DNA from: a virus
Lineage: Duplodnaviria; Caudoviricetes
Strand: one strand, 5' to 3'
Virus record (IMG/VR): IMGVR_UViG_3300048558_000060
Span: 1-30,096 of that record
DNA length: 30,096 nucleotides
Positions 1 to 30,096 of the stretch are shown here, one piece after another. Both the position numbers and the translations under genes were made by a program. Numbering within the stretch: the stretch's first letter is position 1; the number at the start of each line of letters is the position of its first letter. The notes beneath the pieces are model-generated. The model had not been told where the DNA came from and did no database searches. It saw only the letters and a list, made by a program, of their open reading frames with translations.

Positions 1-97
1 GCAGCCGCTCGGCCAGGTGCTCTTCTCGCGATTTCACCATCCGGTCCAGCCGGTCCTTGTCACAATCCACGTCGGCGTGCGTTACGTCACCGGCCAT
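1..97 (-). CDS. 5' part of a hypothetical late gene, truncated by the window edge
   Basis: ATG at 97, just after the upstream stop; open to the edge (MAGDVTHADVDCDKDRLDRMVKSREEHLAERL...). Confidence 0.55.
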   Translation of the reverse strand, partial: MAGDVTHADVDCDKDRLDRMVKSREEHLAERL

Positions 98-101
98 AAA
101 A

Positions 102-494
102 TCACCCCCGGCCGCGGCCGTGCGATTTCGTGTGCTTTTCGACCGTCGTCGTGCGGATCAGTTCCATGACGATCTCATCGGCGGTCCGCGAGGTCTCGTC
201 GGCGACGGACCATTTTTCGCCGTCGATTTCAAAATAATCGGTCAGTTGCGGATTGGCCACGCCGCCGTGCTCTCCGGCGGGGTCTCGGCTGAATTGGATC
301 CAGCGCCAACGCTCGCGCTCGAACCCGTCGCGTGTCGGCCGCGTGCGGATCTGCGCCGGGCCGACAATCGCCGTGAGTTCCGTCTCAGTGCCGTCGCCGT
401 CGATATGAACGACCGTATCGCCGGCACTCTCAAGGAGCGTCGGCATTCCCTCGTCGGCAAAGGTGTCGTCGAGCTCGGACATCAGCGGCGGCAT
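102..494 (-). CDS. Putative head-closure / head-tail joining protein (gpFII-like position)
   Basis: 130 aa acidic beta-rich protein after the capsid and decoration genes; ...DYFEIDGEKWSV... pattern. Confidence 0.6.
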   Translation of the reverse strand: MPPLMSELDDTFADEGMPTLLESAGDTVVHIDGDGTETELTAIVGPAQIRTRPTRDGFERERWRWIQFSRDPAGEHGGVANPQLTDYFEIDGEKWSVADETSRTADEIVMELIRTTTVEKHTKSHGRGRG

Positions 495-511
495 GAAAGG
501 TTGTCGAAATA

Positions 512-540
512 CCCCGGGCCCGCCGGAAACGGGCCCGGGG
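512..540 (-). terminator. GC-rich hairpin after the capsid/decoration genes, probable intrinsic terminator
   Basis: CCCCGGGCCCG-N7-CGGGCCCGGGG, followed by TATTT on the minus strand. Confidence 0.55.
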
Positions 541-557
541 CGCTACGCGAGAAAACT

Positions 558-1493
558 TCACACGTCCATCGTCCGCACGCGAAGCATCTCGATGCGCACG
601 ATGCCCGTGTCGGTCGAAGACGTTTTTTCCATGTGGACGAGGGCTTTCAACGGCCCGGTGGCCGCGTCGAGCTTGAAGACCGTCGCCGGCAGCACGTTCA
701 CGCCGTTGATGTAGAGCTGGATGTCCGTCAAATCGCGGGCATCGATCCAGCCCTCGAACATCGTCGCCGCGGCAAAATCGACGGTCGTATCCGTCGCCGC
801 GACTTCGGTCGTGCCGTCGTCGCTTTCGGCGAGGATGTTCAGCGACGCGCCGTCGATGTGGAAGAACACGCTCTCGGCGATCGAATCGGCGTCCGACGCA
901 TGGGTTGCGCTGGCCAGGCCGATATTGATATCGGTCGCAGCCGCCGCCGCGGTGACCGCGGCGCGAAACTCCATGATGCACGGGCGCGTCACGGGGACCG
1001 CCAAGACGGACAGTAAATCCGTCTTTTCGGCCTCGTTGCTGGACGCCAGCGTCAGGTTCACCAGACCGGCGGCCTGCGGCGTGTAGGTCGCGCTGTTGAC
1101 CAGCACGTTGTCGAACGTGCTCGTTCGCAGGTCGATGAACGCCGGTGGATCGACGTTCAGTTGCACGAGCACCGTCGTCGCGGCGGCAAGTGAATCGGCG
1201 ACGGCGCGGCCGACGTAGAAGTCGCCGTCGGCGGCCTTGAACGTCGCTTTTCCGGCGGACGTGTCCCAATAGACCTTACCGCCGGCGAGGATGTTGATGC
1301 TCGCCGTCTTTTGCAGTTCGACCTGGCCTTCGACTTGCGCGGCGGCCTGGTCACCTTCCGCGACGCCGCGTAGGTTGGCAATCCAACCGGCGCGGCCATC
1401 GGGCATTTGGAGGACTTCGCCGCTGGCCAAGTCGTCCCCGGCGACGAAGCGGACTTCGTCGGCGTCGAGATAGAGAGTTGCTTCTGCGGTCAC
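558..1493 (-). CDS. DUF2190-like capsid cement/decoration protein with a ~190 aa C-terminal extension
   Basis: N-terminal AGDDLASGEV...G.AA..VEG.VEL.K...GGKVYWD...VGRAV...VLVQLN pattern; directly follows the major capsid gene. Confidence 0.75.
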   Translation of the reverse strand: MTAEATLYLDADEVRFVAGDDLASGEVLQMPDGRAGWIANLRGVAEGDQAAAQVEGQVELQKTASINILAGGKVYWDTSAGKATFKAADGDFYVGRAVADSLAAATTVLVQLNVDPPAFIDLRTSTFDNVLVNSATYTPQAAGLVNLTLASSNEAEKTDLLSVLAVPVTRPCIMEFRAAVTAAAAATDINIGLASATHASDADSIAESVFFHIDGASLNILAESDDGTTEVAATDTTVDFAAATMFEGWIDARDLTDIQLYINGVNVLPATVFKLDAATGPLKALVHMEKTSSTDTGIVRIEMLRVRTMDV

Positions 1494-1574
1494 GGAAATT
1501 TCTCCTTAACAGGATTTTTGGATTGGTTCGAAACGCAATATCTGCCCCGTTCGTGGTTTTCCGGGTTCGCGGGA

Positions 1575-3776
1575 TCAGGACGCGCCGGTGGCCATGTAGA
1601 GGCCGGCGTAATCCATCATCGCGGCTCCGATGTCCATGTTGATGTCGCAGCCCCAACCCCACTGGCCGCGGTCGAGGACGTAGGTCCGGATCTGCGGCCC
1701 GCGGTTGGTGCCGGCGCGGTAGCCGACCTTGATCGTCCGGCCGGATGCCGCGTCAGCAGCGAGAAACCAGTTTGTGGCGGTGCCGACATGGGCCTCGCCC
1801 GTGGCCGGGTCCGTGACGCCATTGACGCCGAGGCGATCGTCGGAGCGGAGTTCGAGCTTTCCTTTCAGCGGGTTGAACGTCCCTCCGCTGGCGGAGGCTA
1901 TCACACGCTCGGCGGAATTCAGCAGAATTGAGGCATCGAAGTCAAGGTCAGCCGGGACAAGCAAGAACCGCGGCTTGATTTTCAAACCGACGCCGTTTCG
2001 CTTTTGCTTCCGCATCGCGGTCATGCCGGCTTGCAAGGTGGATGCCGCAAAAGCCGTCCCAGTCGTGCCATAGTTCGCGTGACCGGCGGCGATAAAGACC
2101 ACCGCACCGTCGCGCGCGAGCGTGGGATTCGACAGCAGCAAGGCATAGACCAGGTCGGGTCGCAGCCGGCGGGCAGAACGTCCCATCTCCATCGGCATCG
2201 TGGTCAGCTTCCCGAAGTTGTCGTCGATGCGATCCATGTCGTCGATCGTAAACTTCTTGGAATAGCGGGCGAGTTTCCATGACTCCTTGGTATCCGAGAC
2301 CGTCGCATCGGTGGCGGTTCCTCCGCGGGGATGCCGCGTCAAGGCCGAGTTGGTCATGAAGTCGATTTCCTCATTCGTCCGGAAATCGGGCTTGTCTTCC
2401 ACCGCGACCCATCCCTCGGTCGTGTCTTCGATCTCTTCCCAGCCGGCCATCACGCTCGCGTGGCTGGAGGTCGTGAAAAGGTTTGCCAGCGTTCCCCCGC
2501 TCATGGCGCGTTCGAAACATTCGTCCGGCAGCACCGGTACCTCGTTACCGTCGAGGCGGATCGCCTCGCGGCAAAGGTCGGTGAAGCTCAACGCGCGGAG
2601 ACGGTCCGAGTCTTGGGCACGATCTTCCCAGTTTTCTCGGATTCCGCAGCGTTTTGCGGCCTCCGGAAGCTGACCATCCGCGATCATCCCGCGTTGGACG
2701 ATCGACAGGGCCAGTGTCTCGCGGGTTACGAGCTGCGCGCGACTGCGGACGTGGCCGGCCGGGGCGCGGGTCGGCTCGGGCGTTCCGCCGTCCGACGTCG
2801 GGACGTTGCGGGAGGCGCGAACCGCCTGGAGAAACTCGCTGTTGACGCGGGCCAGGTCCCAACCCTCGTCGATCGCTCGATTGACGAGCGTCGTCGAGAC
2901 GTCGTTTCCGGCGGCCTGGCGGATCGCGACGATCCGCTGCCGTTCGGCGGTGACGGCGGCCGTCGCATCGACGGGCGGGACCGCGGGCGGGGTCGCTTCG
3001 CTGCGCTGGACGGGCGCCGGGGGAGCCGGCGGAGTCGCGGGAGGCGCTGCCGGGGTGGCCAAGGCGTCGGCGATCTCGCGCTGTTGCGGGTTGATCGTCG
3101 CGAGGTAATCGTTGGCTTCCTGGTCGGTCGCTTCGGCGCGCATCCCCAGGCTCACCAAATAGGCACGCAATTGCTTATTCACGGATTTTTCTCCTTTGGG
3201 AACAAGCGGTTGAGATCCCCATTCTCGGGTTTTGGCGCTGGGGTCCGCGCCGATCGGCACAAGCGAACCCTCTTTGGGCGTCCAGTCGGTGGAGACCCGG
3301 AGGGTTCGTGTTTTCGCGGTGAATTGGCGGCCGTTGACGTTTTTCGTCTGCCCGGCCGGGATATCGACGAAGTTTTCGACCTGGTAACCGACCGACACGT
3401 CGGTCAGATGGCCCTGCCGGACCTTGTTCCACGCGGAATCGGCGGTCGGATCGTCCTTCACGAAGAAGATCCGGCCGATGATTTGGTCGCCTTCGAGGCG
3501 GATATTGCGCCAGGAACCGAGGACCGAGTCGAGACTCCAGCGGTCGTGAACCGCCAAAAACGGCAGTTGCGAGGGGAGTTTCGCGCCGCGGACGATCAAA
3601 ACCTCCTCGATGACGTCCCACGAACGCATGTCGAAGACCATCGCCGGCGTTTCCGTGGCGAGCACGGCCTCGATCGAGCGTTCTTCCTCGTTGATCGTCG
3701 CCGAGCGGACCTGAATCGTCCGCGCGACGATGTCGCGGCGTTGCGGATCTTCGCGAAGGGTCAATATTTCGGTCAT
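1575..3776 (-). CDS. Prohead protease-scaffold-major capsid fusion protein
   Basis: HK97-type protease motifs (LAVHD, DVSVGY, EGSLVPIGADPSA), Pro/Ala linker, Mu gpT-like capsid motifs (DNFGKL, PRFLLVPADL, DYAGLY). Confidence 0.9.
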   Translation of the reverse strand: MTEILTLREDPQRRDIVARTIQVRSATINEEERSIEAVLATETPAMVFDMRSWDVIEEVLIVRGAKLPSQLPFLAVHDRWSLDSVLGSWRNIRLEGDQIIGRIFFVKDDPTADSAWNKVRQGHLTDVSVGYQVENFVDIPAGQTKNVNGRQFTAKTRTLRVSTDWTPKEGSLVPIGADPSAKTREWGSQPLVPKGEKSVNKQLRAYLVSLGMRAEATDQEANDYLATINPQQREIADALATPAAPPATPPAPPAPVQRSEATPPAVPPVDATAAVTAERQRIVAIRQAAGNDVSTTLVNRAIDEGWDLARVNSEFLQAVRASRNVPTSDGGTPEPTRAPAGHVRSRAQLVTRETLALSIVQRGMIADGQLPEAAKRCGIRENWEDRAQDSDRLRALSFTDLCREAIRLDGNEVPVLPDECFERAMSGGTLANLFTTSSHASVMAGWEEIEDTTEGWVAVEDKPDFRTNEEIDFMTNSALTRHPRGGTATDATVSDTKESWKLARYSKKFTIDDMDRIDDNFGKLTTMPMEMGRSARRLRPDLVYALLLSNPTLARDGAVVFIAAGHANYGTTGTAFAASTLQAGMTAMRKQKRNGVGLKIKPRFLLVPADLDFDASILLNSAERVIASASGGTFNPLKGKLELRSDDRLGVNGVTDPATGEAHVGTATNWFLAADAASGRTIKVGYRAGTNRGPQIRTYVLDRGQWGWGCDINMDIGAAMMDYAGLYMATGAS

Positions 3777-5314
3777 TTGTGGGCCTTGGCGAGTTGTTCG
3801 GGGGTTTTTCCGCCGGGCGGCGCCGCGCCGGCCTTGTCTTCCGCGTTTTCGTCGTCGGCCGCGTAGGGATCAGAAATCACGATGGAGCTCTGTGCGACCG
3901 GGACCGGGGGAAGATTGGCCTCGGCAAGCCGCTCGTTGTCGATGCGGCGCTGTTCGATCACGTCATCCACGTCCAGACCATGAGAAGCGACGGCATCGGA
4001 GTAGGTCAACGTGCCATTCTCCATGTAAACGCGTTCCGCGTTCGCCTCTTTCAACGGGTCAACGTGCTGCGGATTTTGCCAAATCCACACGAAACTTACC
4101 TCGTCCGGACGCGCAGGCATCGTGGAATCGAAGCGGAGCTCCTTTTCGATCTCTTCGAGGCATTCCTCAAGGAAATCGTCGGAGAGTCCCTGTCGAATCA
4201 CCTTTAAGGAATCGAGGTAAGTTTGTCCGTCGTACCGCGCGGACGCCATGTTGTGTTCTGAGGCGTCGAGGCGAACGCGGATGAGCGGCATGGAGCGCGG
4301 GCGGCCGACCTCCCGCTGCCGTTCTTTAAGATATGGAAAATATTCGCTCGCAGGCTGCGTCGGCGTGCCAAACATGGGTTTCCAACCGGGCGGGCACGAG
4401 CGGGCGATGCCCGGCTCGATCGACGTGACCTCGTTGACTTCGAAATAGGTCGCCTCAGGGTGCTCGGTGTAGAAGAAGAGAGCCTGGGCCGCGTGATTCT
4501 TCGCGGCCTCGAGGACGTGCGTCTCATAGTCGGCGCCGCTGGCCATCTTGCCGAGCGCCGAACCGATCCAGGGCACGCCACGGGTTTGCTCTTCCTCGTC
4601 CTGTTCGAAGACGTGGAGGATCAGATCCGCCGGGTAGCGCGTGTAGCTGACCGAGAACGATCCATAGACGCCGTTCGGCGCGCGATCCGCGATGAAATAG
4701 GACTGCGGCACGAAGTCGCGATCGACGCGCACGCCGTTGATCACGTTCGGATCGCCGGCGGTGTCGGCCGGCGTGCCGAGACGGCGCGGGTCAATGGGGT
4801 TCAGCCTGAACTGGACCGGTCCGACGGCGTGTCGGTCGGTGCGTTTTTCACAAAGCGTCTCGCCCTTGAGCCAGAAATTGCGAATCACCCGGCGCAGAAG
4901 GGCGGGACCCGAGAGCTTCCGATTGAGCGCGGGGCGGCGAAACCACGCTTTCCACGCCTTTTCGAGCCGTCTGTTGTACTCTTTGTCGGAAGAGAGGACC
5001 CGTAGCCGAGGGCCGGAGGGTCCGACGATGTCGCAGGAGTGCGTGAAGATCACGCCTTCCAAGGTCGGATTGTTGGATACCTCGTCGCACGAACGGTTGC
5101 GGACGGTCTCGACCTTGTCCTGGATCTCCTCGTTGATCCCCTGGCCGCGAGCGTTGCGCCAATGGGACCGGTTGAGACGGTTGGTGCCGGCGGCGGCCTC
5201 CCAGCGGCGCGTCTTCATGTTCCAGACTTTCGGCACGTCTGGCACGATCCGCGCGGACTCCGTCGGTCCGGGAACATTCGCGGTGCAGACGTAGCTGAAA
5301 ACGCCGTCGCTCAT
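3773..5314 (-). CDS. Phage portal protein, lambda family
   Basis: Motifs IVGPSGPRL, NGVRVD, ILHVFE...QTRGVPW, NMASAR, HVDPLKEANA; start placed at ATG 5314, overlapping the upstream TGA (ATGA). Confidence 0.92.
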   Translation of the reverse strand: MSDGVFSYVCTANVPGPTESARIVPDVPKVWNMKTRRWEAAAGTNRLNRSHWRNARGQGINEEIQDKVETVRNRSCDEVSNNPTLEGVIFTHSCDIVGPSGPRLRVLSSDKEYNRRLEKAWKAWFRRPALNRKLSGPALLRRVIRNFWLKGETLCEKRTDRHAVGPVQFRLNPIDPRRLGTPADTAGDPNVINGVRVDRDFVPQSYFIADRAPNGVYGSFSVSYTRYPADLILHVFEQDEEEQTRGVPWIGSALGKMASGADYETHVLEAAKNHAAQALFFYTEHPEATYFEVNEVTSIEPGIARSCPPGWKPMFGTPTQPASEYFPYLKERQREVGRPRSMPLIRVRLDASEHNMASARYDGQTYLDSLKVIRQGLSDDFLEECLEEIEKELRFDSTMPARPDEVSFVWIWQNPQHVDPLKEANAERVYMENGTLTYSDAVASHGLDVDDVIEQRRIDNERLAEANLPPVPVAQSSIVISDPYAADDENAEDKAGAAPPGGKTPEQLAKAHK

Positions 5315-5592
5315 TCGCATTCCGCCGCTTCGTAACGGATTTTTGTGGTTTGAAAGCCGCCGGATCTTCCGCCACTGCTTGCGCTGGCGATCTGGACCTG
5401 CCGACGCATGTTGTCGATGAACTGCTGGAGCTCGTTCGCCGGCCACTCCATTTCGACCTCGGCCTTTTTCGCGCGGGAGAGGCTCCCCAGAGCTTGCGCC
5501 TGGAGCGCGTAACGCAAAGCCGATGAATAGTCGTCCGCACCAACCGCGTCGCAGGCAAGAGCACGCAGCGATTTACAAGTGACCGTCGCCAT
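5311..5592 (-). CDS. Putative gpW-like head completion protein
   Basis: 93 aa gene immediately upstream of and coupled to the portal; EVEMEW..ELQQFI..MRRQ resembles the gpW layout. Confidence 0.55.
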   Translation of the reverse strand: MATVTCKSLRALACDAVGADDYSSALRYALQAQALGSLSRAKKAEVEMEWPANELQQFIDNMRRQVQIASASSGGRSGGFQTTKIRYEAAECE

Positions 5593-5598
5593 GCGGCC

Positions 5599-5652
5599 AA
5601 CATACGCCGAGAAGTTGGAATCGCAGGGGGCCGAAGTTACAGAATCTGTAAC
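5599..5652 (-). promoter_or_regulatory. Candidate activator-dependent late promoter for the head genes
   Basis: -10-like TATGTT (5604-5599) 6 nt before the ATG, no good -35, perfect palindrome GTTACAGA-A-TCTGTAAC at 5636-5652. Confidence 0.5.
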
Positions 5653-5760
5653 CAAGTCGAAAAAACTTCGCGCGTCGGCCAGAAATCTCCGAAACCGGCG
5701 GCGACCTCAAAAACACCCGCCGAGCGGTCCGCCGGCTGTGTTCACTTACTTACTCAGCCC

Positions 5761-5836
5761 GAAAAAAAAATACGTGTAAATAAACCGCACAATACACCGT
5801 GCTTCGCACCCCGCCAGGCCCAACCAGGGAGTACCT
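5761..5836 (-). other. Candidate DNA packaging (cos-like) site
   Basis: Minus strand reads AGGTACTCCC, then a GC-rich stretch, then TTTATTTACACGTATTTTTTTTT; same order as lambda cosQ-cosN-AT-rich spacer (inference). Confidence 0.35.
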
Positions 5837-6218
5837 TTAACCTCGCATTCTGCCTTCCTTTCCTACATTTCCATCCAATAGCAAGCGGAAAGACAGCGGA
5901 AACCGGGAGAAAACCGCGCACAATCCCCCGTTGATTGTCGCTTTGCGGCGGGTTTTCTGCCTATTTGCACGCGGTTTTCGCAACGGCCTCGCGATCCGCT
6001 GACGCCGTCCAGCAGACTGGCCGCGGCGATCATCGAAGCGAACCCATGGCACGCGCGGCAGAAGTTTAAGGAACTATCGCCGCGTGAATTCAAGGAACAA
6101 AGGCAGCACGCCAACCCAAAAAGAATTTCCAAGATTTTTTTGGCTCCTAATCCATTGTGCCATAAGCCCTTGCGCATCGCCGCCTCTTTGTGTGTATATC
6201 ATTGCATACGTTTTCTAC

Positions 6219-6246
6219 TTGACAGCATGTTACACGCCGATATACT
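6219..6246 (+). promoter_or_regulatory. Near-consensus sigma70 promoter for the plus-strand operon
   Basis: TTGACA (6219-6224), 16-nt spacer, TATACT (6241-6246), 43 nt before ATG 6290. Confidence 0.8.
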
Positions 6247-6289
6247 TATGGCAGATTTGCGAAAACCCTTTATCCGATTGGAGCCTACC

Positions 6290-6940
6290 ATGCAGCTTTG
6301 CGAAAAGTACACCCCGAAGAATTACGCGGAATACGTTGGCCAGCCGGCCGCCCTGCGGGCGCTCGACACACTACGCAGCCGCGGCGGATTAACCGGCCGC
6401 GCCTTCTTTATCAGCGGGAAAAGCGGCACGGGCAAAACGACGCTTGCCCACCTGATGGCCGCCGAGGTCGCAGATTCTGATTACATTATGGAAATCGACG
6501 CGGAGACCTTGACCCCCGCCCAAGTGCAGGAATGGGAGCGAATTTCCCACCTTCGCGGCTGCGGCAAGGGCGGCCAGGTCTTCATCGTCAACGAAGTCCA
6601 CGGTCTCAAGCCGGCGGTGATTCGTCAACTTCTCGTGACGATCGACACGGGAAACATTCCGCCGCACGTCCTCTGGATTTTCACGACGACCCAAGAAGGA
6701 AAGGTCAATCTATTCGGGGACAAAGAAGATTCATCCCCGCTGCTTTCCCGCTGCCAGGAAATCGAGCTGGCGACGCAGGGCCTGGCGAAAACCTTCGCGG
6801 CCCGAGCGCTCGAAATCGCCCGCGCCGAGGGGCTGGACGGCCAGCCGTTGGAAAAATACGTCCGCCTGGTCAACGACTGCAAGGCCAATTTCCGCATGGT
6901 CCTGCAAAAGATCGAAGCCGGCTTCATGGTCAAGGAATAG
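6290..6940 (+). CDS. Clamp-loader clade (DnaX/RFC/RarA-like) AAA+ ATPase, 216 aa, no C-terminal collar domain
   Basis: EKYTPKNYAEYVGQ box, Walker A GKSGTGKTT, Walker B variant VFIVNE, LLSRC motif, sensor-2-like NFR; GGAG before ATG 6290. Confidence 0.85.
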   Translation: MQLCEKYTPKNYAEYVGQPAALRALDTLRSRGGLTGRAFFISGKSGTGKTTLAHLMAAEVADSDYIMEIDAETLTPAQVQEWERISHLRGCGKGGQVFIVNEVHGLKPAVIRQLLVTIDTGNIPPHVLWIFTTTQEGKVNLFGDKEDSSPLLSRCQEIELATQGLAKTFAARALEIARAEGLDGQPLEKYVRLVNDCKANFRMVLQKIEAGFMVKE

Positions 6941-7021
6941 GAAAAACCCTCCGCGCCGGAGACCGGCCGGCGCGACGATGTTTTCCCTACCCTTTCCCCT
7001 TTATTCGATTGGAGACCTACC

Positions 7022-7378
7022 ATGCAACGAATTCTTGTGACGATCGACGGCGGCGTGATTCAGGACATCGGAGCGATTCCCGAGGGCGTCGAGGTCGCAG
7101 TTTACGATTACGACACCGGCGATGGAAAGCCGCGAATTAACATCTGGTCGCACGATTCGGAAGACTTGATACTGGCGGTGCCGACGCTCCCGCCGCTGGA
7201 TTTGTCACTTAAAACCGGGGCGGAAAAGGCGGCGACCGACCTTTATTTGTCGGTAGCCGAACTCGCCCGCGAACTAGAAGGCACGCTCAACGGCGTGCCC
7301 TCCTCGGATGCGGAGCGCTGCGAGCTGCTCGGCCGTGCGGTCGCCGCGCTCGCCCGGGCGGAAGGAAAAACCCGCTAA
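7022..7378 (+). CDS. Hypothetical protein
   Basis: Repeat motif plus RBS before the ATG; N-terminal ILVTIDGGVIQDI...VEVAVYDYD. Confidence 0.75.
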   Translation: MQRILVTIDGGVIQDIGAIPEGVEVAVYDYDTGDGKPRINIWSHDSEDLILAVPTLPPLDLSLKTGAEKAATDLYLSVAELARELEGTLNGVPSSDAERCELLGRAVAALARAEGKTR

Positions 7379-7463
7379 GCCCGAACTTACGGGGCGTGCC
7401 AACACTCCCCAACGGCCCGCGCTTCGCGGAATTCAAAACCCCCTTTATTCGATTGGAGAAGAA

Positions 7464-8543
7464 ATGTCCGTTGCACAACTTACCCCACAAGAGTTCGGCT
7501 GTTTTGTGGCGATCTGCTTTCAACGCCTGAAGACCGGCCGCTCGCTGACCGCGCTTTGCGAGTTGGCCGAGCTGGCCAGCAGCGGCAACGCTGGCGCGTT
7601 CTCGGCCCAATACGGGGAGCCGGCCGAGGTCTGCACGGTTGCCGAAATTGAACGGGCCGCGATGGAATACCTCGCCGAAAAGCGCGACATGATCGCGGAC
7701 CATTTCGGGCCGCTGGCTTATAACATGATCGCCAATGACGGCGCCGCCTTCCTCGCCCCAGGCGTCGAAGTCGCCCAACAAGCGGACGCGATCGCTGATA
7801 TCTACGATCTGGAAAAGAAGGCCCGCGCCTGGCAGGACGGCGAACGGCGGGCCCTGAAGCGGGCCGAAGAAGACGCGGTCTCGTTCGATGACGTTGGCCA
7901 GCTCCCCACCTTGAGCAAAGCCGAGATCGAGGCGAAACGCCAGGCCGCGGGCGCGGATCGCGTGATTTTCGCCGAGTTTTGCGTCAACGAGTCCGACCTG
8001 ATGGCCGACTATTTCGGCGGAAGGACAAGCCGCGTTGTCGTGATCGGTTTTGGCAAGGGCAAACGGGAAAACTTCCGCCAGCTTCGCGCGGCGGCCGGAA
8101 AATTCCCGCCGACGGCCTTTATGGGGCCGGGGCTCGATGCCTGGACGGCTTCGCTGGTTTGGGACCATGATAAGGCGGACGACCCGCAGCGTGCATTTAT
8201 CGCGTTTGGGAAGGAATGGGACCCCAACCAGCCGCAGAACGGCTGCGGCGTCGTCTTTCACTATTACAGCCGCCATTATTGCGAGGGCGACACTGACAAG
8301 CCGCAGGACGGCGCGACGCTGGAGCGGTTCGGGTTCGGGTTCAACTCGAAAACGGACGCGGAAAACTGGATCGCGAAACACCCGCCGCTGGCCGGCACCG
8401 AGTGGCGGCTGTCCTGCGAGAGCTACGAAAACCGGGAAAATTATTCGATGGGCGGCGGCAATTACCTCGGCACAAGCCGTTATGGAGGCTGGAAGGTTCG
8501 CAGTTCCTCGCTTTGGCAGGATCGCTACGAATTTTGGAAGTAG
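7464..8543 (+). CDS. Hypothetical protein, 359 aa
   Basis: Repeat motif plus RBS before ATG 7464; conserved-looking blocks ESDLMADYFG and ENRENYSMGGGNYLG...YGGWKV. Confidence 0.8.
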   Translation: MSVAQLTPQEFGCFVAICFQRLKTGRSLTALCELAELASSGNAGAFSAQYGEPAEVCTVAEIERAAMEYLAEKRDMIADHFGPLAYNMIANDGAAFLAPGVEVAQQADAIADIYDLEKKARAWQDGERRALKRAEEDAVSFDDVGQLPTLSKAEIEAKRQAAGADRVIFAEFCVNESDLMADYFGGRTSRVVVIGFGKGKRENFRQLRAAAGKFPPTAFMGPGLDAWTASLVWDHDKADDPQRAFIAFGKEWDPNQPQNGCGVVFHYYSRHYCEGDTDKPQDGATLERFGFGFNSKTDAENWIAKHPPLAGTEWRLSCESYENRENYSMGGGNYLGTSRYGGWKVRSSSLWQDRYEFWK

Positions 8544-8678
8544 TCAGGCGCGAAATTTCCCCGCCGGCGTCTAAATTACGCCGGCGGGCGGCCTCGCCCG
8601 GTCCGAAATCCGGGCGCGGTTCCCGCCGCGTGGCGGGTGCCGCAGCGTGGAAACCCTTTTTATGCGATTGGAGAAACC

Positions 8679-8873
8679 ATGTCCGCTATTTTGACCGTCG
8701 AGGATTTAGGCCGAAAAGTTCTGGCTTGGCGTAAGGTATTGGAAATCGAATCGGCCAGCCGCAGCGCGGCCGCGCGGCTGATGATTAAATGGCAGACGAA
8801 CGACCGCTGGGAGGCCGTATGCCGCGAGGCCGAATCCCGCACGTTCTCGCAATTTGGAGGGCAACGCGCATGA
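8679..8873 (+). CDS. Small hypothetical protein
   Basis: Repeat motif plus RBS before ATG 8679; stop overlaps the next ATG. Confidence 0.65.
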   Translation: MSAILTVEDLGRKVLAWRKVLEIESASRSAAARLMIKWQTNDRWEAVCREAESRTFSQFGGQRA

Positions 8874-9166
8874 AAACGCCTCCAAAATCGGCCAGGGCCG
8901 CGGCGGCGCTGGCGGCCCGGATCGTCGAACACGCGAAGGAATGGCCATTCGGCGATGGCCTTGGCCGTTCCTACGACAATTGCTTCGAGGAGGGCGACGG
9001 CGACGAGGTCTATAAGCATTATATGGCGATCCTCGCCCGCCGGCCGGATCTCGTCGCGAAGCTCAAGCGGATGGGCCACTGGTGTGGGGATTATGAACGC
9101 GATATACTTTACCGCATCGAACGCGATGCTATCGCGAATAGCGCCCAAGGGCTCTTGTTCGCGTAA
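8870..9166 (+). CDS. Hypothetical protein
   Basis: GGAGG RBS and ATGA coupling at 8870-8873. Confidence 0.7.
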   Translation: MKTPPKSARAAAALAARIVEHAKEWPFGDGLGRSYDNCFEEGDGDEVYKHYMAILARRPDLVAKLKRMGHWCGDYERDILYRIERDAIANSAQGLLFA

Positions 9167-9334
9167 CGCAAAGGCGGGCGCGCCCTGCCGGAAATAAAGG
9201 GCCGGTCAAGCCGACCCTGGCGCTCCAATCCCAAGGTCGGTCCTCGGCGCGTCCGCCCCCTTTTGCTTTCCACCCTCCCGAAAACCATCAGGCGCGGTGT
9301 TTCCATCGCCCCATCTAAAACCGAGCCAAAAAAC

Positions 9335-9553
9335 ATGGTGACCACGAAAAAACAGCCGACGACGAAGGCACAAAAACCGAGCGATGTCCAGCCGCCAAAA
9401 AAGTCGAAGTCGATCCTGATTCGCGTCTCGATCGACGAACACGCGGCGATCGACGATGCCGCCTGGACCGCCCGCAAGCGGCTGAGTGAGTTCGTCCGCG
9501 ACGCGGCGCTGGCGTCGGCCGCGCAGGTGCAGAGGTTTGCGGTGAAAAAATAG
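9335..9553 (+). CDS. Ribbon-helix-helix DNA-binding protein (DUF1778/MobC-like)
   Basis: KSKSILIRVSIDEHAAIDDAA...LSEFVRDAALASA is a typical RHH pattern. Confidence 0.7.
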   Translation: MVTTKKQPTTKAQKPSDVQPPKKSKSILIRVSIDEHAAIDDAAWTARKRLSEFVRDAALASAAQVQRFAVKK

Positions 9554-9601
9554 CTCAGGCGCGTTGTTTGCCACGTCGCATCTAATTTCAAGGCACCAAT
9601 T

Positions 9602-9850
9602 ATGTTAACAGTTTTGAGGCACGGAAGACCGACTCGCATACGGATTAACAGTCTGATACGCGACCGCATCCTAACCGTCTCTAAGGTTCAGGGTGGGAAT
9701 TCGATTTTTTTTCGACCGTCCGACAGGCAAGAAGATGATCCAATAGGTTATTTCTGTGCGTTGGTAAATACCAGAAAAGTCTATGGGGAAGTGAGTGCCG
9801 ATTGCCTGCATCATTTGAACAGGCTTGGGTACGAAATCCACGTTCGCTAG
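9602..9850 (+). CDS. Hypothetical protein, AT-richer than its surroundings
   Basis: 82 aa ORF filling the gap up to the convergent gene. Confidence 0.4.
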   Translation: MLTVLRHGRPTRIRINSLIRDRILTVSKVQGGNSIFFRPSDRQEDDPIGYFCALVNTRKVYGEVSADCLHHLNRLGYEIHVR

Positions 9851-10086
9851 TTTTTTAACCGATAGGAAAACTGCCTCCCGCCGCGGCCGCCGGAGCCTTG
9901 CCGCTCGACGAGCCCGGCGTCGATCAGCTTTCCGACCGTCCGCCGCACGGCCGACGTGGAGACGCCGGTCGCCCGGGCCAGGAGCGCGACGGTCGCCCCC
10001 GGATACCTTTTTAGGGTTTTTAGAAGTTGCCGAGGAAGCGGCGTAGCGGCAGAATCTCCAGGTGCTTTTTTCGCGGCGTTCGTCAT
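9847..10086 (-). CDS. Small winged-helix DNA-binding protein
   Basis: ATVALLARATGVSTSAVRRTVGKLIDAGLVERQG. Confidence 0.75.
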   Translation of the reverse strand: MTNAAKKAPGDSAATPLPRQLLKTLKRYPGATVALLARATGVSTSAVRRTVGKLIDAGLVERQGSGGRGGRQFSYRLKN

Positions 10087-10095
10087 AAAATCCCT

Positions 10096-10686
10096 CTACT
10101 CAGTAAGCAACCGGCATTTGCGGTTCTCGGCCTGCATTCGTTCGAACAGCCTTTTCTGGTCTCGCTCGTTCTTGCATTCGACGACGACCTGAAAGACGAT
10201 CGTCTTGGGCGAGGGGTCCGGCTCGATGACAACCGGCTCCTTTTCCAACAGATCGGCGAGCTGCAGGGCATCCGCAAAAGACTCGTCCAACGGTATCGTC
10301 TCGCGGAGGTAGAGCGTCAATTCCATTTGGTCCCAGGTCGAAAGCTCGGCCGTGCGGTTGTCGGCCAGGGCGAAGGCGCGGGCCTTTTGCGCGTCGTCGA
10401 AAATGACCGCCGCGATGTGCGTCCAGCCGAGTTCTTTCCCCGCCGCATAGGTCCCGTTTCCCGCGATAATAATCCGCGTCTCGGGATGAATCACGATCGG
10501 CTTGACCTGCCCGAAGTCCGAGAGCGACTTGGCGATCGCCCGAATGCTTTCTGCCTCGTGCTTACGGAGATTTTTGGGGTCCGGCTCGATCGAGTCCATC
10601 GCGATCGCCAGCGGACGCAGCGCCGGAAGGATGTGTTCGAGCTGCGGTTCGACGTCTGAAACGAGTTGCGGTTTCTTTCTTCCCAT
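10096..10686 (-). CDS. ParB/Srx N-terminal domain protein
   Basis: PDPKNLRKH, SLSDFGQVKPIVI, IIAGNG, ALADNRTAELSTWD. Confidence 0.85.
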   Translation of the reverse strand: MGRKKPQLVSDVEPQLEHILPALRPLAIAMDSIEPDPKNLRKHEAESIRAIAKSLSDFGQVKPIVIHPETRIIIAGNGTYAAGKELGWTHIAAVIFDDAQKARAFALADNRTAELSTWDQMELTLYLRETIPLDESFADALQLADLLEKEPVVIEPDPSPKTIVFQVVVECKNERDQKRLFERMQAENRKCRLLTE

Positions 10687-11069
10687 TATCCCCTCAAATT
10701 CTTGAAGTTAGTTCCGCAGCGTTTGCACTTGCGGTGCTGAATGCCGCCGCGCGTGGTCGTCGCCTTGGTCTGCCGGGGCCCGGCACCGCACTCCGGGCAG
10801 ATTCGGCCGTCTCGCGTGGCGTGCGGATCGTCCGGCAGATACGGTTCGCTTCCCTTCCCGGTCTTCAGCGGTTCCCACTGGCCGCGGATCCACCAGTCGG
10901 TGCCGCAGTGGTTGCACCGTCGATGCTCGCTGCGGGCGATCATCTTGAGCCGCACGTTGTTCGGCGCGTCGATCTTCGTGCCAGTCCGCTCGGCCGTCTC
11001 GAGGATCTCGCTGTCCGTGCATTCACACTCGGGGCAGGGCGGTCCTTCGACCTTTTCAAGTCGGAACAT
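10686..11069 (-). CDS. Double zinc-ribbon protein, candidate Ogr/Delta-like late activator
   Basis: CPEC...RRCNHCG and CPECG...RKCKRCGTNF; ATG 11069 overlaps the end of the terminase gene. Confidence 0.7.
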   Translation of the reverse strand: MFRLEKVEGPPCPECECTDSEILETAERTGTKIDAPNNVRLKMIARSEHRRCNHCGTDWWIRGQWEPLKTGKGSEPYLPDDPHATRDGRICPECGAGPRQTKATTTRGGIQHRKCKRCGTNFKNLRG

Positions 11070-13104
11070 GTTGCCCCCTTCCGGCCCGCGCCGAGGCGAA
11101 CCAATGCGTGGGCGGCGTGGCCCCGCGGCTGGCGTCGTCCTCGGCAACGGAGAACTTGTAGCCCAGGTACCGGCCGGCGGCGAACGCGTAGGCCCCACAG
11201 TCGAGCCAATGGTCCTCACCGTGGATCTCGCGTTTGCCGTTCACCCAGCGGTGGCTGGCAAAATGCGTCGCGATGCGGAAATGCCGCGACTTCTCCATCG
11301 CGTTGAACATCGAGACCGCCCCCGACGCGTCCATCGAGAGCGTCAGACAGTTTTGCAGTCGGGCGATCCAATAGTCCGAGTGGACCATCATCTGAAACGC
11401 ACGATATTTGGTGATTCGCGCAAGGTGAAATTCCTCGCCAATCAAACGGACTTCCTGCCCGATTTTCTTCGGCGCGGAATAGGGCGAACGAAAGTCGCCG
11501 GATTTGCGGGAAATGCCGAAACCCTTGACGCCCAGGTACTGCACTTCATTGTCGCCGGCGGCATTGATGAACGCGAAAACGTCTTTCGTCAGGTAGCCCG
11601 TATCGACCGCCGCCCGGTCCGGCAGCCGGCGATCGCCGCGGCCGACGATCGGAAAGCCCTTTTGCAGGTGATCGTCGAGCTCCATGAGCGCGTGGCGCAC
11701 CGCCTTTTGCTCGGTCATGATGTCGCTCGGCACGCTCACCCGGTCGTAATCGCAAATGTGGATCTTGCCCGACTGACAAAACGCCATCACCAGGTAGTAG
11801 ATCCACCGCTTGTGCACGTCGAGGCCGGCGACCAGGTACTGCGTATCCTCCGGGATCTCGAATTGATCAAGGTCGGCGTCCTTCCGCTTGCAGACGTATT
11901 TTGCTTGCAGCGGCGCGTCGTCCAATTGCGGCGGCTCGTAGGGCATTGCCCAATAGAATTGCAGCCACTCCTTGCGGATCGATTCCGGGTCGCTCTCCAG
12001 CTCGTCGGCGATCTCGGCCGCGTGCGCGACCTGCCAGGCCTTGTGAGCGATCGCCTCGACCGACCAGAACATGTTGTTGAAGCAATTCCAGCGGAAGGCG
12101 AAGATGTGCGTCCGTGGCGGATCTCCGTGGACGTTTCCGTCGCGGTCGATCGTCTGCCCGCGGTGCAGCAGTTTGCCGCGGCGGTTCATTTCCCGCCGCT
12201 CCGCCGCCGTGATGTGGTGCCCGCACAAGCGGCACTCGAAATAGGCGTTTTCCTGGGCGTCGGCCGACGTCTCGCAGTTCTCAAAACCCTTGAAGTCGTC
12301 GATCTCCGGCGTGATGTGTTCTCCGCAGGCCGGGCAAGGGCAGGCCATGACGCTCCCGGTACCCTCCAGCCACTTCCGCCAGATGAATCCGCCCGGCAGA
12401 CTGACCGTGCATTCCCCCGTAATGAAACGCTCGTAGAGATCGTAGGACGAGGTCCGGTTGATCATGCGACCGACCGGGTCTGTCTCCCTACTGACCTCGC
12501 CGGCGGTGTCCATCTTGTCGCACTCGGTCATAATCACGACGCGGGTCGTGAACGACGATTGCTTCTCTTCGCCGCCGCCGGCGGACATGAATTTCAGCGT
12601 CGGGTCGTGCGTGAACTTGATCGCGTTAAGGTTTCCCGTCCCGCCGCGGCTGCCGGGGCCCTTTTGGGGTAGGCAGGCGCGGAATTCTTCGCGTGCCAGG
12701 ATGGCGGGCAGGATTTCCTCGCGCCACTTGTCGGTCGATAGGTCGAGTGTGGGAATGCCACAAACGACGGTTTCCTTGCGTTCGAAGATCGCGTGCAGAA
12801 TGGGGATCACATAACCGTGGAGCGATTTGCCGCCCTGCACGCATCCGGCCAGGTAGTGTTCGATCCACTTGCCGGTGTCAAGCTCTTCGAGCCACAGTTT
12901 CGCCCAGGGCTGCGTATCGGGGTTCCAGAGGAATCCCTTACACTTCCCCTCGGGGATCACGAATTCCTCTTCCGCCCATTGTCGCATCGGGCGGATCGCG
13001 GGCGTGCGGCACTGCGCGAAGAACCACAGGAGGCTAGACAGAATCCCCGCCCGAAACTTCGGCGGGATGGGTGGCGTTGGAGTTGTCTGCGCCGATGCTA
13101 CCAT
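11056..13104 (-). CDS. Terminase large subunit, lambda GpA family
   Basis: MRQWAEE, Walker A-like CVQGGKS, VIMTECD, CPCPACG/CRLCG Zn motifs, nuclease VAGLDVH, AVDTGY, DHWLDCGAYA. Confidence 0.92.
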   Translation of the reverse strand: MVASAQTTPTPPIPPKFRAGILSSLLWFFAQCRTPAIRPMRQWAEEEFVIPEGKCKGFLWNPDTQPWAKLWLEELDTGKWIEHYLAGCVQGGKSLHGYVIPILHAIFERKETVVCGIPTLDLSTDKWREEILPAILAREEFRACLPQKGPGSRGGTGNLNAIKFTHDPTLKFMSAGGGEEKQSSFTTRVVIMTECDKMDTAGEVSRETDPVGRMINRTSSYDLYERFITGECTVSLPGGFIWRKWLEGTGSVMACPCPACGEHITPEIDDFKGFENCETSADAQENAYFECRLCGHHITAAERREMNRRGKLLHRGQTIDRDGNVHGDPPRTHIFAFRWNCFNNMFWSVEAIAHKAWQVAHAAEIADELESDPESIRKEWLQFYWAMPYEPPQLDDAPLQAKYVCKRKDADLDQFEIPEDTQYLVAGLDVHKRWIYYLVMAFCQSGKIHICDYDRVSVPSDIMTEQKAVRHALMELDDHLQKGFPIVGRGDRRLPDRAAVDTGYLTKDVFAFINAAGDNEVQYLGVKGFGISRKSGDFRSPYSAPKKIGQEVRLIGEEFHLARITKYRAFQMMVHSDYWIARLQNCLTLSMDASGAVSMFNAMEKSRHFRIATHFASHRWVNGKREIHGEDHWLDCGAYAFAAGRYLGYKFSVAEDDASRGATPPTHWFASARAGRGQHVPT

Positions 13105-13759
13105 GCTGGTCGGGAGAGTTGTCAGCCGCCGGTTCGCCCGGATCGGCGAGAAGTCCGTTTATCTTTCGCTCGGCCGCGTCGATCGTCTCCAAAAACATCT
13201 TCCGCGCTTCGAGCCCGAACGTCTTTTGCAGGCGGTCGGCGAACGTGCGGAAGACGCCGGCAATTTGCGAATGCAGGCCAAACACTGCCTCGCGCGGGAT
13301 GAGCGTCTTTTCCTTCTCCTCGCGCTCCAGTTCCAGGATGTCGGCCTGGGCCCGCGTCTTGCGGATCTGCTCTTCGCCGAGTCGCGACTTCTGCGCGTCC
13401 GGCATCCAGTCGAAACTCTCGCCGCCGGCACCGCCCAACGGCTTGAACTTTCCCGCGGCGATCGAATCGTGCAGCCACCGCAGGACCGCCCCCAAATCGA
13501 CCTCCGGGCCGCCGATCGGGATGCCATACTGCGCGGCCTGCTCGAGGATTACCTTATCCTTGCGGCCGGAGAGCTCGCGGTAGATCCGTTTCGGCATCCG
13601 GGCATAGTGCCGGCGTGCCGCTTCGTCGTCTAGCCTCTGCTTCACGCGCCGCAAAGCGGCCGCTTCGCGCGCGGTCGGCTGTTGGCCGCGGAGCTTCTTC
13701 TCGTGCGCGGTCCGGGCGAGGGCCTCGTCGTCGCGTTCGGTGTCGGGCGATTGGCTCAT
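13034..13759 (-). CDS. Terminase small subunit (Nu1-like)
   Basis: Upstream of and overlapping terL; VDLGAVLRWL, RKTRAQADILELE...LIPREAV coiled segment. Confidence 0.75.
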   Translation of the reverse strand: MSQSPDTERDDEALARTAHEKKLRGQQPTAREAAALRRVKQRLDDEAARRHYARMPKRIYRELSGRKDKVILEQAAQYGIPIGGPEVDLGAVLRWLHDSIAAGKFKPLGGAGGESFDWMPDAQKSRLGEEQIRKTRAQADILELEREEKEKTLIPREAVFGLHSQIAGVFRTFADRLQKTFGLEARKMFLETIDAAERKINGLLADPGEPAADNSPDQHGSIGADNSNATHPAEVSGGDSV

Positions 13760-13780
13760 TCATGGGCGGCAAACAAAACA

Positions 13781-13811
13781 GCCTTGGACCCCGCCGGCCG
13801 GCGTCCAAGGC
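13781..13811. terminator. Hairpin flanked by T-tracts on both strands, upstream of terS
   Basis: GCCTTGGAC...GTCCAAGGC with ATTTTTT after it on + and TGTTTTGTTT on -. Confidence 0.5.
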
Positions 13812-13832
13812 ATTTTTTGCGAGACAACCGGG

Positions 13833-14153
13833 TCATCGCCTCCCAAGCAAACGGCCCACCGTGCCCGCTACGAGGTGCCGCACGGGCCGACGCTCCAGAA
13901 TCAGGCCACAGACCCTGCGCACCGGCTTTGCCTTCCGAACGGCCTCGACGGCGTTCCTGAGCGGTTGCCTGACCTCGGCCTCGTCGCGGACGGTCAGCGT
14001 CTGGACGGGCAACGGTGAGACGCAGGCGGGCAGCGGTGCGGCAGGCTGCACCTGGCAGCTCTTACCGCGACACGGGCATCCGCCCGCCTGGGCCTCGGGG
14101 CTAAACATAAGCAACGCGATCACCGCCGCGGCGGCCAAAAGAACTCTCACCAT
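13833..14153 (-). CDS. Small secreted Cys/Arg-rich protein
   Basis: Hydrophobic signal peptide ending AQA, then GGCPCRGKSC; GGAGG RBS. Confidence 0.7.
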   Translation of the reverse strand: MVRVLLAAAAVIALLMFSPEAQAGGCPCRGKSCQVQPAAPLPACVSPLPVQTLTVRDEAEVRQPLRNAVEAVRKAKPVRRVCGLILERRPVRHLVAGTVGRLLGRR

Positions 14154-14327
14154 GATGATCCTCCGTAACTAGGAACTTTGGTAAACAGGCAACACTCGCC
14201 TCTGATTCGCAAAATCGATCGAAAGTCGGCCGCCGTTTTCAGGCTCGTTCGCCGGCGGTCCGGTGCGGAGCTTCCGCGTCCGTGCGGCCCGACGATGCCT
14301 GCGCGGGAGCACATTATTCCTGCGCTT

Positions 14328-15077
14328 CTATTTCAACGCCGGCGGCAGATCCTCCGTGCTCGGCACGGTGACCGAGCGGATGGCGAACGCGCCGAAGTTC
14401 TTGATCCCGCTGCATTGCGATTCGGGCAGATAGCCGAATCCGCTATCGCCCCAGCTCTCTCCCCACGAGTTGAGAAATTCGAGGTTCCAGACGCTGTTGA
14501 TCTTCTTCAGACCGACGGCCGTGATCGCGTGCCCACCGGATCCCCAGTAAACGCCGAACACCACAGGCAGCCCGCGCTGCACGGCCGAGGCGACCGCGTC
14601 GAACGTCGGGCAGTCGAACGCCTCCAGGATGCGGATCCGCTTGGCCACGTCAGCCCAGGTCTTCGGCCAGTTGCGGGGAGTCCAGGAATATTGGTCGATC
14701 ACGTCGTTCGGACATATCCCGACCTTCATCATCGCTTCGAGCGCGTCCTCGATGTTCGCCCCCGCGTCACGGCCGCCGTTGATCTGGCCGTAAAGCGAAC
14801 CCTGCGAAAGCAGAATCTGTTTCTCGCCGGCGATTTCGCGGAGGATCATCGCCGCGCCGGCCGCCGCCGACGGGCAACAGGAGTTTTGCGGGTTTTGATC
14901 GATCACCGTCCAGACCTGGTGGCGGATCGAACACTCCTGCCAATCGGCCCGATCGAGAATCGGGCAGGCGTCCACCGTGCCGACGACGGGAAAATGGGCC
15001 TTCGCGCCCACGAGCGACGAACGCGGCAAGCAGCCGGTCGCCTGCGGAAAATGTTGGTCGAGATCGACTATGTGCAT
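14328..15077 (-). CDS. Papain-like (C1 family) cysteine peptidase
   Basis: DQNPQNSCC (oxyanion Q and catalytic C), GGHAITAVG (H), FLNSWGESWGDSGFGYL (N). Confidence 0.92.
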   Translation of the reverse strand: MHIVDLDQHFPQATGCLPRSSLVGAKAHFPVVGTVDACPILDRADWQECSIRHQVWTVIDQNPQNSCCPSAAAGAAMILREIAGEKQILLSQGSLYGQINGGRDAGANIEDALEAMMKVGICPNDVIDQYSWTPRNWPKTWADVAKRIRILEAFDCPTFDAVASAVQRGLPVVFGVYWGSGGHAITAVGLKKINSVWNLEFLNSWGESWGDSGFGYLPESQCSGIKNFGAFAIRSVTVPSTEDLPPALK

Positions 15078-15089
15078 GATCGAAAGGGG

Positions 15090-15290
15090 CTAGGGTTGTG
15101 GAATGGGGGGAGCCTCAAGAACGCGGCAGACAACAGCACGCACCGCGGCACGTTCTTTCTTTGCCAGCGCGGCAAGGCGTTTTTGCTCCTTGCGGGCTCG
15201 CTGCAAGGTATTCCGTTCGCGGATGTCGCGACCGATGCGTTTCTTCAGCCGTGTGATCCGCGCGGATAGGTTATTTTTTCGGGACGCCAC
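15090..15290 (-). CDS. Small highly basic hypothetical protein
   Basis: 66 aa Arg/Lys-rich ORF, GTG start with GGAGG upstream. Confidence 0.5.
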   Translation of the reverse strand: MASRKNNLSARITRLKKRIGRDIRERNTLQRARKEQKRLAALAKKERAAVRAVVCRVLEAPPIPQP

Positions 15291-15882
15291 TTGTGCCTCC
15301 GTACTTCTGAAGGATCGCCAGCAGATTCGCCTCCGAGGGCAAAGTGCCTTCCGTGATGATCTCTCCGCCCGTTCCGACGACGAAGTAATACGGCAGCGAC
15401 TTGGCCCGCGCCGTGTAGGCGGCGATCACCTCGACCAGCTTGTCGTTCTCGTCGGTGACGTCCTTGTCATAGACGGCCTTTTTCCAGGTCTTTGAAGTAC
15501 AAAATTCGTCGATCGACTTGGCGGCCAGAATGCGGCCCTGCTCGGGCGTATCGGTGAGGGATTCATGCAGCAGAACCAACCCCCAGATCTTTTCCGGCGG
15601 CGGCGGGGGCGGGGGAGGCGGCGGCGGGGGTGGTGGCGGTGGTGGGGGGACGACCTGGCCGTCCAAGACCAGCGTGCCGGTCACCAGCTTTCCGCCGGCG
15701 ACATAGACCGCCAGCAACTGCCCATTCTCGCCGGGCAGGAAAACCGCCTGGGCGGTCGTGCCGTCGGCCAGCGGCAAGGCGAATTGTGTCCGCACGGCCG
15801 GGGCCGGGGCGGGATCGGCCGCCATCGCCAGACAGGCCGAAAGCAAAATCAGCGGAATCAGACAGAGCTTCAGTCGGTGCAT
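15271..15882 (-). CDS. Secreted protein with a poly-proline linker and a thioredoxin-like C-terminal domain
   Basis: Signal peptide MHRLKLCLIPLILLSACLAMA, long Pro run, ...AVYDKD...SLPYYFVVGTGGEII..GTLP. Confidence 0.7.
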   Translation of the reverse strand: MHRLKLCLIPLILLSACLAMAADPAPAPAVRTQFALPLADGTTAQAVFLPGENGQLLAVYVAGGKLVTGTLVLDGQVVPPPPPPPPPPPPPPPPPPEKIWGLVLLHESLTDTPEQGRILAAKSIDEFCTSKTWKKAVYDKDVTDENDKLVEVIAAYTARAKSLPYYFVVGTGGEIITEGTLPSEANLLAILQKYGGTSGVPKK

Positions 15883-16241
15883 GGGCGGGCCTCGATTTTT
15901 TGGTGAAGTTTGGTCGCGTCCTCGAAGACGCGGGGGTTCCACGATCGCCATGAGCACAAATGACCGATCACGAAATGGCAGGAATTCGCCTCGCAAAGCG
16001 TGATCAGGTTGGTCGGATCCAGCTCGAGTTGCGGCCGCTGCGAGACCGGGATCCGATGATGAACTTCTAATTGCTCCTTGCCGCCGCAGGCCACGCACCG
16101 CGGGTGTTTTTCCAGGTGCTCGGCCCGAAGTGCCGGCCAGTGGCCGCTCCGCGTGCAGCCGCAATCCCGCGGGTCGCCGAGCTCGTCCTCTTCGACCGGC
16201 TCGATCGGCAGCCGCAGCAGATTGAAAAGCCAGGTCAGCAT
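15870..16241 (-). CDS. HNH endonuclease
   Basis: WPALRAEHL...CVACG...LEVHHRIP...NLITLC...CH. Confidence 0.9.
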   Translation of the reverse strand: MLTWLFNLLRLPIEPVEEDELGDPRDCGCTRSGHWPALRAEHLEKHPRCVACGGKEQLEVHHRIPVSQRPQLELDPTNLITLCEANSCHFVIGHLCSWRSWNPRVFEDATKLHQKIEARPCTD

Positions 16242-16314
16242 GGGCGGAAAGGAAAATCACGGCCCGGCCGGCCGGATTGCTCCCACCGACCGGGCCTCTC
16301 CAAGGGTGTTCGAA

Positions 16315-16710
16315 CTAGCCGTTTCCGGGCTCGCCGCTCGCTTCCTGGACGGAAGGCGCCGGGGTGTTCTTCGGGAAGAGGCTGATGATCACCGTCAGCA
16401 TCTGAACCAACTTCGCCCAGTCGATCTTCGAGAGGCGGTCGATGATCGCGCCGTCGCCGAATTTCCCCACGTTTGCCGCGCAGTACGATCGGACGTGCCG
16501 CTCGAATTGTTCGTTCAAGACGTTCGACAGCTCGCCCATAGCGGCCATCGTCTTTTCCTGGCCGCCGAACGTGGCGACCAGATCGACGCAGTCGGCGGCC
16601 AGCTCGCCCGCCCACGCCTTGACCTCTTCGCGATCGCTGAACGACGGCAGGGGCAGCGCGTCGTGAATGCAGTCCAGAATCACCGCAAAAGTTTCCGGAT
16701 TGAACGCCAT
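16315..16710 (-). CDS. Hypothetical protein with a C-terminal amphipathic/hydrophobic helix (holin candidate by position only)
   Basis: GGAGG RBS; IDWAKLVQMLTVIISLF; first gene after the late promoter. Confidence 0.65.
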   Translation of the reverse strand: MAFNPETFAVILDCIHDALPLPSFSDREEVKAWAGELAADCVDLVATFGGQEKTMAAMGELSNVLNEQFERHVRSYCAANVGKFGDGAIIDRLSKIDWAKLVQMLTVIISLFPKNTPAPSVQEASGEPGNG

Positions 16711-16723
16711 ACGAAAAACCTCC

Positions 16724-16774
16724 AAAAGAAAAAGGGACCACAAACCGGGTAAATTTTCCGGCTCTTGGTCCCTT
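16724..16774 (-). terminator. Intrinsic terminator in the late-operon leader
   Basis: Minus strand AGGGACCA-AGAGCCGG-loop-CCGGTTTG-TGGTCCCT, followed by a T-rich tract. Confidence 0.7.
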
Positions 16775-16782
16775 CGTCGGCC

Positions 16783-16813
16783 AGCATAGCAAATGCCGGC
16801 TCGAAGTTGTCAA
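16783..16813 (-). promoter_or_regulatory. Sigma70-type late promoter (pR'-like position)
   Basis: TTGACA (16813-16808), 19-nt spacer, extended -10 TG-C-TATGCT (16788-16783). Confidence 0.6.
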
Positions 16814-16909
16814 GGGGTTTTCCTATCTTCACATCGCAAGGAAAAGGCACCGGCCGGCGGAGTCTGGTTTGAAAGGGACCAAGAGCTTGCCGCCGACCGG
16901 CCTTATCGA

Positions 16910-17218
16910 CTATTCCGTTTGCCCGTGAAACTTGATGCGGTTGTGGCGGCGGCCGTCGGGCAACGGGCGGCCAGGCGGCGAAATTATTTCTTCGTAATCC
17001 ACCGGATCGTCTTCGTGAAACAAATCCATGCCGAGCAAGGCCCGGGCACGCAAGAGATTGAATTTCGTCCTGGTACCCGGGCGGGCCTTCGTCGGCCGCG
17101 GCGCCGGACGCGGTTCGAAACCTTCGTCGCACCCATACGTCTGAATATGTTCGAAGATGTTCGCGCCGGAAGGCGGCAGGATGTCCGTAACTTTCGCGTC
17201 GTCGATCATCGTGATCAT
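16910..17218 (-). CDS. Hypothetical protein with a PT-x-A-x-PG...K...L..R...G.DLFHEDD motif
   Basis: ATGA coupling at 17218-17215; motif recalled from small Planctomycete proteins (not database-verified). Confidence 0.65.
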   Translation of the reverse strand: MITMIDDAKVTDILPPSGANIFEHIQTYGCDEGFEPRPAPRPTKARPGTRTKFNLLRARALLGMDLFHEDDPVDYEEIISPPGRPLPDGRRHNRIKFHGQTE

Positions 17219-17706
17219 CCTCCAAAAAATGCTGCAAAATGTTTCCGGCGGCTCGCCTGGATCGCCGCCAATTCCCGTTTCGCCGTTTCCAGCGAAACGG
17301 TCGGCGGGTTCGAGACCAAAACGGGTTTCGGTTTCGGTCCGCGTTTTTGCCGCGGTCGCTCCGCGATTTCCCGGTTTCGCTCCCCCGCCTCCTCCTCGAG
17401 GCGTTGTTGCTTCTGATCGTTCAGTTCGTTCTCGCCGATCGTGTCCACCAACTGCCCGAGCCGTTCGCAAATATCGGTCGCTTCAAACCCCCGGCGAAAT
17501 AGTTCCCGGATCCCTTCGGAAATCGGCCGCAATGCCGTCTTGACGACTTCGTCCCATCGACCGTCCGGCAGGTCATCCACCGCAGCGCGGGCGGCATTGA
17601 TTCGGTCGATCGCGTCCAGCGGCAGGCCCGTCAGCGCGGCGATCTCCGGCCGCGGCAAGCCGCGTTGCAACAGCCTCTCCGCCTGGTTGGCCTGCCAGTC
17701 GTTCAT
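17215..17706 (-). CDS. Hypothetical protein with N-terminal HTH-like motif(s)
   Basis: RLLQRGLPRPEIAALTGLPLDAIDRI; tight operon packing. Confidence 0.65.
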   Translation of the reverse strand: MNDWQANQAERLLQRGLPRPEIAALTGLPLDAIDRINAARAAVDDLPDGRWDEVVKTALRPISEGIRELFRRGFEATDICERLGQLVDTIGENELNDQKQQRLEEEAGERNREIAERPRQKRGPKPKPVLVSNPPTVSLETAKRELAAIQASRRKHFAAFFGG

Positions 17707-17710
17707 CGCT

Positions 17711-18109
17711 CTATTCCTCTTCGATTTCCCGTCTGGCCGCGGTCAGGTTTTTCAAACGATAGGTCTTATCCTTCTTCTCAAACTGTTCTTTGAATCGCAA
17801 CATCGCGCCGGTGATCAGATTCGACGGACAACCGATCGCCTCCGCAATCGCGGGTATGGACAAAAACTGGTTGGCGTTTTTCACGAAAACAGCTTTAATC
17901 TCCCGCAGGCGATTGGGCCGCTTGCCGCCGGCGGCGGAAGACGTCTTTTCTAACAGATGGCGGCAGCGTTTCAGCCGCGCTATCTCCTTGCGGTGCTTTT
18001 CGATCAGCAGATCGATCTCCGCGGGCTTCGTCTGCACGAGCAGCTCGGCCAGCTTATCAAGGCGATCCTCCAGTTCCGTTTCCTGTTCGAGCGTCAATTC
18101 TTCGGCCAT
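17711..18109 (-). CDS. Hypothetical protein, coiled coil plus winged-helix-like C-terminus
   Basis: GGAG RBS; LSIPAIAEAIGCPSNLI. Confidence 0.65.
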   Translation of the reverse strand: MAEELTLEQETELEDRLDKLAELLVQTKPAEIDLLIEKHRKEIARLKRCRHLLEKTSSAAGGKRPNRLREIKAVFVKNANQFLSIPAIAEAIGCPSNLITGAMLRFKEQFEKKDKTYRLKNLTAARREIEEE

Positions 18110-18132
18110 GCCGTTTCTCCTAGTAAAGCGTT

Positions 18133-18399
18133 TTAGGTTTTCCAGCGGCCATTTTTCCAGCCGTCGGTGTCGTCGTAAAACTCGGTCGGCTCGTCGTCGG
18201 CCAGGCGGACGTCTTCGCGCGGCAGGGCACGCTGTTCGAGTTGCCAGAGCCGATGCTGGATCCCAATCGTGCTCTGGCGTTGCACGAATTCATCGCCCTC
18301 AACGCGATGCTCCCAGACGGTCAGCCGCGCCAAAAGCGTCGCGTTACAAATCCACGCCGCAACCACTGCCAAGATCAGAAAAATTTCGATTCCGTTCAT
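18133..18399 (-). CDS. Small membrane-anchored hypothetical protein
   Basis: MNGIEIFLILAVVAAWICNATLLA; ATGA coupling. Confidence 0.55.
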   Translation of the reverse strand: MNGIEIFLILAVVAAWICNATLLARLTVWEHRVEGDEFVQRQSTIGIQHRLWQLEQRALPREDVRLADDEPTEFYDDTDGWKNGRWKT

Positions 18400-18662
18400 C
18401 GCAGCGCCCTCCCCGAAAATGGGTCCTTGTGTCGGTACTTCGGCTCGATCTCCCAACGGTTCACAAGCTGCCCGTGCGAATTCAACCCGGCCGACTCGTG
18501 TCGGCGGACGATCCCCAACTGCGTCAGCCTTCGCCGTTTCGTCTTGGCCGTTCCCGCCTTCATCCCCACAAAACCGAGCCACCAGACAAGCTGCGCGTCG
18601 CTCAGCGGCCCATGATGCCGCAAGGCGAACACAACCAGCCTGTCCGAGCGGCGTCTTTTCAT
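18396..18662 (-). CDS. Small winged-helix-like protein
   Basis: LRHHGPLSDAQL...TAKTKRRRLTQLGIV; start overlaps the upstream stop. Confidence 0.6.
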   Translation of the reverse strand: MKRRRSDRLVVFALRHHGPLSDAQLVWWLGFVGMKAGTAKTKRRRLTQLGIVRRHESAGLNSHGQLVNRWEIEPKYRHKDPFSGRALR

Positions 18663-18919
18663 AACCGTTCGAAGTCTGCTTTGCATTGGGCGAGCCGCGC
18701 GTCGATCGCCACGCAGAGGATCAATCGCAGTTCGTCGGAGAATCCCGCGTGATAGCCGCGAAAATGGTCGGCGACGAAGCAATTAAACTTCATGCCGAGT
18801 TCTCCGTTTCCCAAACTGCGGAGCGACTTGACATCGCGGGCCAGGTTCGATGCTTCATGTTGCAGCTGCTCACCGCGGCTGACCTTATTGCGCAACGCGT
18901 CCAATGTCGTTTGGTTCAT
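18659..18919 (-). CDS. Hypothetical protein
   Basis: GGAGG RBS, operon packing. Confidence 0.6.
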   Translation of the reverse strand: MNQTTLDALRNKVSRGEQLQHEASNLARDVKSLRSLGNGELGMKFNCFVADHFRGYHAGFSDELRLILCVAIDARLAQCKADFERL

Positions 18920-18955
18920 GACTTTCAGACCTCCGGATTGTTGATCCCCATCTTT

Positions 18956-19423
18956 TTACCTCCACTCCATCGCATCTTCGAAAACGCTTTCCGGCACCTC
19001 AAAAAGCCCCTGTTCGCCACGGTAGGGAATGGGCGTTGCAAACCGACGCGGCTGTTCGAGGATCCAGCAATACGGCCCTTCGGCGTGCGGATGACCGAGC
19101 AGCCAGGCCAGTTCGCGGTGCATCTGGCGATAGTGAAAGCCGACTTGGCGGCACGCCCCAACGTCCTCCAGCTTGACACAGGCCGTTACTTTGACGACGC
19201 CGACGAGCGCACCGAAATCCATCTCCTTTGGCAGCGGATCGCGGGACGGCCGTTGTCGGCCTAGGCGGATCGCCTCTTCATAGGCCGCCAGCCATTCGCG
19301 ATTCTTCCCCGCGTGAACCAGCAGCGGACCGCGGTACCCGGTCCACCAGCGACGGTTCTCGCACCGCTTTTCCCCGCGGAGAATCAATTCGCTGTATGGT
19401 TGATGGATCGTGAGTGCTTTCAT
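18956..19423 (-). CDS. ASCH domain protein
   Basis: MKALTIHQPYSELILRGEKRCENRRW..YRGPLLVHAG...GEQGLF. Confidence 0.92.
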   Translation of the reverse strand: MKALTIHQPYSELILRGEKRCENRRWWTGYRGPLLVHAGKNREWLAAYEEAIRLGRQRPSRDPLPKEMDFGALVGVVKVTACVKLEDVGACRQVGFHYRQMHRELAWLLGHPHAEGPYCWILEQPRRFATPIPYRGEQGLFEVPESVFEDAMEWR

Positions 19424-19689
19424 CGTTTGGCTCGTCGCAAGTGTCCACGCAGCGCCGCGTTCGAACGCTTCAGGCGTTCCATTTCCGTTATGGCATAGGC
19501 GAAAGCATCCTTGTAGTATTTAAGGTTAGCCATCAGTCTCACATGATCTTTAGCCATTGCTTCACAGGCGGTTGCAATGCGCTGCATGCAACCGATCTTC
19601 AATCGATCCATGCCAGGAAATAAATCCTCTTCCTCTTCCCTTCCGTAGTTAATCCTCGAAAGCTCCTGAAAGCTCTGAAACTTTTTCAT
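19420..19689 (-). CDS. Hypothetical protein
   Basis: ATGA couplings at both ends; LKIGCMQRIATACEAMA plus coiled coil. Confidence 0.65.
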   Translation of the reverse strand: MKKFQSFQELSRINYGREEEEDLFPGMDRLKIGCMQRIATACEAMAKDHVRLMANLKYYKDAFAYAITEMERLKRSNAALRGHLRRAKR

Positions 19690-20633
19690 GCGTCTACCTC
19701 CGGAAGTTCGTTCCACTCGAAACCGTCGAGCAGGCGGCCATCTTTGATCTTGCTGTAACGGCGAATCGTACTGCCGCCTACCGAAAATGATTCCGAGTTT
19801 CCCCAGCCCTTGAAGAAGAACGGCACGCCAGCCGCCTGACACTGATCGCGGAGCGAACGGAACCACTCCGGATGCGCGGGCCGCGCGCCGGGGCCGGTCT
19901 CGCCGCCCGCAATGACCCAATCAATCGCAGGCAATGGCAACTGATCGAAACACGTAGATCGCCCACAGTACCACGAAAACGGCTCGCTCCGATTTTGGCG
20001 TATTCCGGAAACGTGAGTTCCAGCAGTCGTCTTCTTGCCGCAATGCGAACAGTGATCCGCGTAGAATCGAACACTGATCGGCCCCAGCAGCGGCTCGCAA
20101 CTCAGAAAGCGGACGAAGAGCCGCGCTTTTAGCAGCTCGGCAACGCGGCCGATCGTCTCCGGCCCGGTGACCGTCGTCCCGCCCCAGACGTTTTCCGGAA
20201 ATTTTTGGACGCGCTCGCGTTCCCATGTCTCGACAAATTCCGCCAGCCGCCGCGGTCGCTTCGTCAGAAGCAACCAGTTATGCGGCGACTTGGCGATACG
20301 ATCGACCGCCAGCGAAAGCCAGCCGAGTTGTTTCATCGACTCGGTAAAGCAGTCGCCCAGATCGTTCACGAAGATCATCCGCGGGCGGCCGTTGAGCCAC
20401 GGTTTCGCGGGCCGCTCGGTGCCGGTCAGGTCTTTCCATCGCAGGGCCTCGTCCAGCCGATCGAGGAAAAGCTCCGGCTTGTCGAACGCCAGCGGAAACC
20501 CGCGATTCTTGCCAGCGTAACGGTTCACTAGCCGCTCGGCATAACAATGTTCGGGCGTCAGCTCGCACCCGTCGCAGCCGATCATCAGGTTGCAGGTCGA
20601 ATCGCACCACTCGATCGCCGTATTCTGACCCAT
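19686..20633 (-). CDS. DUF5131 (phage Gp37/Gp68) family protein
   Basis: TAIEWCD, IFVNDLGD, LLLTKRP, RFLSCEPLLG, IDWVIAGGETGPGARP, VPFFFKGWG. Confidence 0.92.
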   Translation of the reverse strand: MGQNTAIEWCDSTCNLMIGCDGCELTPEHCYAERLVNRYAGKNRGFPLAFDKPELFLDRLDEALRWKDLTGTERPAKPWLNGRPRMIFVNDLGDCFTESMKQLGWLSLAVDRIAKSPHNWLLLTKRPRRLAEFVETWERERVQKFPENVWGGTTVTGPETIGRVAELLKARLFVRFLSCEPLLGPISVRFYADHCSHCGKKTTAGTHVSGIRQNRSEPFSWYCGRSTCFDQLPLPAIDWVIAGGETGPGARPAHPEWFRSLRDQCQAAGVPFFFKGWGNSESFSVGGSTIRRYSKIKDGRLLDGFEWNELPEVDA

Positions 20634-20637
20634 GTTC

Positions 20638-20910
20638 CTACCCTTGCCTTTCCTGTTCTTCCGCGATCTCGACGACCGCCGCCATCGCGAACATCATGGT
20701 GGGCCCCTCGACGCCTTCTTCGTTCATTCCTTTGAGCAACGCCAGGGCGAAAGGCATCAGATCGCCGCCATGCTTCGCGTGCTCGTCGCGAATAATCTCC
20801 TTCCACGGTTCGATCGCGGCTTCGTACTTGCTGCCGAGCAGACGCTGAAGCGTCTCCTGGCACTCGTACAGATTCGCGGCGATTTTAGTCGCTGTTATCA
20901 GGTCCATCAT
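20638..20910 (-). CDS. Hypothetical protein
   Basis: 90 aa ORF tiling the operon. Confidence 0.6.
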   Translation of the reverse strand: MMDLITATKIAANLYECQETLQRLLGSKYEAAIEPWKEIIRDEHAKHGGDLMPFALALLKGMNEEGVEGPTMMFAMAAVVEIAEEQERQG

Positions 20911-21220
20911 TTTCTTCTGCCTTTGGTTGCTCGATGGACAGTCCCATTGCCAATATTAGCCGTGCTTCGACTTCCGTCGCCGGTATGAAGAGCGACATGC
21001 CGCCGGTACTTTTTCCTGGTCCGCGCGTCGCCATAATCGCGATGCCGCTGTCCTTGTCGCGTTTCATCAGGAAGAGACCAGGCTTCCCGGCGATCGAGTA
21101 GAGCATCCGCCCCTGCCAACTGACCCACGTCCGCGTGGCGATCGGCAAATCTTCCGCCGGTTGGCGGATGCGTTGCCCGCAGCGGTCACAGCGTGTCGAT
21201 TCGTAATTTTTGGTTGCCAT
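20885..21220 (-). CDS. Hypothetical protein with N-terminal CxxC
   Basis: MATKNYESTRCDRCG; tiles the operon. Confidence 0.55.
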   Translation of the reverse strand: MATKNYESTRCDRCGQRIRQPAEDLPIATRTWVSWQGRMLYSIAGKPGLFLMKRDKDSGIAIMATRGPGKSTGGMSLFIPATEVEARLILAMGLSIEQPKAEENDGPDNSD

Positions 21221-21369
21221 TTTTCTCGGTAAGGGAAAAATCCCCGCGGCTCCCGTGATGCCGCGGGTCGAACGCTGTTTACAACGCCCAATGGTCTGAC
21301 GCCAAGTGTTCCGGCTTGTAGGCATGATTCTCGGTCGCACGGTCGAACTTGCTCGGGGCCGCCTACGCC

Positions 21370-21618
21370 TTAGCCCTCCGCGAAAAACCTGTCGGCACTC
21401 ACTTGACTTGGCCCCGGCTCATCGCCCGGGCCTTTCTCGGTTAGGTATTTCCTCTCGGCCTTTGTCGCCTTGCGGACGAGGGCCCATTTTCCTTCTGCGT
21501 TTCGCTCCATCAGCCAGCCGGCCAGCGCGGCGCGGTCGGCAATCAACCGCAGCCGCCGGCCGGTTCTTGAATCCACAAACTCCACCCCCGGCGGATCGTA
21601 GTTTTCCTTGTAGCTCAT
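21370..21618 (-). CDS. Hypothetical protein
   Basis: Start overlaps the upstream TGA. Confidence 0.55.
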   Translation of the reverse strand: MSYKENYDPPGVEFVDSRTGRRLRLIADRAALAGWLMERNAEGKWALVRKATKAERKYLTEKGPGDEPGPSQVSADRFFAEG

Positions 21619-22394
21619 CAGGGCGCGCCGAAGTAGATCGCGAATTCCTTGGGGACGGACTTCTCGAGCCGGCAGCGGAGGTCGGCTTGGTGGTCGGCCA
21701 CCGCCTTGTCGAGGTCTTCTTCCTTGGGCAGAAGGAAGATCTGCTTTTGCGTGAAGTTGAAATCCACGTCGCAGGAAAAGGCGACTATCTCCTGCTCGCC
21801 GATCTCGCGGTAGATGGGCGTAGAGATCGTCAGCGTCTCGGGCAACTCGCTAACGCCCTTGACGCCCGCGCTGGCGGATCCGCCGAAGCGGTCGCCCTGC
21901 TTCTGCATGTCGGCCTCGCTCATGTTGGCGGTCTCCCACTTCATGGCGCGGAACTTGTTTACGAAAAAATCGTCCACGCCGAGGTCGAACCGCAGCAGTT
22001 TTAGGAAGGAGGCCTGGTCGTAGCCACGGCGCGTCTCAGTGAGTTCTCCCAAGAGCAGAAATCGCTTCGTCATGGTGAGCGGAAAGGTCACGCGATCTCG
22101 CCGGTCGTCGTCGTCGAGGACGAGCGTCACGCCCGTTGCGCCGTGCCAAAAGACGCGGGTCGGGCGTTTAACATCGCCCTCGCCGGGTAGGCGGTTCGCA
22201 TAGGCGATGAGGTCATCGAGCGTCCCGACCGTGTGCTTGCGGAGGTCCGGAGGAACCTCGTGATCGATCAGCTTATCGCCCTGTTGGATAAGGACCTTGC
22301 GGCCGTCGCCGGCGGGCATTTGTACGACCTTGGCAGTCTGTGCCTGCTGGGCCGTCCCCTGAATGAGTCTCAGTGTTTCTACGTCCACAAACAT
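21618..22394 (-). CDS. DUF2303/YfdQ-like phage protein
   Basis: HTVGTLDDLIAYAN, YDQASFLKLLR, ELPETLTISTPIY; GGAG RBS before ATG 22394. Confidence 0.6.
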   Translation of the reverse strand: MFVDVETLRLIQGTAQQAQTAKVVQMPAGDGRKVLIQQGDKLIDHEVPPDLRKHTVGTLDDLIAYANRLPGEGDVKRPTRVFWHGATGVTLVLDDDDRRDRVTFPLTMTKRFLLLGELTETRRGYDQASFLKLLRFDLGVDDFFVNKFRAMKWETANMSEADMQKQGDRFGGSASAGVKGVSELPETLTISTPIYREIGEQEIVAFSCDVDFNFTQKQIFLLPKEEDLDKAVADHQADLRCRLEKSVPKEFAIYFGAP

Positions 22395-22453
22395 TTTTGT
22401 ACTCCTACAAAAGAAATGGTGATAAAAAACGGCCGATCGGCGATCGACGCGGG

Positions 22454-22867
22454 TTAGCACTCTTGGTCTTCGTGTTCCTCGTCGGCCAATTCGGCGTCGT
22501 AATCGAAGGTGGTTTGATTGAGGTTCGCCTGCGACTCGGGATTGAAGTAGAAACGATTCTGGTGATCAATGCCGAGATCGATCACGTCGGTTTCCCGCTT
22601 CGGGATCCCGATGTTCATCACGATTTTTGCCTTCGCCCCAACAAGTTCGAGCACGGTATCGTCGGTGACCGTCTCCCGCATTTCAGAGACCGGGAGAATC
22701 TGGATCTGCATCGTGACCGTCCGCGCTCGCTTGTCGCGCTTGCGGTTTTTCAGGTCCTGCATGATCATCAGCATGAATTCGCGGAATTGATCGGCAAAAC
22801 GTCCGTTTTGCAGCTTGCCGACCGTGTCCAGATCGAGGATCTGGAATTGAGGCGTTGGACGCGTCAT
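22454..22867 (-). CDS. Hypothetical phage protein, usual upstream partner of DUF2303-like genes
   Basis: LQNGRFADQF...QDLKNR..DKRARTVTMQIQILP; GGGAGG RBS. Confidence 0.7.
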   Translation of the reverse strand: MTRPTPQFQILDLDTVGKLQNGRFADQFREFMLMIMQDLKNRKRDKRARTVTMQIQILPVSEMRETVTDDTVLELVGAKAKIVMNIGIPKRETDVIDLGIDHQNRFYFNPESQANLNQTTFDYDAELADEEHEDQEC

Positions 22868-22918
22868 TTGGTTTACCTCCCAGGTAAAAGGTTTTTGGTA
22901 CGGACCGCCGATTCTGCT

Positions 22919-23188
22919 TTACCCGTTCGGTAAAGACTTCTGGCGGATAAAGTCTTCGATCGCGCGTTTCTCCTCAACCGTGAGAAGCGTCGAAATGTGG
23001 TGATTCCGACACTCCGAAACGATCCTATCGACCGTGCGGCGCTGCTCGATCTGGTTCACGTCGCGGTGCCGCTCGACGATCGCCCGCAGCTCCTCTGGCC
23101 AGCGGCGAAAGGCCTGCGACCAACTCGCCGGACCGCCACTCCTGGCCGCCGGTGCCGCGGGTTTCACAATCGCCCGTTTTCGTTTCAT
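22919..23188 (-). CDS. Hypothetical protein
   Basis: ATGA coupling to the initiator gene, GGAGG RBS. Confidence 0.55.
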   Translation of the reverse strand: MKRKRAIVKPAAPAARSGGPASWSQAFRRWPEELRAIVERHRDVNQIEQRRTVDRIVSECRNHHISTLLTVEEKRAIEDFIRQKSLPNG

Positions 23189-24231
23189 GGCGCCGCCTCC
23201 TGGTGGGCGAGACTGCGCCGCCGCCGACTGGCTTCAAGGGCGCGCTTCAAAGCGGCGAGTGCCTCGTCCGTCGGCGGATTAGGGAGTTTGACTTCCGTTT
23301 CGTGAATCGCCTCCTGGGGTGCGAGGCTTTTCGAATCGCCGCTCTCCTGCGCGGCGTAGCGTCGTTTCACTTCCCGGATCGCCGGGCCGAAGGATGCGCC
23401 CCAAACCGTGTTCAACGAACTTTCGTCGCAGAAGCCGAGGCCAACAAGCGAGTTCCGCAGAACGCCCTTGAAATACTTCAGGCGGCTCGTGTCCGGTTTG
23501 GAGGAGTGTAAGACCTTCGCCGCTTCGATCAGCCAGAGCCGGTCAAAATCGTGCAAGGCCATCAAGGCGGCCGCCATGATCAAGTCCCGCCATTCCGGCG
23601 TGGCCTTGAGACTCAGAATGGCGTCCGTCTGTTTCGCGAGTTCGCGCGCCTCTTCCCACTTCCAAGCAAAAGTAACGTCGTTGACGACGACATTTTTCTT
23701 GTTAAGGAAACAAGAAGGATATTCCTTTAATAGATGTTCAGGGTGCGCAGGGGGCTGCGCACCGGCGACACCCCCCAGCGCACCGGCGACAGGGGGCTGC
23801 GCACCGGCGACATCAGCAGAAACGGGGGGTTTCTTGGTTTCTAGTGGAGTGACGTGGCCGATGATTTGACGGATCCCGGCCCAGTCGATCGTGTAGGCGT
23901 TGCCGGCCTGCGAACCGTCGTAACGGCGCTGCTCGCGGACCGAGAGTATTCCCTTGCTGATCGCCTCGGCGACCGTCCGGCGGGCCTTCGACGTCTCGCA
24001 CCAAAGCCCCCACTGCGAACGCTCCGCCAGTTGTGCGTAGGTCTTCACCACTTCGCCGCGGGTACCGCCCTCGGTAAAGTGAAAGACCATCAGCATCAGA
24101 TCGCGCAGGTGCAGATCGGCGTCGCGGAGTTTGCAGGCCCGCAAAACGTCGTTCCGCCGCTCGGCATAGGCCGCCTGGGCGTCGGCCAGCGGCAAGTCGA
24201 GTTGTCGAGCGGCCTTCGTGGTCGGGTGCAT
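23185..24231 (-). CDS. Putative replication initiator (N-terminal winged helix, lambda O-like layout)
   Basis: KTYAQLAE...KARRTVAEAISKGILSV...QAGNAYTIDW; internal 21-bp repeats next to an AT-rich stretch. Confidence 0.65.
   Translation of the reverse strand: MHPTTKAARQLDLPLADAQAAYAERRNDVLRACKLRDADLHLRDLMLMVFHFTEGGTRGEVVKTYAQLAERSQWGLWCETSKARRTVAEAISKGILSVREQRRYDGSQAGNAYTIDWAGIRQIIGHVTPLETKKPPVSADVAGAQPPVAGALGGVAGAQPPAHPEHLLKEYPSCFLNKKNVVVNDVTFAWKWEEARELAKQTDAILSLKATPEWRDLIMAAALMALHDFDRLWLIEAAKVLHSSKPDTSRLKYFKGVLRNSLVGLGFCDESSLNTVWGASFGPAIREVKRRYAAQESGDSKSLAPQEAIHETEVKLPNPPTDEALAALKRALEASRRRRSLAHQEAAP
23694..23812. repeat. Putative phage replication origin: three 21-bp tandem repeats plus an AT-rich tract
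   Basis: GGGGGCTGCGCACCGGCGACA (23750-23770 and 23792-23812), CCCCCCAGCGCACCGGCGACA (23771-23791); AT-rich 23694-23735. Confidence 0.7.
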
Positions 24232-24252
24232 CCTGCGCGTGCTCCGTGCGTT

Positions 24253-25281
24253 CTAGAGGCTCGTTTCGATGGTCTCTTCTTCGTCGATTTCGTCCATGTC
24301 GTTTTCTTCACTCTCCTCATCCTGGTGCTCGCCGAATGCCAAATCGTCTTGCACCCCGCCGGCCGCGGCGTGTTCGAGGTTTTTGGCGGCCTGGCGGTAG
24401 TAGGTGTCCTTGAGTTCCACGCCCAGCGCCCAGCGCCCGTTGACCACCGCCGCATAAGCTTCCGAGCCGACGCCCATAAACGGCGTCAAGATAATCTCGC
24501 CCGGATTACTCCAGAGCGTCAGACAGCGTTCGATCACGTCCAATTGGAGTGGGCAAACGTGCTTTTCTTCCTCGTTCTCGCGGGCCTGCTGGAACGGCAA
24601 GAGCCGCTTGCGGCGGATGTCCATCCAGACCGGGCTGGCGTACTGCCGCCAGATCCAGTGCGACAGAAGATTGCCCCGCGGGTCGCCGCGATAGTTTCCA
24701 TAGTCGCGTAAAAGATCGTTTGGAATCGGCTTCGCGCCGATGTAACGGCGAAAGCCTTCTTCGTGCTTGATCGGGGTCGCGTTGGTGCCCGCCTTTTTGA
24801 AGATCAGCAGATAATCCGCCGGGGCGATCCGCGAACTGGCCGAATCGGTGACGCTCACTGTCTTGTGCATCAAGCTCTTCATTCGCGTGCGCCGCGCGAA
24901 TTCCCAGGGGTCCTTCCAGATCGTCACGCGGCAAAAGAAGTGCATGCCCACGTTCTCGTGGATGCGAACGATGTCGGCCGGAAAGTCGCGTTGGTACAGC
25001 GACCCGCGCCGCAGATCGGTGCAATGTACGCAAGAAAGTCGCCCGGGCTTCGTGAGCCGTGCGACCTCCCGTACCACGAATTGGTACTGCTCGATCGACT
25101 CCTCGTAGCTCGTACAGTTGGTCATGTCCCGCGGGTCGTCGGAATACTGGTACAGTTCCGGGAATGGCGGGGAATAGACCGACAGGTCCACACTCTGCTC
25201 TGTCAAGCCCGGAAGGACCTCCATGCAGTCGGCGTGGTAAATCGCGTAACGGTCGGTCACGCGTTGGTTAATGACAGGCAT
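24253..25281 (-). CDS. DNA N4-cytosine/N6-adenine methyltransferase (beta-class motif order)
   Basis: ADCMEVL, catalytic SVYSPPF, KHVCPLQLDVIERC, SAM-binding LTPFMGVGSE, GVELKDTYY. Confidence 0.92.
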   Translation of the reverse strand: MPVINQRVTDRYAIYHADCMEVLPGLTEQSVDLSVYSPPFPELYQYSDDPRDMTNCTSYEESIEQYQFVVREVARLTKPGRLSCVHCTDLRRGSLYQRDFPADIVRIHENVGMHFFCRVTIWKDPWEFARRTRMKSLMHKTVSVTDSASSRIAPADYLLIFKKAGTNATPIKHEEGFRRYIGAKPIPNDLLRDYGNYRGDPRGNLLSHWIWRQYASPVWMDIRRKRLLPFQQARENEEEKHVCPLQLDVIERCLTLWSNPGEIILTPFMGVGSEAYAAVVNGRWALGVELKDTYYRQAAKNLEHAAAGGVQDDLAFGEHQDEESEENDMDEIDEEETIETSL

Positions 25282-26672
25282 TCTGCATCCTTTCGTGACG
25301 GTTGGAGCCAGGCGGGGGTTAGAAGCGTCTTCGTATGCCGGTCCATCGAGTCGATCGTGATCGCCTCGTTCATGTGCCGGACCAGCGACGCGAACATTTC
25401 CAGGGCCTTTTTCTGCTTTCGTTCCAGACCGGCCATCACGCGGGACTCGCCCGGCGCAGTGACGATATGCACGTTGACGTCGCCCTGTCGGCCGAATCGC
25501 CAACAGCGGCGAACGCCCTGATAGACTTGCTCGAACGAAAACGTCGGGAAAAACGTCATGTCGCCACAGTGTTGGAGGTTCAACCCCCAACAGCCGATTT
25601 TTCCCTTAGTCACAAGCACCCGCACGCGGCCCATCGCGAAGTCCAAAAGCCGTGATTCCTTGTCTTCCAGCGAATCCTTGCCCGCCACCTGAACGCAACC
25701 GGGAATCAGCTTCTCGAGGTAATCCCCTTCCTCGTTGTAGTGGCACCAAACAATCGCCGGCCGATCGTGATCGACCAGTTCCTTGACCCGTTCGCAACGC
25801 TCGGGAATCGTCCGTTTTCGCTCTTCCCGCTGTTCGACCAGTGAAATCGCCGGCCGCGGAAAAAGCTCGCCCGGTGGAATCCACGGCACGTCAACCAGGT
25901 GCGTTTGGTAATTCAAGGGCGGGAGGATAAACCGCGTGTCGTCGAATCCCAAATCGCTCGGCCGCTGGATGCCGCGGGCCCAGCCCACGATCCACTTCCA
26001 AAACGGCGTTTCCGAGTGCGGCTTGAACGTGTACTTGCACTGGTTCCAAAAATCGCCCTCCTTGAACACCGTGTGCCGCATGTCCTTCGTCTCGCGGAAG
26101 AAGTAGCCCAGCATGTCGCTTTGCGTCATCACGCCCAGGCATTCGCTGGCGGTTCCCAACTCGATGTAATCGTTCGGTGCCGGCGTGGCGGTGGTCAGCA
26201 GCCGGTACGGCATTTTTGAAAAGAATCTCACGACCTGCTTGCGGCGTTTTCCATCGAACGCCTTGATCGCCTGTGCCTCGTCGCCCACGGCCGCGACGAA
26301 ATCCTCCGGGTTGAAATAGTGGAGCCGCTCATAGTTCGTGACCACGATTCCGCCATGGTGTTTGCCGTCGCGGGAGTGATGCACCTCAATCCCGAATTTC
26401 TCACCCTCGCGGACGAATTGGCCGGCGACGGCCAGCGGTGTGATTATGAGGACCGGCCGGCCGGTCTTCTTGATGACGTTCTGCGCCCAAACCAACGCCA
26501 TGGGTGTTTTGCCGAGTCCGCAATCGGCCCAGATCGCCGCCCTGCCCTTGCGGAGTGCCCACTCGACCAGGTGCCGCTGAAAATCAAACAGAAAATCCGG
26601 CATCCAAAGCGGTTCGAAACCGGCATTGGGGCCGAGTTGCATTTTGGCGGTGATAAAATCGCGGTATTCCAT
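25257..26672 (-). CDS. SNF2-like superfamily 2 helicase
   Basis: LFDFQ, ADCGLGKT, TNYE, DEAQ, TATPAPND, GLNLQ, QGVRRCWRFG. Confidence 0.92.
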   Translation of the reverse strand: MEYRDFITAKMQLGPNAGFEPLWMPDFLFDFQRHLVEWALRKGRAAIWADCGLGKTPMALVWAQNVIKKTGRPVLIITPLAVAGQFVREGEKFGIEVHHSRDGKHHGGIVVTNYERLHYFNPEDFVAAVGDEAQAIKAFDGKRRKQVVRFFSKMPYRLLTTATPAPNDYIELGTASECLGVMTQSDMLGYFFRETKDMRHTVFKEGDFWNQCKYTFKPHSETPFWKWIVGWARGIQRPSDLGFDDTRFILPPLNYQTHLVDVPWIPPGELFPRPAISLVEQREERKRTIPERCERVKELVDHDRPAIVWCHYNEEGDYLEKLIPGCVQVAGKDSLEDKESRLLDFAMGRVRVLVTKGKIGCWGLNLQHCGDMTFFPTFSFEQVYQGVRRCWRFGRQGDVNVHIVTAPGESRVMAGLERKQKKALEMFASLVRHMNEAITIDSMDRHTKTLLTPAWLQPSRKDAECLSLTNA

Positions 26673-26842
26673 TACTGATCCTTCGCCCGTAAAACGTCCT
26701 GCAGCGGCTCCCGCAACAATTCGACGCACAATTGGTTCATGCTCTTGCGTTGCCGCCAGGCCGCGTCGCGGATCGCGGTATGCAGCGAGCGGGGAAGGCG
26801 GACCATAATCACCCGTGGCTTTTCTGCGTGTTTGGGGTTCAC
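26672..26842 (-). CDS. Arc/HicB-like ribbon-helix-helix protein
   Basis: VIMVRLPRSLHTAIRDAAWRQRKSMNQLCVELL; GTG start overlapping the upstream TAG. Confidence 0.75.
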   Translation of the reverse strand: MNPKHAEKPRVIMVRLPRSLHTAIRDAAWRQRKSMNQLCVELLREPLQDVLRAKDQ

Positions 26843-27183
26843 TAGACGGCCTCCAGTTCGTGCTCCCGCGCGTAGGCGTCCAGGTCGTTCTGGGCGGCTT
26901 CCAGCGTTGTCCGCGGCGGCAGGCCCGGCAGGCAAACGGGCTTGCCGTAGCCTTTCGCTCCCTTGCTGTCGGTCTCGAAAAAAGTCCGGTACTTCCCGCT
27001 TCCCCATCGCGTAACCGCGACAAACAACACGCGTCCCTCGGCGTCTCGGTACTTCATGATGCTGCGTGGCATGGCGGTCGGCCTCGCGGGTTGACGGTGG
27101 TGAATCACCGGCACGCCGGCGAAGATGTGTGAAAAGTACTCAATCACCCGCCGCCGCCCGATCGGTTGTTTCATCGGGTCCAT
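26842..27183 (-). CDS. Hypothetical protein
   Basis: AGGAGG RBS before ATG 27183. Confidence 0.6.
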   Translation of the reverse strand: MDPMKQPIGRRRVIEYFSHIFAGVPVIHHRQPARPTAMPRSIMKYRDAEGRVLFVAVTRWGSGKYRTFFETDSKGAKGYGKPVCLPGLPPRTTLEAAQNDLDAYAREHELEAV

Positions 27184-27391
27184 GACTTGGTTCCTCCTGA
27201 CTTGTGGTTCCTGGCTCCTCGCCGCCCGCGACGCGGTGCAGCGCGTCGAAAACTTCCTGCCGATGCACGGGCACGTCCTTCGGTGCCTCGATGCCAAGCC
27301 TCACCTTGTCCCCGCGAATTTCGACCAGCACCACGGTAATGTCGTCGTTGATGACGATCTTTTCACCCTTCTTCCTGCTGAGCACTAACAT
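27140..27391 (-). CDS. csrA: Carbon storage regulator CsrA/RsmA homologue
   Basis: MLVLSRKKGEKIVINDDITVVLVEIRGDKVRLGIEAPKDVPVHRQEV; GGAGG RBS. Confidence 0.95.
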   Translation of the reverse strand: MLVLSRKKGEKIVINDDITVVLVEIRGDKVRLGIEAPKDVPVHRQEVFDALHRVAGGEEPGTTSQEEPSHGPDETTDRAAAGD

Positions 27392-27548
27392 GGCAACCTC
27401 CGTGTCGTTTTGGTTTGTCGTTCGCCACGGCAAACAGCGCCCGGGCGATGATCTGGATAATCTCGTTCCGATTGAATTCGCCGGTCGTGACGTTGGCAAT
27501 TTCCGTCGCCGTGCCGACCGCCAGAGCGTTGATGTCGCGGGCTTTCAT
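27363..27548 (-). CDS. Small hypothetical protein
   Basis: 61 aa ORF tiling between its neighbours. Confidence 0.45.
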   Translation of the reverse strand: MKARDINALAVGTATEIANVTTGEFNRNEIIQIIARALFAVANDKPKRHGGCHVSAQQEEG

Positions 27549-27557
27549 TGTTTGACC

Positions 27558-27821
27558 TTAGTGTTGATATGACGTCGGCGGTGCATCGGATCGGACTCCG
27601 CCAGGACGCTTCTCGGGCGTCGCCACGAAAATTCCGTCGCCAACAACCTCCAACATCGCTTCATCGAGCCACTGGCCTTCCTGTGGCTTGCCGTCCTTAT
27701 CGAGCGGAGGCCGGACGAGCCATTGAATGCAACCATTGATGTACTCGGTTCTCCCTGTGACAATCCCGCTGAGTCCGGTGACCTTGCACCGGACCTGCAA
27801 TCCCATCGCAACTTTGTTCAT
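27558..27821 (-). CDS. Conserved-type small phage protein
   Basis: GGAGG RBS; VRCKVTGLSGIVTGRTEYINGCIQWLVRP...WLDE. Confidence 0.75.
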   Translation of the reverse strand: MNKVAMGLQVRCKVTGLSGIVTGRTEYINGCIQWLVRPPLDKDGKPQEGQWLDEAMLEVVGDGIFVATPEKRPGGVRSDAPPTSYQH

Positions 27822-27844
27822 TAAACTAATCCTCCAGGTTAAAA

Positions 27845-28130
27845 CGCCGCGGCGGCTAGTTGGGCTAGAACATCCGCCGCCACGGCGGCTCTGGGATACA
27901 ACGAGCATCCCGCTGAGCCCACTGACAGATCCATCCATTGCGATTCGGTGTCCGGCCGAAACGCCCAGTGGGTTTAGCGCGATCGCGTTGTAAAACGGCG
28001 CTGCCGGCCTCCCAGCACCCTGCCGATCACTCCAAGCGACGACAGCGGCCGGCCAGCGCCGAATAGGAAAACGGGCCGCCGGGCGCAGCATGGCGGGGCA
28101 GGAACCACGCTGCTTAGAACCCGACGGCCC
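27845..28130 (-). ncRNA. Putative structured leader RNA with tandem long hairpins
   Basis: Stems at 28073-28130, 27997-28060 and 27845-27887 pair with G-U wobbles on the minus strand, each ending in or followed by GTTTT. Confidence 0.45.
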
Positions 28131-28222
28131 TCTCTCGCCGCGGCAGGGGGCAGGACCGCTCGCGGCAAAATGCTGGGAAAATGACGATGCGCACGGAAGG
28201 CTTGCAACCTTGCGTGCGCTGT

Positions 28223-29287
28223 CTAGTTTAAGAATGACGGCTGCGGCACGCGCTCGAGCAGCTCCTCGACCACCTTCGGATTGACGTAGCTGTCGCGCGT
28301 CACGTTGGCCGACTTGTGCCCGAGGATGATCGACGCCAGAAGACCATTTTGCGGCGCCACCCAGGTGCCGAGAAATTTCCGGCAACCGTGAAAGCCAAAC
28401 TGGCGATGCTCCGGGATCCCGCTCGCCGCCATGATTCTCCGCCGACACTCTTGGAGCCAATTCGCCGATTCCGGCCAGTTCAACCAGGGGAAGATCAGCG
28501 GCGAGCGGACGACGTTGGAAAAATCGCGAAGCGGTTCGATCGCCGTACGGGCGTGCGAATTGACGTAGAAGTAGCCGCCCTGCCGGCCACCCTTGTAGGC
28601 GGAAGGCGGGATATTCAGCCATCCGGGATAGTCCCGGTCGAACATGTCCCAGGTCGCCGCCAAGGCCGTGCCGATCCGCGTCCCCGTATTCGGCAGAAAG
28701 ACGAAGAGCGCCCGCCACCAAAGCGGCGCCGGGATGCCGGACAAATTCGTCGTGCCCAAGGCGACCTCGCATGCCGTTTGAATCGCGCCGATCTCGGAAA
28801 GCGAAAAATCGTCGCGGACGGGACGAATCTGCCGCGGCGGCCGCTCCAAGTAGGGCGGTTCGCCCGACAACAGCCCGGCGGCCGTGCGGTTGCGACGCGT
28901 CCGCGGGCCGGCCAGGTCGATCATCTTCTGCAACGGCGTGCAGTGCTTCCGGATCGTGTTCTGCGCCAGCGGTTTGTCGTTCCATCGTCGCTCGGCCAGT
29001 CCGGCCAGGAAACGCGAGCACGTTGTTTGCGTGATTTCTCCGAGCGGCGGGTCGCCCGTGTACTGGACCCACAGCCGCAGCGATTCCTCGTACTGCACGA
29101 TGTTCCGCTTCGCCGCACGCGTCGGCAAAAGGAAGTTCGGAAGCACGAATTCCCGGAAGAATTCCGAGAGCGGCGTCGAGAGCGAAAGCATTCGCGGCCC
29201 CTTTGGCTTGGCTGGGTGCGAAAGCGGATCGTAGAGATGGAGATACGACGGTAGCGAAAGTGCGTGCGTCAACGTCGGTTCGTGCAT
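28223..29287 (-). CDS. Tyrosine recombinase/integrase (start uncertain: 29395, 29287 or 29191)
   Basis: TGTRIG (R), YKGG (K), FHGCRK (HxxR), ILGH (H), RDSY (Y); core-binding region NTIRKH. Confidence 0.9.
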   Translation of the reverse strand: MHEPTLTHALSLPSYLHLYDPLSHPAKPKGPRMLSLSTPLSEFFREFVLPNFLLPTRAAKRNIVQYEESLRLWVQYTGDPPLGEITQTTCSRFLAGLAERRWNDKPLAQNTIRKHCTPLQKMIDLAGPRTRRNRTAAGLLSGEPPYLERPPRQIRPVRDDFSLSEIGAIQTACEVALGTTNLSGIPAPLWWRALFVFLPNTGTRIGTALAATWDMFDRDYPGWLNIPPSAYKGGRQGGYFYVNSHARTAIEPLRDFSNVVRSPLIFPWLNWPESANWLQECRRRIMAASGIPEHRQFGFHGCRKFLGTWVAPQNGLLASIILGHKSANVTRDSYVNPKVVEELLERVPQPSFLN

Positions 29288-29611
29288 CGGCGGCCCCCAC
29301 GAAAACCAGTGAGCGGTTCGCCGCAAGGGTAGCTCGCACAAGGAAGCGAGGCAAATGGTTTTTTCGAATGGCCCGATCCATGCCGCACCGTCCATGCCGC
29401 CCGAGCGATCGTGTCGCCCGTGAGATCCGCGATGGGCACCCTGATGGCCAGCCGGCCGGAGAGTGCTTGACGAGGGTTTTCTACGACCCTATTCGAAGTA
29501 TCGCCTTCGAACGAACGACAATTTACCAAATATCAGAACGATTGCAACAGGACTTGGTAGGAAAATCCCTAAGTCGAGTCCGAAGTGCTTGAGAATCAAG
29601 CAGTTAGCGAA

Positions 29612-29809
29612 TTACTTTTTTCTGAAATTTGGATTTCCGCGGGGCGGCGGCACGAATTTATGGACCGCGGCCTGCTCGATGAGATAGGACTTTCCGACAC
29701 GGCGGGCTGGCAGTAGTCCCATGCGAATGTAGCGGCTGATCATCGTACCGGTGCGGCCGATAACGCCAGCCGCCTCGGGAACCGTGTAATAGCCGGAAAT
29801 CTGAGCCAT
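29612..29809 (-). CDS. Excisionase-like HTH DNA-binding protein
   Basis: YYTVPEAAGVIG...ISRYIRMGLLPARRVGKSYLIE. Confidence 0.85.
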   Translation of the reverse strand: MAQISGYYTVPEAAGVIGRTGTMISRYIRMGLLPARRVGKSYLIEQAAVHKFVPPPRGNPNFRKK

Positions 29810-30062
29810 GCTGACCATGCGCCCAATTGTATCGACTTGGCGCACGTTGTAAAGTAGGGAAAAAGCTGCTCTGGGTGTTAGAAAGCCTCGTCAAGCGGCG
29901 GCCGGACGGTCGTTACCTTCCGTCCCACCCAGGGCAGTTTTTTGTTTCGACATCCCGCGAAAGCGGTGCGACACCCGGACTATATAACCGTGTGTCGATT
30001 TTGCCGCCTTATTCTGTTTATATGGACATAAGTACATATCACGCAAGATGTTACGTCCGTAG

Positions 30063-30096
30063 TGGACAGGGCCGGGATTGAACCGGCGACACACGG
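30063..30096 (-). tRNA. 3' half of a tRNA (Phe-like; anticodon outside the window); possible att site
   Basis: Minus strand CCGTGTGTC-GCCGG-TTCAATC-CCGGC-CCTGTCC-A gives T-arm, acceptor 3' strand and discriminator; no encoded CCA. Confidence 0.85.

Follow-up and report, generated by a model that had tools for sequence, protein, structure and literature searches.

The plus-strand operon at 6219 to 9166 of the window (the whole 30,096-nt virus record analysed here, from an uncultured phage) carries a short start element directly ahead of four of its five genes, and on balance this element has probably been copied and serves at once as an open translation start and as a crossover joint, a dual role that we infer for this phage from sequence comparison. 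Transcription of the operon would start at the 6219 promoter with the RNA polymerase of the host, and translation of every gene would begin separately, at an unstructured leader rich in pyrimidines and its GGAG, with GC-rich hairpins lying between the genes. DNA copying would have produced the copies of the element, given that they remain alike as far as the first codons. Element, gene and trailing spacer would be exchanged as one unit whenever a copy recombines with another copy or with a similar element on DNA that comes in. Single genes could then be gained, lost or replaced at the element, with each newcomer bringing a working start.

Comparison with Pfam and PHROGs shows the operon to be set among minus-strand genes, with an integrase-like gene, CsrA, an SNF2 helicase, a methylase, terS, a gpA-type terL, ParB and an HTH protein followed by portal, capsid/protease and cement genes. 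The features of the operon and its surroundings, all on the plus strand, are as follows.

6219 to 6246, plus strand: predicted sigma70-type promoter, TTGACA-16-TATACT, matching at 11/12
6266 to 6283, plus strand: start element copy 1, ending in GGAG, 6 nt to the ATG
6290 to 6940, plus strand: gene 1, encoding a truncated AAA+ ATPase of 216 aa that resembles DnaX (gamma/tau) but consists of core and lid alone, with NExH at Walker B
6941 to 6996, plus strand: spacer after gene 1, GC-rich hairpin at 6952-6974, z -1.88
6997 to 7014, plus strand: start element copy 2, GGAG 7 nt from the ATG
7022 to 7378, plus strand: gene 2, 118 aa, N-terminal ~50 aa matching small stand-alone proteins
7379 to 7440, plus strand: spacer after gene 2, weak hairpins, z -0.28
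7441 to 7458, plus strand: start element copy 3, GGAG 5 nt from the ATG
7464 to 8543, plus strand: gene 3, 359 aa, unnamed family, 105 matches, confident model
8544 to 8653, plus strand: spacer after gene 3, three GC-rich hairpins, z -3.81
8654 to 8673, plus strand: start element copy 4, longer T run, GGAG 5 nt from the ATG
8679 to 8873, plus strand: gene 4, 64 aa, without family
8870 to 9166, plus strand: gene 5, 98 aa, without family, ATGA overlap with gene 4, its own GGAG and no full element
9167 to 9270, plus strand: long stem then U-rich run, z -2.46, a possible transcript end that the terminator scan did not call as a plus-strand terminator
9335 to 9553, plus strand: ribbon-helix-helix (RHH)-like protein (TacA1/NikA-like), candidate regulator

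The layout given in the preliminary description holds, with five plus-strand genes lying between the minus-strand terL/ParB and the gpW-like and portal genes, and the promoter that it placed ahead of them is the sole sigma70-type match in 5600-10200, a region in which shuffles average 1.4 weaker matches. The sixth plus-strand gene, encoding the RHH-like protein, was absent from that account; a paralogue of this protein is encoded on the minus strand at 26672-26842 (E 3.5e-4). An alignment search with the portal protein returned 79 other loci, some of them near-duplicates, with 55 of the 79 holding both terL and portal. The gap between these two genes is 5742 nt here, compared with a median of 865 nt and a maximum of 3953 nt in the 55 relatives (above 3 kb in three), and the insert is therefore foreign to the head module. 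Neither gene 1 nor gene 3 homologs were found in the 79 portal-related loci. One relative (L232), with the same terL-ZnF-ParB order, has at the equivalent ParB-gpW site a unit that is likewise reversed but unrelated, with TTGACT-16-TATAAT as its promoter.

The element reads CCCTTT(TT)ATNCGATTGGAG and occurs in four copies before genes 1 to 4, asymmetric and in a single orientation, with ATG as the start codon after every copy; the GGAG-ATG distances of 6, 7, 5 and 5 nt confirm the 5-7 nt first reported. Allowing up to three mismatches, the window contains four matches, compared with a mean of 0.05 in 100 shuffles, whilst the 12-nt core ATNCGATTGGAG is found exactly at the same four places and at no others with one mismatch, in agreement with the earlier statement that no full copy lies elsewhere in the window. 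Copies 2 and 3 are identical as claimed, with the identity extending over 20 nt, slightly more than the 18 nt originally given. Between copies 1 and 2 the match is 28 columns out of 30 and carries on past the ATG as far as codon 2; for copies 3 and 4 it is 83% over a 35-nt stretch that likewise enters the coding sequence. The conservation said to extend beyond the GGAG is likewise evident, with 13 consecutive columns, including the GGAG and positions upstream of it, invariant bar one; the length of the T run and position 9 differ between copies. With the Shine-Dalgarno sequence masked, the 20-mers upstream of genes 1 to 4 average 11.7, compared with 3.35 among 23 other genes of the window. The element is real and well defined, and is more than an ordinary ribosome-binding site (RBS).

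Folding of windows centred on the element is no better than that of shuffles (z +0.28 to +1.12), and such an unstructured, pyrimidine-rich leader would equally suit an element that is a strong copied translation-initiation region and nothing else, in which case recombination would be illegitimate and the survivors with breakpoints at the RBS would be those that keep both genes expressed. This explanation, which we regard as somewhat unlikely, also draws on the T-rich tracts that precede GGAG in other genes of this phage, on the shortness of the homology, and on the 22 of 31 related arrays that vary in cargo without a detectable repeat. It does not, however, explain the fixation of ATNCGATT in these four genes alone, as seen in the masked comparison with the 23 other genes, nor the likeness that extends into codons 1-2, nor the presence of a separate version of the element in each phage.

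The spacers of the array are mutually non-homologous upstream of the element, with three of the four folding better than shuffles. The GC-rich hairpins before copies 2 and 4 (z -1.88 and -3.81), each followed by an AU-rich single strand, could in principle combine with the element as a signal for RNA processing, at which the polycistronic message would be cut into transcripts of one gene each, the early RNase III sites of T7 being a precedent for processing of a polycistronic message. However, copy 1 has no upstream hairpin, the spacer before copy 3 is not structured beyond chance (z -0.28), and the hairpins differ from one another in sequence and shape with no Rfam match at the gathering level (a single match, in the spacer after gene 3, reaches 20 bits against a gathering threshold of 70), rendering a processing role most improbable.

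A site for a phage regulator, either a DNA operator or stoperator (bound, for example, by the RHH protein encoded at 9335) or an RNA site for a regulator of translation, would allow the four genes to be switched jointly. The asymmetry, single orientation and RBS overlap of the element, all resembling the start-associated sequences (SAS) of cluster K, are compatible with such a site, as are the RHH gene after the array, the HTH genes of related arrays and the phage-encoded CsrA. Against this, the T-run length and position 9 vary, no copy overlaps the promoter or adjoins the RHH gene, and the elements of related arrays share no sequence, with some being of low complexity. The consensus core of CsrA sites is ANGGA, and a CsrA site was rejected on the grounds that the motif lacks this core. 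We therefore consider a regulator site very unlikely, and the shared trans-acting control element offered in the preliminary description is less likely, since the sequence differs from phage to phage.

A planctomycete is the likely host, as suggested by homologs named Pirellulales and Schlesneria and by the 15 of 301 Pirellulales genomes that contain a homolog of gene 1; one of the named homologs is labelled Patescibacteria. The phage itself is likely temperate. Its DNA is present in bioreactor metagenome runs, and in two RNA runs its cover is sparse and even. Among viral contigs the exact motif was found in the phage's own record and in one chance match inside coding sequence, with no others, and metagenome loci with the motif hold a single copy in 71 of 71 cases, even at three mismatches. 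The 15-nt motif core gave six single matches in 201 Pirellulales genomes, compared with two for the reversed control, and the suspicion that the motif might be common before host genes is accordingly not borne out in these putative hosts; judged by these searches, the motif belongs to this phage alone and does not reflect the RBS context of the host. Single-protein scans for close relatives with gene 1 and portal recovered the phage's own record only. In sampled, incomplete genomes, terL at E 1e-40 was found in 0 of 301 from Pirellulales, and the gene 3 profile in 0 of 401 from the phylum.

Related arrays were compiled from viral loci, 26 of which carry close homologs of gene 1 and 22 homologs of gene 3, together with a single genome locus. 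The gene 1 alignment search, which covered 15 of 64 parts of the viral contigs, returned 80 loci, 53 of which are distant clamp loaders and were left out together with the record of the window itself, whilst the genome-contig search covered 1 of 64 parts and was swamped by the generic P-loop pattern. Genes at these loci were called with a simple caller that missed some, notably in L015 and several of L215-L230. The gene 1 and gene 3 homologs sit in same-strand runs of small genes, often beside terminase, with cargo and gene order differing from locus to locus; gene content is thus variable among relatives, where invariance had been named as a point against cassette shuffling. Genes 1 and 3 occur together in only two loci besides the window (L007 and L013). 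A scan of 150 of the 228 array proteins that are singletons left 127 without a Pfam family; those that can be named include ArdC-N, DUF932, RadC and DUF2958, and the families common to several arrays include DUF3560, DUF6166 and serine resolvase. That many of these arrays abut terminase led us to consider also whether the array is the first-injected region.

Start elements of their own are present in L008, L015, L103, L007 and the L087-L101 clade, although the elements share no sequence between phages, and several related arrays repeat whole spacers of 70-140 nt. In a test of 31 loci, including the window and with 15 near-relatives dropped, at least three upstream 30-mers were at least 70% alike in nine, compared with 0 of 9 on the opposite strand, leaving the 22 without detectable repeat noted above; a stricter test over the whole array was passed by 4 of 26. 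The repeat is common but not general among related arrays. A promoter of 10/12 or better precedes 6 of the 31, compared with 0.6 expected.

The L087-L101 clade comprises 14 loci with 77 junctions; the loci share gene 3 and are mutually close but not close to this phage. With one HTH family excluded as a downstream gene (owing to its own promoter-type spacer) and six flanking families removed, the spacer reached an identity of 0.75 or more in 9 of 13 triples in which the upstream gene alone is shared (median 0.91), compared with 1 of 7 in which the downstream gene alone is shared (0.53), a difference with p 0.012 among pairs that are not independent. Where both genes are shared the spacer identity is 0.93, against a median of 0.48 in 224 sampled unrelated pairs. 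Identity ends between -10 and +6 of the ATG of the next, different gene in 13 of 22 pairs with a gene end at least 90% identical, and ends earlier in the other 9 of these 22 and in 28 of 28 pairs at 80-89%. Similarly, two loci (L016 and L017) share the gene 1 homolog and its trailing spacer and diverge just after the Shine-Dalgarno sequence, 8 nt before different genes. On the basis of the spacer-identity pattern, the identity ends and these two loci, the moving unit in relatives thus appears to be a gene with its trailing spacer, bounded by an RBS element. This pattern fits the window, where only the element is common to the spacers. Counting against a crossover joint, the junction pairs come from one clade, unrelated to the head module of this phage.

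The homology joints put forward in the preliminary description are therefore supported in relatives, in which identity ends at the RBS element, but no exchange was seen at this phage's own motif, with no element-to-element joint in 8 of 17 listed sequencing runs (assembled contigs, from which rare variants are dropped). A crossover joint is further weakened by the length of the shared stretch, which at 18-30 nt is at or below the minimum homology for Red-beta, quoted as 30 bp in the available portion of the source (PMC3945230). That Pfam and PHROGs identify no recombinase within the 30 kb contig also counts against it. Breakpoints at the RBS can also result from selection acting on random recombination, and an element serving as a joint and one serving translation only predict the same comparative pattern.

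Gene 1 is, from its sequence relationships, a widespread truncated DnaX-like ATPase, with 1785 matches at E 1e-20 that, among the 120 matches listed, are mostly of 211-230 aa. The best PDB sequence match is DnaX gamma/tau (E 1e-19), with the clamp-loader AAA+ core and lid fold also evident in a Foldseek TM of 0.79 to E. coli clamp-loader chains. RarA was rejected as an identity for gene 1, being a weaker match (4e-8 vs 1e-19). Walker A, sensor 1, the SRC finger arginine and the sensor 2 arginine are all retained. In contrast to DnaX gamma/tau, however, the family is of ~213 aa, lacks the collar domain and the zinc-binding insert, and has Walker B NExH in place of DExH, with the Asp to Asn change found in 113 of the 120 homologs listed; gene 1 scores 51 bits against the NCBIfam DnaX cut-off of 250. 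Asn in place of the Walker B Asp generally slows hydrolysis in AAA+ proteins. In Pirellulales prophage-like loci a serine resolvase often follows the gene 1 homolog, and relatives in phage records are distant, with <36% identity among the best 15 of 48.

Genes 2-5 have no match in Pfam, PHROGs or PADLOC, with P-loop-level PADLOC matches only for gene 1, and no match to a known anti-defence family for any of genes 1-5 in these three collections. The N-terminal small module of gene 2 occurs alone in other proteins. The gene 3 model (pLDDT 93) gave no Foldseek match at E 0.001, with the best VIA Z of 5.5 lying within background. The suggestion that the array serves host takeover or anti-defence consequently rests only on the neighbours seen in other arrays (ArdC-N, DUF932, RadC and DUF3560) and on the DnaX-like gene 1.

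Were an RBS-sized repeat to suffice as a joint, SAS-like elements would flag cassette arrays, and these would supply early phage genes that have yet to be characterised. The truncated DnaX-like family is a candidate effector of host replication in a phylum with few studied phages. At its furthest, this reasoning would have planctomycete-type phages carry promoter-free cassettes whose lineage-own 20-30 nt RBS joints swap early host-takeover genes, the commonest passenger being a collar-less, Walker B Asn mimic of DnaX directed at the clamp loader or clamp of the host, in a widespread and undescribed attack on its replication; we regard this proposal as quite unlikely to hold as a whole. A literature search, short on subscription papers and with supplements outside its range, turned up no description of the truncated DnaX family and none of arrays of this kind from planctomycete phages.

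Single genes inserted with their own promoter against the direction of transcription among head genes are described as morons in lambdoid phages, and the present unit resembles these in position, though morons lack conserved flanks, in the portion of the source available (PMC2839356), whereas here several genes form one unit and a repeat recurs within it. A nearer parallel is provided by the promoter-early stem-loop (PeSL) cassettes of T4-type phages, which the accessible parts of the reports propose as joints where recombination adds, removes or replaces genes (PMC2839356, PMC4122927). As in the array, the PeSL repeat lies before an ORFan in a variable region and closes with the Shine-Dalgarno sequence and start codon of that gene. 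Each PeSL copy, however, contains a sigma70 promoter and a terminator stem-loop, whereas here the one promoter lies upstream of copy 1 only and the hairpins are outside the repeat and mutually different. PeSLs number ~50 per genome in large lytic phages and have been demonstrated as mini-circles, in contrast to four copies in a likely temperate phage known from assembled contigs alone. Exchange breakpoints at the repeat, a feature of PeSLs, are seen in related arrays with other elements, and none was seen in the contigs of this phage.

In appearance the element is closer to the start-associated sequences (SAS/ESAS) of cluster K mycobacteriophages and cluster EF Microbacterium phages (PMC3203893, PMC7302621), the former being the precedent cited in the preliminary description. 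This precedent is apt as regards position, orientation, over-conservation and rarity in the host: both are short asymmetric repeats at the RBS position a few nt before the ATG, in one orientation, before non-structural genes, conserved beyond 16S pairing and rare in the host (here a putative one). It is not apt as regards sequence, copy number and spread, with SAS being of 13 bp, present in 10-19 copies over a genome arm and the same across a cluster, and half of them having 17-bp inverted repeats, whereas the element here has a different sequence without such inverted repeats, occurs in four copies within 2.4 kb of one operon, and is private, with related arrays using others and the closest relatives absent from the comparison. 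The accessible text on SAS leaves protein or RNA binding open (PMC3203893), and a joint role is not proposed in the parts available of either report (PMC3203893, PMC7302621). The array works like PeSL and looks like SAS, and the idea of a joint is itself not new; what the array does is link two printed observations, the over-conserved RBS repeats of SAS and the repeat-mediated gene shuffling of PeSL.

Gene 1 of the reversed array (window 6290-6940, plus strand) falls within a large family of predicted DnaX-like ATPases, which are collar-less and carry an Asn in the Walker B motif, and in Pirellulales prophage-like loci a serine resolvase gene frequently adjoins members of this family. The truncated DnaX-like gene is present twice within a single array in the related locus L022 (7001-8520), with the two copies sharing 71% DNA identity. 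A homolog of gene 3 lies in a plus-strand run of locus L107 (4102-5328) that also contains a DNA polymerase III beta-clamp gene, and in L007 (9896-12348) two genes together cover the gene 3 homology, with the C-terminal piece forming the start of a 583-aa protein bearing a methyltransferase-like domain.

Entire spacers are repeated, and tandem paralogs are present, in the arrays of L008 (4789-8104), L019 (115-2847), and L015 (4271-10045), the paralogs being ankyrin-repeat genes in L008 and, in L019, a set of three genes whose products share the same N-terminus. In the portal-related locus L232 (3815-5048), the interval between ParB and gpW that holds the array in the window is occupied by an independent reversed unit of three genes, where an HTH gene is followed by a predicted strong promoter and two genes without known function.

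Upstream of the gpW-like gene lies a GC-rich 12-nt stretch (window 5696-5707) that differs from the cohesive-end sequence of lambda by a single nucleotide (11 of 12 identical), a resemblance that may be due to chance. If a genome end were located here, the array would lie at a terminus.

The phage also encodes a CsrA homolog (window 27140-27391; Pfam E = 7e-25), with CsrA genes found too in loci L094, L100, and L102. Two ribbon-helix-helix-like genes, at window positions 9335-9553 and 26672-26842, are related to each other (E = 3.5e-4), and the former comes after the array, as do regulators after some accessory operons.
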